DNA from: Verrucomicrobiota bacterium | GTDB lineage: Bacteria > Verrucomicrobiota > Verrucomicrobiia > Limisphaerales > AAA164-E04 | DNA: 64,000 nucleotides | Direction: 5' to 3' | Assembly: GCA_047947115.1 (NCBI GenBank) | Contig: CP170459.1 | Span: 5,376,001 to 5,440,000 of the forward strand | Shown: piece by piece, positions 1-64,000 of the stretch | Position numbering within the stretch: position 1 is the stretch's first letter | Layout of the letters: every line of letters begins with the position of its first letter | Made by a program: the position numbers and the translations under genes | Notes under the pieces: generated by a model | Told to the model about the DNA's origin: nothing | The model's input: only the letters and a program-made list of their open reading frames with translations | Database searches by the model: none

Positions 1-686
1 GCCCCACAATAAACCACCTTCCAACCATAGTTCGAAGCCAACGAAGCGACCAGAACGGCCCCCAACTCGTGCAATTGGCCTGGAGGGGTCCCCACTACCA
101 GGCGTGGCGCGGATTCTGAAACCAAAAAAGAACGAGACGCCGACATGACGAAATTTTTCAGAAAAGCAGTTGCAGCATGTTCATGTGCAACGGTTAAACG
201 CCCCTTTTCCCAAGCCTCCCCCATGGCGTGACTCAGGGGTGCGATCACTTTGCACAGCACCCCCTGATGCCCCAGGCGCACCATCGCTTCCTTCAATGCT
301 CGTTCCATTTCATCGGACTGAAACGTTTGAATGCAACGAAGCAGATGATCCACCAGGCCACCAGAAGCCGAATCAGTCTGCCACCCCCCTGCCTGTGCCG
401 ATGATGTTGATTGATCGGCCCGCAAGTTGTCAGGATGACTATCTTCAATCAATTTCTCCAACTGCTGAACATCCATGGAAGCAATCTGTGCGATGCGGCA
501 TCCCATATCCGTGGCCTGTTTAAGAAGCTTCAATCGATAAATATCATCTTCGGAGTATAGGCGACGATTGGTCTCGGTTCGTTGAGGGACTATGCATTGG
601 TAACGCCTTTCCCAAATCCGAATCACATAAGGAGTGAGACCACTTCGCTTCGCTACAATGTTTATTGTGTGCAATACGTTAGACAT
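1..686 (-). CDS. CarH/LitR-like MerR-family B12-binding transcriptional regulator (3' end runs off the window)
   Basis: Not in the ORF track; translated by hand from ATG at 686. MSNVLHTINIVAKRSGLTPYVIRIWERRYQCIVPQRTETNRRLYS is a MerR HTH with RxWERRY. GEAWEKGRLTVAHEH is the W-x9-EH motif. VVGTPPGQLHELG...GWKVVYCG is a B12 Rossmann domain with a Q-x-H-x-x-G variant. The frame is open to position 1. Confidence 0.9.
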   Translation of the reverse strand, partial: MSNVLHTINIVAKRSGLTPYVIRIWERRYQCIVPQRTETNRRLYSEDDIYRLKLLKQATDMGCRIAQIASMDVQQLEKLIEDSHPDNLRADQSTSSAQAGGWQTDSASGGLVDHLLRCIQTFQSDEMERALKEAMVRLGHQGVLCKVIAPLSHAMGEAWEKGRLTVAHEHAATAFLKNFVMSASRSFLVSESAPRLVVGTPPGQLHELGAVLVASLASNYGWKVVYCG

Positions 687-778
687 AATTAAATTTGAAT
701 CCACACCTCAAGGAATGGCTCTTCTAAGCAGTATGCAAAGAGAACTTCTGAGGATTTTAACTTCCATTTCCAGAAGCC

Positions 779-841
779 TAGACCAGAAATAGACAGTTGA
801 CAAATGAAAATATTAGTCATATTTAATACGTAACTTATACA
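779..841 (+). promoter_or_regulatory. Putative sigma70 promoter for the sigma-factor gene, with candidate CarH operator repeats
   Basis: Perfect TTGACA at 797-802 followed by an AT-rich -10 region (TATTTA 820-825 or TTTAAT 822-827). TnnACA-like hexamers are spaced 11 bp apart: TAGACC 779/TAGACA 790, and TAGTCA 814/AATACG 825/TATACA 836. Confidence 0.45.
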
Positions 842-994
842 AAACAGGCCATATTTTGCTCCAGGTTAACCCAATATTGGCTTCAGGCAAAATAATTGAG
901 TCTTTCTAAAAGAAAAATTGAAACAAATGATATCTGACATGCGTCTAAATAATTGTAACCGGCTTCTGCTGGATCAGGAGAAAGTGAGGACCCG

Positions 995-2050
995 ATGAAT
1001 AAGACAAAAAGCCAAAAAGCGAAAGACAAAACTACCAAAACGCTCAACAAACCTGCCAGGGCAACAAAGGCAAAATCACGATCCAATCAACGCGAGTGGC
1101 AATCGGTCTCAAATAAGAAAACCACGAAGAATATTATGGTCCGCAGAGACATAAACGTCTCGCAGGAAAAATCTACCGATCTGCAGCCCACCCGTTCACC
1201 ATTTGCACTTTACCTGCGTGAAATCGCCGAAGAAAACCTGTTAACACCGCAGGACGAAGTCGTTTTGGCCGGAAAAATCAAGTCTGGTGACAAAGCAGCC
1301 CGTGAGCGCATGATTCGGGCGAACCTGCGACTGGTCGTAAAAATAGCAAGGGATTATGAAGGATTTGGACTGCCATTGCTGGATCTGATCAATGAGGGAA
1401 ACATAGGCCTCATGAAAGCGGTCGACAAATTTGACCCAACCAAAGGGGCCAAGTTTTCCACATACAGCTCATGGTGGATCAAGCAGGCCATCAAACGCAG
1501 CCTGAGTAATCAATCGAAAACCATCCGGCTCCCTATTCATTTGGTGGAGAAAATCGCCAAGTTGCGCAACGTGACCAATCGATTGCACGACGCGCTGGGC
1601 AGGGAACCCACCGAAGAAGAGATTGCGCGAGAACTGGAAGTTGCGCCCAGCCGTGTGGCATTGATGCGACGAGCTTCCGCCCGCCCACTTTCGCTGGACG
1701 ACACAGTGGGAGATGACGATTCAACACGCCTGGAAGAACGTGTGGCTGATGAAAACGCGGAACATCCTTATGAAGAACTGGAACTCCAGACTTCGCTGAA
1801 TCTGCTGACCCAACTGCTCTCCAAGCTGAACCCCAGGGAATCCAGGATTCTTCGTTACAGGTTTGGGCTGGACGGAGAACGTGAACGCACGCTTGAGGAA
1901 GTAGGCCAGGAGTTCGGCGTCACCCGCGAACGCATCCGTCAACTCCAGAATATTGCGCTGAACCGTCTGAAACGCATGATGGAAAAGCAGAACGCTCCCG
2001 TCATCTTTCCGCTTCAAAAAGATCCTGTTCTGGAACAAGTTTCCGCTTAA
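995..2050 (+). CDS. RpoD/SigA-family sigma factor paralogue lacking region 1.1 (group 2/RpoS-like architecture)
   Basis: Region 1.2 LYLREI; region 2 ANLRLVVKIARDY...DLINEGNIGLMKAVDKFDP...FSTYSSWWIKQAI; region 4 TLEEVGQEFGVTRERIRQLQ. The N-terminus is Lys-rich rather than an acidic region 1.1. Start is uncertain. Confidence 0.92.
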   Translation: MNKTKSQKAKDKTTKTLNKPARATKAKSRSNQREWQSVSNKKTTKNIMVRRDINVSQEKSTDLQPTRSPFALYLREIAEENLLTPQDEVVLAGKIKSGDKAARERMIRANLRLVVKIARDYEGFGLPLLDLINEGNIGLMKAVDKFDPTKGAKFSTYSSWWIKQAIKRSLSNQSKTIRLPIHLVEKIAKLRNVTNRLHDALGREPTEEEIARELEVAPSRVALMRRASARPLSLDDTVGDDDSTRLEERVADENAEHPYEELELQTSLNLLTQLLSKLNPRESRILRYRFGLDGERERTLEEVGQEFGVTRERIRQLQNIALNRLKRMMEKQNAPVIFPLQKDPVLEQVSA

Positions 2051-2094
2051 CTCATTGGAATGACTGGATAACCCAGCTTGGAACAAATCACATG

Positions 2095-2130
2095 AAGGCG
2101 CCCTTGTTTTGGAAGGGCGCCTTTTTCTTT
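2095..2130 (+). terminator. Intrinsic terminator of the sigma gene
   Basis: AAGGCGCCCTT (2095-2105) / AAGGGCGCCTT (2113-2123) is a perfect 11-bp inverted repeat followed by a T-rich tract. Confidence 0.85.
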
Positions 2131-2167
2131 GGGATCATAGGTGCTGACAATTGAAAGAATCCACGTC

Positions 2168-2196
2168 TTGACGTCACTCCAGATTAACTTTAGTTT
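2168..2196 (+). promoter_or_regulatory. Putative sigma70 promoter upstream of accB
   Basis: TTGACG (2168-2173), 17-nt spacer, TAGTTT (2191-2196). Confidence 0.5.
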
Positions 2197-2223
2197 ATGG
2201 GCTGAAATGCGAACGGCTAAAGG

Positions 2224-2254
2224 AGCAGTAACACCGAATGGTTGCTGCTTTTTT
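2224..2254 (+). terminator. Terminator-like hairpin in the accB leader
   Basis: AGCAGTAAC (2224-2232) pairs with GTTGCTGCT (2241-2249) with one G-U, followed by a T run to 2254. Confidence 0.5.
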
Positions 2255-2317
2255 CATATGAGACGGTTACGTCCGTCCAGGCTAGTTTCCAAGTGACTTT
2301 TTAACCAGGAGTCCGTT

Positions 2318-2809
2318 GTGGATTTAAAGGATATCAAAGCAATAGTCGACATAATGAAAAAGAATTCCATATCGGAATTCGAACTGGAAAAAGATGATTT
2401 TAAAATCAAGCTAAGGCGTGGATTGAATTCGCCGGGCTCCAGCGAGGACGTTCCTTACTATTTGACGCCCCCCGTCCCACAGATGCTCCCAGCTTCAGCA
2501 CCCCAGCCGGCTCCTGGGGTTCACGCGACGGCAGCGCCCCCCTCTGAGCCTCAGCAAAAATCATCCACTGATCTGGACATTACATCCCCCATGATCGGAA
2601 CATTTTACGCCTCGGCCTCTCCGGATTCACCCGCTTATGTCGAAATTGGCACGCGTGTCACGCCCGATACGGTCGTTTGCATCGTGGAGGCCATGAAGGT
2701 CATGAACGAAATCAAGGCAGAAAAGAGTGGGGTCATCACCGAGATTCTCGTCGATAACGCCAAGCCGGTCGAATTTGGACAGCCGCTTTTCAAGATAAAA
2801 CCCAATTGA
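2318..2809 (+). CDS. accB: Acetyl-CoA carboxylase biotin carboxyl carrier protein
   Basis: EAMKVMNEI biotinylation motif, Pro/Ala linker, ITSPMIGTFY; adjacent to accC. Confidence 0.96.
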   Translation: MDLKDIKAIVDIMKKNSISEFELEKDDFKIKLRRGLNSPGSSEDVPYYLTPPVPQMLPASAPQPAPGVHATAAPPSEPQQKSSTDLDITSPMIGTFYASASPDSPAYVEIGTRVTPDTVVCIVEAMKVMNEIKAEKSGVITEILVDNAKPVEFGQPLFKIKPN

Positions 2810-2893
2810 CAAAGCATCCCGTTCCGAGCCGATACTTGACTGGCCGATTCGTGGAAAGTGAAATGAACGGACGAACGATTTGTCTTATTAGAT

Positions 2894-4279
<1,386 letters not shown>

Positions 4280-4330
4280 TTTTCGTGTCCTTTTTCCGAT
4301 CCTCATTCCTGGTGGCATCCGATCATTGAT

Positions 4331-4987
4331 GTGTTGAAACCCCTCGATCAATGTCATTTGTACGCCTTCATCGACGAAGCGTACCGTGGCCCGCGTTCTT
4401 ACAAGGACCTGGCCAAATCTCTTTGTGATGGCGGAGCGGATATCATTCAATTGCGCATGAAAGATGCCAAACCCGAGAGAATTCTCGCAGCGGCCGAATG
4501 TATCCACCCCATCACCGAATCAGCAGGCGTACACTTGATCATCAACGACCACCTGGATATCGCCCGCCGGATGCCCCACCCTTTTGTCCACATGGGACAA
4601 GAGGATTTTTTTGATGAAGGATACACCAAGGCATCGGAACTGCATTCGGCAAAATCCACAAAGCAGCTTTGCATCGGCCTCAGCACACATGCCCCGTCAC
4701 AAGCAGAAAGAGCCATCGAAGCCGGTGCAGACTACGTGGCCATCGGACCGGTGTTCGCAACTCCCACCAAACCAACAGCCACACCGGTCACTCTGGAATA
4801 CGTCCGATGGGCAGCGGAAAACATTCGCATACCGTGGTTTGCCATAGGCGGCATCCATGCTGGCAACGTGGACCAAATCCTTGAGGCGGGAGCACGCAAC
4901 ATTTGCGTGGTGTCCGATATTTTGAAGGCATCCGATACACAAAAAGCCTGCACATTTTTCAAATCCAAACTGCAGTCTGCTTCCTGA
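4331..4987 (+). CDS. thiE: Thiamine-phosphate synthase
   Basis: IIQLRMK, LIINDH, VHMGQED, GLSTH, GADYVAIGPVFATPTK, AIGGI. Confidence 0.92.
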   Translation: MLKPLDQCHLYAFIDEAYRGPRSYKDLAKSLCDGGADIIQLRMKDAKPERILAAAECIHPITESAGVHLIINDHLDIARRMPHPFVHMGQEDFFDEGYTKASELHSAKSTKQLCIGLSTHAPSQAERAIEAGADYVAIGPVFATPTKPTATPVTLEYVRWAAENIRIPWFAIGGIHAGNVDQILEAGARNICVVSDILKASDTQKACTFFKSKLQSAS

Positions 4988-5140
4988 TTTTCCGCTGACA
5001 ACACGGCCTGACAAATTCTCAAGCCAACCACTCAAACCGATTCCGTTTTGAAACCACAGTTTTTTTGAAGTTGACGCAGGTGGATTCAAAATCCGGGCAC
5101 CAAGGTCATTTAAATTATACAACCAGATAGGGTTCCCACA

Positions 5141-6625
5141 TCACCGACGTTCCAAAGGTTCAGGATGATTCGCCAGAATCAACTTCAATTGAGCCAACAA
5201 TTCGGGACGCGAGGCGGCAAGATTCCTCGTTTCTCCTGGGTCTTCCTGATAGTCATAAACCTCAAAAACGGCCTCCTCCTGATCCGCACCCGGACGTTTC
5301 CATTCAACCAATCGATACCGATCGGTCCGGATCGCTCGCCCCATTCGGGGCCCACGCGGGTAGGCATGATAAGCGTGATCCCGGACCGAGGCTTCGGAGT
5401 TTTTCAGAACGGGCACCAGGCTTGTCCCATCAATCGGTTGCGGACCTTGAGGTCTGGGCAGGCCTGCCAGATCAGCCAACGTCGGAAAAATATCCACCGT
5501 CTCGGCAAGTTGGCGGGTCACGCTGCCTGGTTCGGTCATACCTGGAACACGAAAAATAATCGGGATCCGATTCGCCTGTTCATAATTCGTGTGCTTGGTC
5601 CAGTAACCATGATCCCCCAGATGCCAGCCATGATCCCCCCACAACACCACCATGGTATTATCCGAAAAACCATATCGATCCAAAGCATCCAATACCTTAC
5701 CGATCTGAGCGTCCGCAAAGCTGGCAGCCGCATAATACCCATGAAGCAACTGCCGTTGCACGGCGGTTTCTTTCAGATTAGCCACGGTCAAGGGCGCATA
5801 ATTAACAATCTCCCCACCTCGTTTACCGGCAAAACCGGGGGCGGCTTCCGGATCGTTCTGATCGCTGGCCAAAGGAAAAGCGTTGGGATCATGCATGTCC
5901 CAATACTTTTTTGGAGCAGTAAACGGCAGGTGTGGCTTGACAAAACCCGCCATAATAAAGAACGGCTTTTCCGGTTCATTCTGATGAAATTGTAGACGCT
6001 CAATCACCTTTTTAGCGATTCGTCCATCTGCATAACCATCGTCATCGACATCAGCGTTTTCCCATGCATAGCCCTTGGGTAGCGAACCGATTCGATCCAG
6101 TTTTTGATTGGTAAAGTAAGCTTCCTCGCGGGTCAGTTGCCCTCCTTCTGTGCTTTCTGGAAGCAAATACTCGACCACTTTATCCAGATAAGCCGGCACA
6201 TCCCACGAATGAGGATCATCATGATTTCCATGTCCAGTATGAAGCACTTTCCCGAAAGACGCCGATTTCCACCCGTTTTTGCTGAAATACTGAGGCATGG
6301 TGACGGCATTGGGCAACACATCGCGAAAATGACGTCCCAATCCGTAGATACCGATCGAAGTCGACCGGCTCCCCAACAGCAGGTTGTTTCGTGAAGGAGC
6401 ACAAACGGACTGATTACAATAAGCCATCTCAAACCGCATGCCACTGGCCGCCAATCGGTCAATATTCGGAGTTTTGGCCAAAGGATCGCCATAGCACCCC
6501 AAGTTCGGTTTCAAATCATCCACCAGGATGATCAGTACATTCGACTGACCTATCGTTCTACCATCACTCAATACATTCACCAAGAAGCAGATGAGAAGCA
6601 TCAACTTAATTCTATTCACATTCAT
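5141..6625 (-). CDS. Formylglycine-dependent sulfatase (iduronate-2-sulfatase-like), secreted
   Basis: Signal peptide, NVLIILVDDL, CAPSR (CxPxR), GKVLH, KPHLPF, WGDHGWHLGDHG. Confidence 0.92.
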   Translation of the reverse strand: MNVNRIKLMLLICFLVNVLSDGRTIGQSNVLIILVDDLKPNLGCYGDPLAKTPNIDRLAASGMRFEMAYCNQSVCAPSRNNLLLGSRSTSIGIYGLGRHFRDVLPNAVTMPQYFSKNGWKSASFGKVLHTGHGNHDDPHSWDVPAYLDKVVEYLLPESTEGGQLTREEAYFTNQKLDRIGSLPKGYAWENADVDDDGYADGRIAKKVIERLQFHQNEPEKPFFIMAGFVKPHLPFTAPKKYWDMHDPNAFPLASDQNDPEAAPGFAGKRGGEIVNYAPLTVANLKETAVQRQLLHGYYAAASFADAQIGKVLDALDRYGFSDNTMVVLWGDHGWHLGDHGYWTKHTNYEQANRIPIIFRVPGMTEPGSVTRQLAETVDIFPTLADLAGLPRPQGPQPIDGTSLVPVLKNSEASVRDHAYHAYPRGPRMGRAIRTDRYRLVEWKRPGADQEEAVFEVYDYQEDPGETRNLAASRPELLAQLKLILANHPEPLERR

Positions 6626-6886
6626 GGAGCCGCAGCCTAACCCATGTTGAATAATGAATCCAAGCGATTCCCTGGCTGAGAAACATCACAAGTAATTCAC
6701 CTACCGTGCGGAAAGAGAGAACTAACTTTCCATAAAGCACCTACAATGACATTGCGATGACCAATTCAAAGGCAAGCATGAAACTACGGCCTGGGTCCAA
6801 AGTGGTGAATGGTAACATCCACGACCTGACCAACGTATCGAAGTGGTAACGAGGGGATCATCCTAAAGAAAACACAAAGCCATACC

Positions 6887-7340
6887 ATGAAATGGAGCAT
6901 TAGTAAAAAGATCACCGCAGGATTTGGAGTGTGCTGCGCACTGATTGTTGTAAATCACTAGTGTAGCCAAAAGAAATTCGGACTCAACCGAGCAAGCCAA
7001 TGCTTAGGCAAAAGAAACCCGTCAGCCCGCGGAAGCAGGATGCAAAGACATGGCCGACCTCAAGACCGACATCGAAGAAATCAGAACGCCCAGTGCAGAG
7101 GCCGAAGAGATTGTCAAAGACATTGATGAGATCGCTTTCCAAGAGAAGATCCTGGCATTGAACGCCGCCGTTGAAGTGGCGCGTGCCGGTGAGGCGGGCG
7201 TTGGTTTTCCAGTGGTTGCCGATGAATGACGGGGACTGGCCCAACGCTGCGCCGAATCCTCCAAGCAAACCTCAGAAAGCATCGCAACTGACATCATCCG
7301 AAGCAAACGAGGTGTCGAAATCGGCAAACGTATGACTTCC
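6887..7340 (+). pseudogene. Collapsed methyl-accepting chemotaxis protein remnant
   Basis: N-terminus MKWSISKKITAGFGVCCALIVV (TM1-like) at 6887. In another frame follows the MCP signalling hairpin [54 protein letters not shown], with an in-frame TGA at 7227-7229. Sensor and HAMP segments are missing. Confidence 0.85.
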
Positions 7341-7415
7341 GTATTCACCAACAACACAGACCTCAACCAACATTTTGAGCTTCCGTTTTTCGATGTTCGG
7401 GATCATCATAGTTTC

Positions 7416-8735
7416 ATGCATTCCCGAACCAAAGTAACACGTCGGTCCTTTTTGAAGCAGTCTTCACTGGCTGTGGGCGCCAGCGCCTCAGCCCTGCATT
7501 TCCCATGGATTGCCAAAGCACAGTCTCCGAACGACAAACTCCAGATCGCCGCCATCGGCACCGGGGGACGCGCTGCCGCCAACGTAGCGGGTGCTTCTCA
7601 CGAAGCCATCGTTGCCATGGCTGATGTGGATTCCAACACGCTGGATGCCGCCGCAAAGAAACTTCCCGACGCACGCAAATACCGTGACTTCCGCGTCATG
7701 CTGGAAAGGGAAGCGGACAAAATTGATGCTGTGCTGGTAGGCACACCGGATCACACCCACGCTCCGGCCGCCGCCATGGCACTTCGCATGGGCAAACACG
7801 TCTACTGCGAAAAACCCCTCACCCACACCGTTCATGAAGCGCGCGTACTGACCGATCTGGCCAAACAAAAACAACTCGTCACCCAGATGGGCACGCAGAT
7901 TCATGCAGGAAATAATTATCGTCGTGTCGTGGAGTTGATCCAGTCCGGCGCCATCGGCAAAGTGGAACGCGTGCATGTGTGGGTCAGCATCGGACATTCC
8001 TACTCAGACGGACATTTCACCACCAACACGCAGGCGCCAGCAAACCTTGACTGGGACCTGTGGCTCGGCCCCGCCCCCGAACGTCCCTTCACCGAAGGAG
8101 TGCACCCCTTCAACTGGCGCCGGTTCTGGGATTATGGCAACGGTCGCTTGGGTGATTTCGGGTGTCACTACATGGATCTCGCCCACTGGGCGCTGGACCT
8201 ACGCCAGCCAACACACATTGAATCCAAAGGTCCCGAAGTGGATTTGGTCAGCACCCCGCCCTGGCTCGAAGTCGATTACAAGCACCCGACTCGAAACGGA
8301 CGTGGTCCCGTGCACCTGACCTGGTATGGCAACCGCAAGCCGGACATTGCCAAAACCCTGAAAGACGCGGAAGGAAATCCGATCAACTTTGGAAGCGCTG
8401 TATTGTTCATCGGTGAAAAGGGAATGGTCATTTCCGACTATGGAAAGCACCTGTTACTGCCCGAGGAAACATATCGTGATTTCAAACGTCCGGACGAATT
8501 CATACCAAACTCCATCGGACATCACAAAGAATGGACTGAAGCCATCCGCAACGGCGGCAAAACCACCTGTAATTTTGAGTATAGCGGCGCCCTGACAGAA
8601 GCAGTGCTTCTGGGATCCGTATCCTACCGAAGCGGTGAAGCTATCGAATACATCGTTGAATCCGCCAACACACGCACCCCGGGCAAAGCGCGCGACATGC
8701 TGCACAAGGAATACCGCAAAGGCTGGTATCTCTAA
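7416..8735 (+). CDS. Gfo/Idh/MocA-family oxidoreductase with Tat signal
   Basis: TRRSFLK twin-arginine motif, IGTGGRA, GTPDHTHA, GKHVYCEKPLT, DWDLWLGPAP, GDFGCHYMD. Start moved to ATG 7416 because the upstream in-frame part belongs to the MCP remnant. Confidence 0.9.
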   Translation: MHSRTKVTRRSFLKQSSLAVGASASALHFPWIAKAQSPNDKLQIAAIGTGGRAAANVAGASHEAIVAMADVDSNTLDAAAKKLPDARKYRDFRVMLEREADKIDAVLVGTPDHTHAPAAAMALRMGKHVYCEKPLTHTVHEARVLTDLAKQKQLVTQMGTQIHAGNNYRRVVELIQSGAIGKVERVHVWVSIGHSYSDGHFTTNTQAPANLDWDLWLGPAPERPFTEGVHPFNWRRFWDYGNGRLGDFGCHYMDLAHWALDLRQPTHIESKGPEVDLVSTPPWLEVDYKHPTRNGRGPVHLTWYGNRKPDIAKTLKDAEGNPINFGSAVLFIGEKGMVISDYGKHLLLPEETYRDFKRPDEFIPNSIGHHKEWTEAIRNGGKTTCNFEYSGALTEAVLLGSVSYRSGEAIEYIVESANTRTPGKARDMLHKEYRKGWYL

Positions 8736-8747
8736 CATGCCACCCCT

Positions 8748-9125
8748 GTAGGGATTCCGACTTTATCGGGACCGCACCGGTAGGGACGCGCTGCAGCGTG
8801 TCCGTCAGCGTGCCCGAACCACGTCACTGGCGCTCCCTCAACCACAACGCGCTCACGGCTCCGCGGCAGCGGAGCCCTACCACCCAAGGCGCCCTGCACC
8901 GGTAGGGACGCGCTGCCGCGCGTCCGCCAACGTGCCCGCACCACGCCACTGGCACTCCCTCAACCACAATGCGCTCACGGCTCCGTGGCAGCGGAGCCCT
9001 ACCACCCAAGGCGCCCTGCGACGGTAGGGACGCGCTGCCGCGCGTCCGCCAACGTGCCCGCACCACGCCGCTGGCATTCCCTCAACCACAACGCGCTCAC
9101 GGCTCCGCGGCAGCGGAGCCCTACC
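8748..9125. repeat. GTAG-family REP/REPIN (BIME-like) tandem array: 3 x 122-bp units plus one partial REP
   Basis: Units start GGTAGGGACGCGCTGC.GCG.GTCCG at 8779, 8901 and 9023. They end with the inverted REP CGGCTCCG.GGCAGCGGAGCCCTACC at 8881, 9003 and 9125. A variant GTAGGGATTCCGACTTTATCGGGAC starts at 8748. Confidence 0.92.
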
Positions 9126-9185
9126 AGCCCCCCCCAGATCAACGCTTGGCACATGGCTGGCATCATGGCAGGATGGGGCCACAAA

Positions 9186-11402
9186 ATGATCAACCGATTC
9201 ATTCATAACGCCGCCATCGTTTTCAGCAATTTGTTGCTGGGTTGCTTGGCGTGGAGCGCCGACCTTTCGCAAGCTGATTGGCAAATCGAACCGATCGATG
9301 CCAATGGAAGTATCTCTATTAATTACGACGTCAACATCGCCGTGGCTCATGGCGGGGTGAAAGTCAACCTGACAGATCCCTCGTTGGGTGGCGGATCGAT
9401 TCAGGCGGACCGGGTGACCATCGACATGGACACCCAGGAAGTCCTGGCCGAAGGCAATGTGACCATGCATCAAAATGGCGTTGTCTGGAGGGGCGAACGT
9501 CTCGAATACAATATCGCCACCAGAAGAATGGGCTCCGGCAGTTATCGTGCCGGTCAATCTCCATTCATCGCTTCAGGCACCGAACTCTCAATGGATCCCG
9601 AAACAGGCAGTTATCGCATCGGCAATGGATTTGTCTCCACGGACGACAACGAGAATCCAGCCATCAAGGTCAAGACAGGATCCCTTGAGGTGATCAATCA
9701 GGAACGATTTGTTGCCAAAAACGCAACGGTGTACGCCGGAAAAGTCCCGATTTTTTACCTGCCATATGTCAGTGGAAGTATGAACGGAGGAACAAGTCAA
9801 TTTAACACCACCCCCGGTTACCGTTCCCGTTATGGCGCCTACCTGCTGAACGAATACAACTGGCAGATGTCGGAAGACATCTCAACCACTTTCAAACTGG
9901 ATTACCGCACTTTAAGGGGATTGGCCGGTGGCGTGGATTTGGATTACCAGCTGGGTCCGGAGTTCGGGACAGGCACGATTCAATCCTACTATCTGGACGA
10001 TCGCCGGCCCGGCATTGATGCGCGCGGCAACCAGGTCACCAATGATCGCTTTCGATTGGGGTGGTTTCACATGGCGAATCTGACAACCAATCTGACCGCT
10101 CGCGTGTCGATTCAGAAACTGAGCGACCCACTGTTGAACCGTGATTTTTTTGAATCCTTTCATCGCCAGAACACTCAACCCAGATCCTATGTCGAGTTGA
10201 GTCAGCAATGGTCGAACTTCGCACTCTCCATCCTGGCGCAGCCCCAGGTGAATTCATTCCATAACCGGGTGGAACGGTTGCCGGAAATCAAGTTCACGGG
10301 ATTGCGCCAGCAAATCGGCGTCACTCCCTTGTTTTACGAAAGCCAGACCTCCGTCGGTTATTTTTCACGTGAATTCAGGTATGGCAATCAACCCAGCTTC
10401 GAGGCAACCCGCCTGGATTCATTCCATCAAGTACTGTATCCGAAAACCTACTTTGGCTGGTTGAACCTGACGCCCCGCATCGGCGGACGTTATGGCTATT
10501 ACTCGGAAACCTCCGGAACAGGAACCACCTTTAACGAGGAAACGCGTTTCGTGTTAAACACCGGCGCAGAGGCCTCCACCAAGATATCCCGTGTGTATCC
10601 ACAATATGAGAGCAGCTTGTTTGATGCGGACGGTCTTCGACACATCATCACGCCCTCGATTAACTACGTTTTCGTCCCCGAACCCAACGCCCGCCCGCTG
10701 AGCCTGCCTCAGTTCGATTATGAAATTGCCAGCCTGCGAATGTTGCCCATCGATTTCCCGGCGTTCAACTCCATAGACGCCATCGACACACGCAATGTGA
10801 TGCGAATGGGCATGCGCCACCAGTTACAAACCAAACGCGGCACCGAAGCGCTGGTGGAGAATCTTCTGGACTGGAATGTTTTCGCCGACTGGCGGTTAAA
10901 TACCGACCCAACCCAGGAAGATTTCGCGGACATGACATCCGACCTGAATTTCCGCCCTCGTTCCTGGATCAACATGGGCTCACAAGTCCGCTACAGCCTG
11001 GAGGACGGAGACACCCGCGTGGCCGACCAGAGCATTACCCTCCTGCCAAATAATGTCTGGAGCTTCCGGATCGGCCACATCTACATACGCGACGAACCCA
11101 CTTACTGGGGCAGCGGCAACAATGCATTCTACACACGCGCATACTACCGCCTGAACGAAAACTGGGGTGCAAGGGTCAACCACCAATATGAGGCCACCGA
11201 CGGAAGACTCGAAGAGCACTCCTACACGGTCTACCGCGACTTCCGCAGCTTCACCAGCGCCTTCAGCCTCCGGTTCCGCAATCCACGCGGCGGCCAGGAC
11301 AACGATTTCACCTTGGCTCTGGTACTGTCCATGAAAGCTTTCCCCAATGTTAAACTAGGAGAAGATTCCAACCAAACCGCGCACCTTTTTGATGGCAGGT
11401 AG
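9186..11402 (+). CDS. lptD: LPS-assembly outer-membrane protein LptD-like
   Basis: Signal peptide, OstA-like N-domain (IQADRVTID...AEGNVT...GERLEYN), VPIFYLPY, ERLPEI, long aromatic-rich beta-barrel. The ORF-track start at 8985 lies inside the REP array and is rejected. Confidence 0.8.
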   Translation: MINRFIHNAAIVFSNLLLGCLAWSADLSQADWQIEPIDANGSISINYDVNIAVAHGGVKVNLTDPSLGGGSIQADRVTIDMDTQEVLAEGNVTMHQNGVVWRGERLEYNIATRRMGSGSYRAGQSPFIASGTELSMDPETGSYRIGNGFVSTDDNENPAIKVKTGSLEVINQERFVAKNATVYAGKVPIFYLPYVSGSMNGGTSQFNTTPGYRSRYGAYLLNEYNWQMSEDISTTFKLDYRTLRGLAGGVDLDYQLGPEFGTGTIQSYYLDDRRPGIDARGNQVTNDRFRLGWFHMANLTTNLTARVSIQKLSDPLLNRDFFESFHRQNTQPRSYVELSQQWSNFALSILAQPQVNSFHNRVERLPEIKFTGLRQQIGVTPLFYESQTSVGYFSREFRYGNQPSFEATRLDSFHQVLYPKTYFGWLNLTPRIGGRYGYYSETSGTGTTFNEETRFVLNTGAEASTKISRVYPQYESSLFDADGLRHIITPSINYVFVPEPNARPLSLPQFDYEIASLRMLPIDFPAFNSIDAIDTRNVMRMGMRHQLQTKRGTEALVENLLDWNVFADWRLNTDPTQEDFADMTSDLNFRPRSWINMGSQVRYSLEDGDTRVADQSITLLPNNVWSFRIGHIYIRDEPTYWGSGNNAFYTRAYYRLNENWGARVNHQYEATDGRLEEHSYTVYRDFRSFTSAFSLRFRNPRGGQDNDFTLALVLSMKAFPNVKLGEDSNQTAHLFDGR

Positions 11403-11420
11403 TTTCATTACCTGCCTATA

Positions 11421-13448
11421 ATGCGGGTATCCATGAACACCATTCGAGTTTCATACCGATTTGCAAAATACCAGTTTTGCACCATGGCCCTGCTGTGTAT
11501 TGGGATCGCCACGCATGCTCAAGAGACTCTTTCTCTCGCTTCACCCGACGGCAATATCCAGACTGAAATAACCCTCCCCCATCCCGGCAGCTCAAAGGAC
11601 CTTCATTGGTCGGCGAAACGGAATGAGAAACCTCTTCTGGAAAAGTGCGAAATTAACCTCTCCTCCCCAGAGCATGGCGATCTGTTGAAATCAGCAAAAT
11701 GGCTCTACTCAACAAGACGCTCACAGGATACTCGCATCCCTGTCCTCTTTGGGAAGTCCAGTCATGCGAATGACACCTTCAACGAATTACGGCTTGCTTT
11801 TACGGCAAAGGAAACACTTCAGGTTGATATTGTCTTCAGGTGCTATTCGAACGCTGTCGCTCTACGCTACGAAGTTAAATCCGACCAGGATCAGGAAAAG
11901 ATAATCATCTCGGATGAAGGAACCAGCTTCCAACTCGCGGGTAACCCGACAACCTTTGTCCAATACCTCGAGCATTACAAAACATCACACGAACACGAGG
12001 TCGATATCATCCCATACGACGCCATTCCATCCAATCAATTATTGGACACACCACTGACAGCATTCTGGTCGGACAAAAGCAGCGTGGCCATCACCGAATC
12101 CGCCCTGAGAAACTACGCAGGCATGGCGTTGATGCGTTCCGCACAAACCGGCGCTTTCGTCAGCAAACTTACCCCACGGCCAGACGGCAACAAAGTTGAA
12201 GCGACACTTCCACTCAAAACCCCATGGCGCGTCGTATTGATCGGCGATCAACCCGGTGACCTGCTGGAATCCAACACCCTTTACTGCCTGAACGAACCAT
12301 CCGCCATCGCTGACACATCCTGGATCAAACCGGACAGACTTACCTTTCACTGGTGGAACGGAGATGTTTACGACGGCAAACCCGGAGCATCCCCCCTGTC
12401 ATTTGAAACCAATAAGAAATACATTGATTTCTGCGCCCGAAACGGACTCCCGATCCACTCGATCACGTCCACCGAATCGCCAACTACCCCCTGGTATCAT
12501 CAATCCAAACGCGGTGTGGCGCCAGGGCCTGATACGAATGTCACGCGACCACTTGATGGGTTTGATTTACCCAGGATCATGGAATATGCGAAATCGAAAG
12601 GCATCCGCTTATGGACATGGGTACATCAGGCGGCCCTGCACGGTCGGGTTGAGGAAGCTTTTGCAGCGTTTGAAAAAATGGGTTGGTCAGGCATGATGGT
12701 GGATTTCATCGATCACGACGATCAGGACCACGTCAAATTCACCGAAGAAATCCTGAAAGCCGCCGCACGCCATCACATCCTGATCCATTTTCACGGAGTA
12801 TGGAAACCCACCGGACTGGAACTTACCTACCCAAACCTGATGAACCACGAAGGAGCTTTGAATCTGGAGTATCTCAAATGGAGCGACCGCTGCACACCCG
12901 AACATAATCTCCGGATGGCTTTTACCCGCTTGGTCGCAGGCCCCATGGATTATCACCTCGGCGGGTTTCGATCCCTGCCCGCCGATCAATTCAAACCACG
13001 TCAAATCGCGCCGCATGTCCTGGGAACACGCAGCCACATGCTGGCCATGTATGTGTGCTTTGACAATCCGGCCCCCATGATCGCCGATTACCCCACCGCC
13101 TACGAAGGCCAACCCGGTTTCGACTTCTTAAAAACCGTCCCCACCTGGTGGGATGAAACACGAGTCTTGCAAACTGAGGTTGGAGAATTACTGATTGTCG
13201 CCCGTCGCAAAGGCCGGGACTGGTATCTGGGCGGCATGTCCGGCAGTCAATCCCACCAAATCAAAATCCCCATGACTTTTCTCGGGTTGGGAAAATGGAA
13301 AGCAACCATTTGGGGTGACGCAACGGATTCAGAAACTAACCCGAATCATCTAAAAATTGAAACGCTATCCATCTCCGGCAAGGAATCTCTTTCTTTCCAC
13401 CTGGTTCAAGGCGGAGGGTTTGTGGCAGCATTTAAGACTGAAAATTGA
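11421..13448 (+). CDS. Glycoside hydrolase family 97, probably retaining type
   Basis: LASPDG N-terminus, TPWRVVLIG, DTSWIKP, KYIDFCA, GMMVDF, FHGVWKPTGL..TYPN, HEG..NLEY, FTRLVAGPMDYH.G, VPTWWDET, ARRKG.DWYLG. Confidence 0.92.
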   Translation: MRVSMNTIRVSYRFAKYQFCTMALLCIGIATHAQETLSLASPDGNIQTEITLPHPGSSKDLHWSAKRNEKPLLEKCEINLSSPEHGDLLKSAKWLYSTRRSQDTRIPVLFGKSSHANDTFNELRLAFTAKETLQVDIVFRCYSNAVALRYEVKSDQDQEKIIISDEGTSFQLAGNPTTFVQYLEHYKTSHEHEVDIIPYDAIPSNQLLDTPLTAFWSDKSSVAITESALRNYAGMALMRSAQTGAFVSKLTPRPDGNKVEATLPLKTPWRVVLIGDQPGDLLESNTLYCLNEPSAIADTSWIKPDRLTFHWWNGDVYDGKPGASPLSFETNKKYIDFCARNGLPIHSITSTESPTTPWYHQSKRGVAPGPDTNVTRPLDGFDLPRIMEYAKSKGIRLWTWVHQAALHGRVEEAFAAFEKMGWSGMMVDFIDHDDQDHVKFTEEILKAAARHHILIHFHGVWKPTGLELTYPNLMNHEGALNLEYLKWSDRCTPEHNLRMAFTRLVAGPMDYHLGGFRSLPADQFKPRQIAPHVLGTRSHMLAMYVCFDNPAPMIADYPTAYEGQPGFDFLKTVPTWWDETRVLQTEVGELLIVARRKGRDWYLGGMSGSQSHQIKIPMTFLGLGKWKATIWGDATDSETNPNHLKIETLSISGKESLSFHLVQGGGFVAAFKTEN

Positions 13449-13497
13449 ACCGCGAAATCTATTGGAGATCCAGGCTTTTCCGGACTAGACTCCAGCT

Positions 13498-14691
13498 ATG
13501 CATTCACCTTTCAAGCACTACATCTTTTATCTATCCAGCCTGTTCCTTTATGTCACCTCCATTGCACAGGATCTGGACAATTCCATCGCAGAAGCCATAC
13601 AACCATTCTTGAAAGACCAGGTTGTCGCGGGAGCAGTCACTTTGGTCGGACGAGATGGCGGCATCACACATCTGGAAGCGCATGGCATGGCGGATAAAAA
13701 TCTTGGACGGAGCATGCAGGAGGAAGATCTTTTCTGGATCGCCTCCATGACAAAACCAATTATTGGGACGGCTATCTTGATCCTGCAAGATCATGGGAAA
13801 CTTCATGTCGATGACCTTGTTAAAAAACATCTGGCGGAATTTGACGACCTTTGGTTGTTGGAAAAACAAGACAAAGATCATCGCACCCTCAAACGTCCTG
13901 CCCGTGATATCACACTGAAGGATCTCCTGACGCATACAGCCGGCGTCCCGAACATTACGGAACCTCGCGCTCATTCAACACTCGGCGAAGTCGTCGCACA
14001 GGTATCCCAGCAACCGCTGCGATTCGAACCCGGCAGCAAGTGGAGTTACAGCAACTCAGGCATCAACACGCTTGGACGTGTAGTGGAAGTTATTTCAGGC
14101 ATGCCGCTGCCTCAATTCTTGAATGAAACCATCTTTCTCCCGTTGGGCATGCATCAAACCACCTTTTTCCCTACAAAAAAACAGGTCAAACGACTGGCAA
14201 GATCGTATCAAAAAAACAAAACAACTGGAGAACTTCAGCCAACCGACTTGTATTTTGTCAGAGGCAATCTATGGGATCGAAAACGAACGGTGCGCCCTTC
14301 GGGAGGGCTCTTTTCAACGGCGGAAGATTTGTATGCGTTTTACCAGATGATGCTGAACAAGGGTATTTATCGAGGCAAACGCATTCTCTCCGAAATTGCG
14401 GTGACACAATTGACTACCATTCAAACAGGCGATATCAAGACCGGGTTTACCGAAGGCATGAGTTGGGGACTGGGTTTTCAAGTGGTGAAAGATCCGCAAG
14501 GTGTGACGGAAATGCTTCACCCTGGCACTTTTGGTCACGGGGGAGCCTACGCAACACACAGCTGGGCAGATCCGGTCAACCAAACGATTTACATCTTACT
14601 GGTCCAAAGCCGAGGCATGCCCGGGGGAGACGGAGCCGAAATACGCCGAGCCTTCCAGCAAGCGGTCGTCGATTCGTTGAATGTGCGGTAG
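13498..14691 (+). CDS. Serine hydrolase, beta-lactamase class C/esterase family
   Basis: IASMTK (SxxK), LLTHTAG, FEPGSKWSYSN (YxN), GGLFSTAED, FGHGGA. Confidence 0.9.
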   Translation: MHSPFKHYIFYLSSLFLYVTSIAQDLDNSIAEAIQPFLKDQVVAGAVTLVGRDGGITHLEAHGMADKNLGRSMQEEDLFWIASMTKPIIGTAILILQDHGKLHVDDLVKKHLAEFDDLWLLEKQDKDHRTLKRPARDITLKDLLTHTAGVPNITEPRAHSTLGEVVAQVSQQPLRFEPGSKWSYSNSGINTLGRVVEVISGMPLPQFLNETIFLPLGMHQTTFFPTKKQVKRLARSYQKNKTTGELQPTDLYFVRGNLWDRKRTVRPSGGLFSTAEDLYAFYQMMLNKGIYRGKRILSEIAVTQLTTIQTGDIKTGFTEGMSWGLGFQVVKDPQGVTEMLHPGTFGHGGAYATHSWADPVNQTIYILLVQSRGMPGGDGAEIRRAFQQAVVDSLNVR

Positions 14692-14963
14692 GTTTGTCCG
14701 TGCACATCGGAACCATACGCCCTGCGCAGGTAGGGATGCGCTGCTGCGCGTCCGGTGGCGTGTCCGCTCAACGCAACAGACCTTCGCACCCCCCAACGCG
14801 CTCGCGGCTCCGCGGCAGCGGAGCCCTACCAAACCAGGCGCCCTGCGCCGGTAGGGATGTCCGCGATACATCGGGACTGCGCGTCCGGTGGCGTGTCGGC
14901 TCAACGCAGCAGACAATCGCACACCCCAACGCGCTCACGGCTCCGCGGTAGCGGAGCCCTACC
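14688..14963. repeat. REP/REPIN units flanking the 3' end of RAYT (2 doublets plus a partial REP)
   Basis: Doublets at 14729-14830 and 14850-14963 have the same GGTAGGGA...CGTCCG and CGGCTCCGCGG.AGCGGAGCCCTACC ends as the 8.8-9.1 kb array. A partial GTAGGTTTGTCCG starts at 14688. Confidence 0.9.
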
Positions 14964-15420
14964 AGCGAATATCATGCACGCGCCCTTGATAGGGCCACTC
15001 TTCAGCCTTCGAAACCAACCATGCTCTCACTGGGTTTTGACGAACATATTGCCATTTATCACGATATCTCTCGCCATTTCGTAAGCGATGATGAAACCCT
15101 GATCGCTGAAATTTACCAAGTTCCAATCCCTCTTTGGTAAAGCGATCCTTCCAAAATGAAATCCAACGCTCGATTGCGACAGACAAATCATGGGGTGCAC
15201 AAAACAAATGTAAATGGTCGGGCATAAGTAAATAGTCACTGACCAGCCATGCTGCAGCTTGCTTCAACCAAATGGTATGCAGACGATTTTTAACTGAATC
15301 CTGAGCAAGCCACGGTTTTCGTTTCTCGGTACATACGGTAAGAAAAACCCAGTTTGGACCTGCATAAGATAGGTGAACACCTTTGGCTGGTGTTTTTCTA
15401 ATGGGACATTCTGAACTCAT
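14959..15420 (-). CDS. rayT: REP-associated tyrosine transposase (RAYT, IS200/Y1 HUH family)
   Basis: FLTVCT, LLMPDHLHLF (HUH), FQRSGFHHRLR, YVRQNPVRA.LV..AEEWPY. Flanked on both sides by GTAG REPs and visibly more AT-rich than its neighbours. Confidence 0.92.
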   Translation of the reverse strand: MSSECPIRKTPAKGVHLSYAGPNWVFLTVCTEKRKPWLAQDSVKNRLHTIWLKQAAAWLVSDYLLMPDHLHLFCAPHDLSVAIERWISFWKDRFTKEGLELGKFQRSGFHHRLRNGERYRDKWQYVRQNPVRAWLVSKAEEWPYQGRVHDIRW

Positions 15421-15532
15421 CGTAACTGGTATTCTCCTGATAACGGTTAATGACTAAAAAATGAACGAAATATAGCGAGTGGCCTTCATATTTAAAAAAT
15501 GAAACCAGTGGAATCAAGAACGCCCTTGCGCA

Positions 15533-15671
15533 GGTAGGGATGTCCGCGATACATCGGGAATGCGCGTCCGGTGGCGTGTCCGCAAAACGCAACAGACCTT
15601 CGCACACCCCAACGCGCTCGCGGCTCCGCGGCAGCGGAGCCCTACCAAACCCAGCGGCCTATCAAACCTAC
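15533..15671. repeat. REP doublet flanking the 5' side of RAYT
   Basis: 15533-15646 is a near copy of the 14729/14850 units in direct orientation. CAAACCTAC at 15663-15671 is the inverse of 14688-14696. Confidence 0.9.
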
Positions 15672-17050
15672 TCGTAACTGGTGAAGGTTTTCCGTTCGGT
15701 TACCGGATACCAATCCTGAATATGCCCGGCCAATCGTTTGACAAGTTCCGGATGTTGTCCAGCAAGGTTGTTGGTCTCGGTAGGATCGGCTATGAGGTCA
15801 AAAAGTTGGGGCCGCTTCTCTGATCGAGGATGCGTGGTCTGGTAACGATTTACTTCGCCGTCATAGGTCAACAACAACTTCCATCGACCTTCTATGGTCC
15901 AACGATAGAGCAAGGACGCTTCTGGTTTTTCAATGTCCGCGATGTCGTGGGCGAAACCTTCCCCAAGTATATACGTGCGGGATATGGCATCTCCTTCGCG
16001 CAATGAGGACATCAGGTTCAGTCCTGGTAAACCATCAGGCTGACGAGCTCCCGCTGCGTCAAGAATGGTTGGCACCAAGTCTATACTACTGACCAATTCA
16101 GGACGGTCAGCTGGTTTCATTGTTTTCGGCCAGTTGAACATGATTGGCGTACGAATCCCCCCCTCGTAGGGAGTTTGTTTGGATCGCGGAGCATATCCGC
16201 CGCGCTCAGGGCTTTGAATCCATCCGTTGTCCGTGACGTAAACAACCATGGTATTGTCTCTTACACCCCGGTCATCAAGAATTCCCAGCAATTCACCACA
16301 GGTTTCATCGAACCATTCGCACATGGCGTAATACCTTGCCACGTGAGGTGAAGCCACTTTGTCTTTATATTTGCTGAAAAGTCGTTCAGGTGGATTATGG
16401 GGTGTGTGGGGCAGGAAAGGTGCATACCAGAGGAAAAACGGTTTTTTTTCCTCAACGGCATGTCCGACAAAATCCCGGATGGGTTTCAGTCCCTCGCGAC
16501 CAATTTTCAACCCGTCATCCCCATGCCGACCTCCGGGTTTAGGAAATCCCCGGGTCATCCCATGAGTAAATCCTCCATGACTATATTTCCCTTCCCACCA
16601 CTTGCCACTTTGGTGACTGAGATAGCCTTGTTCACCCAACAGCTCAGGCAGGGCATCAAACTTTTCAATGTAGGAAATCAATTGAGCGCGTCGTGCATTG
16701 TATAAGTCCGAATCACGCTCGGCGTATTTGGGGGAAGGATCGTTGCCCGTAACACCGTGTCGATGCGCATACTGCCCGGTGGCAAGGGTCATGAGCGATG
16801 GACGACATAATGCCGTAGGCACGTAGCCACGGCGAAAAAGCACGCTTTGTTCGGCAAGTTTGTCCAAGTGAGGTGTCTGAATCAGGTCATGCCCCATGAA
16901 CCCGTAATCCGTCCAGGCCTGATCATCCGAAATGATCAAAACGATGTTGGGTTTCTCTGCCGCCAAAGCTGGAGAAGGTTTCAAACAAATCCCCCCCCCG
17001 ATCAAAGCACAACACAACCAAAGGAAAAAACGGAAACAATTGGATCTCAT
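15668..17050 (-). CDS. Sulfatase-family protein, secreted (CRPSL variant motif)
   Basis: Signal peptide, KPNIVLIISDDQ, LCRPSLMTLATG, GKWW, PHTP, TDNG, K.TPYEGGIRTP, LFDL.ADP.ETNNLA. Confidence 0.88.
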   Translation of the reverse strand: MRSNCFRFFLWLCCALIGGGICLKPSPALAAEKPNIVLIISDDQAWTDYGFMGHDLIQTPHLDKLAEQSVLFRRGYVPTALCRPSLMTLATGQYAHRHGVTGNDPSPKYAERDSDLYNARRAQLISYIEKFDALPELLGEQGYLSHQSGKWWEGKYSHGGFTHGMTRGFPKPGGRHGDDGLKIGREGLKPIRDFVGHAVEEKKPFFLWYAPFLPHTPHNPPERLFSKYKDKVASPHVARYYAMCEWFDETCGELLGILDDRGVRDNTMVVYVTDNGWIQSPERGGYAPRSKQTPYEGGIRTPIMFNWPKTMKPADRPELVSSIDLVPTILDAAGARQPDGLPGLNLMSSLREGDAISRTYILGEGFAHDIADIEKPEASLLYRWTIEGRWKLLLTYDGEVNRYQTTHPRSEKRPQLFDLIADPTETNNLAGQHPELVKRLAGHIQDWYPVTERKTFTSYE

Positions 17051-17185
17051 GCGCGCAGTTCTACACCAAAAACCCGAATCATTCCACCCGATAATTGCCC
17101 CCTTGCAATGGCACTATTTTTTCCTGAAGGAGACTACACTCTAAATAGCCGAGCCGCCCCCTTTTCAGGAAATGCCGCCACAGTT

Positions 17186-17812
17186 TCACTGTTCATCATG
17201 GAAGGATTTCAATCCTTTGGGCGTTTCAAGAAGGGTGTTCAGAACGATGGCAGATCGAAGCTGTTTGCGATGACGCAGCCATTGTCGAATCTGCCTGCTG
17301 TTGGTTCCAAAACCGGCGAACTGAGGGGTGGCGGCGTCCTTTTTTGGATGTTTCTGCGTACGATCAGCTTTCCGTCGGGCTTCGCGAAGTTTTTGGGCTG
17401 CTTCCTTTTTCTTGCGCTCAATGTCAGCCAGTTTCTTCTGGTGAACCTGCACCGGATCTGAAATACGGGGAACACCTGTCTCGATCAAAGGCTCAGCTTG
17501 AACAGGACCACCCTGCCGCCGGGATGGTTCGTCGTCCAGCACTTCCACAAGAGGTCGATCTTCGGTCAGTCTGCGTAATTCCTTCTCCAACTGTTCAAAC
17601 AAGGAACCCGCCTTCCGCTTGCCCTGCACTTCACCTTGTCCGGATGGTGGACGCGCGCCATTTCCCGGGCGAACCGGACGAGTGGGCGGGGCTGGAACGG
17701 AATCATCGCCCCCTTTGGCGGCACGACGTTTGGTCAACCATTCCGACACCGCCGATAGAAGGGCGATGATCAGAAAGATAAAGAAACCGTTGTCGAGAAA
17801 GCCTAACATCAC
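17186..17812 (-). CDS. Hypothetical membrane-anchored protein (YqfB-like position in nfeD-floA operon)
   Basis: N-terminal hydrophobic helix, Pro-rich linker, basic coiled segment, C-terminal LRSAIVLNTLLETPKGL; co-oriented downstream of floA. Confidence 0.65.
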   Translation of the reverse strand: MMLGFLDNGFFIFLIIALLSAVSEWLTKRRAAKGGDDSVPAPPTRPVRPGNGARPPSGQGEVQGKRKAGSLFEQLEKELRRLTEDRPLVEVLDDEPSRRQGGPVQAEPLIETGVPRISDPVQVHQKKLADIERKKKEAAQKLREARRKADRTQKHPKKDAATPQFAGFGTNSRQIRQWLRHRKQLRSAIVLNTLLETPKGLKSFHDEQ

Positions 17813-17869
17813 GCTGAACCGCTAAGTAATCGTCTGCGTTGGTTCAATCCTAAGAAACAGCGGCAAAGT

Positions 17870-18895
17870 TTAATCATTACTGATAGATGAATCCGGACGA
17901 CTGTCGTCCTTGCCAATGGAATCCCTCATGCTGGTATCGGCCTGGATATTTCGCAAACGATAATAGTCCATCACTCCGAGGTTGCCTGAACGGAACGCCT
18001 CTGCAATGGCGAGTGGCACCTGAGCTTCGGCCTCCACCACTCGGGCACGCATTTCTTCCACTCGAGCAACCATCTCTTGCTCGGTCGCCACTGCGGCGGC
18101 GCGACGGACTTCGGCCTGGGCCTGAGCGATGAGCTTATTGGCATCAGCCTGTTCAGCCTGCAACTTGGCGCCTACGTTTCCACCAACATCCACATCGGCG
18201 ATATCAATAGACAGGATTTCGAAAGCCGTGTTACTGTCGAGCGACTTGCCCAATACGGTCTTGGAGATGCGATCTGGATTTTCCAAAACATCCTTGTAGG
18301 AGTCGGAGGAACCGATGGTGGAAACAATTCCCTCACCTACACGAGCCACGATGGTCTCCTCGGTGGCCCCCCCCACGAAACGATCCAGGTTGGTGCGAAC
18401 CGTGACACGCGCTTTGGCTTTGATAACAATACCGTCCTTGGCCACCGCATCAATCGTTCCTTTACCCACACTCGAACTTGGACAATCGATCACACGCGGA
18501 TTGACGGATGTTTTAACGGCTTCGATAACATTTTTCCCGGTCCCTTTGGTCGCCAGATCAATCGCGCATGCCCGATCAAACTCCAAACGAATATTGGCTT
18601 TGCGAGCGGCGATCAAAGCTTGCACCACCATATCGATGCTCCCTCCCGCAAGATAGTGTGTAGAAAGGTCATCAATTGAGAGTGGCAAGCCGGATTTGAT
18701 AGCTGTGATACGCACATTCACCAGCATGCCCACCGGAACATTTCGCAGTCTCAAGGCGATGAGTTCAGTGTAGGACACACGCGCACCAGAAAATAATGCC
18801 CGCAACCAAATGCTGAAAAAATTGATTAAAAGCAGTGCGCCCACCAATAGGATGACGCCGCCCAATCCATACAAAAAAATGTCCATCGGATTCAT
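17870..18895 (-). CDS. floA: Flotillin-like protein FloA (YqfA family)
   Basis: [86 protein letters not shown]. Confidence 0.93.
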
Positions 18896-18985
18896 TTAGT
18901 TCTTTCTAAGGAAAACCTGTTTATTGCTTACAAACGCTACACTAACCACAAAACCCACCCACTGCAAAGGGAACCGGGAAAAACA

Positions 18986-19453
18986 TTAATCTTCCTCGTC
19001 CCTGCGAACAACCACCCGCATCCCCTCGACGTCCATCACTTTGACCCGTGTGTCCTGATCGATCATACCCCCTTCAGTCACTACATCCACTTTGGTCCCA
19101 TTCAACAGTCGCACGGCTCCACAAGGCCTCAGGTGGGAAAGGGCGATTCCTTTTTGCCCGATCCATTCAGTATGCTCGTTTCCAATATCTCCAATAGTGC
19201 TTTTGGAAACAAACCGTTGTGCCACTTTACTCTTTGGAAACCAGGCCATCCACGCGAAGAACTCAATCCCCCCCAACACCACGATGCCAAAGGCAATGTA
19301 ATGCTGTGTTGGATCGTCATAATGCTGATATCCATAGGCAATGGCAGCCAAATAGCACAACCCGCCAAGCAATCCTGCGATCATGCCTGGCAAAAAGATT
19401 TCCGCCAACAGTAGCAGGCTTCCCACGACCAACAATGTGAGGATGATGGACAT
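18986..19453 (-). CDS. NfeD-family membrane protein (short form)
   Basis: Three hydrophobic segments (EIFLPG), C-terminal OB-fold G.A.S.LRP.G...DVVTEGGMI...V.V..VEG.RVVV; upstream of floA. Confidence 0.88.
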   Translation of the reverse strand: MSIILTLLVVGSLLLLAEIFLPGMIAGLLGGLCYLAAIAYGYQHYDDPTQHYIAFGIVVLGGIEFFAWMAWFPKSKVAQRFVSKSTIGDIGNEHTEWIGQKGIALSHLRPCGAVRLLNGTKVDVVTEGGMIDQDTRVKVMDVEGMRVVVRRDEED

Positions 19454-19566
19454 GCCTTAATCTAGAACCGCCCTTCGAGAGAAACAAGATCCAAAAACCA
19501 ACATAATCCCCGACATCTTCCAATAAACATTGCAAAAATCGACTCGGCTCTCTATCCCTAGTCCCC

Positions 19567-20601
19567 ATGAAACATTGCTCCCGTCGTGGTTTTCTCTCAA
19601 AAAGTGTCATTGCGGTCGCAGGAGGCGCCATGGCCAAGTCTGTCCAGACCAACGCTCAATCACATTCGAAGGTCGCTTCCGGCCGACCGGTGTTTGTTTC
19701 CACATGGGGTTTCGGCAAGCCGGCCAACGAGGCTTCGCTGCGGATCCATCAGGAAGGTGGGTCCATTCTGGACGCCATCGAAGCAGGTATCCGACTGACC
19801 GAAGCCGATGAAAGCAACGCCTCAGTAGGTTTCGGGGGGAAACCGGCCGCCAACGGCAAAGTCCAGCTCGACGCCTGCATCATGTATGGACCAGGCGCCA
19901 AAGCGGGCAGTGTGGGTGGTATCGAAGACATCAAACACCCCATCTCCGTTGCCCGAGCGGTCATGGAGAAAACTCCGCATGTCATGCTTGTTGGCCAGGG
20001 AGCCAAAGCTTTTGCCTTGGAGCAAGGCTTTGCTGCTGAAAATCTTTTGACCGCCAAACAGCGAAAAGAATGGCGGGAATGGCGCCGCGAGAAACGCAAG
20101 ATGGAAGCAGGCGAAAACAATCACGACACCATCGCATTGGTCGGCATTGATGCGGAGGGCACCCTGGCAGGCGGATGCTCCACCAGTGGACTGGCTTACA
20201 AAATACCAGGACGAGTCGGAGATTCCCCCATCCTTGGAAGTGGCCTTTACGTCGACAACGAAATCGGGGCGGCGGGAGCCACAGGCGTTGGTGAAAATGT
20301 CATGCGCTTTTGTGGTTCCTTCATGGTTGTGGAATACATGCGTCAGGGGCTCTCACCCGAAGACGCCTGCGCCGAAACCATCCGCCGCATCGCAAGGCTC
20401 GATGGCCGACCTATCGAAGATCTTCACATCAATTTTATCGCGGTTGACAAAAAAGGACGATTTGGAGCCGCCGGAACCGGCGACGGTTTCCCTTACGCCG
20501 TCACCTATCCCGGATACAGTGAAGTCTTGCAAAGCAAAGCACTCAGCAAGAAAGCGATCGGAATTGAGGGAGGCAACGCTCCCATTGAAGACCAGCAATA
20601 A
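19567..20601 (+). CDS. Glycosylasparaginase/isoaspartyl peptidase (asparaginase type 2, Ntn hydrolase), Tat-exported
   Basis: SRRGFL Tat motif, QLDACIM, HD|TI autoproteolysis site, STSGL..K.PGRVGDSP, ATGVGE. Confidence 0.9.
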   Translation: MKHCSRRGFLSKSVIAVAGGAMAKSVQTNAQSHSKVASGRPVFVSTWGFGKPANEASLRIHQEGGSILDAIEAGIRLTEADESNASVGFGGKPAANGKVQLDACIMYGPGAKAGSVGGIEDIKHPISVARAVMEKTPHVMLVGQGAKAFALEQGFAAENLLTAKQRKEWREWRREKRKMEAGENNHDTIALVGIDAEGTLAGGCSTSGLAYKIPGRVGDSPILGSGLYVDNEIGAAGATGVGENVMRFCGSFMVVEYMRQGLSPEDACAETIRRIARLDGRPIEDLHINFIAVDKKGRFGAAGTGDGFPYAVTYPGYSEVLQSKALSKKAIGIEGGNAPIEDQQ

Positions 20602-20639
20602 ACAACCAATACGTTCCCAACCACACGCTGATTCACATC

Positions 20640-21371
20640 ATGAGAATCAAGAAACTACTGTTGATTGATGCGGTCACCTGGGCCAGCGAATACCCTAAAA
20701 GGCATGCTCTTAAAAGTGTTCCAACCTGGTTCAAGAATGGTTTGGAGGATATGGAGCATTGCGAATTGAATGTTCTGCATATCGAGAAGAACCTCGACAA
20801 GGCATTTCAATCCGACCTGCATGGCGTCATCATTTCAGGCTCACCTCGCGATGCCTGGGACAATACTCCAACAAACGAAAGCCTGCTTATTTTCCTAAGA
20901 TCCTGCCTGCTTCACCGTATTCCGGTGCTGGGGGTCTGCTACGGACACCAAATGTTGGCAAGGTTCTTGAACGGAAATGTCCAGCGGCATCCAGAGGGGT
21001 TGCAACTCCTGAACGCCGAAATTGAACTCACAACCGCAGGAAGGGCTTGCCCGCTGTTTAAGAAAATGAAGTCCAAGTTCAACGCCATCAGCGGCCATGC
21101 GGATTATGTGGTCGAAACACCACCTCATTGCACCCGACTGGCCGGCAGTGAACTGACGGAAGTACAGTCATTCCAGTTTCAGAACCTGTTTTATGGAGTT
21201 CAATTCCATCCCGAATTTACCGCAGAGATTATCCGGTTCCTATGGACACCCCGGATCGATTCATGGAAAGACAAGGTGTCATTCGATCTGGCCGAACGTC
21301 TGGAGAAATTCAAAGATCCCGGTCCAACGCGCTTGATCCTTCAGAACTTTGTCAATCACTGTGTGCCCTGA
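20640..21371 (+). CDS. Class I glutamine amidotransferase-like protein (putative gamma-glutamyl amide hydrolase)
   Basis: IISGSP, LGVCYGHQ (nucleophile Cys), GVQFHPE (His-x-Glu). Confidence 0.85.
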   Translation: MRIKKLLLIDAVTWASEYPKRHALKSVPTWFKNGLEDMEHCELNVLHIEKNLDKAFQSDLHGVIISGSPRDAWDNTPTNESLLIFLRSCLLHRIPVLGVCYGHQMLARFLNGNVQRHPEGLQLLNAEIELTTAGRACPLFKKMKSKFNAISGHADYVVETPPHCTRLAGSELTEVQSFQFQNLFYGVQFHPEFTAEIIRFLWTPRIDSWKDKVSFDLAERLEKFKDPGPTRLILQNFVNHCVP

Positions 21372-21383
21372 AAATTTTAATCT

Positions 21384-22547
21384 ATGATACAACCATCTTC
21401 TTTCTCATTCCCCACCCCGATTCAGTATGGCCCGGGAATCCTTACCGAACTGGGTTCAGTTCTGGATCGTTTGAACATCAGCAAGCCACTTGTCATCTGC
21501 GATCGCTTCCTTCCGGAAACAGACGCATTTGCCAGATTCCGTCAAGCCATTGACAAGGCATCCGGAATTGATTCATTCGAAGTGTTCAAGGACGTACACC
21601 CGAACCCTATCGAGGCAGACGTCAAAGGCGCGGTCGAGGTCTATCAAGAAGGTTCATGCGACGGCATCATCGGCCTGGGCGGAGGCAGCGCCCTGGACGT
21701 TGCCAAAGTGTGTCGATTGAACATTCAACGACCGGATTTTCGCCTGGAAGACAACGAAGGTTTATTTGCCGAATCCTGGGACAAGCTACCGCCTTTTGTG
21801 GCCATCCCGACCACATCGGGTACCGGAAGCGAAATCGGTCGCAGCAGTGTGATCACACTGGATCATACGAAGGCCAAGTCCGTCATTTTCCATCCCAAAC
21901 TCCTGGCGGATCAGGTGATCCTGGATCCCGAGGTAACCCTGTCCCTTCCGCCACACCTCACCGCCGCAACCGGGCTGGACGCATTAACACACTGCATTGA
22001 GTCCTACACATCACCTGTCCTGCAACCACTCTGCGACGGCATTGCTCTGGAAGGCATCCATCTCATTGCCAAACACCTGGTGACCGCGGTCAATGACGGC
22101 ACTCAGATCGAATCCCGTGGGGGGATGCAATTGGCCGCCTTGATGGGCGGCATTGCGTTCCAGAAAGACCTCGGCTCCACTCACTCCATGGCTCATCCAT
22201 TGTCCAACCTGTGTCACCTGCATCATGGTTTGGCTAATGCGCTATGTCTGCCGGCTGTCATGCAATGGAACGCCGAACGAAAACCCGGTTTATACCGACG
22301 CGTCGCCGTTGCAGCCGGACTGGACGCCGTCAAAATCGGAGATCAAGCGGCAGATCAATTGGCACTTCATTGGGTGGAGGAACTGATCCGGGAGACAGGC
22401 ATCCAGATGGGACTATCAAACCACGGTGTGGAAGCATCCCACGTCGAACCATTGTCCGATCTGGCCATCAAGGATTCCTGTCATCAAACCAACCCCGTCC
22501 CCATGCAGCGGGAAGATTTTGTGAAACTTTATCAATCAGCACTATGA
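21384..22547 (+). CDS. Iron-containing alcohol dehydrogenase
   Basis: GGGSALDVAK, IPTTSGTGSE, DALTHCIE, HSMAH, HHG.ANA. Confidence 0.93.
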   Translation: MIQPSSFSFPTPIQYGPGILTELGSVLDRLNISKPLVICDRFLPETDAFARFRQAIDKASGIDSFEVFKDVHPNPIEADVKGAVEVYQEGSCDGIIGLGGGSALDVAKVCRLNIQRPDFRLEDNEGLFAESWDKLPPFVAIPTTSGTGSEIGRSSVITLDHTKAKSVIFHPKLLADQVILDPEVTLSLPPHLTAATGLDALTHCIESYTSPVLQPLCDGIALEGIHLIAKHLVTAVNDGTQIESRGGMQLAALMGGIAFQKDLGSTHSMAHPLSNLCHLHHGLANALCLPAVMQWNAERKPGLYRRVAVAAGLDAVKIGDQAADQLALHWVEELIRETGIQMGLSNHGVEASHVEPLSDLAIKDSCHQTNPVPMQREDFVKLYQSAL

Positions 22548-23980
22548 AAGCATTGATCACCGATCCGTTCATCAACGGACGCAGCCTGGAACCCAAGGAA
22601 AGCAATCTCTTCGTCCAAACCAACCCCGCCAACGAAGAAGATTTCGCAGAAATACAGGCGGCCGGGCTGGGTGAACTGGAAATCGCCATTGAAGGAGCGC
22701 AACAGGCCTTTGAAAAAGTCTGGAGTCAATGCACTCCAAACCAACGAGCCAACAATCTTTTCGCCATCGCCCGCGCCATTCGCAACGACAAAGACACCCT
22801 GGCTCGGTGGGAAACCCAGAACATTGGGAAACCCATTCAGGATGCACGGGATGAAATCGAACTCGGAGCCCGCATCTTCGAATACTACGCAGGGGCGGTC
22901 GGCAAGTACTTCGGCCACACGATTCCAGTCTCCCGAAAAGGACTCAACATGACACTTCGCGAACCCTTGGGTGTCGTCGGAGCCATTGTTCCCTGGAACT
23001 TCCCGTTCCCCATCGCCTGCTGGAAAGTGGCCCCCGCTCTGGCCGCAGGCAATACAGTTATATTAAAACCATCGTCACTGTCGCCGATCACTGCGCTGAG
23101 CCTGGGGCAACTGGCCATCGAAGCAGGGCTGCCCCCCGGCATTCTGCAGGTTGTCCCCGGCCGTGGCGGTTTGATCGGCGAAGCCATGACCAGGCACCCG
23201 CTCGTGAAAAAGATTTCCTTCACCGGTTCCACCCAGAGCGGCGCACGCATCATGGAACTGGCCGCCCCCGGCATCAAACGCATATCCTTGGAACTAGGCG
23301 GCAAATCCCCCAACATCGTTTTCGCCGACGCAGACCTGGATCAAGCCGCCGCCGAATCACCGTTGAGCGTCTTTGCCAATGCTGGACAAGATTGCTGTGC
23401 ACGCAGCCGTGTGTTTGTGGAGGACTCCGTTTTCGACGAGTTCGTGGAGCGTTTCATAGCGGCCACGAGGGAAATCCGAGTGGACGATCCAACACTCTCA
23501 GTCACCCAGATAGGTCCAATGATTTCCAAAAGCCAACGCGAGAACGCTGAAAAGTTCATTCAGAGCGCACGCGCCGCCGGCCGAACCATCGCTTGTGGAG
23601 GGGACCGCCCTTTCGAACGCGGATTCTTCCTGAACCCTACCGTCATTCTGGAACCTGAACCCACCGATCCATGTTGGACGGATGAAATTTTCGGCCCGGT
23701 CGTTTGCATTCGACGGTTCACAAACGAAGACGCCATGATCCAAGAAGTCAATGACACTCCCTACGGGCTGAGCGGATCGATCTGGACCAACCACCTCAAC
23801 CGCGCCTTGCGGGTGGCCCGAAAAGTGGAAAGCGGTGTGTTGAGCATCAACACCCATTCCAGCGTGCACATCGAAGCACCCTTTGGCGGTTACAAACAAA
23901 GCGGCATCGGACGCGACCTCGGCATGCACGCTCTGGACGGTTACTCCGAAGTCAAAAATATCTTTATCGCAGAATCCTGA
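22544..23980 (+). CDS. NAD-dependent aldehyde dehydrogenase
   Basis: PWNFP, KPS, FTGST, LELGGKSP, NAGQDC, EIFGPV, PFGGYKQSGIGR. Start at ATG 22544 overlaps the ADH stop (ATGA). Confidence 0.94.
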   Translation: MKALITDPFINGRSLEPKESNLFVQTNPANEEDFAEIQAAGLGELEIAIEGAQQAFEKVWSQCTPNQRANNLFAIARAIRNDKDTLARWETQNIGKPIQDARDEIELGARIFEYYAGAVGKYFGHTIPVSRKGLNMTLREPLGVVGAIVPWNFPFPIACWKVAPALAAGNTVILKPSSLSPITALSLGQLAIEAGLPPGILQVVPGRGGLIGEAMTRHPLVKKISFTGSTQSGARIMELAAPGIKRISLELGGKSPNIVFADADLDQAAAESPLSVFANAGQDCCARSRVFVEDSVFDEFVERFIAATREIRVDDPTLSVTQIGPMISKSQRENAEKFIQSARAAGRTIACGGDRPFERGFFLNPTVILEPEPTDPCWTDEIFGPVVCIRRFTNEDAMIQEVNDTPYGLSGSIWTNHLNRALRVARKVESGVLSINTHSSVHIEAPFGGYKQSGIGRDLGMHALDGYSEVKNIFIAES

Positions 23981-23991
23981 CCCAATCCCTT

Positions 23992-25338
23992 ATGGACGCC
24001 AAAACACTGAAATCAAAAATCGCCAAAGGAGAAATCGATACGGTTATCGTGGCCTTCCCGGACGCTATCGGACGTTTGGTCGGCAAACGATTCACCGGAA
24101 CCTACTACCAAAACCAGGTGGCGGATCAGGGCACCCATGGATGCAATTACCTCCTGGCGGTCAACATGGAAATGGATCCGCAAGACGGATTCAAAGTGGC
24201 CAACTGGGAAAGCGGATTCGGTGATTTTGAAATGCGACCGGATGGCAAAAGTGTCAAGATCCTCACCTGGCAAGCGGGAACGGCCATGGTCATCTGCGAC
24301 TATGCACATCACGACGGCACACTCGTGGCGGAAGCGCCACGTTCGGTGTTGAGAAAACAACTGGACGCCCTCGCCAAAACAAAAATCAAAGCCTTCATGG
24401 CCAGCGAACTGGAATTCCTGCTCTTCGACCAGACCTATTCCGAAGCGTTCGAAGCAAATTATCACGGGCTCAAACCATCGAGCGATTACCGCATCGATTA
24501 CCATATTTTACAGCCGGGTCGTGATGAAACCATCCTGAGATCCATCCGCAACGAACTCACCGCATCAGGCATCCCGGTGGAATGCAGCAAAGGCGAATGG
24601 AGTCGGGGACAGCACGAGGTCAATGTTGAATACACCGAGGCGCTGGAAATGGCGGACCGCCATGTCCTGTTCAAGCAGGCGATCAAGGAAATCGCTCATC
24701 GAGAAGGCAAATCAGCCAGCTTCATTCCCAAGTTTGCCGAAGAGGAAGCAGGCAACAGTTGTCACATCCATATCTCACTCCAGAAAGACGGAAAAAACAT
24801 CTTCTGGGACACCATGAAGAATGGACCCAGCAAGATGTTTCGTCAATTCCTGGGCGGGCTGCTGAAATACAGTCCGGAACTGTGCCTGTTCTTCGCCCCG
24901 ACGATCAATGCCTATAAACGCTATCAATCCGGCAGTTGGGCCCCCACCAAAATGGCCTGGTCCATGGACAATCGCACGGTCGGTTTCCGGATAGTGGGGC
25001 ACGGCCCCTCCTTCCGCATCGAAAATCGCATGCCCGGAGCCGATGCCAATCCATACCTGGCATTCGCAGCCATGATTGCAGCCGGGCTGGCGGGTGTGGA
25101 AGAAAAACTCGACTGCCCTCCAGCATATGATGGCAACGCCTACACCGATGAGAAGCTACCCGCACTACCCACCTCCTTGGAAGAAGCCACCCTTCTTCTG
25201 AATAAAAGCAAACTGGCTCGAAGAGTTTTTGGAGAGGAGGTCGTGGACTTCTATGTCCGTACTGCCGAGTTGGAAGTCAAAGCTTTCACCAGCACGGTCA
25301 CTGATTGGGAACGTAAAAGATACTTCGAACGCATCTGA
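23992..25338 (+). CDS. Glutamine synthetase-like gamma-glutamyl-amine ligase (PuuA/GlnA4 type)
   Basis: D..GRLVGKR, ASELEF, KGEWSRGQHEVN, GNSCHIHISL, NAYKRY, DNRTVGFR, RIENRMPGADANPYLA. Clustered with GATase, ADH and ALDH. Confidence 0.88.
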   Translation: MDAKTLKSKIAKGEIDTVIVAFPDAIGRLVGKRFTGTYYQNQVADQGTHGCNYLLAVNMEMDPQDGFKVANWESGFGDFEMRPDGKSVKILTWQAGTAMVICDYAHHDGTLVAEAPRSVLRKQLDALAKTKIKAFMASELEFLLFDQTYSEAFEANYHGLKPSSDYRIDYHILQPGRDETILRSIRNELTASGIPVECSKGEWSRGQHEVNVEYTEALEMADRHVLFKQAIKEIAHREGKSASFIPKFAEEEAGNSCHIHISLQKDGKNIFWDTMKNGPSKMFRQFLGGLLKYSPELCLFFAPTINAYKRYQSGSWAPTKMAWSMDNRTVGFRIVGHGPSFRIENRMPGADANPYLAFAAMIAAGLAGVEEKLDCPPAYDGNAYTDEKLPALPTSLEEATLLLNKSKLARRVFGEEVVDFYVRTAELEVKAFTSTVTDWERKRYFERI

Positions 25339-25354
25339 TATTGAGCGGCCAACT

Positions 25355-26098
25355 CATGCCTGAGCCACGGACCCTGCCAGCGGAAGAAGGCTGTTGGACA
25401 CTCCCACAAGAGATTCCTGTTACAACTGCCACCCCGAACAGCACATCCCGTTTCTTAGCGGCGTCATGGGGACGTCCATTGGTGAGAAAGGGGTGCATTC
25501 CATGGAATGCCAAAGTTGCCATGGTTCGATGCTGGATGTCGGAGATGAAGCCAGAACAGGTTGGCGAGACGTACCGAGCTGTGCCTCCTGCCATACCGGT
25601 TCCGGATGAAAAACAAAGGATTGCTACGTTACAAGGATGTGCACGAAGCCGATGGAAGCATTCGCCATCCTGTTGACAATACATTTGCTGAATGCCAGTG
25701 ATTCAGATCGGGATCCAATGAGCCTTAGCATCGTCCAGCAACCCACGCACGGAACAGTTTCCCCTTCTGATAATGCAGCCACCCATCATGCGGATCTGCA
25801 TTATGCCGGACCAGATTCGTTCACTTATGCCGCCTGGGATGGAGACACCAATTCAAATCTGGGAAAAGCATCATTCACGGTTTCTGATGGCACAGGGTCA
25901 CTGAGCACATCAGCCATGGCTCCGGCTGTGGCTTTACTGGGATCAAACACTCCATTCCGAGCGAGTGGAACGCGGGGTGGACACTCTGAATCATTCCTTC
26001 TGTCTTGGGCAATGAACGAAGTGTCACACTGCCAAGCGAACTCAAATCGGAGTTTTTCAGGCTACACCAACCCTAAACTTCAGCTTAATCCTCATTGA
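25355..26098 (+). pseudogene. Fragmented multiheme c-type cytochrome with Ig-like (Big_9/cadherin-like) domain
   Basis: One frame reads HA*ATDPASGRRLLDTPTRDSCYNCH...ECQSCHG...SCASCHTGSG* (three CxxCH between stops at 25361 and 25607). Another frame has ASDSDRDPMSLSIVQQPTHGTVS...YAGPDSFTYAAWDG. No N-terminus or signal peptide. Confidence 0.75.
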
Positions 26099-26504
26099 AA
26101 TATCTGACGGATTCCAACACACCGTCCGGACGGAATATCATTCGCACAGATCGATCAGGAAAATGTATATCCGCACGGTAACCTTCATAGTAGCGGGTGC
26201 GGCCGAGTTGGCTGGAATAAGGATAGTAAGGGTAGCTGTAATTGTCCTGATACCCGATGACCTCATAGCGTGGCACGGTGGTCCCTTTTTGAACCATCCA
26301 CTCTGCCACCTTGGCGCCGTCCGATAAGGTTTCAACCTTGTCGGCAGGCCCCATGTCCTTGACCACGTCGTTGTAGGTCCATTGGCCGACTCTGGAATCC
26401 CAATCAATCTTGGGTGAGGTTTGGCATCCGCTTGTGAAAAAGCCGCACAACAATACGACCAGAAATGTTTTCAAACACAAACCCACCATGTTGAGGCGTT
26501 GCAT
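26085..26504 (-). CDS. Hypothetical lipoprotein
   Basis: Hydrophobic stretch ending in the lipobox-like FTSGC, followed by WDSRVG..TY.DVV..MGP. Start uncertain. Confidence 0.65.
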   Translation of the reverse strand: MQRLNMVGLCLKTFLVVLLCGFFTSGCQTSPKIDWDSRVGQWTYNDVVKDMGPADKVETLSDGAKVAEWMVQKGTTVPRYEVIGYQDNYSYPYYPYSSQLGRTRYYEGYRADIHFPDRSVRMIFRPDGVLESVRYFNED

Positions 26505-26728
26505 AAGGGTATTGTACACCTGTGCTGATCTTTTGACAAACCTACCTTTTGAAGGTGAGAAGATGGATAAAGCACCTTCACTCACCATTCAAAATTCAAA
26601 ATTCCTTGTCCCCTTCCCCTTTTCCTTTTCGCTATGGAAATGGTTGAGATGGCATGTGACGACAGAGAGGGCCGGCAGGATTTTCGGTTTTCAAGTCGGT
26701 CATCCTTGGTTAGCTTCGACCCACAATT

Positions 26729-27904
26729 ATGACGGGAGCCTTAGATCCATTACGCTGGCTGCATCGGGGATTTATATTCCTGTTGTTTGGTGCGTATGTG
26801 TTGGCCTCGATCCTGCCCGCGCCGGGTGTGTGGATGAAATCCATTTCGTGGAACTCAATTCCCGTGATTGGCAAGTCCTTGACGACCAGCCTTCTGATGC
26901 TGGCAGTCCTGCTTTTCAACGCGGGATTATTCGTTGATAAAGAACACCTGACCGCACTGAAACGGAGACCGATGCTGTCAGTAGCCGGCATGTTGGGCAA
27001 AGGATTCCTGGCAATAAGTTGGATCGGGGTTTTGCTTCTAGCCTTGTGGGCGAGCCCCTCGATGAGTTCAAAAACTCTGTGGATCTCCATGTTGGCGGGT
27101 TTTGCCATCGTATCCATCATGCCGACGGCCACCTCCTCAACGGCCTGGGCTCAACAATCCAACGCCAACCTGGCGCTCAGCCTAGGTTTGTTGTTGATCA
27201 GCACGATGCTGGCACCGGCAACTATCCCGGTCATGAAATGGATCACGTCCCATTTGCCCCCGGAACTCAATTCCGATCGGACCATGGAATCCGCGAATTT
27301 ATTTGATGTGGGCTTTCTGGCAACCTGGATCCTGATTCCCATCCTGCTGGGGCTCTTGACTCAGGCCTGTTTGAAACGGGCGGGAACCCTTAGGATCCGT
27401 CCCTGGTTGAGAACCATCAATGCCATCAATCTGCTCCTTCTTAATTATATGCACGGCGCATCGTTCCTTCCACAGTGCCTGCACCCATTCCAACCTGGAA
27501 TCCTGGGTTCCATGCTGATCGGGGTATTGGCCTGTTGTATGACGGCGTTCGGTGTGGGCAGTCTGGTGGGACGTCTTTCAAAAGCGCCGGATCGTGAACG
27601 TCTGGCCCTCATGTTTGGCACTGGTATGAACAACAACGGCATGGCACTCGTCCTGGCATCTCATTTTCTGGGCGAAGCCAGCTGGATAGGTCTGACCATT
27701 GCTCTTTGCACCTTCGGGCAACATGTGGTGGCAGCCCTTACGCAGAACTTATACGGTTGCCTTACCATCGAACCGGGAGTTTCCGAAAACCCGAACCGAC
27801 TTGAAACGAAACACAATTCATCCGTCGATCAAAACGCTTCCTCCATGGAACAACAACCAGACATAATCTCCTCCGAATCCCAATCGGTTCGCCCCCGACC
27901 ATGA
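26729..27904 (+). CDS. Bile acid:sodium symporter (BASS/SBF-like) transporter
   Basis: About 9-10 hydrophobic helices, MPTATSSTAW, N.ALSLGL...ST.LAP, FGTGMNNNG.ALVLA. Confidence 0.75.
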   Translation: MTGALDPLRWLHRGFIFLLFGAYVLASILPAPGVWMKSISWNSIPVIGKSLTTSLLMLAVLLFNAGLFVDKEHLTALKRRPMLSVAGMLGKGFLAISWIGVLLLALWASPSMSSKTLWISMLAGFAIVSIMPTATSSTAWAQQSNANLALSLGLLLISTMLAPATIPVMKWITSHLPPELNSDRTMESANLFDVGFLATWILIPILLGLLTQACLKRAGTLRIRPWLRTINAINLLLLNYMHGASFLPQCLHPFQPGILGSMLIGVLACCMTAFGVGSLVGRLSKAPDRERLALMFGTGMNNNGMALVLASHFLGEASWIGLTIALCTFGQHVVAALTQNLYGCLTIEPGVSENPNRLETKHNSSVDQNASSMEQQPDIISSESQSVRPRP

Positions 27905-28533
27905 AAAACGACCGCCCCGATCACACCACGCAGATTCAGGCACTGATCGATCGATTGATGGCCGGGGATGAATCGGCGCGTGCTGAATTGGTCCAGTGCA
28001 CCTGGGATCGATTGCTTCGCTTGACGCACCATATTTCCATGGATTTTCCACCGGTGCGGCGTTGGGAACAAACCGATGACATTTTTCAGAACGCATCGAT
28101 TCGCATCTGGAAAGCACTGGAAAAAGTGCCACTGCAAAACGCCCGTCATTTTTTACGACTGGCGGCCGAGAAAATCCGGTTTGAGCTGATCGATCTGGCG
28201 CGTCATTACCAGGGTCCTATGGGACAAGGCCGGAATCACCAGACACAGTCACCGGCTCGAGCATCCCAGACATCGCACCCGACACCGATTGACAAAGCAG
28301 CTGCAAAAGACGACCCCAGCCAGGCAGCCCAGTGGTCGGACATACACACCCAGGTGGAGAAACTTCCGGACGAACTCAAGGAAGTATTTGACCTGCTCTG
28401 GTATCACGACCTTCAACAAAAGGAAGTGGCCGACATGCTCGGCGTCGACGTGCGCACCGTCAAACGCCGTTGGCGACAAGCGCGGCTCCAACTTCAAACA
28501 CTTTTGACAGACACGCCTACAACGCATCCATGA
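27901..28533 (+). CDS. ECF sigma factor (planctomycete-like, kinase-associated)
   Basis: Sigma2 GDESARAELV...RRWEQTDDIFQ...ELIDLARHY; sigma4 LPDELKEVFDLLWY..L.QKEVADMLGVDVRTVKRRWRQAR. ATGA overlaps with both neighbours. Confidence 0.88.
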   Translation: MKNDRPDHTTQIQALIDRLMAGDESARAELVQCTWDRLLRLTHHISMDFPPVRRWEQTDDIFQNASIRIWKALEKVPLQNARHFLRLAAEKIRFELIDLARHYQGPMGQGRNHQTQSPARASQTSHPTPIDKAAAKDDPSQAAQWSDIHTQVEKLPDELKEVFDLLWYHDLQQKEVADMLGVDVRTVKRRWRQARLQLQTLLTDTPTTHP

Positions 28534-30719
28534 CCCCTGAGCAACAACAACGATTAGACGATTTACTGGATCTTTGGGAGGAGGCCCAGGAAGCGGGCAA
28601 AGACATCTCGCCCGAGTCGCTATGCGAAAAAAACCCTGAGCTGTTACCTCTGCTCAAGCAACAAATTCAATCGCTCGAACAAATTGACGAAGTCTTGGAA
28701 ACCCGAACGGATGCCTTGCAGGAAGACGCCATGGGCGATCTGCCGGAGTCAACCATCAACGAAGATCTCATTGCCAGCATCGGACTGACCGACGCCCAGT
28801 TTCACGCGGAAGGAGCGCTTGGCAGGGTTTATGTGGCCAAGGACAAACAATTGAACCGCGAAGTGGCCATCAAGTTCATGCAGAAACGCCACATGCTTGA
28901 CCGACAACGTCGTGAGCGTTTCTGCCTGGAAGCAGAGATCACGAGTCGATTATACCATCCAGGGGTTGTCCCCGTTCACGGTATCGGGGAGACAAAAGAC
29001 GGACGTCCCTTCTACGTCATGCAGTTTGTACGTGGCGAAACCATGCAGCAATCCATCAACCAGTTTTATGAACACGCCCCCGAATGGGGCGCACACCGCA
29101 GAAATCTGGAGTTCCGCAATCTGCTCTCCCATTTCGTCACTGTCTGCAATACCATCGCCTACGCCCATAACCGCGGCATCATCCACCGTGACCTGAAACC
29201 CGAGAACGTCATCATCGGCCGTTACGGCGAAACCATGGTGGTCGATTGGGGACTGGCCATGCCGGTCGACCGCGATGAAGCCGCCCGTGCCAGTGGAGAA
29301 AAAACATTATTCCCGAGCAACCACGAGGTGCGCCAACGTCAGGCCACCGACCATGGAGCAGGAACTCCGGCTTACATGAGCCCGGAACAGGCTGCGGGGC
29401 AGAATGCCATGTCTGTTTCCAGCGATGTGTACAGTCTGGGCTCGATTCTCTATAAGATATTGTGCGGAAAGAGTCCGGTGGACGGGATCAGCGGCGGACT
29501 CCAACGCATACGGGAGCATATTGCCCAGGGCGACTGGCCGCATCCAAGGTCAATCGACTCAAACTGCCCTCGCCCACTCGAATCCATTTGCCTCAAAGCA
29601 ATGAACCTCCAACCTTCCAACCGCTACAATACGGCACTGGAACTGGCCAGCGAGGTGGAACGTTACTTGGCTGATGAAAAGGTCAAGGCATATGATGAAC
29701 CACCACTCGAAACACCGCTCCGCTTTTTCAGACAGCACCGTCGCATGGGACAGGTCACCATAGTTTCCGTGTCGCTGCTCCTGCTTGTGCTGGTTTGGTC
29801 GGCGGTCAGGTTAGGCATCGCAGCCAGAGAAAGCGAAGTGGTGAACAAGGACCTGCTTTCCTCCGCCGCAAAACTCACCGCCGTCACCGTGCAAAAGGAA
29901 ATGGACGGTCGTTGGTTTCTGCTGGAAAAGGAGGCAGGCAACCAAAAATTGATCCAACGCCTGGTTCAAAGCCAGGGCCCCCTGCAGGAGTCAAACCGAA
30001 TCCCCTTTGTTGACCTCATCCAAGCGGTCAAAGACCGAGCGACCCGGGATGGCGTCGAAGCGGAAACATGGTTCATCTGCAATGCGTCAGGTATTCAAAT
30101 GGCTCGATTCCCACCGGCTCCCTCCATCGGCGGCATGTATGCACACCGCGATTACTTCCATGGAAACGGAATCGATCTGGAAGAAGGCGAACAAGGCTCA
30201 CCCCCTCACATCACCGGTGAATATCTGTCAGTCCCCTATTCCAGCAGCAACGACAAGACTTTGAAAGTTGCCCTCACTTGTCCCATCTACAGCCACCAGG
30301 AAGGGGAGCCTGAACGTCGTTTCCTCGGCGTACTGGGCATGTCCATCAAGCTCGGGGTCTTCGAGGTGCTGACCGGAAATCTTTCGGAGGGTCAGATAGC
30401 CGTCCTGGCCAATTTCGGAAGCGATCACTTCACCGGTCGGGAAAAGAAAGGGTTGTTACTGCATCACCCAAATTTGGAAGACTGGAAAGAATCCAACATC
30501 GCCAAACCTCTTCCACGATTGGACAAAGCTTTGCTCAACCGCCTGGAAAACTCATCGAAAGGTTTTCAAATCGCCGACTATCAGGATCCAGCCGCACGTA
30601 CGACCAAAGAGAAAGGGGTACGCTGGACGGCTGCATTTGAACATGTGAAGTTTCCACACCAGACCGACTGGGGTCAAGACCGAGGATGGATCATCATCGT
30701 CCAACGTCCAAATAGGTGA
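28530..30719 (+). CDS. Hanks-type Ser/Thr protein kinase with TM helix and extracytoplasmic Cache-like domain
   Basis: EGALGRVY, VAIK, HRDLKPENV, DWGLA, GTPAYMSPEQ, SDVYSLG; TM VTIVSVSLLLLVLVWSAV; then YAHRDYFHG...YLSVPY.S...VALTCPI...FLGVLGMSI. Confidence 0.92.
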   Translation: MTPEQQQRLDDLLDLWEEAQEAGKDISPESLCEKNPELLPLLKQQIQSLEQIDEVLETRTDALQEDAMGDLPESTINEDLIASIGLTDAQFHAEGALGRVYVAKDKQLNREVAIKFMQKRHMLDRQRRERFCLEAEITSRLYHPGVVPVHGIGETKDGRPFYVMQFVRGETMQQSINQFYEHAPEWGAHRRNLEFRNLLSHFVTVCNTIAYAHNRGIIHRDLKPENVIIGRYGETMVVDWGLAMPVDRDEAARASGEKTLFPSNHEVRQRQATDHGAGTPAYMSPEQAAGQNAMSVSSDVYSLGSILYKILCGKSPVDGISGGLQRIREHIAQGDWPHPRSIDSNCPRPLESICLKAMNLQPSNRYNTALELASEVERYLADEKVKAYDEPPLETPLRFFRQHRRMGQVTIVSVSLLLLVLVWSAVRLGIAARESEVVNKDLLSSAAKLTAVTVQKEMDGRWFLLEKEAGNQKLIQRLVQSQGPLQESNRIPFVDLIQAVKDRATRDGVEAETWFICNASGIQMARFPPAPSIGGMYAHRDYFHGNGIDLEEGEQGSPPHITGEYLSVPYSSSNDKTLKVALTCPIYSHQEGEPERRFLGVLGMSIKLGVFEVLTGNLSEGQIAVLANFGSDHFTGREKKGLLLHHPNLEDWKESNIAKPLPRLDKALLNRLENSSKGFQIADYQDPAARTTKEKGVRWTAAFEHVKFPHQTDWGQDRGWIIIVQRPNR

Positions 30720-30824
30720 GGTGATATAGGGATTTATGGCGCAATGATTGTGTTTATACTGATCACCAAAAGTATTTGCGCACAAGGGCTCGCTGATGCT
30801 TCTTATTCTCACGCCCGCTGCGCT

Positions 30825-30848
30825 AGGGACGCAGGGACGCAGGGACGC
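30825..30848. repeat. Short tandem repeat (AGGGACGC)x3
   Basis: Three perfect 8-mers in the intergenic space between convergent genes. Confidence 0.8.
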
Positions 30849-30910
30849 AGAGTTTTTTCTGAAATTACTTTTGGCAAACGTTATATAGCCGCAGATAACC
30901 CTCTACCGAA

Positions 30911-32431
30911 TCAACCCTTCATACGCTCGAACAGATTTCGAGTGATGGTCTGCAGGCGGACATCGGGTCCTTGTGGGGAGGTGTAAACCGAAGGCCGCAC
31001 GTATCCGGGAGGTTCGCTCAAGCCATCCCCCCACCAGATCGTCGAGGCATTAAATACCAGATTGCCCTTCGGGGCATGGTACATCGTGGCAGTGAATTCT
31101 CCACCGTTCAGTTGTCCCGGTGCGCTTTGCGTGGGGCCGGATGCCAGAATTTCCAACCCCGGTATGGGAGCCGGATCTCCATGCCATTCCCAACCAACCA
31201 AGCCTGGAATACCATCCCCCACCCGCATACCCGTTCCTTCAAACAACCAGTGATCCGGTTTGCGACAGATCCAATCGGCGCCACCCGTAACAGGTCCGGT
31301 GCTGTGCGCGCCCATCAATTCATTGGCATAGGGGCGTTCATGAAGCAGGCTCGACATCGCTTGAAATTCTCGCGTTCCATCAGGAGGACCAAACACCCCG
31401 ATGCGCTCCATCACGCGATCAGGCATCCCCTGTTGATCCGGCGACAATAAAACCCGACCGCAAACGGCATTGCCGGACAAGAACGCGGCATGCATCCCGC
31501 TTTGAATCGCATGTTCCACATGACGAAACATCGGAAGCGACCAATACTCGTCATGCCCCACTGAGAGAAATCCCTTGCAACGATTCAACCCCAGCGGGTC
31601 GGCATGCGTATCCTGATTCGACACATAAGTCACATCATAACCCTGGGATTCCATCCAGTAAGCAATGGGAAACTCCCAGAGTAAAAACTCACCTGACCCG
31701 GTGCTTAACGGAGCATCAAAAATCTGACAATACTTTCCATACGGCCGATTGAAACACACCTCGACACCGCCGCCCCAGTACCATTCCGTCTGCCCGTTGT
31801 CATAGAGGGCAAACTGGTCCGGCCAACGATTGTATGCCTGCCAGGTATGATCGCTACACTGAAACATGAAATCCGCCTCGCGATCATCACGAAGAATAAA
31901 GACCACATAACTCTGGTAACCATCTTTCAAAGAAGTCAGTTTCCCCAGATAAACACCGCTCAGCCAGTCGTCGGGTATACGGAATTCAAAAGAGGGATCC
32001 CATTGGCAATCGCGACGCCGCTTTTTACCGACCGGCGGATCGGGCTGTTCATTGGCTTGAAACGGCCCCCAGTTGGCAACCTGACGCCCCCCCTTCCCTC
32101 CATAATACCCCATTCGATAGAGATCCAAGGTAAACTCAGACGCAGGCCGCGCACTCACATGCACCCGCAGAGTTTCCCCCGCACGATATCTTGTCTGTGA
32201 ACAATACCCCTCGATCCTCGGACAACGATACCTCGTGGCGGGATCAACCCCCGTTTTAACGAGCATCCAATCCGTTGTTCCTTCTTTCTGATTTTCAGAG
32301 GGGATGGGATTGATCGAAGCGCCCTGACCTCCTCGTCGTAATGCATGACAACCGATGCCACTCAAGGCCAACCCTGAACCAGCCATCATCCGAATGGCAT
32401 GCCTACGATCCATGCGTCCTAAAAATTTCAT
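30911..32431 (-). CDS. N,N-dimethylformamidase large-subunit-like family protein with Tat (lipo)signal
   Basis: DRRHAIR...LSGIGC leader, IEGYCS, LYRMGYYGG.GGR, W.SGVYL.KL, TWQAYN.W, FNRPY, GYDVTY, LSVGHDEYWS, FLSGN. Start uncertain. Confidence 0.75.
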   Translation of the reverse strand: MKFLGRMDRRHAIRMMAGSGLALSGIGCHALRRGGQGASINPIPSENQKEGTTDWMLVKTGVDPATRYRCPRIEGYCSQTRYRAGETLRVHVSARPASEFTLDLYRMGYYGGKGGRQVANWGPFQANEQPDPPVGKKRRRDCQWDPSFEFRIPDDWLSGVYLGKLTSLKDGYQSYVVFILRDDREADFMFQCSDHTWQAYNRWPDQFALYDNGQTEWYWGGGVEVCFNRPYGKYCQIFDAPLSTGSGEFLLWEFPIAYWMESQGYDVTYVSNQDTHADPLGLNRCKGFLSVGHDEYWSLPMFRHVEHAIQSGMHAAFLSGNAVCGRVLLSPDQQGMPDRVMERIGVFGPPDGTREFQAMSSLLHERPYANELMGAHSTGPVTGGADWICRKPDHWLFEGTGMRVGDGIPGLVGWEWHGDPAPIPGLEILASGPTQSAPGQLNGGEFTATMYHAPKGNLVFNASTIWWGDGLSEPPGYVRPSVYTSPQGPDVRLQTITRNLFERMKG

Positions 32432-32691
32432 GTGATGTTGCCAATTGTCAGCACACAACCAGAAAATGCAAACAAAACAACCACGCTGTCAACCAACCCT
32501 ATGGAATGCTCCGGGTCTTGGTTGAATGAAATAGTTAACATTTTGAGCCCAATGTCCGCTCTACTGGTAAGCTTGATAACATGAACGAGGAATCGCATTA
32601 CCCATTATCCGAAATTCCACCAGTCTGGTTTGATCAACTAATCCCCCATTCACATTGCAACACGCAAAATCCTTTGGCACCATGCCCCCAC

Positions 32692-33474
32692 ATGACGGAA
32701 GATACAACATCGGCACAGACATCAATGGACAACTCTCAAAACCCTCAACGGTCCGAGAACCGACAACCGGATCAGTTGCGTACCATCCGGTTCCAGAACA
32801 ACATTGCACCCCATGCAACCGGTTCGACCTTGATTGAATGGGGGAATACGCGAGTCGTTTGTGGGGTCACCATCGAAGAAAATGTTCCGCGCTGGATGAA
32901 GGAGCAAAAGAAGGAAGGCGGTTGGATCACGGCCGAATACTCCATGCTCCCCTATTCCACTCATTCCCGCAAACAACGAGACGCCACCAAGGGCCGCATC
33001 GACGGACGATCCCAGGAGATCCAACGCCTCATTGGCCGAGCCATCCGGGCGGCCGTGGATTTGAAAAAGCTCGGACCTCGCACCATCTGGGTGGACTGCG
33101 ACGTGCTCCAGGCAGACGGAGGCACTCGCACCGCATCCATCACGGGCGGATTTGTCGCCTTGTCTCTGGCGATTCAGACATTGCTCGACAAGGAACTACT
33201 GAAAGAATCCCCCATCATCAACGGAGTGGCCGCAGTCAGTATGGGCGTGGTCAACGGGATCCCTGTGCTGGATTTGGATTATGTGGAGGACGTCAATGCC
33301 GAGGTGGATATGAACCTGGTCATGACCGACAAAGACGAATACATCGAAGTGCAGGGCACGGGCGAAAAAGGCACCTTCCATCATCAGGAACTGACGCGAC
33401 TGCTGGAACTCGGCTCCAAAGGTATCAAAGAGCTGATCGACCTTCAGAAGCAGGCCATTGCTCAGGGACTTTAG
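32692..33474 (+). CDS. rph: Ribonuclease PH
   Basis: GWITAEYSMLP, GRSQEIQRLIGR, DCDVLQADGGTRTASITG, DLDYVED..AEVDMN, EVQGTGE. Start uncertain (32692 or next in-frame ATG). Confidence 0.96.
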   Translation: MTEDTTSAQTSMDNSQNPQRSENRQPDQLRTIRFQNNIAPHATGSTLIEWGNTRVVCGVTIEENVPRWMKEQKKEGGWITAEYSMLPYSTHSRKQRDATKGRIDGRSQEIQRLIGRAIRAAVDLKKLGPRTIWVDCDVLQADGGTRTASITGGFVALSLAIQTLLDKELLKESPIINGVAAVSMGVVNGIPVLDLDYVEDVNAEVDMNLVMTDKDEYIEVQGTGEKGTFHHQELTRLLELGSKGIKELIDLQKQAIAQGL

Positions 33475-33484
33475 AGCCAAACTT

Positions 33485-34447
33485 ATGGCAGAACCCGATA
33501 CAAACCCAATGAGCAAATCAGCCACAACTGAAGCACCCGTCTGGCAAGTTTCACTGGATGTTCCAACGTGCCTTGAGGAACCAATCACGGAACTGCTCGG
33601 CACCTTGCTGGAGCAACCAGCATCCGCATATTGCCCTTTGGAGAGCGACCTGTCCGTGGTTTCGGCGTACATCACGGATCGATCTCATTGGAATGCGGCA
33701 AAAGGGAGACTTCTCAAAGAACAAATCCAATGCTTCTTTCCGGAGGAAGCGGAGGGATTGGACTTGAAAATACACTGTCGAAAAATCAAAGCCAACGACT
33801 GGCAAGAGTCCTGGAAACGACATTTCAAACCGATTGAAATAGGCGAGCGCCTGCTCATCAAACCGAGCTGGAACAAACGAAAGCCCAAAAAAAACCAGCA
33901 ACTCGTAGTGCTGGATCCCGGGCTCAGTTTTGGAACGGGGCAGCATGCCACCACGCGATTTTGTCTGGAAGAGATTGAACGCCTCCAAATAACGTCCCAA
34001 TCGCAGTCGTTGCTGGATATCGGGACCGGTTCAGGAATCCTGGCCATTGCGGCAGTCAAACTGGGATTTTCTCCGGTCAAGGCATTCGATTTTGATCCCG
34101 ACTCGGTGCAGGTGACAAACGAAAATGCTTCGGACAACGGGGTCCTTGATCAGATACAAATCACAAAAAGCGATCTGACCAAACTCAAGCCATCCACTCG
34201 CCAGCGCTACGATTTCGTCTGCGCCAACCTGACGCATGACATATTGAAATCCTGTGCCGACACCATCGTCAACCGGGTCAAACCGGGCGGGTGTTTACTG
34301 CTGGCCGGAATCCTGAAGGAACAATTTGCTGCGGTAAAAAAATGCTTCCAATCACTGGGATTCAAGCAGATCCGCACCCAGGAGGAAAAGGAATGGAAAT
34401 CAGGCAGTTTCAAAGCTCCAACCGTAGAGCAAGGTTCAACAACTTAA
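33485..34447 (+). CDS. prmA: Ribosomal protein L11 methyltransferase
   Basis: DWQESWKRHFKP, LDPGLSFGTGQHATT..CL, LDIGTGSGILAI, ANL, LAGIL. Confidence 0.93.
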   Translation: MAEPDTNPMSKSATTEAPVWQVSLDVPTCLEEPITELLGTLLEQPASAYCPLESDLSVVSAYITDRSHWNAAKGRLLKEQIQCFFPEEAEGLDLKIHCRKIKANDWQESWKRHFKPIEIGERLLIKPSWNKRKPKKNQQLVVLDPGLSFGTGQHATTRFCLEEIERLQITSQSQSLLDIGTGSGILAIAAVKLGFSPVKAFDFDPDSVQVTNENASDNGVLDQIQITKSDLTKLKPSTRQRYDFVCANLTHDILKSCADTIVNRVKPGGCLLLAGILKEQFAAVKKCFQSLGFKQIRTQEEKEWKSGSFKAPTVEQGSTT

Positions 34448-34457
34448 CATTGAATGT

Positions 34458-34639
34458 GAGGGGACTGGTTCCACCCTGGTCCCTGACTTCTTCCTCAGGG
34501 CTCCTCCTGGGCAAAGGGCCTGGAATGGTGGAACTTTTGGCCGTCAAAAAAACAACCACGTTTCCAATGCGGTCCGGATGTGATCCGCAAGCTGTTAGGT
34601 TTGATGCAGGAGTGGGCCCCAAACACGGGACCACTCCTC
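34458..34639. ncRNA. Candidate 182-nt structured non-coding RNA (6S-like size and rod fold; unassigned)
   Basis: Ends pair: GAGGGG/CTCCTC and TGGTTCC/GGGACCA. Nested helices GGGCT.CTCCTG/CAGGAG..GGCCC and GGCCGT/GCGGTC; local hairpin CCCTGA/TCAGGG. No credible ORF. Confidence 0.5.
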
Positions 34640-34675
34640 GGAGATAGTTGATTGAAGCGTTTGGTAATTTATTTT

Positions 34676-36207
34676 GCCTCTTCTTCAGAATCTGTGGGTA
34701 AATTTAGGTTCGGGTAGTTCACCCATTGTGTGAAAAAGGGCTATTTTAAGCACTTCAAAGCTACGATAGCCGTAGGCTTTTCTGGTAGTCAGATTTATTT
34801 TGCGGTTCAAACCCTCAACAACTCCCGACGAAATAGTCTTTTTGGCCCTGAACCAATTCAGGATCAGCGGCTGATGTTTTCGTAGGCTGCTGGCAAATTT
34901 CTTGATGGGTTCCAGACGTGAGCGCATAGCTCTGGTGCACCACTTGTTCAAATACCACTCAGCCCAATATGGGCTAGTGTAATTCCAAAAGAACTCAAAT
35001 GCTTCTTTGAGCAAAAATGCCCGAACACTTTTCAGATCATACTGGAGGACTTCCTCCAGCTTAATCTTTTGATTGGGCGTGAGGTTCTCACGACGTTTGA
35101 GAAAGCAGTATTTGGTGTGTTTAAGCACTTCCTGGTATCCGTCCTGACGCATCTTACGCGCTTCGACCGCCCTGACTTCATTGATTGCTTTGTTCAGATT
35201 GGCTACGATATGGAAGCGATCCAACACGTGGAGGGCGTGTTCGAGTTTTTCCTTAATCACATTGAGATAAGGTTTCCACATGTCCGAACAAACAAATTGA
35301 ATGGACTCAAGTTGCTTTTGAGTGAGGATCTTAAAAAAATCCCGAAGGGATTGCTCGGTTCTCTCCTTGGTGACGCTTAACAATCGGCGCGTGCCTTGAT
35401 CTATCTGGTAAACCACCGTCAGATACTTTTGCCCCTTTCCAAAATGCACCTCATCAACTCCGATGGCATTAATATCGTCCAAACTCCTGTGCTTCAAGCC
35501 GTATTCAACAATGGAAGCAACGGACCGATACACCGATTGCCAACTGACTTCAAAGGTCTGGGCAACTTCTTTCCATGAAAGTTTCCGAGCCCACTGTGCA
35601 AGGAAGTGTTCCATGACACAGGTTATCCGGCTTTTTCCTTTGGCCCAAGGAACCGATTCGATGACAACACCGTCATTGGGGCAGTTAACTCTTCGCATCC
35701 GGTATTCAAGAAACACCGGCCACCCCCATAAGGGGATGAATCGAAACTTTCGTTTTCCAGGACGATGGTCATAGGTGGAAGCACTACGATTGCACTTTGA
35801 ACATACTGGGCGGCTGTTTTGCCGTGGTTCAACGCTTACGACAATAGCTTCGACTCCTTCAACTTCCTGGAAGCATGCTTGGCGATAGACAAAGGATTTG
35901 AATTTATGGCAACGATTGAGCAAGGTTTTCAACAGCATCGGCACTCTTTGACGAGGTTTGTTTTGGCGACGCCATGTTGAGGAGATTGCCGATGCTTTTC
36001 GAATAAAAATCCTCTGGGTTTTTCTTGGAGAAAAACCACACCACCCGTAGGCCCTCTCGCGTCGTGGAAGTCCAGGAAAACATCATATAAGTGCCGAAGG
36101 CCGACTCCGCGTCAGCGGGGGAGTTATGCTGATGTTTTACTGGACTGGAACAGAGCGATAGGGCATCCCGACGTGCTCAATTTACCCACTCTTTTTTGAG
36201 AAGACCC
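34676..36207 (-). mobile_element. Complete ISL3-family insertion sequence (1532 bp)
   Basis: Imperfect terminal IRs GCCTCTTCTTCAGAATCTGTGGGTAAATTT vs GGGTCTTCTCAAAAAAGAGTGGGTAAATTG (21/30 by hand alignment). 8-bp direct repeat TTTATTTT at 34668-34675 and 36208-36215. Confidence 0.93.
34685..35944 (-). CDS. ISL3-family transposase
   Basis: Zn finger CSKC...RRVNC, VPWA, IGVDE, CSDMWKPY, DRFHI, SGVVEGLNRKI...RKAYGYRSF; frame intact. Confidence 0.95.
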   Translation of the reverse strand: MPMLLKTLLNRCHKFKSFVYRQACFQEVEGVEAIVVSVEPRQNSRPVCSKCNRSASTYDHRPGKRKFRFIPLWGWPVFLEYRMRRVNCPNDGVVIESVPWAKGKSRITCVMEHFLAQWARKLSWKEVAQTFEVSWQSVYRSVASIVEYGLKHRSLDDINAIGVDEVHFGKGQKYLTVVYQIDQGTRRLLSVTKERTEQSLRDFFKILTQKQLESIQFVCSDMWKPYLNVIKEKLEHALHVLDRFHIVANLNKAINEVRAVEARKMRQDGYQEVLKHTKYCFLKRRENLTPNQKIKLEEVLQYDLKSVRAFLLKEAFEFFWNYTSPYWAEWYLNKWCTRAMRSRLEPIKKFASSLRKHQPLILNWFRAKKTISSGVVEGLNRKINLTTRKAYGYRSFEVLKIALFHTMGELPEPKFTHRF

Positions 36208-36295
36208 TTTATTTTTATCCCTGCATTTTGTAATCTTTTTGAAACATATCCTCTTTCACATGGGAATATGATGGAAAGACAGCCAAGCAACCAAC

Positions 36296-37255
36296 ATGAT
36301 ACACCCTGCGTTTACATACTTTAAAATAGGATTTTCCTGGTTATTGCTCCTGAATCTGGGGTTGAAAGCGGGTCCGATCCAATGGGGCCAGGTCCCTGAT
36401 GATGCCAAATGGGTGGCCCATATCGACCTGGAAGGACTTCGCCAAACCAAACTCTATCAACAGATACACAACTTGTTTCTCAAAGAGCCCATGGCGGAAT
36501 TGGAAGCCAAAATGGAAACCGAAATCGGCATGAAGATCCCCATCGACGGACTGGTTTCGATCACGGCCTATGGGAAGACACTCTCCAAAGAACCTGACCA
36601 GGACGGCGTATTACTGCTGGAATTAACACCTGAACTGAAAAAAATCGCCTCCACCTGGCTCGCCGGCAACGAATCCGAGAGTAAAACGAAACGACCGGAC
36701 ATCATTCAGCCTGTTGATACCGACATTACAGGCGTTTTCAATGTCGCCAATGAACTGACCATCGCCTCGGATACGGACTCCAATTATTTGTGCCTTGGCC
36801 CCAATCAGGAACGTATTATTGCAAAGGTCAAACAGCTCGGAACCAAGCGGATGGACGGTCCCGCCAAAGAAAGCTTCAGCGTTCACCCAGTCCCAAAAGG
36901 AGCGGTCGCGTATCTGGCAGTGGCCAATATTTTGGAAGAAGCAACTCTCCCGGCGCATCAAGCCAAAGTGCTGCAACTCTCCAAAGGTGCGAGTCTGAGT
37001 TTGGGGGAAGTGCAGGATAATGTCTTCATCAACTTGCATCTCCGCACTCAGGATTCGCAGGCAAGCATGCAGATCCAACGCATCCTCGCCGGCATCCAGG
37101 CGGTTGCCATGCTCAACGCCCAGCAGCCGGAATGGTTTCCGCTGATCCAAGCCATCGATATCCGCAATGATAACCAACGTGTTCAAGTAAACTGGAACCT
37201 GTCATTACAAAATGCCAACAAACTTATTCATGCCCTGCAAGGTACCGGGAAGTAA
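36296..37255 (+). CDS. Hypothetical exported protein, first gene of the ECF/ABC operon
   Basis: Signal-peptide-like N-terminus, VPDDAKWVAHIDL; ends 1 nt before the ECF start. Confidence 0.7.
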   Translation: MIHPAFTYFKIGFSWLLLLNLGLKAGPIQWGQVPDDAKWVAHIDLEGLRQTKLYQQIHNLFLKEPMAELEAKMETEIGMKIPIDGLVSITAYGKTLSKEPDQDGVLLLELTPELKKIASTWLAGNESESKTKRPDIIQPVDTDITGVFNVANELTIASDTDSNYLCLGPNQERIIAKVKQLGTKRMDGPAKESFSVHPVPKGAVAYLAVANILEEATLPAHQAKVLQLSKGASLSLGEVQDNVFINLHLRTQDSQASMQIQRILAGIQAVAMLNAQQPEWFPLIQAIDIRNDNQRVQVNWNLSLQNANKLIHALQGTGK

Positions 37256-37256
37256 C

Positions 37257-37844
37257 ATGTCTGGTCAGATGACACCTGCCACCGTGGACGAACTGGAACC
37301 CACTCTCGAAGAACTGGCCGAACAATGCAAGGCCGGAGACCGAAGCGCCTTTGAACCGCTGGTTCAACGCCTGGAATCGCGCGTAACCTTCTTCCTTTAC
37401 CGCATGGTCGGGAACATGGACGACGCGGCGGACCTGGCACAGGATTCCTTCGTCAAGGCCTACAAGAACATTCACCGCTACGATTCCAAATATTCGTTCA
37501 CCACCTGGCTGTTCACCATCGCCAAACGAACCGCCTTGAATTATTTTCGCGCTGCCAGACCAACGGTCGAGTTCCAGGAATTCACCGAGATGGATGAGAC
37601 CCATCCGGGTTCCCTGCTTGAAAGTAAGGACGAAACCCTTAGTCTCTGGTCTCTGGCAAAACGGGTATTGAAACCCAAACAATACGAAGCCCTCTGGTTG
37701 AGGTATGGAGAAGATTTTACAATTGAAGAAACGGCGCGCGTCATGAAAACGAATCAAATACGCGTTCGAGTGCTAGTGCACCGGGCGCGTGGCACCTTGA
37801 TGCGCCACATCCAGAACGAAACAGGGGAGGAATTATGTCTTTAA
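37257..37844 (+). CDS. ECF sigma factor (SigW/RpoE-like)
   Basis: GDRSAFEPLV, DAADLAQDSFVKAY, FTTWLFTIA, sigma4 FTIEETARVM....VRV.VHRAR. Confidence 0.9.
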   Translation: MSGQMTPATVDELEPTLEELAEQCKAGDRSAFEPLVQRLESRVTFFLYRMVGNMDDAADLAQDSFVKAYKNIHRYDSKYSFTTWLFTIAKRTALNYFRAARPTVEFQEFTEMDETHPGSLLESKDETLSLWSLAKRVLKPKQYEALWLRYGEDFTIEETARVMKTNQIRVRVLVHRARGTLMRHIQNETGEELCL

Positions 37845-38422
37845 GTTGTCACTTTCATCGACTGCAATTGGAGCAAAGCCAGGAACGCGGTTTTGAACCA
37901 AGCGGCAAAACCTTGGCACATGTCAAGTCATGCAATTCATGCCAACGATGGTATCAAAACCAAAGGCAGATGATCAGCTCGCTGCGTCGCCAAGCCAGGA
38001 CGCCACAACCCAGGCAAGCACCTCAATTGCTGCCTGGTGTCATGGCTGCCATCCGTCATTTGCCTGATAAAGAAGTCCCGTTGGACCGCCCTGCCCCATC
38101 CATGTCCTGGAACAAATGGCTGGCGCCCGCCGCCACCGTTTGCCTCACTATCGTGATTGCGACGCAGTGGAACAAGGCACCAAGCCGGGACACCACCCTT
38201 ATAGATGGAGCCAAATGGCTGGCCTTGTCTCCCGAGGCACTGGTCCAACAAACGACCGGCCAAAGCATCAACGAGTGGGGCGAAAAGCTCGATCAACCGC
38301 TGGAGCAGGAATGGATGCTGATCAAGGAAGATGCCAAAGCCGCCATCGGGGGTATGGCAGGCACCTTCCTGCCCAGTAAATTCGGCGCGCTTTACACGCC
38401 CACTGCCAGTCAGCAACCCTGA
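37835..38422 (+). CDS. Putative zinc-binding (ZAS) anti-sigma factor
   Basis: HVKSCNSC (HxxxCxxC), single TM (WLAPAATVCLTIVIA), overlaps the ECF gene. Confidence 0.75.
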   Translation: MSLSCHFHRLQLEQSQERGFEPSGKTLAHVKSCNSCQRWYQNQRQMISSLRRQARTPQPRQAPQLLPGVMAAIRHLPDKEVPLDRPAPSMSWNKWLAPAATVCLTIVIATQWNKAPSRDTTLIDGAKWLALSPEALVQQTTGQSINEWGEKLDQPLEQEWMLIKEDAKAAIGGMAGTFLPSKFGALYTPTASQQP

Positions 38423-38427
38423 CTTCC

Positions 38428-39360
38428 ATGCCTGAATTTGTCATCCAAACAGAATCATTAACCAAGAAGTTCGGCTCCCAGGCGGCGCTGAACCAGGTCT
38501 CGGTTTCGGTCCCGCCGGGCCCCATTGGTTTGTTGGGCCCCAACGGCGCCGGCAAAAGCACCTTCATGAAGTGCCTGCTCCAGCTCATCCCTACCACCAG
38601 TGGCAAAGCTCATTTGCTCGGCCAGGAGGTCGGCAGGGTGGGCAGGGAAATCCGGACGCGTGTGGGGTATACACCGGAACAGGATTGCCATATCCCCGGA
38701 ATGATCGGATGTGAATACGTCACTTATTGCGCTCAATTGTCAGGTCTTCCCTACCAGGACGCACGCCAAAGAGCCCACGAAATGCTGGATTTCGTCGGAA
38801 TGGGACAGGAGCGCTACCGAAAGATCGACACCTATTCCACCGGGATGAAGCAACGCCTCAAATTGGCACAGGCCATTGTGCACGATCCCGAAATCGTCTT
38901 TCTGGATGAACCTACCAACGGTCTCGACCCGAAAGGCCGGGAGCAAATCCTGGAACTCATCCAGAGCCTCTGGACCGAACACGGCATCAGCATTGTTTTA
39001 TCATCACATCTCCTGCACGACGTCCAGCGCATCTGTGATCAGATCATCATCATCGCCCTGGGAAAAGTGCTGGTCCACGACACCATTGCCAACCTCACCT
39101 CCCAAAGGAAAGGAGCAGCCGAGGTGGTGGTGGCCAAGGATCAGGAAAGACTGTCGGCCCTGTTCCGGCAACAGGGATGGGAATCGGAATGCCTCCCCAA
39201 TGGCCATGTCAAAGTCGAGCACGCCAGCATGAACATCAACCCCATTCTGAAAGTGCTCCACGAGGCAGACATCACCCCCATCGAAGTCCTGCCCAGCCCG
39301 AACGCACTGGAAGAATTATTCGTCCAAGCACTGAACACCGCCCATGAGTCTGTATCGTAG
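38428..39360 (+). CDS. ABC transporter ATP-binding protein
   Basis: GPNGAGKST, YSTGMKQR, FLDEPTNGLDP, SSH. Confidence 0.95.
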   Translation: MPEFVIQTESLTKKFGSQAALNQVSVSVPPGPIGLLGPNGAGKSTFMKCLLQLIPTTSGKAHLLGQEVGRVGREIRTRVGYTPEQDCHIPGMIGCEYVTYCAQLSGLPYQDARQRAHEMLDFVGMGQERYRKIDTYSTGMKQRLKLAQAIVHDPEIVFLDEPTNGLDPKGREQILELIQSLWTEHGISIVLSSHLLHDVQRICDQIIIIALGKVLVHDTIANLTSQRKGAAEVVVAKDQERLSALFRQQGWESECLPNGHVKVEHASMNINPILKVLHEADITPIEVLPSPNALEELFVQALNTAHESVS

Positions 39361-40339
39361 CGCATATCAACATTGGCAAGGCCGGTATCTGGGAATCTGG
39401 TACCGTCGTGGCGCAATCGCCATGAACGGCATCCGCAGCGCCTGGGACAACAAATGGACCCGTAACATGGTGCTGGGCGCCTGGATGCTGTCGATCGTGC
39501 AGGCCGCAATTTTGTTCGGAATCGGCCAGTTGCTCGTGGAAGACAGCGTGATCTACACACTAGTCGAACAGTTCCAGCCCCAGTTGCAAACCCTGGCCAA
39601 GGGGTTGATGTCCTGGATTGTGGCGCATCCGGAGATTTCGGTGAGCAGCACCTACAGCTTCCTGTTCTATTTCTTTTCGGGTTGGCTCAAATTTTTTCCT
39701 TTGATTATCATTGCGCTGATCATTCCCGCGCTGATTTCCAGGGATTTATCCAGCAAAGCCATCATCGTCTACAGCTCTAAAGCAGTCAGCCGATTCGATT
39801 ATTTTCTAGGGAAATTCATGACCGTTTTCGCGATGCTCAGCTTCGCCTGGTTGTTGCCGGTCTGCAGCGCCTGGTTGCTGGGTGGCTTGCTGGCTCCGGA
39901 TTGGTCTTTCCTCTGGCACTCACGCATGGCCTTGGTCAAATCAATGACATTCATTGGATTCTCCTCCGCCTTTTTAAGCTTGATCGCCATGGGAGTGTCC
40001 GCCATCTCGATCAAAGAAAAGTCCGCAACCGTCATCTGGGTGGTCATGTGGGTGCTTGGCAATGTGGCCAGCAACATCGGACGTCACACCGAGCCCTGGT
40101 TGCGTCATCTCAGTTTCAATTACAATCTGGAACAGCTATCCCTGAAACTGTTTCACCCAAAAACGGAACTGGAACAGTTGCAGGACAACATCCCGGTCAT
40201 CGGCAACCTGCTGCGCGGGATACCCACACACAACATGCCGATGTTTCAGGAACCCCAGTTTAACGGCGCCATGCTGACCTGCGGCATCATGGCATTCCTG
40301 GCCATTCTCATCCTCCATTTAAGAGTCAAACCGGAATGA
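39344..40339 (+). CDS. ABC-2-type transporter permease
   Basis: Several TM helices, LISRD......YSSKAVSRFDYFLGK. Confidence 0.82.
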   Translation: MSLYRSAYQHWQGRYLGIWYRRGAIAMNGIRSAWDNKWTRNMVLGAWMLSIVQAAILFGIGQLLVEDSVIYTLVEQFQPQLQTLAKGLMSWIVAHPEISVSSTYSFLFYFFSGWLKFFPLIIIALIIPALISRDLSSKAIIVYSSKAVSRFDYFLGKFMTVFAMLSFAWLLPVCSAWLLGGLLAPDWSFLWHSRMALVKSMTFIGFSSAFLSLIAMGVSAISIKEKSATVIWVVMWVLGNVASNIGRHTEPWLRHLSFNYNLEQLSLKLFHPKTELEQLQDNIPVIGNLLRGIPTHNMPMFQEPQFNGAMLTCGIMAFLAILILHLRVKPE

Positions 40340-41268
40340 GCGAAGCAATCATCCAAGGTAAAAAGTTGAGCCGCTGGTATGGAGTGGTGATGGGGTTGAA
40401 CAATATCGACTTCGAAATCCTCCCTGGAATCACCGGTTTGGTCGGTCCAAATGGAGCGGGCAAAAGCACGCTCATTCAAATCATCACCGGACAACTCCAA
40501 CCCAGCTCAGGCATGCTCACCGTTTTCGGCGATGAACCATGGAATCACCCCGCCGTGCTCAAGCGCATCGGTTACTGCCCGGAACGTGAATCCCTGCCGG
40601 AACATTTGAAACCCATGGACTGGCTGCGAGGCCTCGGCCAGATCTCCGGCATCTCGGGTCATGCTTTCCCTGAATTGGGTGTGCGCCTTCTCAAACGCGT
40701 CAAACTGGGCGAGCAACACTGGAAAAAACGCATGGGCCAATACTCCAAAGGCATGCGCCAGCGCGTCAAACTGGCCCAAGCCCTGATGCATTCCCCCGAC
40801 CTGCTCATCCTGGACGAACCGATGAATGGACTTGACCCGATGGGCCGCCAGGACATCGCCGACATTTTGAAGGGTTTGGCCAAAGAAGGCGTCAGCATCG
40901 TCATCTCCAGTCATATCCTCGCGGAACTCGAATCTCTGTGCAAAAACATCCTCATCCTCAACTGGGGCCGCGTCATTGCATCCGGGGCCAAAAGTGAGAT
41001 ACGCTCCGATCTGAGTCAGTGGGCGGAAGAATTATGCGTTCGATGCGAGGATCCCCAAAAGCTGGCATCCATCCTGTTTCAGGAAGGCCATTTATTGGGG
41101 TTTGACATTCAGGAAGAGGAGAAAAAGCTGGAATTCCGCATCAAGGATCCTGGTCAATTCTATCAACGCTGGAACGTATTACTGCAGTCTTCGAATCTGA
41201 CCATCTACGAAATCAGCAGCAAAAGCCAATCTCTGCATCAAATCTTTAACAAGGTCACCACCTCCTGA
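40336..41268 (+). CDS. ABC transporter ATP-binding protein
   Basis: GPNGAGKST, YSKGMRQR, ILDEPMNGLDP, SSH. Confidence 0.95.
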   Translation: MSEAIIQGKKLSRWYGVVMGLNNIDFEILPGITGLVGPNGAGKSTLIQIITGQLQPSSGMLTVFGDEPWNHPAVLKRIGYCPERESLPEHLKPMDWLRGLGQISGISGHAFPELGVRLLKRVKLGEQHWKKRMGQYSKGMRQRVKLAQALMHSPDLLILDEPMNGLDPMGRQDIADILKGLAKEGVSIVISSHILAELESLCKNILILNWGRVIASGAKSEIRSDLSQWAEELCVRCEDPQKLASILFQEGHLLGFDIQEEEKKLEFRIKDPGQFYQRWNVLLQSSNLTIYEISSKSQSLHQIFNKVTTS

Positions 41269-41273
41269 AAACC

Positions 41274-42083
41274 ATGAGTCACGAAAGCACATTGGAATCG
41301 ATCTTGCAAAAAACACCGGTGCGCCCGAATTTCCCTGGCATCCTGGCTGGCATCTGGAAACTGACCTGGAAATCCCAATTGACGTGGAAGAAGATTTACG
41401 GCGTGCTTTCCAACATACTGGTTCTACCGGTTCTGAGCTATTTTTCTTTTTCGTTTGGCGATGATTCGGATGCCTTCCTGAGATTCCTGATCGATTTTTA
41501 CATGCTGATGGTCCTCCCGATCATCTGCTTGACCGCATTTGGCGGAATGGTTCGGGATGAGTTGCAGGAAGACACCGTTTGTTTCCTCCTCACCCGCCCC
41601 ATGAAAAGATGGCAGTTCTTTCTGTCAAAATACCTAAGTCACCTTGTCTGGACACAAATCATCGGCGCCCTGACTTTGCTGGCATTTGCAGTAGCGGGAA
41701 CACTGAGAGGTGTCGACGACACTCCCATGCTGGTTTTGAGCGCGTTGAAAGTTCAGTTTCCGGCCATCATGGCCTACGGAGCCATCAGTTCTTTGTTGGG
41801 ATTAGCCACCAAGAAATACCTGGTGCTGGGGTTGGTATATGGCTTTGTGGTTGAATTCGGAATCGGCCAGATCCCCACCAACATCAACACGCTGGCCATG
41901 ACCAACCATCTGAAAAGCCTCATGGCACGTTACCAACCTCTGGCCGATCATTTGGGTTACGAACCAGGCCGCATGTTGACCGCTCTGGCAGCGCTGGTGG
42001 TCACCACTGGCGTCTTCCTGATTTTCAGCAGTGTGCTGTTCACCTTTCGTGAATACAATCACTCGGACGAAATGTCCAAGTAG
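41274..42083 (+). CDS. ABC-2-type transporter permease
   Basis: About 6 TM helices, DELQEDTVCFLLTRPMKRWQFFLSK. Confidence 0.85.
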   Translation: MSHESTLESILQKTPVRPNFPGILAGIWKLTWKSQLTWKKIYGVLSNILVLPVLSYFSFSFGDDSDAFLRFLIDFYMLMVLPIICLTAFGGMVRDELQEDTVCFLLTRPMKRWQFFLSKYLSHLVWTQIIGALTLLAFAVAGTLRGVDDTPMLVLSALKVQFPAIMAYGAISSLLGLATKKYLVLGLVYGFVVEFGIGQIPTNINTLAMTNHLKSLMARYQPLADHLGYEPGRMLTALAALVVTTGVFLIFSSVLFTFREYNHSDEMSK

Positions 42084-42152
42084 GCAACTGAACAGAACGA
42101 AAATTTATCGATCACATCCATCCAGCGAATCCTGTCCTAAAACATCATCAAA

Positions 42153-42905
42153 TTGCCTCAATCCCCGGTGAAGCGAGAAGATTTATTTCCAGTTGTACAT
42201 GAAGATGGATCACTACTGGTGGTGCATAAGCCGGCCGATCTGGTGTGTCACCCTACCAAGGGCGATGAATACTCCAGCCTGATCAGCCGGGTACGACTCT
42301 ACCTCGGTGAAGCGTCGGAAGGGCAGATGATCAACCGACTGGACCGTGAGACCAGTGGCATCGTCATGATCGCCAAAGACCAGGAAACCGCGCGCTCGCT
42401 CCGCCTGCAATGGGAAGCACGCACTGTCCTAAAATCCTATCGCGCCATCGTCTATGGATGGCCGAAAGAAGATGCGTTCGAAGTCAATGCTGCCCTTGGA
42501 AAGGATGAATCCAGCGCGGTAGCCATCAAAGATTGCGTCCGTACCGACGGACATGCCTCCCTCACCCGATTCCGGGTCATTCAAAAATTCGAACGCGGAG
42601 GAGAACCTTTTGCGTACCTGGAGGCGATGCCGGAAACCGGACGCAAACACCAAATCAGAATCCATCTCCAACACATCGGACACCCCATTGTGGGAGACAA
42701 GCTTTATGGACTGGACGAGCAATATTACCTGGACTTGGTCTATGGAAGGCTCTCCAACGAACAACGCAACAATCTCCTCCTCCCTCACCACGCCCTACAC
42801 GCCCACAGCGTCACCCTCAACTACCAAGAAAAAACAACCACCTTCACATCCCATGAAGAACCATGGTTTACTGAATTCAGAATCGTGACGGAGATGTGTG
42901 AATAA
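42153..42905 (+). CDS. RluA-family pseudouridine synthase
   Basis: HKPADLVCHP, NRLDRETSG (catalytic Asp), TGRKHQIRIHL..IGHPIVGDKLY, LHA. Confidence 0.93.
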   Translation: MPQSPVKREDLFPVVHEDGSLLVVHKPADLVCHPTKGDEYSSLISRVRLYLGEASEGQMINRLDRETSGIVMIAKDQETARSLRLQWEARTVLKSYRAIVYGWPKEDAFEVNAALGKDESSAVAIKDCVRTDGHASLTRFRVIQKFERGGEPFAYLEAMPETGRKHQIRIHLQHIGHPIVGDKLYGLDEQYYLDLVYGRLSNEQRNNLLLPHHALHAHSVTLNYQEKTTTFTSHEEPWFTEFRIVTEMCE

Positions 42906-43162
42906 CCACCGTTGGGAACCAGCAGGCAAAGCGCGACCCGATGCACAAAGCTCATGGCCGTCGCCCCCATCGAGACTCAAAAGAGAAAGCCTGAAAACAT
43001 CCAACCTCCACCATAAAACCGGCGTAAATCAATGATACCCCCAAGCGGCAGATTCCAGAATTTTCCTACAGTCACAGGATTTCCTTCATGAAGCCTCAAA
43101 CGTGGCAACAACGTCTATATAATGACAGGATTGCGTCTTGTTCATCCTGATAAAAAAACGAT

Positions 43163-44575
43163 CTACCTTCCCACGCTTCCCAAATCGATTGAGAAATCTT
43201 GGCGGCGATACATGCAGACGCCGTTGATGTCTTCGCAGACATTGTAAAGCGCGTATCCACGAATGGTTTTGTCAGCTTTTTCACCAGTCTGAACGATTTC
43301 AAACTCCACGGATCGAGGTGCGCTGTCGGTAGCTTGTCTTGGATTCGGAAATGTTAACAATGACAAATCGCTGACCCAACCTTCAGTTGGCTGAATCCAG
43401 ACGGTCAGAGGTTCGGCTTCGTTGTTCCAATGCAGGGCTTGAATGGGGTTGGGTTGAAACTTCAGGTGCACTCGGATGGCCTTTTTTTCCTCATAAGTGG
43501 CGGCAACCAGAGTATGCGCCAAACCGATCCCTACCTGCTCATCACGAATGATTCTACCATCGGGATCTGGTTCTGCTGTCCGATTATCGCCGGGGTCGCT
43601 TGGTTGATCCGGGTATGCAAACTCCGCGCCACTGGGTTCAACGGTCAAGGGAATGGGGTGGTCTCCACGTTGGCTGATCTCCTCCCGGGCCTGATGAATC
43701 CAATCGTAAAAGGAATAAGGTTTATCAAGTCGCGGTCCGTATTGTTGGATGCGGCGACGCCAGATGTATTGATTCGGGTCCAGATCGAGAGCTGATTGCC
43801 ACTGGGTGATGGCATGTCGAAACAAGTCCATGTCCTTTTGATCCAGATCAAAAAGCCTTCGAAAAGCGACTCCCTGTCGAAAATGCAACCAGCCGCCTTT
43901 TGAATCCAGCGCAACAGCCTTGGTGTAAGCATCCACACACTGACTCAACGATTCATGCGCCCCCCACAAGAACAAGTGTTCGCCAAAGGCTTCCCATGAA
44001 GCGGCGGTGTTTGATTGTTGAGCAGATGTTTCGAGGTCCTTCGCAGTCTCTGAAATAGTAGAAATGAGAGAAGATTCCGTTTTTTCAAAAGCTACAGGAT
44101 CGCTCATCAAGAAAGCATCAAAGGCTTCCGGTTTCGGATTGATAGCTCGAACCACTCCAGCTTCGTCGATCAGAAGAGTGTAGGGCACAGCGGCCACTTC
44201 AAGCAGATTCAATGCATCCACCGCAACAGGCCAGTCCATTTGCTTCCATTGCATGAACAAGCGACAACGTTCAGGATGCTGTTCCTGGATGATTCCGAGG
44301 ACTTTAATCTTACCGGATTGTCGATAAGGTTCGGTGCGAGCGTGCCACCCGGGCACGTGCTTTCGGCAACCTGCTCACCAGGAAGCAAAAACATGCAACA
44401 CCACCTTCTCCCCGCGGTAATCGGAGATCGATATCGGCTCGCCGTCCTGCAGCGAAGGGAAAGCCTGCTTTGGAAAAGCGACGCCATTTTCGAATCCATG
44501 CGACATAAGGGACAGCATGAAAAAAACACCCAAGGAAATCGAACGAAAAAAACGAGTCTGCTTGAAAATCATCAT
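43163..44575 (-). CDS. Probable selenoprotein: TlpA/redoxin-like domain (UxxC) + TPR-like region + C-terminal Cys-pair domain; UGA at 44375-44377 read as Sec
   Basis: ORFs 44375..44770 and 43163..44356 are in the same frame: ...SISDYRGEKVVLHVFASW-TGA-AGCRKHVPGW...VPYTLLIDEAGVVR. The TGA sits exactly at the first Cys of the WCxxC motif. Confidence 0.85.
44341..44357 (-). promoter_or_regulatory. Candidate bacterial SECIS hairpin
   Basis: mRNA CGUGCC-CGGGU-GGCACG: perfect 6-bp stem with a G-rich loop, starting at +18 after the UGA (loop +24 to +28). Confidence 0.6.
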
Positions 44576-44622
44576 GATCGGAACGTCCAAGCCTAACGTA
44601 ACTTTCAAGACATTGCAACGGT

Positions 44623-45975
44623 TCAGCGTGCCATGGTTTTCAAGTAGAAACGGCTTGTCAGACAGACTGCGGCAACTCCCAGGCCTGCAGCCAGTCCGAT
44701 CCAAATTCCGACTGCCTGCATTTCCATCGGAAAAGCCAGTACATATCCCAAAGGAACAGTCACCAACCAATACGCCACTATGGCCACAATCGCCGGTGCG
44801 CGCACATCCTGCATGCCTCGCAGCAGGGAAATGGCGGTCACTTGCAATCCATCAAAGACTTGGAAGACCGCCGCGACCATCAGCAACCGAACCGCAAGTT
44901 TCCTGACTTCGTCCGAGCCGACAAACTGCGAAGCGAGAAATTCGCCTCCAATTACAAACACACAGGCAAAAATCATCATGACCATGGTGGACATGACAAA
45001 GCCAATGGATCCAATCCGCCGCACTCTTCTTTTCAATCCGGCCCCCAAAGCTTGCCCCACGCGAACCGAAGCTGCCAGACCAAAGCTCAAGGAAAACATG
45101 AAGGTCGTGCTCGCACAGGTGAAGGCTATCTGATGGGCGGCCAATGCGTTGGCTCCTATCCATCCAAGCATCAGTGCGGCAAAAGCAAATGCCCCCATTT
45201 CGAGCAGCAGTTGAAAGGCTACAGGCAAACCCAGGTGAAACAGTTTTTTCAAGACGACTCGATCCTCCGGGTCGCCCCAGACTCCCTGCCGAAATCGGCG
45301 AAGTTCCCTGGCCCACAGTATCCAGCCGATGATGAGAACCGCTGAGACGACACGGGCCAACAGCGTGGCCAGTCCGGCGCCGTCCAATCCCATTGGCGGA
45401 CACCCCCAGTTTCCGTAGATCAACAACCAGTTCAGCAGCACATTCAGCAGGACGCTGCCCAACATCAGGAGTGTCGGGATCCAGGGATGATTCAAAGATT
45501 CACAATATTGTTTCCCAGTCAGAGCCACCAGCATGGGTAGCAAGCTGGGTGCGACATACCAGAGGTAAGAACCGGAAGCCTCCACCACATCGGCTGGTTG
45601 CCCCAGAAACGGCAGAACCCAACGCAAGGACATAAAGAGGAGAACCAGAGGGACGCCGGTCCACAAGGTCAACATGGAGGATGCCCGGAACACACGACCT
45701 GTCCCCACATCATCTTTAGCGCCATAAGCGTTGGCAGCCAGGATAGAGACAGCTGAGAGCATCCCAAATCCAAAGACCATTGGAAGGTGGAACAGGTTGA
45801 TCACCAGCGACGAAGCGGCCAAGGGCGTAACCCCTACCCTGCCTACCATCACGGTGTCGGCTATGCCCATCAAAGTCTGGCTGACCATCCCTGCCAAAAT
45901 CGGCAGGGCCAGACGTAACAGAGACTTGATTTCACGCAGATATTTCCAGATCGCCCGAAGGGAGCGGTAGTTCAT
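44623..45975 (-). CDS. MATE-family efflux transporter (NorM-like)
   Basis: LALPI, DTVMVGRVG..LAA, N..LN..LIYG..G.P.MG..GAG.AT, LAAHQIA, FQVFDGLQ, LRG..D. Confidence 0.93.
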   Translation of the reverse strand: MNYRSLRAIWKYLREIKSLLRLALPILAGMVSQTLMGIADTVMVGRVGVTPLAASSLVINLFHLPMVFGFGMLSAVSILAANAYGAKDDVGTGRVFRASSMLTLWTGVPLVLLFMSLRWVLPFLGQPADVVEASGSYLWYVAPSLLPMLVALTGKQYCESLNHPWIPTLLMLGSVLLNVLLNWLLIYGNWGCPPMGLDGAGLATLLARVVSAVLIIGWILWARELRRFRQGVWGDPEDRVVLKKLFHLGLPVAFQLLLEMGAFAFAALMLGWIGANALAAHQIAFTCASTTFMFSLSFGLAASVRVGQALGAGLKRRVRRIGSIGFVMSTMVMMIFACVFVIGGEFLASQFVGSDEVRKLAVRLLMVAAVFQVFDGLQVTAISLLRGMQDVRAPAIVAIVAYWLVTVPLGYVLAFPMEMQAVGIWIGLAAGLGVAAVCLTSRFYLKTMAR

Positions 45976-45989
45976 TAATCCCTTCTAAA

Positions 45990-46802
45990 TCAGGCAAAGG
46001 TCTTTTTCAGGTAATCCAGACTTTGGGTGGCAATCGCTTCGGGGCCTTCCTCAAATTTGAATACCTCGACCGAAACATATCCCTGATAACCCACTTCCTT
46101 CAACGCGGCCGCAATGGGTACAAAATCCATTTCCCCAAATCCCGGACCTTTCAGATTGGCGTCGTTGGCGTGGAAGTAGGCAAATTCGGGCCACGACTCT
46201 CGAATGATATCCGGAATGGGTTTCCCCATCGAACACATGGCTTTGACATCCAGAATAATTTTGAAGGCGGGTGATGGAATGCGATGAATGAATTCAATCG
46301 CCTCGGCCGCAGTGTTCATAAAGTTTGTTTCTGAAGGAGCCAGAGGTTCAAAACAAATGGTCACGCCTTTGTCCTCCGCATCGGCCACGGCCGGGCGAAA
46401 CACTTCGGTTGCCCAGTCGGCTGCCTGTGCCAATTCAACACCTGGTTCCAGATTGCGTTGTTTGGGCGAACCGACCACGATGGATTTCCCGCCGAGATCG
46501 CTGCAAAATTGAACCAGGTCACGAAAGTATTGTTGGGTTTTCGAGCGAATACCGGCATCCGGATGGGTCATGTGCATCCCTTCAGCTTCCACCAGCACCC
46601 AATGAATCCCGGTGATCTCCAGTTCATTTTTGGCAGCCAGGTCCTTGATCTGGGCGCGCCGATCGGACGACACTTCGGTCACGTATTTGGCACAGGTAAA
46701 CGGGGCGATTTCAATTCCGTCATACCCGGTCTGTTTGACAAACTCGAAAGCTTTCTCAAACGACCATTCTTTGAATATCTCGTTGCAAATGCCAAATTTC
46801 AT
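45990..46802 (-). CDS. Sugar phosphate isomerase/epimerase (AP endonuclease 2 TIM barrel; ketose 3-epimerase-like)
   Basis: GYDGIEIAP, FEPL...ETNF, LDVKAM, FHAND.N..GPG.G, SVEVF. Confidence 0.88.
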   Translation of the reverse strand: MKFGICNEIFKEWSFEKAFEFVKQTGYDGIEIAPFTCAKYVTEVSSDRRAQIKDLAAKNELEITGIHWVLVEAEGMHMTHPDAGIRSKTQQYFRDLVQFCSDLGGKSIVVGSPKQRNLEPGVELAQAADWATEVFRPAVADAEDKGVTICFEPLAPSETNFMNTAAEAIEFIHRIPSPAFKIILDVKAMCSMGKPIPDIIRESWPEFAYFHANDANLKGPGFGEMDFVPIAAALKEVGYQGYVSVEVFKFEEGPEAIATQSLDYLKKTFA

Positions 46803-47041
46803 GCGCCCATTGAGCCAAAAAACACGTCATCATGCAATTGGTTTGTGACAGTCTCTTCGGCATTTGTCGCCCGATCCAGGCCCAGGTCCGCACATGCTTC
46901 GGCATTGTCCACAGCGCGACGCATCTGCTCAAACCACCAAGAGGCACGCTGCAGGCGGCGTTGGGAGAGGCGCTGCATGGAGCGTTGGGTGTTGCGGTAA
47001 GGGTTCAATCCGAGTTCGAGTTGTTCTGTGTTCCATTTCAT
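46799..47041 (-). CDS. Small hypothetical protein
   Basis: MKWNTEQLELGL...RRLQRASWWFEQMRRAVDNA; its stop overlaps the isomerase start (ATGA). Start chosen at ATG 47041. Confidence 0.6.
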   Translation of the reverse strand: MKWNTEQLELGLNPYRNTQRSMQRLSQRRLQRASWWFEQMRRAVDNAEACADLGLDRATNAEETVTNQLHDDVFFGSMGA

Positions 47042-47279
47042 ACGTCCCCAATCTGCCTGACACCATGAGACATTTGCTGTCCCATGGTAAAAAAAGTAAT
47101 TTTTTATGGAAGAAGTTGCCTTTGCCATGCTCATGGCATCATTCATGCATATTTTTCTTGCATTCTCACACAGCTAAGTGTAAACACAATGTAAATACAC
47201 GACCGGCATATTTACCAAGGAAATATCCAAAACACACCAAGATGCCGGGGAAAGAACGATTCAACCAAGGGCGGAAACT

Positions 47280-48512
47280 ATGAAGCCAATAAAATACCTT
47301 CCAATGGCGTTTCTTTTGATGGGGCTCAACACTGAAGCTCAAATCACCATCACCATCGACGACATGTTCATCGAACCGGGCGAGTATTACCGCGCATATT
47401 CCAATGAACCACCCAACTTTCTTGGCGAACCCAATTCTGTAGTGGTGGCCGGCCTGATGGGTGACGCTGGCGGGGGGAATTATTGGGATTTCAGTCAGGG
47501 TCCCACCGATGATGTTTATCGTTACGACTACCTGGCCCGTGAAACCAACATCGTTTGGCATGATTACCCCGAGGCTACGGTGGCGGAACGCGCCTACCGT
47601 GAGAGTGAACCCGGTGATTACTCCTGGTTACTATATGATCCAGTCCCAGGATTGGGACGTAAATTGTTTGGATTTTGGAAACTGGACAGCCAATACGTTA
47701 ATCCGTCCAATCCGTTTACCAATCCTGTTGTTGATTTTCCGGATGAAATCAACTTCGGCGACAGCTGGACCAACGACATAGAATATCGCAACAGTTACCC
47801 CACCGATTTCGGAGGGTTCGGAGGAGGCATCGGCGGGGGTGATTTGGGAGGTCTGGACGATGTACTGGGCGATCTGGGTGATGCACTGGGCGGACTAGAC
47901 GATCTTCTGGGAGGTGGTGGAGATTCAACCGGAGGAAGCAGCGAAGGCTTGCCCATGATCATCCGGCATGTCCAGTCTTTTGAAGTGGACGCATATGGAT
48001 TTATCGAACTCCCGGATGACCTGGGCATCTTCGAATGCCTTCGAGTCAACTCTCTACTGGAAGTCACCGCCTTGGTGGATATCGAAGGATCCGGATCCTT
48101 TTCCCCTCTCGGCACCCAGAACACACGCGTATATTACTGGCTGGTTCCGGGCAAAGGCATAGCAGCGCAAATGACCTCGCTTGCCAGCGCCGGACCAATC
48201 CCTGATCAATTCAACGAAGCATCCATCTTCCAGCGCATGTTTGAGACCAACAAGCAGCCCCGGAACGCCGGTTGTGCGGAGGCTGAACCGGTGAGCGGTC
48301 TGGACATTGTTTATCAATCCAACCTGGTACGCCTTAAATGGCAAGACGCCGCATGCGCCCAGAATTATCGAGTGCAGTACTCGCTCGGCGGGCTGGAAAC
48401 AGGGGACTGGAAAGATCTTACCAATGGTTCCTACACGGACACTTTCTTTATCGACACGCAGATAAAAGGGAATAATATAAAACTATACAGGGTGCTTTCA
48501 GAACGTAACTGA
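47280..48512 (+). CDS. Secreted hypothetical protein with Gly/Asp low-complexity insert and C-terminal beta-domain
   Basis: Signal peptide (AEA|Q-like), YWDFS, GGFGGGIGGGDLGGLDDVLGDLGDALGGLDDLLGGGG, C-terminal LKW...YRVQYS....W..L......D.......YRV. Confidence 0.8.
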   Translation: MKPIKYLPMAFLLMGLNTEAQITITIDDMFIEPGEYYRAYSNEPPNFLGEPNSVVVAGLMGDAGGGNYWDFSQGPTDDVYRYDYLARETNIVWHDYPEATVAERAYRESEPGDYSWLLYDPVPGLGRKLFGFWKLDSQYVNPSNPFTNPVVDFPDEINFGDSWTNDIEYRNSYPTDFGGFGGGIGGGDLGGLDDVLGDLGDALGGLDDLLGGGGDSTGGSSEGLPMIIRHVQSFEVDAYGFIELPDDLGIFECLRVNSLLEVTALVDIEGSGSFSPLGTQNTRVYYWLVPGKGIAAQMTSLASAGPIPDQFNEASIFQRMFETNKQPRNAGCAEAEPVSGLDIVYQSNLVRLKWQDAACAQNYRVQYSLGGLETGDWKDLTNGSYTDTFFIDTQIKGNNIKLYRVLSERN

Positions 48513-48571
48513 CGTTCACTCGAAGATGCCCGCAGAGTGTGCACAACGACTCGACAACATGATGAGGCCCT

Positions 48572-49450
48572 ATGAAAACGACTCACTCAAGGCAGCGCAC
48601 GCATCGCCACCCGGCTCATAGGGGTGGCCGTGGATTTACTCTGATTGAATTGCTGGTGGTGATTGCGGTGATCGCCATTCTGGCGGCACTGTTGCTCCCT
48701 GCACTGGCGGGAGCCAAATCCAAGGCACGAGAAATTGCCTGCGTCAGCAATCTCCGACAGATCGGATTGGGGCTCACATTATTTGTCCATGACAACGAGC
48801 ATTATCCCGTTTACAACTTCGATCCACGCGCCGGGATGAAGAACACCTACTGGGCGGACGCACTCGCCTCTTATACCGGGGCATATTGGACCAACAAGCT
48901 TTTCAAATGCCCGGATTACAAAGGATTCACCCTGTCGGGAAACGACGATTCCGTGCTCCTTGGCAGCTATGGATACAATTCCAACGGAACCAAATGGACC
49001 CCCAGTCGCCTTGGCCTGGGCGGAATGCTGGCAAAGGTGTTTATCGAGTTTGACATCGACGAACTGACCGGGGGCATGTTGACGGTCAAGGAATCGATGG
49101 TGAAGAATCCAAGCGACATGATTGCCCTGGGAGACGCGCATTTGATCTACGTCTGGCCGGATGAGATGCTGGCTTATGGGCCTGAATATGCCAAAGACAA
49201 TTACAGCGGCATGGGATTGCTCGATATCAACAGCCGTTACGGCGTTCAGCGCCCACTTTGGCCTGGCAGTGAAGGCATCATCGACGCCACTTCGAAACGC
49301 CACCGTAACAAATACAATATCTCCTTCGCCGATGGCCATGTCGAAACCATCCGTAGTGCGGAACTTTTTGAACAGTCCCCCGAAGCCCTCAAACGTTGGA
49401 ACAACGACAACGAACCTCATGCAGAGTACCTGCTGCACTTGGCTCAATGA
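48572..49450 (+). CDS. Prepilin-type N-terminal cleavage/methylation protein with H-X9-DG motif
   Basis: [50 protein letters not shown]. Confidence 0.92.
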
Positions 49451-49529
49451 GCATCAGAGGTAGCAAGGCCGCCATTCTTTGCAATTATGACTTTTCAACC
49501 GGGAAGGGTTGTTTTTATGCTCGTGGTCT

Positions 49530-50819
49530 ATGGATTTGAACGAACAAATGCGGGATCTGGCAAAGCGCTCCAAAGCGGCTTCGCATCGTCTGACGCAATT
49601 GAATACCGATCAGAAAAACCGCTGCCTGCAAGCTATGGCCGCCGCGCTGCTCGAAAATCGACAAGCTATTCAGGAAGCCAATGCGAAGGATCTGGAGACC
49701 GCCAGGGAAATGAACCTGTCCAGCGCCATGGTGGATCGTTTGGTCTTGAATGATGCACGCATTGAAGGGATGGCACAGGGGCTGAGGGAAATCGCCGCAT
49801 TGCCAGACCCAGTCGGACGAGAGCTGGACCGGAAGGAACGGCCGAACGGCCTTGTGCTACGCAAAGTGGCCACCCCCATCGGAGTGATCGTCATCATTTA
49901 CGAATCCCGCCCCAACGTCACCGCGGACGCTGCGGGGCTTTGTTTCAAATCTGGAAACGCCACCATTCTCAGGGGTGGCAAGGAAGCGATCCACTCGAAT
50001 CAGATCATTGCCCGATTGATGGTGGAAGCAGCCACAAAATGTGATCCAAATTTCCCGCAGGAGGCCATCCAAGTGGTTCCCACCACCGACCGTGCCGCCG
50101 TCCCCGCGCTCCTTTCGCTGACCGACCTGGTGGATCTCTGTATGCCGCGCGGCGGCGAAGGATTGATCCGGGCCGTAGCCGACTGTTCAAAAGTGCCGGT
50201 TATCAAGCATTACAAAGGTGTGTGCCATGTTCATGTGGACAAGGAAGCGGATCTGGATATGGCCGTCCAAATCGCGGTCAACGCCAAGACCCACCGGCCC
50301 GGTGTCTGCAATGCCATGGAAACCTTGTTGGTCGACCGGGCTATTGCTCGGACCTATCTGCCTCTACTTGCTCCGGAATTGGCATCCAAAAAAGTCGCAA
50401 TCAAAGGAGACGAAACGGCGATCGACATACTCAACACCGTCGCAGCAAATCAATCATTGAAACTTTCCCTGGAACCGGCAACCGAAGAGGATTGGCATGC
50501 GGAATATCTGGATCTGATCCTGGCGATTCGGGTGGTGGACGATGTGAACGCCGCCATTGGGCACATCAACCAATACGGTTCGGGCCACTCAGACTGCATT
50601 GTCACCGCCAACCAGGCAACCGCACAACAATTCATGCGGGACGTGGATGCCTCCGCCGTTTACTGGAATGCCTCGACACGATTCACCGACGGAGGGGAAT
50701 TTGGCATGGGTGCAGAGATTGGCATCAGCACCGACAAGGTCGGCGCACGCGGTCCCATGGGATTGGAAGAATTGACCAGTTACAAGTGGCTGTGTTTCGG
50801 CACCGGACAAATCCGTTAG
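49530..50819 (+). CDS. proA: Gamma-glutamyl phosphate reductase
   Basis: PIGVI.IIYESRPNVT, KSGNA.ILRGGKEA, PRGGEGLI, CNAMETLLV, NASTRFTDGGEFGMGAEIGIST.K..ARGPMGL. Confidence 0.97.
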   Translation: MDLNEQMRDLAKRSKAASHRLTQLNTDQKNRCLQAMAAALLENRQAIQEANAKDLETAREMNLSSAMVDRLVLNDARIEGMAQGLREIAALPDPVGRELDRKERPNGLVLRKVATPIGVIVIIYESRPNVTADAAGLCFKSGNATILRGGKEAIHSNQIIARLMVEAATKCDPNFPQEAIQVVPTTDRAAVPALLSLTDLVDLCMPRGGEGLIRAVADCSKVPVIKHYKGVCHVHVDKEADLDMAVQIAVNAKTHRPGVCNAMETLLVDRAIARTYLPLLAPELASKKVAIKGDETAIDILNTVAANQSLKLSLEPATEEDWHAEYLDLILAIRVVDDVNAAIGHINQYGSGHSDCIVTANQATAQQFMRDVDASAVYWNASTRFTDGGEFGMGAEIGISTDKVGARGPMGLEELTSYKWLCFGTGQIR

Positions 50820-50839
50820 CACCCAACCCCATTCACCAT

Positions 50840-52186
50840 TTGAATTCCACCGACATTGAATCAGCGAAAAGCCGGGCGCAACAAGTTCGGAACGCTTTCC
50901 CGGAGAACGGATTGTTCGCGGGACAAACTTGGCGTATCAGTCCCGATCCATTTCCTTTGGATGGCAAGCTAGTCAAGCAGCTGGAAAAACTAGGGCGCGT
51001 GCTGCTGCAGTTTTACCGGGCCCTCAATCTTCTTTACCGGAAAAGTCACGAACAGGCTGCTCCAAGCTGGGTGGCCGAGTGGATGGATGCGGGCAAGCCC
51101 GAGAGATTGACTCAACTCGGACTCAGCCGAACATTCAAACAAGCTCACCCCAAAGTCATTCGTCCCGACATATTGTTGACCGATGATGGCTTTGTGATCA
51201 GCGAACTGGACAGCGTGCCCGGAGGGATTGGTTTAACCGGTTGGTTGAACCAAACCTATGCCGCACTGGCCGACGCTCCTGATTCAAATAGTTCAATTAT
51301 TGGAGGAGCGAAAGGCATGCTGGATGGATTCAACGGCATCTTTGGCAAGGACGCACCGGCGCGAATCGTCGTTTCCGATGAAGCCGATTCCTACCGCCCC
51401 GAAATGGAATGGTTGGCGGATCAAATCAAGGATCGTCCAATCAGTGTGCACGATGGGAATTTTGAAGATTTTAAGGACGGTGACTGGGTGTATCGCTTTT
51501 TCGAGCTGTTCGACCTGGCAAATGTTCCCAATTCAAAGATCATTTTTGAGCGCGCCATTGAAGACCGCCTCCATCTGACCCCTCCTCCGAAAACCACACT
51601 TGAGGAAAAAGCCTCTTTTGCGTTATTACACAACCACAATCTGGAATCATTCTGGCTGCAGCATCTGGGAGGCGGCTTCCTGAAGACCCTGCTCCGGCAT
51701 GTCCCCTATACCTGGATGGTGGATCCGACTCCCCTGCCCCCACAAGGCGCCATCCCCAAACTGGGCTTAACCAACTGGCATCAACTCAAGAACCTGTCCC
51801 AGAAAGATCGTCACCTCATCTTGAAAGTGTCCGGGTTCTCTGAACAAGCCTGGGGAGCAAGGGGGGTATTTCTGGGCAGCGACCTGTCGAGCCAGGACTG
51901 GGGACAGGTCGTGGACACAGCCATCCGCAGTTTTGGCAGACAGAATTATATCCTGCAGGATTACCATAAACCCCGCACCGTCGATGCATCCTACTTCGAT
52001 TTCGACAACGACAAATTGGTCCTCATGAAAGGGCGTGTACGTCTGTGCCCTTACTACTTTGTTCAAGGCGAAGGGGATCAAGCGCGGGCTCAACTCGGAG
52101 GAGTGATGGCAACCATTTGTCCCGCAGACAAGAAAATCATCCACGGCATGTCCGAAGCTATTATTGCTCCCTGCTGCATTGCCTGA
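50840..52186 (+). CDS. Hypothetical protein, probable circularly permuted ATP-grasp/glutathionylspermidine-synthase-like ligase
   Basis: VIRPDILL....ISELDSVPGGIG, YRFFELFD, LEEK, LILKVSG....WGARGV..G, YILQ, RLCPYY. Start set at TTG 50840; the longer ORF-track start overlaps proA. Confidence 0.6.
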   Translation: MNSTDIESAKSRAQQVRNAFPENGLFAGQTWRISPDPFPLDGKLVKQLEKLGRVLLQFYRALNLLYRKSHEQAAPSWVAEWMDAGKPERLTQLGLSRTFKQAHPKVIRPDILLTDDGFVISELDSVPGGIGLTGWLNQTYAALADAPDSNSSIIGGAKGMLDGFNGIFGKDAPARIVVSDEADSYRPEMEWLADQIKDRPISVHDGNFEDFKDGDWVYRFFELFDLANVPNSKIIFERAIEDRLHLTPPPKTTLEEKASFALLHNHNLESFWLQHLGGGFLKTLLRHVPYTWMVDPTPLPPQGAIPKLGLTNWHQLKNLSQKDRHLILKVSGFSEQAWGARGVFLGSDLSSQDWGQVVDTAIRSFGRQNYILQDYHKPRTVDASYFDFDNDKLVLMKGRVRLCPYYFVQGEGDQARAQLGGVMATICPADKKIIHGMSEAIIAPCCIA

Positions 52187-52187
52187 T

Positions 52188-52940
52188 CTACCGTCGCCCG
52201 TCGTACCACATGAACCAGAATCCACGCCTCTTGCGGACAAAAGGGTAAAGGAAAATGGAAAAGAACAGGGTCTTGAGAAGTTCAGTCTTGGAGTAGAGAT
52301 TTATTTTTCTGGCGGAAGTTTTCAAAGGATGCCGGGTGAGAATACGAAACGTCAATTGGCGGCTTCTCCCCCAGCGTTTCAGTTTCTGACTCAGAACCAG
52401 TTCTTCGCCGGTATAGCAATCCAAAGGGAACCCTCCAACTGCCTTGAAGGCATCAGCCCTTGCGTAAACGAAGGAACCGGCCGCCCATTTCATCAGTTGG
52501 CTGGTCCGATTCCACATGCGCAGCCAAAGCATCCAGAACCAGTGCAATTCGGCATCCATGGTCATAATGGCACCACCTCCGACGATCCGCCCTGAATCCA
52601 TGGCATCGCACATTTCCTCAAGGAGACCGCCGAGGGGAACTGAATCCGCATCGATGAACACAAACCAATCACCAACAGCGATCGAAGCCCCTGTGTTGCG
52701 GGCGCGGGAAATCTGGTTCACTTTTTCAAACACCACCCGCGCACCGTGTTGTTCGGCGATTCGGGCGGTGTCATCCGTGGAGTTGTTGTCGCAGACGACA
52801 ATCTCCCAAGCCACGTTCCTGACCGTCAATACGTCAGCTGCACAGCGAATCCCTGCCAATGTTTCCGGCAGTAATTTGGCTTCGTTGAAGGCTGGAATGA
52901 TAAAACTGATCAATGGTTTGCTCACAATCTGATGCAACAC
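52188..52940 (-). CDS. Glycosyltransferase family 2
   Basis: ISFIIPAFNE, VCDNNSTDDT, ARNTGA, FIDADS, TSARK. Confidence 0.9.
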   Translation of the reverse strand: MLHQIVSKPLISFIIPAFNEAKLLPETLAGIRCAADVLTVRNVAWEIVVCDNNSTDDTARIAEQHGARVVFEKVNQISRARNTGASIAVGDWFVFIDADSVPLGGLLEEMCDAMDSGRIVGGGAIMTMDAELHWFWMLWLRMWNRTSQLMKWAAGSFVYARADAFKAVGGFPLDCYTGEELVLSQKLKRWGRSRQLTFRILTRHPLKTSARKINLYSKTELLKTLFFSIFLYPFVRKRRGFWFMWYDGRR

Positions 52941-52946
52941 AACCTA

Positions 52947-53837
52947 TCAGTGCCTCACGGGCAGTTCCAAATCAACTGCCAATGACGAAAACTGTGGATG
53001 CCGCAATAAACGGTCCCAGGTTTCTGCTGTCAAAAAGGATCTGGTATGAGGGACTTGTCGTATGGGTTCACCGTTCGTGGAATTCCTGATCTTTTTCAAC
53101 CACTGCTCCTCCAGTAATGGCCCCACCAGGCCTGGATCGGTCGCGGCCACGGTCGTTTCCTCCTTTTCACCCACCTCTCCTCCCCGCCCCACATAAAAGC
53201 CCGCCAGGAGAAGGCCGACGCGTACACTGGTGCTGCGGGAGTAGGTGGCCAGGGTGGCCGGAGTGGTCAGGGCTTCACGCAGTCGATTGAAAGCAGGAAG
53301 GGACCATAACTCGGGGTTTTTGGCCGGGGAGTATGGATCATACATGATGGCGTCAGCCGACCGAAGCTTCCCGGATAAGGGGCCGTAACCATCACGCAAA
53401 TCGCACATGTGCAGATGCCAGTCCAACTCAAGTTGACCGGACTTGAAAGTTACTCGTTGTGCCTTGATCAGTTGATCGAGAAACGATTCAAAACCATGGA
53501 GGTAATCAAGCTTGGCGGCATGATGCAGGGCAAATTCAAGAGGCTTCAGACACCTTTCGAAACTATGCAGTTCCACGCGGGCATTCAGGTCCTGATGATC
53601 CCGTATCAGATTCAACGCATTTCCCGCCCCGCCCAAACCGACGTCCCACACACATAAGGATTCCGTGGCATTCAACAATCGTTGACGAAGGTGCATCGGA
53701 CGAAAATACACACACCGAGCCTCCTCTTGCGCTCCGACCTGAGGATGAAACGTCTCCTGATGCACTTCGGAACGAACTGAAAAACGGCCGTCCGAAAGTG
53801 GCACCAACGAAAAATCAGATGAAAGTTTATGATTCAA
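52947..53837 (-). CDS. MnmC/MnmD-like SAM-dependent methyltransferase (stand-alone domain)
   Basis: ETFHP..GA..EA..VY, DVGLGGAGN, YDPYSPAKNPELW, ATYS....VR..LL.AGF. Confidence 0.75.
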   Translation of the reverse strand: MNHKLSSDFSLVPLSDGRFSVRSEVHQETFHPQVGAQEEARCVYFRPMHLRQRLLNATESLCVWDVGLGGAGNALNLIRDHQDLNARVELHSFERCLKPLEFALHHAAKLDYLHGFESFLDQLIKAQRVTFKSGQLELDWHLHMCDLRDGYGPLSGKLRSADAIMYDPYSPAKNPELWSLPAFNRLREALTTPATLATYSRSTSVRVGLLLAGFYVGRGGEVGEKEETTVAATDPGLVGPLLEEQWLKKIRNSTNGEPIRQVPHTRSFLTAETWDRLLRHPQFSSLAVDLELPVRH

Positions 53838-53937
53838 TAGGTGTGGATGATGCGAGTTCCTGCGAGCTATTCAATGAAAATTCCCCGAGGGAACATCCTT
53901 GCGAACCTTGGGGCAACCATCATAGAGTCACGGGCAC

Positions 53938-54831
53938 ATGCAGTTCATCAAGGACATACACCAAAGCAAATCAGACCTGGGAAAGCCAGCCATATCCTTT
54001 GAGTTCTTTCCGCCAAAAACGGAAAAAGGGGAGTCCTCTTTGTTTTCAAAAACCATACCGGAACTCCTTGCCATTCAGCCAGATTACTGTTCGGTAACTT
54101 ATGGTGCGGGCGGCGGAACCAAAGGCAAGACGCTTGAAATTGTATCTCGCATACAACAGGAGTTTCGCCTGACCTGTATGAGCCATTTGACCTGTGTCGG
54201 TGCCACAGAAGCAGAGATCAGACAGGTGCTGGATGAGGCATCCGAATTGGGCATCCGGAATATTCTGGCACTCAGGGGGGATCCCCCGGGTGGAACCGGT
54301 GATTTTGTGCCTACTGAGGGAGGTTTCACTTACTCAAAGGATCTGGTATCGTTTATCCGTTCGAATTACGACTTTTCGATCGGTGTGGCGGGATTTCCGG
54401 AAGGCCACATTGCATGCAAGGAAGGTCGGGAAGTGGACTGGGAACGGTTGAAAGGCAAGGTCGATGCCGGAGCCGACTTTGTCATGACCCAACTCTTTTT
54501 CAGCAACGAAGACTTTTTAAGATTCAGAGATCATATGGTGAAGCAACTGGGAATGACGCAGACTATCATTCCGGGCATCTTGCCAGTCCTCTCCACCAAC
54601 CAGATAAAACGATTCACCGAACTGTGCGGCGCATCGATTCCAGACAAAATGATGGAAAAACTGAACATGTTGGAAAATGACGACACGGCTGCCACCGAGT
54701 TCGGCATCGAATTTGCCGTTGAACAATGCGAAGAATTGTTGAAGGAAGGCGTGAAAGGATTGCATTTCTACTGCCTCAATAAATCTTATTCGACGGTAAA
54801 GGTGGTTGAAGGCCTGAGCTCATTCCGCTGA
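53938..54831 (+). CDS. metF: 5,10-methylenetetrahydrofolate reductase
   Basis: SFEFFPPK, SVTYGAGG, HLTCVG, ILALRGDPP, VAGFPEGH, GADFVMTQLFF, GLHFYCLN. Confidence 0.97.
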   Translation: MQFIKDIHQSKSDLGKPAISFEFFPPKTEKGESSLFSKTIPELLAIQPDYCSVTYGAGGGTKGKTLEIVSRIQQEFRLTCMSHLTCVGATEAEIRQVLDEASELGIRNILALRGDPPGGTGDFVPTEGGFTYSKDLVSFIRSNYDFSIGVAGFPEGHIACKEGREVDWERLKGKVDAGADFVMTQLFFSNEDFLRFRDHMVKQLGMTQTIIPGILPVLSTNQIKRFTELCGASIPDKMMEKLNMLENDDTAATEFGIEFAVEQCEELLKEGVKGLHFYCLNKSYSTVKVVEGLSSFR

Positions 54832-54871
54832 TCACGGTTTACATCAAGAGTTTTCAGGGCACATTCACACC

Positions 54872-55774
54872 ATGAAAATCTTGGTGACAGGAATCACCGG
54901 CCTCATCGGATCGGCACTAGGCGAGCATCTCAAAAAGAAGGGGCATGATGTCGTGGGACTGGTTAGAAACAAGTCCCGGGCCGACCAAAGCACATGCTTC
55001 CACTGGGATCCGCTCAGCGAGTTTCTGGATCCTGAAGCACTCAGTCAAGTCGACGGAATCATTCACCTGGCAGGAGAAAACATTGCCAAAGGAAGGTGGA
55101 CACAACATCGCAAAGACCTGCTTGTCCGCAGCAGAGTGGAATCCACCCGCCTCCTGGCCGGCAGGATTCAGTCGATGGATCACCCGCCGAAATTCATGAT
55201 AAACGCCTCCGCTGTGGGCATCTACGGCTCATGTGGAGATCAGGTCGTCGATGAAAAGACGCCACCTGCAACGGATTTCCTGGGGCAACTGGGCGTCGCA
55301 TGGGAGCAGGCCCTTTTTGACCTTGATCCGAAGAAGACCCGAACCATTGCCCTGCGCTTTGGGTTGGTTCTCTCCACACATGGAGGGGCGCTCCAAGCCA
55401 TGCTCCCCTCTTTCAAGTGGGGCGCGGGTGCCGTATTGGGCTCAGGTCGACAATTTGTTCCCTGGATCACTCTCGACGACACATTGCGCGCTATCAGCCA
55501 CTGTATGGACAGGCCGGATGTAAAGGGTCCAGTCAACTGCGTCACCCCTGCCCCAGTCCAATTCCAGACATTTGCCAAAACCCTTGGGCGAGTGCTGCGT
55601 CGCCCCGTTTGGATGCGCATTCCACCGATATTGGTAAGGACGATTTTTGGCGAAATGGGCACAGCCACCCTGCTTTCCAGTTGCCGAGCCCATCCGAAAA
55701 AATTACTGGATACCGGGTTCGAATTTCATCATCCCGATTTGACAGAAGCATTTCAGGATCTTTTGAAGCATTGA
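54872..55774 (+). CDS. TIGR01777/YfcH-like NAD-dependent epimerase
   Basis: VTGITGLIG, HLAGENI...RW, SRVEST, ASAVGIYG, GSGRQ..PWI, GPVN, P.KL...GF.F. Confidence 0.9.
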   Translation: MKILVTGITGLIGSALGEHLKKKGHDVVGLVRNKSRADQSTCFHWDPLSEFLDPEALSQVDGIIHLAGENIAKGRWTQHRKDLLVRSRVESTRLLAGRIQSMDHPPKFMINASAVGIYGSCGDQVVDEKTPPATDFLGQLGVAWEQALFDLDPKKTRTIALRFGLVLSTHGGALQAMLPSFKWGAGAVLGSGRQFVPWITLDDTLRAISHCMDRPDVKGPVNCVTPAPVQFQTFAKTLGRVLRRPVWMRIPPILVRTIFGEMGTATLLSSCRAHPKKLLDTGFEFHHPDLTEAFQDLLKH

Positions 55775-55820
55775 AAGGATTTGACTGGTCTCGGTCTTTG
55801 AGTGACCCGAAACTGCACGC

Positions 55821-55846
55821 AAAAAGCGCCCCGGAATACGGGGCGC
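55821..55846 (-). terminator. Intrinsic terminator of the minus-strand prepilin-like gene
   Basis: GCGCCCCG/CGGGGCGC 8-bp stem (55826-55846) followed on the minus strand by T5. Confidence 0.75.
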
Positions 55847-55878
55847 GTGCAAATGAAAGATGGATCAAAAGTCCGGGA

Positions 55879-56652
55879 TCAACGTCCGCGGAAATCTTCG
55901 TCACCAGGAGCAGCGATCTGAACTTCGCTCAGCTGGGTGTCACGGATACCAACGCGGAGTTTGGAATCGGTGAAGCCCTGGACACTGCCGTCACCAAGAA
56001 CCGTGTTACCGGAGGTATCATGGATGTTCTTGTCATATCCAGGTTCTGGAGTAGGCAAGGGTGGCGGATCGTTGCGACGAGCACGCATGCGGAAACGGAA
56101 AACAATCCCGCTGCTGATATCCGTGCGGTCCGAGTTGGTGATGTTACGATCACCGGACAGCAAGCTCTGCGGCAAGGTTTCGTCAGCTTCGAACCCAACA
56201 AAATAGCTGATATTTTGGTTGGAGTTGAATGCCACCTGAACATTGTCACGCGAACTACGAATGCGGTTGGTGTTCCAGGTACTCGACTCTACGCGTCCCA
56301 AACCGTCACTCGGGCAGAGAACGATTTTGGGAGTCTGAAGTTCGTTGGAAAGCGACAAGAAGTGCCTCCAAACGAGCCCGGCACCGGATCGTAAGTCCGC
56401 TGCACTGGATGAACCACCTTGATCATCCGGCACTGCCATGGGATAAAGATCCCCGTTATCCGTTGCAAAGATGCGGAAGGCCAACCCGACATTCTTCAGG
56501 TTGCTCACACACTTGATTTTCTGTGCCTTGGCCTTGGCTTTTGCCAATGCCGGCAACAGCATGCCCGCCAGAATGGCGATAATTGCAATCACGACCAGCA
56601 GCTCGATGAGCGTGAATGCACCTAGTTTCGTTTTTTTCAAACGTTGGTTCAT
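55879..56652 (-). CDS. Prepilin-type N-terminal cleavage/methylation protein with H-X9-DG motif
   Basis: [57 protein letters not shown]. Start moved to ATG 56652. Confidence 0.92.
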
Positions 56653-56798
56653 ACTATTATCTGTATTGATATTGTATTGTTTGATTGGGTTGCTCGTGGA
56701 AAGCATGCCCGATGGGCGCATGAGCATCAATTGGGAGTAATCCCATTTACGGGCGGGCGTTACCCCTAGGGAGGTCATTCAATGATCAATCCCAAGTT

Positions 56799-57512
56799 TC
56801 AGTTCTTAGGAAACTCTTCCGCCCCAGTCTCTGCCATCCACAATACGGCAAACCGAACCAGTTCGGCCCTTGATTTGACGTCCAATTTCTGGCGAATGCT
56901 GGTTCGGTGGGCTTCCACGGTTTTGACACTCATGTTCAACTCAGCGGCGATGTCGCGGCTTTCATAGGCTTTCCCGACAAGCGCAAGCACTTCCAGTTCA
57001 CGATCCGTTAACCGGTCCACAGGCGAAGAGGTGGTTTCATTCTGTCGGCCGGTCATTTTGTCCAGAAAACTGTTGGCAACCGTGTCACTGACGAAAACCC
57101 GCCCTTCCAGAATGGTCTGAATTGCCTCCAACAGTCGTCCGGAACCTTCGGATTTCATGACATATCCACGGGCCCCAGCACGTAATACTCGTTCAGCGTA
57201 AAAGGCTTCCTCATGCATTGAAAACACCAGCACATCGATATCCGGCATGACACGGCGCAGGTCTTTGATCAATTCCAGACCGCTTCTCCCCTTGAGGGTC
57301 AAATCCACCAGCAACATGTCCGGTTTCTGCTTTTGTACTTTTTCCAGAGTGTCTTCAGCATTGTCAGATTCCCCCACCACTTGCAGGGCTTCTTCCGAGT
57401 CGATCAATTCCCTGAGGCCAAATCGCGTCATGGGATGGTCGTCCACAATAAACAGGGAAGCGCGGTGTGTTTTGGTTCGAGAGGCCAAGTTTTTCTGACT
57501 TTGAGGGCTCAT
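56799..57512 (-). CDS. NarL/LuxR-family response regulator
   Basis: IVDDHP, LVDLTL, SMH, GARGYVMK, LTDRELEVL...IAAELNMSVKTVEAHR. Confidence 0.95.
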   Translation of the reverse strand: MSPQSQKNLASRTKTHRASLFIVDDHPMTRFGLRELIDSEEALQVVGESDNAEDTLEKVQKQKPDMLLVDLTLKGRSGLELIKDLRRVMPDIDVLVFSMHEEAFYAERVLRAGARGYVMKSEGSGRLLEAIQTILEGRVFVSDTVANSFLDKMTGRQNETTSSPVDRLTDRELEVLALVGKAYESRDIAAELNMSVKTVEAHRTSIRQKLDVKSRAELVRFAVLWMAETGAEEFPKN

Positions 57513-57517
57513 GATAC

Positions 57518-58681
57518 TTAATGGTCTAAGTCATCCGCCTCGACAATAAAAGGGATTTCACAACGAACGGTGACTCCACCGTGATCATTTTGTTCAATTT
57601 GAAGCAATGCATTCAGCAAACTGCTTCGATAATGCATGGTTTTCATTCCAAGTCCGGAATGAGCGTGAATATCACCTTTGCATACGCCATTGTCAGCAAT
57701 CCGCAAGGTCAGATCATTTCCGTTGACCGCCAGGCTGACCTCTATTTCGGAAGCTCCTGAATGCTTGACGGCATTTTGAATGGCCTCCTGGGCAATGCGA
57801 TAAATATGAACGGCAGCATCGTCATCTCGCAGCCGTAATTGCTCCGGCCCGTGAAAACGGATTCGAATGGGTAAAACGGTATCCAGTTTTGAAAGCCAGT
57901 GATTGAGCGCGGCCGGCAAGCCAAGGTCGCCCAACCCGGATGTGGATAATCCCCGAGCCATCGTCTGGGTGGTTACAATGGCTTTACGAACATGGTGCAG
58001 TAAATCATCCAATTTGGAGAACTCCAGGCGCCCGGTTTGCGCCATTCGTCGTTGCATGGAATGCACCAGAAGTTCTACACAGGTGAGCTGTTGACATAAA
58101 TCATCATGCAGATCCCGCCCGAGCTTTTGCTTTTCTTCCTCACTGATGCCGGAAACCTGCCTTTCAAGTTCCCTACGCTGGGTCACATCCAGTAAACCTC
58201 CGACGATTTTATAATCAGACCGGTCACCCGCCGCTCCCGAGGAAACCACCACGGATCGATCCAATACATAGATCCATCTCCCATCGGCGGTGTGAAAGCG
58301 ATACTCCAATTCTATCACCGGCTCATCCCTCCCCGCGGCCATCACTGCCAACACCCGTTTCTTGTCCTGCGGGTGAATCCGTTCTTCCCAGAAGCCTGGT
58401 TCCTCCGTGTAAAGACAGGAATCGTATCCGGTCAAGTGGACAGAGTGATCGGAGATCCAGTTAAATGCCTGATCCAAATTCAATGGGCGAACGTAAACCG
58501 TAAATGGAAGATTCGTAAACAAGGTTGGAACAAAGAAATCATCAGGGAAACCGGCGGGACTGGAAGTTGGAAAACGTGTCAATGGTGATCCATCCCCCAT
58601 GTTCAACCTGCCAAGGCGGTGCTGAATCCAATCCAGCAATTCTTCTTTGGAAAGGTTCTGCAAGCACCGGTCATCCATCAT
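57518..58681 (-). CDS. Cytoplasmic PAS-domain sensor kinase (HisKA_3 type)
   Basis: PAS (W.ERIHP.D...EYRF...DGRW), GRDLHDDLCQ, YRIAQEAIQNAVKHS, DNG, GLGM..M. Start at 58681 overlaps the upstream stop. Confidence 0.9.
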   Translation of the reverse strand: MMDDRCLQNLSKEELLDWIQHRLGRLNMGDGSPLTRFPTSSPAGFPDDFFVPTLFTNLPFTVYVRPLNLDQAFNWISDHSVHLTGYDSCLYTEEPGFWEERIHPQDKKRVLAVMAAGRDEPVIELEYRFHTADGRWIYVLDRSVVVSSGAAGDRSDYKIVGGLLDVTQRRELERQVSGISEEEKQKLGRDLHDDLCQQLTCVELLVHSMQRRMAQTGRLEFSKLDDLLHHVRKAIVTTQTMARGLSTSGLGDLGLPAALNHWLSKLDTVLPIRIRFHGPEQLRLRDDDAAVHIYRIAQEAIQNAVKHSGASEIEVSLAVNGNDLTLRIADNGVCKGDIHAHSGLGMKTMHYRSSLLNALLQIEQNDHGGVTVRCEIPFIVEADDLDH

Positions 58682-59460
58682 ATCCACCCCCTCAGCCGGT
58701 AATAGTAGTAACCTATAATCTCGTGTAAGTAGAGATGGAGGCCCTGGAACCTGTCTGACTGAGGGAAAACCTTCCACCGGTAATGCCTCGTGGCAGTGGT
58801 GGTTCCAATGAAATCGCATCCGACAGGAATGGCTTGGACACCATACTTTTTGAAAACCGCCAAGGACCGTTTCATATGCCAGGCAGAAGTGACCAAGGCC
58901 ACTTTTTCCCACTCCTTTTCCACCATCAGTCTGCCCACCTGCTCTGCCTCATCACGCGTGGTTAAACTCCCGTCAAGCAAGTGGATTTCACCCTTGTTCA
59001 GGTCCCAACGTTGCCGCCACTGCTGAAGCAGCATGCCTTCGGAGGATGGCTTCCCCTGAATCCGGTAATCGCTCCCTCCAATCACCAAATGATTCGCCAC
59101 ACCCGTTTCAATCAGATCAAAGGCGGTCAAGTAGCGATCACCGGATTCATTAAGTGTAAACGACAAACGTTCGGCAGGTTGCGGATACATCCCGCCTCCC
59201 AGGAGGACCACCGCATCGACATTCTCCAGCAAGGATGGTTCCGCCTTGAGGTATGGGCTTTCCAAACTGCCCAGTATCATCCCCGACAAGGGTGATGCTC
59301 CAAGAAACCAAACCAGCACCCAGACAATGAACATGCCGATGCCCGACCTGTATGCTTTCAACTTCCAGAATCGCCTGGCTGCCAACAGGAGGATGATCCA
59401 AATCATGGTGAGCGGATCCAGGGCATCGCCCAACAGTTTATTGAGGCTTAAATTGATCAT
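58678..59460 (-). CDS. YdcF/ElyC (DUF218) family protein
   Basis: N-terminal TMs, DAVVLLGGG, S.TT.DEA, LVTSAWHMKRS..F, HE..G...Y. Confidence 0.9.
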   Translation of the reverse strand: MINLSLNKLLGDALDPLTMIWIILLLAARRFWKLKAYRSGIGMFIVWVLVWFLGASPLSGMILGSLESPYLKAEPSLLENVDAVVLLGGGMYPQPAERLSFTLNESGDRYLTAFDLIETGVANHLVIGGSDYRIQGKPSSEGMLLQQWRQRWDLNKGEIHLLDGSLTTRDEAEQVGRLMVEKEWEKVALVTSAWHMKRSLAVFKKYGVQAIPVGCDFIGTTTATRHYRWKVFPQSDRFQGLHLYLHEIIGYYYYRLRGWI

Positions 59461-59572
59461 GTTGTCACCGAATCATAGTAAGTGTCCTTAACGAGTCAAA
59501 TTTCTCCCTCTAAAAAAATTCCATTGTCATAAGACCGCGTAGCGAACAGTCTTGCGAAGGCCAATCTAAAAC

Positions 59573-60916
59573 ATGAATCTGACCAAGGACCCCGTCCCAA
59601 AACTAATCAAGCAACTCGCTGTTCCAGCGAGCGTCGGATTCTTTTTCAACACCATGTACAACGTGGTGGACACATACTTCGCCGGGAAATTATCCACCGA
59701 CGCCCTGGCGGCGCTCTCGGTCTCTTTTCCGGTGTTTTTTATCCTGATAGCGGTAAGTAGTGGCATCTCGCAGGGAGCGACTGCCATCCTTTCCAATTCA
59801 CTGGGAGCAGACGACCGGCAAGAGGCACAATCCATGGCTGTGCAATCAGTCCTTTTCAGCATGACTCTCGGAGTGCTCCTGATGTTGATAGGATTTGCAG
59901 CCTGCCCGACGTTGTTCAAAATTTTAGGGGCTGAAGGTCCGTATCTGAATATCACCACAAGTTACATGAATGGAATATTGACCGGCACACTGTTCTTCAT
60001 CGGCCAATCCATCGGCAACGCCATCCTCAATGCCCAGGGAGATACCACAACTTTCAGGAACTTGCTGATAGCGGGATTCCTGATGAACCTCGTGCTGGAT
60101 CCATGGTTCATGTACGGAGGCATGGGCCTGCCTGCGATGGGCATCCGTGGCATTGCCCTGGCAACCGTTCTGATTCAAGCGCTGGGGTGCATTTACATGG
60201 CGGTGAAAGTCTCCAATTCCAAACTCCGCCTTCCATGGGGGAGAGCCGCATGGTTTCCAGACATGCAAGCCTGGAAGCAACTGACCCAACAGGGAATCCC
60301 GGCTTCGGTGAACATGATGACTGTTGCGGCAGGCATCTTTGTGATCACCTGGTTTGTGAGCTTTTTCAGCAAGGAAGGCGTCGCCGCTTACGGAATCGCC
60401 ACGCGCATCGAACAAATCATCCTCCTGCCAACCATCGGGTTGAATATTGCGGTCCTGGCTTTGACCGGTCAAAACAATGGAGCCGGAAGAATCGACCGGG
60501 TGCGTGAAATGCGCAAGTTCGCCATGAAAGCCGGCCTGATCATGATGCTGGCTGGAGGTGTGGCTTTGTACTGGAGCGCAGGATGGATGATGCAACGCTT
60601 CACGGATGACACGGAAGTCACACGCATTGGAGCGGAATACCTCAGGATCGCATCCATCACACTTTGTTCCTACGTGATATTGTTCCAGACAGTGTTCATG
60701 CTGCAAGGTTTGAAACGTCCTATGATTGCCCTCTGGATCGGGCTTTATCGTCAAATCCTGGCTCCATGCATCGTTTTTTATTTGCTGGCCTTTGTGTTGA
60801 ACTGGAAGCTTGATGGCATTTGGTGGGGTATCTTTGGAGTGACATGGAGCGCTGCACTATTTACATTAGCTTTAGGCAACCGAATTTTAAATCAAATCGA
60901 TCAAAACAATCACTAA
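59573..60916 (+). CDS. MATE-family efflux transporter
   Basis: LAVPA..G......YNVVDTYFAG.LS..ALAA, N.VLDP.F, GI.G.ALAT, VAAYG, about 12 TMs. Confidence 0.93.
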   Translation: MNLTKDPVPKLIKQLAVPASVGFFFNTMYNVVDTYFAGKLSTDALAALSVSFPVFFILIAVSSGISQGATAILSNSLGADDRQEAQSMAVQSVLFSMTLGVLLMLIGFAACPTLFKILGAEGPYLNITTSYMNGILTGTLFFIGQSIGNAILNAQGDTTTFRNLLIAGFLMNLVLDPWFMYGGMGLPAMGIRGIALATVLIQALGCIYMAVKVSNSKLRLPWGRAAWFPDMQAWKQLTQQGIPASVNMMTVAAGIFVITWFVSFFSKEGVAAYGIATRIEQIILLPTIGLNIAVLALTGQNNGAGRIDRVREMRKFAMKAGLIMMLAGGVALYWSAGWMMQRFTDDTEVTRIGAEYLRIASITLCSYVILFQTVFMLQGLKRPMIALWIGLYRQILAPCIVFYLLAFVLNWKLDGIWWGIFGVTWSAALFTLALGNRILNQIDQNNH

Positions 60917-60931
60917 CTATCCATAATCCGT

Positions 60932-63900
60932 ATGAGCTCACAGGAAACCGTGCATCCATCCGCTGCATCCCGTTCACCGGAGGATCAAGAGATCACAAAA
61001 GTGGTCAGCAACGGGGAAGAACTCAAGGAACTGTGCAAACTTGCCGCCACGCTGTCGGGTGCCAATACGGTATTAATCCATTTTTACCGGAACCAACAGC
61101 TTTCGCTCGTTTCAGGGCGCAACTGGGAACCATCCCCTCACTTTCCGGACCTTCCATTTTGCAATCACGTCAAGCAGCAGAGAAAGATGATTGTGGTAGG
61201 CGATGCGCGCAAGCATCCTGAGTGGTCGAAAGATGGGTTGGTCACCGGTCCTTGGAAATTTCGATTCCTGGCAGGATTCCCCATCCACAGTAAAAGGAAC
61301 GACTTTCTAGGTGTTCTCAGCCTGCTGGATTCAGAACCACACAGCCTGTCAATCGCGCAGTCTGAATCCCTGGAAATCATCACCAGACAGATTGCCGGTT
61401 CCATTTTCCTGAGCGATGCAAAATCACAACTGCACCAGCTCTCCGGAGAACACGAGAAAGTCAAGAAAGCTTACGACGATTCAGAAGCGTTTTACCACAA
61501 CCTGGTTGAAAGTCTCCCGCAGCACATCATCCGGAAAGACACGAAGGGACGTTTCTCCTTTGCCAATCAAAACTTCTGCAAGGCCATCGGAAAAACGTTT
61601 GAGGAAATCATAGGCAAAACGGATTTCGATCTCTTCCCTCCCGATTCAGCCAAGAAGTACCAGGACGACGACCGGCACGTCATGGAAACGCACGAAACCA
61701 TCGATACAACGGAGGAAAATGTCGGTTTGAACAACACCAGGAGCTACGTTCATGTCATCAAGACACCGATCTATGATCCGGAGGGAAAAGTGGTCGGCAC
61801 CCAAGGCATTTTCTGGGATGTCACCGACAAAATCGAAACGGAAAAGGAATTGGCGCTGGAACGCCAGCTCTTGCGTTCTCTGTTGGATTCCATTCCGGAT
61901 CACGTGTATTTTAAAGACAAGGAATCCCGGTTTATCCGATGCAGCCGTGAACTGTCCGATCGACTGGGACTTGAAAGCCCGGCGGCAGCGGAAGGTAAAA
62001 CGGATTTTGATTTTTTCAGCGCAGAGCATGCCCAGCCCGCATTGGCGGACGAAAAGAAGATTCTCAGAACAGGGAAGCCCATCATCAACAAGGTCGAGAA
62101 AGAAACGTGGATCAACGGCAAGGTTGGATGGGTCTTGACCAGCAAGATGCCCTATTATGACAAGGACGGAAACATCGTCGGAACATTCGGGGTATCCAAA
62201 GATGTCACCAAGCTGGTCCAAACCGAACAAGCGCTTCGCAAAGCGGAACAAAAGTACCGCGGCATTTTCGAAAACGCGGTCGAAGGCATCTTCCAAACAA
62301 CACCTGACGGGCATTATCAGGAAATCAATCCCGCCTTGGCCCGTATCTACGGTTACAAGTCAACCAAGGATCTTCAAGAATCTCTGACCGACATCCAGCA
62401 CCAGCTGTACGTGGACCCTACCAGAAGGTCCGAGTTCGAACGTCAAATGCAGGAACATGGCGAAGTGCATGAGTTCGAATCAGAGATCTACCGACGCGAC
62501 GGCAAAAAAATCTGGATTTCCGAAACCGCCCGGGCGGTCAAAGACGAGGACAAAAAAATTCTCTACTACGAAGGCGTTGTAGAAGATATTTCAGAGAGAA
62601 AACGGGCCGAAGCCGCTCTTCAATTTGCCAGCGAAGCGGCCATGGAATCCAACCGATTGAAATCCGTTTTCCTGGCCAACATGAGTCACGAGATCCGTAC
62701 CCCAATGAACGGCATCATTGGCATGAGTTCCCTCTTGCGGCAAACCCCCTTGTCTGAGGAACAATTGAGTTTTGCCGTAACCATCGAATCAAGCGCTTAT
62801 GGCCTGCTGCGATTGATCAACGACATCCTCGATTTCTCAAAGATTGAATCAGGTAAAATGACGATTGAGAACGAGCCCTTTTCTCTCGGGGAAAAGATCG
62901 AGCAAACCGTCAACCTTCTCGCCGACAATGCACAGTGCAAGGGATTGGAAATCATACTGAACCTTGCCCCTTCCATACCGACAATCGTCCGAGGAGATTG
63001 CACACGGTTACAGCAGGTGATCACCAACCTCATCGGTAATGCCATCAAGTTCACGCACGAAGGAGAAATTCAAATCAAAATTGAACCGGTCAAAAAAACC
63101 CGTGAAATCAGTTGGATCAAATTCCAAATCATCGATACCGGCATCGGCATCAGGGAAGATGCCCAGGCAAGCATCTTCGAAGCATTCACACAGGCCGACA
63201 GTTCCACTACACGCAAATATGGAGGAACCGGATTGGGACTCGCCATCACACGGCAATTGATCGAACTGATGCGAGGGCAGTTGCACCTGGAAAGCACATG
63301 GGGGAAAGGATCCTGCTTTTGGTTCACTCTGCCGATGGAAATTGAATCGACAGGCAAATCCCGAACCAAACAACCCCGATTTGATTGGAGCGGAAAAAAG
63401 ATTCTGGTCATGGAACCAAACGATCATTCGCAGGAAGCCCTGGCCCCCATCCTGCGGAACTATGGAATGGATTATCATTTTGTCAAAAAGGGGCGGCTCG
63501 GACTGGAGGAATTGACCAAAGTTCAGAGAACCCAGGCGCCTTATGACTACGTGATGGTCAACTCAAAGCTCCCCGACCAGACAGGCATGGAAGCCTGTCA
63601 CACCCTCAAGTCCCTCGGATTGTCACCTGCACCCAAAGTCATACTGCTTTCCAACTACGGAGGCAGACTTCCCAAGCAGGAACTAAAAAAACTGGGCATT
63701 GATCTGACCGTCAACAAACCGGTCACCCAGGGCTCGCTGACTCGCGGACTGAACCGGCTGAGCTGCTCCGAACAGGCAGAAAATGAAACAAAGATTTTCC
63801 TACCTGCCTCACCTACGACGCCATCCGGCATGGATCTGAAACTCATCGACTCTGAAACTGCCCCCTTTGAAATTCTGGTGGTAGAAGACAATCCGGTGAA

Positions 63901-64000
63901 CCAGTCCGTCGCGGAACACATGCTCAAACGCCTGGGCTTCCAGGCAGTCACGGCAGATTCAGGAATTCAAGCGCTCGAATTACTCGCAAAGAAACCCTAT
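60932..64000 (+). CDS. Hybrid histidine kinase GAF-PAS-PAS-PAS-HisKA-HATPase-REC-REC (3' end runs off the window)
   Basis: Not in the ORF track. ATG 60932 is in frame with FLANMSHEIRTPMNGIIG (62681), RLQQVITNLIGNAIKFT, DTGIGI, FTQADSSTTRKYGGTGLGLAI and ILVVEDNPVN. Upstream are a GAF (RFLAGFPI) and three PAS/PAC repeats (GKTDFD). Confidence 0.93.
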   Translation, partial: MSSQETVHPSAASRSPEDQEITKVVSNGEELKELCKLAATLSGANTVLIHFYRNQQLSLVSGRNWEPSPHFPDLPFCNHVKQQRKMIVVGDARKHPEWSKDGLVTGPWKFRFLAGFPIHSKRNDFLGVLSLLDSEPHSLSIAQSESLEIITRQIAGSIFLSDAKSQLHQLSGEHEKVKKAYDDSEAFYHNLVESLPQHIIRKDTKGRFSFANQNFCKAIGKTFEEIIGKTDFDLFPPDSAKKYQDDDRHVMETHETIDTTEENVGLNNTRSYVHVIKTPIYDPEGKVVGTQGIFWDVTDKIETEKELALERQLLRSLLDSIPDHVYFKDKESRFIRCSRELSDRLGLESPAAAEGKTDFDFFSAEHAQPALADEKKILRTGKPIINKVEKETWINGKVGWVLTSKMPYYDKDGNIVGTFGVSKDVTKLVQTEQALRKAEQKYRGIFENAVEGIFQTTPDGHYQEINPALARIYGYKSTKDLQESLTDIQHQLYVDPTRRSEFERQMQEHGEVHEFESEIYRRDGKKIWISETARAVKDEDKKILYYEGVVEDISERKRAEAALQFASEAAMESNRLKSVFLANMSHEIRTPMNGIIGMSSLLRQTPLSEEQLSFAVTIESSAYGLLRLINDILDFSKIESGKMTIENEPFSLGEKIEQTVNLLADNAQCKGLEIILNLAPSIPTIVRGDCTRLQQVITNLIGNAIKFTHEGEIQIKIEPVKKTREISWIKFQIIDTGIGIREDAQASIFEAFTQADSSTTRKYGGTGLGLAITRQLIELMRGQLHLESTWGKGSCFWFTLPMEIESTGKSRTKQPRFDWSGKKILVMEPNDHSQEALAPILRNYGMDYHFVKKGRLGLEELTKVQRTQAPYDYVMVNSKLPDQTGMEACHTLKSLGLSPAPKVILLSNYGGRLPKQELKKLGIDLTVNKPVTQGSLTRGLNRLSCSEQAENETKIFLPASPTTPSGMDLKLIDSETAPFEILVVEDNPVNQSVAEHMLKRLGFQAVTADSGIQALELLAKKPY

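Follow-up and report, generated by a model that had tools for sequence, protein, structure and literature searches.

A predicted exported UxxC redoxin with TPR-like and Ig-like domains, very probably a selenoprotein, that databases hold split at its UGA codon

A gene on the minus strand of the 64,000-nucleotide stretch of Verrucomicrobiota DNA analyzed here (hereafter, the window) is interrupted by a single in-frame TGA that almost certainly encodes selenocysteine, and we have little doubt that the family to which it belongs is a real, widespread and systematically mis-split selenoprotein. The evidence for this reading comes from the integrity of the frame, the conservation of the codon across phyla, the presence of the selenocysteine (Sec) machinery in carrier genomes and the covariation of a hairpin downstream of the UGA.

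The reading frame and its in-frame TGA

The gene occupies positions 43163-44575 (minus strand), a frame of 470 codons that closes at the TAG at 43163-43165 and has its sole internal TGA at 44375-44377, corresponding to residue 67 (U67) in FASW-U-AGCR; the orthologues have the same layout. A preliminary description of the region, made from the sequence letters, had proposed a single frame interrupted solely by TGA, and this is what we find; the redoxin segments that it placed on both sides of the codon, the TPR-like stretch and the C-terminal YNVCEDINGVCMY are all present in the translation. Under translation table 11 the frame falls into a 131-amino-acid ORF ending at the TGA and a 397-amino-acid ORF from the GTG at 44356, and the database entries represent the part after the TGA, in keeping with the splitting by standard pipelines that had been anticipated. 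A Pfam AhpC-TSA match (E 8e-12, residues 42-144) crosses the TGA and a Redoxin match covers residues 31-149, both over cut-off; inside these matches, U67 shares its alignment column with the leading Cys of a WCxxC redoxin (L122, codon TGC), which agrees with the original placement of the TGA at the N-terminal Cys of a TlpA-type motif.

The codon is unchanged in contigs of three other runs (X2, X6 and X16, the last with 23 differences elsewhere), and two short contigs of a further run (X15) likewise cover it. Because the contigs of X2, X6 and X16 keep the codon, the TGA is not an assembly error, and the concern that it might be a read error is answered by the same contigs. Nor is the host a code-4/25 organism, since TGA is the commonest stop of the genome (988 of 2004 long stop-to-stop frames). 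The gene was found in 20 runs of marsh, estuary, seawater and aquatic metagenomes from 15 studies; contigs from RNA libraries carry it in six runs, and such contigs give neither the level nor the strand of transcription. The nearest named relative (75%) is a Verrucomicrobiota MAG, and the host would accordingly belong to this phylum. A scan for promoters and terminators returned nothing beyond chance. Next to the gene in this genome lie two others whose translations read like a MATE-type transporter and a pseudouridine synthase.

Three other frames of the window may be recorded here. A 419-amino-acid ORF at 34685-35944 (minus strand) reads, by eye, like an ISL3-family transposase. The frame at 47280-48512 (plus strand) specifies a secreted-looking protein of 410 amino acids with a low-complexity Gly/Asp/Leu insert, GGGDLGGLDDVLGDLG..., which is absent from an orthologue (L028). 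Finally, the first ~200 residues of the ORF at 50222-52186 (plus strand) overlap proA in another frame; the true start is probably near 50820, and the translation suggests an ATP-grasp-like product.

Conservation of the codon, the Sec machinery and the SECIS hairpin

The ortholog set was formed by 80 loci from GTDB genomes (the best 80 of 118) and 20 loci from relatives, of which one is this genome and six are duplicates; three loci lack the U67 column, so that 90 distinct loci were counted. TGA is found at the U67 column in 88 of the 90, spread over eight phyla at a median identity of 47% (these counts include L038, from the unpublished genome G370; without it, 88/90 becomes 87/89, and the selA count of 46/50 given below becomes 45/49). 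One of the two exceptions, L075, has AGA (codon 6106-6108); it also alters a Glu that is otherwise nearly invariant, and P0104, a database protein with 99% identity to it, is annotated as truncated directly after the codon; both facts suggest an error, a mis-assembly or a damaged allele. The other, L078, has a foreign hydrolase-like N-terminus and is an apparent damaged or mis-assembled copy. Separately, L099 carries an in-frame TAG five codons past the TGA and also appears to be damaged or mis-assembled.

A search of the genome for the sel genes, as the preliminary description had proposed, detected selA, selB, selD and tRNA-Sec (selC), all over curated cut-offs: selA and selB are adjacent at 449-453 kb of contig C1, tRNA-Sec is at 2.340 Mb and selD, which has an in-frame TGA of its own, at 3.993 Mb. 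Of the carrier genomes, 50 (from the 80 that supplied loci) were tested for selA, and 46 have it over cut-off, against a background of 18/301 genomes in a phylum sample. In a set of 61 relatives, 19 of the 20 gene carriers have a selA match (one of them partial) and 27 of the 28 genomes devoid of selA are also devoid of the gene, the exception being 85% complete. The C-domain has a match in only 2/301 genomes of the phylum sample; the gene is thus patchy even among selA carriers.

Genes for selA, selB, selD or tRNA-Sec lie near the gene in 11/89 loci, a Prx-like UxxC gene with its own TGA in 17/89 and an AhpD-like CxxU gene in at least 4/89. Kin genomes are not independent, yet the linkage to sel genes and to other selenoproteins recurs in separate clades; the copy in this genome has no such neighbours. 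In L022, L037, L041, L067 and L086 the gene is found within or next to a selA/selB/selD/selC island, some with the AhpD-like CxxU gene, whereas in L109, L111, L112 and L114 selB is upstream and the Prx-like UxxC gene downstream. In a tree built by a quick method the labels cluster and the phyla do not form single clades; transfer is not proven.

The putative SECIS hairpin lies at 44341-44357 (minus strand). Its 6-bp stem, of five G-C pairs and one U-A, begins at the 18th base after the UGA (44357), just as first described, and closes a loop C-G-G-G-U in which bases 1 and 4 pair. Published bSECIS criteria ask for a loop of 3-9 nt, a stem of 4-16 bp, a spacing of 16-37 nt, a G in the first two loop positions and an MFE of -7.5 or lower (in the accessible part of PMC13188914); here the loop has 5 nt with G in second place, the stem 6 bp, the distance from UGA to loop is 23 nt and the energy -11.1 kcal/mol. 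The stability of the single sequence is no better than that of shuffles (z -0.67, +0.21 and -1.28), and we dropped stability by itself as evidence for a SECIS, since shuffles fold as well and covariation alone is informative. In this respect, loop bases 1 and 4 pair in 88/88 distinct sequences (C-G in 60, G-C in 25 and A-U in 3), and the covarying bases are the third positions of Pro75 and Gly/Val/Ala76, i.e. synonymous sites. The structure exceeds 500/500 shuffles, scored as cells paired, and all slid controls; such covariation counts are inflated by related sequences, and the base switches may represent few events. A control independent of shuffling points the same way: third positions are complementary in 80/80 sequences at the site as compared with 189/612 where these dicodons occur in other parts of the genes, and Val74 is GTG in 78/80 against 993/2491 (40%) elsewhere in them. 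The covarying pair is one base tighter than in the bSECIS pattern as printed in PMC13188914, the middle base of the loop is C in 9/88 sequences, outside the G/U consensus, and RNAalifold, which does not model a two-base loop, assigns -2.5 kcal/mol. The loop is built alike, with A-U and G-C variants, in an unrelated selenoprotein family of the same genome. Thus the two signs sought in an alignment of homologues, a conserved TGA and a conserved downstream hairpin, are both present, and none of the outcomes that the preliminary description had named as refuting its proposal was observed.

That the TGA is a real stop, whether in a pseudogene, between two genes, through a sequencing error or under a variant genetic code, is in our estimate highly improbable. 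The AGA of L075, the foreign N-terminus of L078 and the four of the 50 carrier assemblies (completeness not given) in which selA was not found could be read that way; they stand against the same codon in the same column in eight phyla, inside one thioredoxin (Trx) fold, the covariation of the SECIS, the constancy of the codon in independent runs, the use of TGA as a normal stop in this organism and the signs of error or damage in L075 itself.

The family numbers 2455 database proteins at E 1e-3 or better, and 458 clusters (50% identity) at E 1e-30 or better; each of the best 120 database matches listed covers 75-85% of the query. No Cys form and no correctly annotated full-length form was present among the 268 database proteins inspected, and a query centred on the active site gave 33 matches (from 40 candidates of 258-823 amino acids), all to the part after the TGA, with no upstream half and no CxxC. 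The family is stored in databases as truncated 'TPR/hypothetical' proteins devoid of the active site, and, as no Cys orthologue was found, it offers a way to ask when Sec cannot be replaced.

Domains of the read-through protein

A fold model of the full-length protein, with Cys at position 67 (pLDDT 93, pTM 0.92), has three parts: a Trx domain, TPR helices and an Ig-like domain. They are preceded by a predicted cleavable signal peptide (residues 1-27; 44495-44575, minus strand) with a basic N-region, a hydrophobic core and SHG before the mature start, so that cleavage would occur after residue 27. By a heuristic measure, a hydrophobic leader is found in 84/86 loci as compared with 43/470 control windows, in line with the signal-peptide-like N-terminus noted at first; a loose lipobox is found in 17/86 loci and a Tat motif in 0/86.

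Residues 28-160 (44096-44494, minus strand) form a ResA/TlpA-type thioredoxin domain, delimited by the Pfam matches, fold searches and conservation, with U67-A-G-C70 and P131, which we take to be the cis-Pro of the thioredoxin fold. ResA is the top Foldseek match; VIA gives Z 14.9 and rmsd 1.9, with 128 residues aligned. W66, G69, C70, R71, V74, P75, W77 and P131 are invariant in 81/81 sequences, as is the motif U-x-G-C. The TPR-like helical scaffold covers about residues 178-302 (43670-44044, minus strand), as judged from the helices of the model, TPR matches and conservation, and ends in a highly conserved YIWRRRIQQYGP...YDW; the ResA/TlpA fold and the TPR middle that had been suggested from the translation are thus both recovered.

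The C-terminal domain (residues 335-470; 43166-43573, minus strand) is an Ig-like beta-sandwich in its own model (pLDDT 92) and in fold searches, with an HWNNE motif (382-386) and the pair C447-x6-C454. C454 is conserved in 149/149 sequences and C447 in 148/149; the lone lineage that lost a Cys (L066) retains C454, at the position matching C109 of nDsbD. An nDsbD-like C-x5-C pair had been put forward for this domain. The spacing does not agree, being C-x6-C here and in most members, with C-x5-C in 7/269 proteins. The likeness to nDsbD itself stands in part: the domain is Ig-like, has a conserved Cys hairpin and is linked to DsbD_N by remote profile similarity, but it falls below the Pfam cut-off, and nDsbD ties with generic Ig folds. 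In the structure search the best match was BBSome (Z 9.2), followed by the C-terminal domain (CTD) of SOQ1 (7djl, Z 7.9), ScsB-alpha (Z 7.4, rmsd 3.6, 110 residues aligned) and nDsbD (Z 6.6, rmsd 3.8, 102 residues aligned), the last three tied with generic Ig folds, a result that speaks neither for nor against nDsbD; Foldseek was non-specific for this domain and nDsbD superposes poorly (TM ~0.3). In Pfam, the C-domain of this protein has no match, DsbD_N (PF11412) not reaching its cut-off, while DsbD_N matches of E 0.023-1 occur in 8/81 members, and a C-domain profile run against sequences of solved structures gave nothing (best E 0.74). When the family profile was compared with 29 DsbD_N domains of relatives, it aligned over 110 columns at E 1e-3 (probability 22%), against 13 columns at E 0.09 for a reversed control. 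The alignment to the ScsB/DsbD alpha domain is full-length; HWNN falls on HTYWRN, and the first Cys of each pair coincides.

A paralogous C-domain encoded in this genome (L131/L169; G000:C1:4540732-4542087, plus strand) gives 98% to this family and 65% (E 6e-5) to DsbD_N, with both Cys aligned. In the exported product of this gene, an Ig domain of the same WNN...C-x6-C type follows a deiodinase-like Trx fold whose frame contains a TGA (GCLT-U-PPF), and the tail is EF-hand-like; the TGA is found in 7/7 matches among the 61 relatives, and G164 has a Cys version (L135). These sequence comparisons make it probable, though they do not prove, that the C-domain descends remotely from the alpha domain of ScsB/DsbD. 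Among 120 listed of 176 C-domain matches no other architecture was found: these proteins (249-420 amino acids, with TPR or no Pfam domain) look like truncated ORFs of this family.

Possible electron flow and relation to known systems

Our tentative reading, which we put at somewhat below even chances, is that the protein is a two-centre reductase in which the Sec-bearing Trx domain reduces the Cys pair of its own Ig domain, which in turn acts on envelope proteins. In such a scheme, SelB would bind the hairpin and Sec be inserted at U67, a step that we consider nearly certain, and the signal peptide would very probably direct export. A membrane protein of the ScsB/DsbD type would, by precedent, re-reduce the U67-C70 selenenylsulfide; the U67 selenolate would attack the disulfide C447-C454, with C454 as the likeliest point of attack, and both domains would be held by the TPR helices, as by the NHL domain in plant SOQ1. 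More speculatively, the reduced pair might act on some target, repairing a disulfide or an oxidised Cys or Met residue. The preliminary description called the relay self-contained, which overstates it: after export, a reductase still depends on electrons from the membrane. A candidate source is encoded elsewhere in the genome, in a frame of 841 codons that comprises DsbD_N, DsbD_TM and, at the C-terminal end, a CxxC domain; genes of this type occur in 41/41 relatives and are thus not specific. Besides it, the genome has a stand-alone DsbD_N gene (L139; G000:C1:2403902-2404246, plus strand; 299-codon frame), common in the family.

Several findings favour the relay: both redox centres are near-invariant at a median identity of 47%, the C-domain profile aligns with ScsB/DsbD alpha domains, and the paralogous C-domain, which bridges the two, likewise sits behind a Sec-bearing Trx fold. 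SOQ1 domains are among the fold matches of both ends (7djk, Z 12.3; 7djl), a transfer from Trx to CTD is reported for SOQ1 itself, and the NHLRC2 pair is spaced in the same way. The retention of C454 in L066 and the whole-chain pTM of 0.92 also count in its favour. Mean-field coupling analysis (438 rows, Neff 343) tied the TPR helix 229-240 to Trx residues 121-126 and to Y456. Against the relay, the first pair that couples the Trx and C-domains directly does not appear before rank 73, though invariant residues cannot covary, and a ScsB, DsbD or CcdA gene is not recurrent among the neighbour clusters listed; the tie of nDsbD, ScsB-alpha and SOQ1-CTD with unrelated Ig folds and the missing Pfam match of the C-domain weigh on the same side.

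A further point against the relay concerns its direction, since TlpA/CcmG-type domains normally take electrons from alpha domains, as the accessible part of PMC3322552 describes, which favours the reverse. Electrons would then run from a membrane ScsB/DsbD gamma domain or CcdA to the C-domain pair, on to the Sec-Trx domain and to an external substrate, a route we hold to be rather unlikely. The N-domain is indeed of the ResA/TlpA/CcmG kind, an acceptor of alpha-domain electrons; the sequence ScsB to TlpA to PprX has been shown in Caulobacter (PMC3322552, accessible part), and the Prx-like UxxC neighbours, as possible substrates, and the AhpD-like CxxU neighbours would suit it. However, a Se-S couple is generally more reducing than its S-S counterpart. 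In addition, SOQ1, the sole characterised single-chain analogue, runs from Trx to CTD (bioRxiv 2024.11.01.621559, in the part available).

The coupling result could also mean that there is only one centre. The Sec-Trx domain would reduce or isomerise substrates directly, the TPR and Ig domains would select or hold them and C447-C454 would be a structural hairpin disulfide; this is possible, if doubtful. Exported Ig domains often contain hairpin disulfides, the sister family NF041054 combines Trx and TPR in the absence of an Ig domain, and the link to DsbD-alpha is weak. On the other hand, C454 is invariant even where C447 has been lost, the motif is in the register of ScsB/DsbD alpha, and the same domain occurs behind a second Sec-Trx fold. 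As for a peroxidase or detoxifier of the envelope, in which the selenol would meet peroxide, a small electrophile or a metal and the rest of the chain would recycle it, we consider it improbable: AhpC-TSA is the best Pfam domain match and Prx-like and AhpD-like selenoproteins are neighbours, but the top fold matches are disulfide oxidoreductases, with peroxiredoxins lower, and the motif is W-U-x-x-C of the TlpA type rather than the TxxU of peroxiredoxins (PMC13188914, Table 1, as far as accessible). If the two-centre reductase is correct, it would bring selenium chemistry to the repair of envelope proteins in PVC bacteria and Acidobacteria and would give a soluble, single-chain model of electron transfer from Trx to an alpha domain.

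UxxC redoxins are the commonest kind of selenoprotein, and the sister family already has an NCBI model, which tempers the novelty. By sequence, the family is a sister of NCBIfam NF041054 (WAxxUGC_long) and not a member. That model is the best NCBIfam match (residues 33-279, E 1.5e-17), with 63.9 bits against a cut-off of 300 (54.4, 58.0 and 67.6 for three orthologues), and identity to a WASW-U-GC protein of genome G046 is 26% over 258 columns. Both have a ResA-like domain, in which Sec takes the nucleophilic position, and TPR-like helices after it; NF041054 has U-G-C in place of U-x-x-C, whereas here a signal peptide replaces an extra N-terminal segment and a 135-residue Ig domain with the Cys pair is added. 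In G046, two tandem TlpA-like TGA genes (L121; G046:C275:16024-19716), with WGDW-U-GPC and then WASW-U-GC, lie ~4 kb from selA on the same contig.

A 2026 review catalogues 119 selenoprotein families, including generic UxxC redoxins, and among those with a Trx fold are Prx-like thiol:disulfide oxidoreductases (PF00578), Redoxin (PF08534) and thiol-disulfide isomerase-like proteins (cd02966), which share the domain family, the UxxC motif and the in-ORF SECIS with this protein (PMC13188914, Table 1, accessible part). Two Prx-like genes of this genome, with W-U-P-F-C and SECIS-like hairpins, are found on C1 at ~25.2 kb (plus strand; L132) and ~3793.1 kb (minus strand; L133). The accessible part of the catalogue holds no fusion of Trx, TPR and an Ig or DsbD-alpha domain, and 'TPR' occurs 0 times in it, with overlap under a generic name being possible; this is a known catalytic motif in an architecture that the same part does not list, and one for which no Cys orthologue was found. 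BSepDB may hold members under generic names (PMC13326102, as far as accessible). Literature searches for the architecture, with most subscription journals beyond reach, found nothing, and ResA, TlpA, UGC and DsbD were not found in the text of the 2022 Haft preprint.

With ResA, TlpA, CcmG (DsbE) and StoA the N-domain shares the fold (Z 13.7-14.9, rmsd about 2 A), the WxxxC core and the invariant Pro; it differs in identity (16-24%), in Sec and in the two extra domains, and the NCBIfam cut-offs for ResA, TlpA, StoA and DsbE are not reached (13-38 bits against 123-359). ScsB reduces TlpA-type proteins, which in turn reduce a peroxiredoxin (PMC3322552, accessible part). Cytochrome c maturation genes are not recurrent among the neighbour clusters listed. 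The DsbD/ScsB alpha domain (PF11412) resembles the C-domain in its Ig-like sandwich, in the Cys pair of the last hairpin and in an H-x-x-W-x-N-like motif in register; unlike it, this protein is below the Pfam cut-off, has no membrane domain and belongs to a family with mostly C-x6-C, in which the cap-loop Phe was not identified.

The two-centre design has its best precedent in Arabidopsis SOQ1, in which a Trx-like domain and an NHL scaffold precede an nDsbD-like CTD (bioRxiv 2021.03.16.435614, accessible part), and for which transfer from Trx (-274 mV) to CTD (-252 mV) and Msr activity have been measured; the pair C689/C696 of human NHLRC2 has the same C-x6-C spacing (bioRxiv 2024.11.01.621559, accessible part). 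The order of Trx-like domain, repeat scaffold and nDsbD-like C-domain with a Cys pair is shared with both proteins, and SOQ1 is extracytoplasmic (lumen), as predicted here from export. The differences are TPR helices instead of an NHL propeller, Sec instead of Cys and U-A-G-C instead of CCINC, with no sign of orthology. That we are dealing with an obligately Sec-dependent bacterial counterpart of SOQ1/NHLRC2, in which a selenol-Trx domain drives an nDsbD-derived domain with Msr-like repair of oxidised envelope proteins, the WNN...C-x6-C domain being a reusable output module of several Sec-Trx families and no Cys version existing, is unlikely in our view; SOQ1 is the best functional analogue, and this protein would at most work like it.
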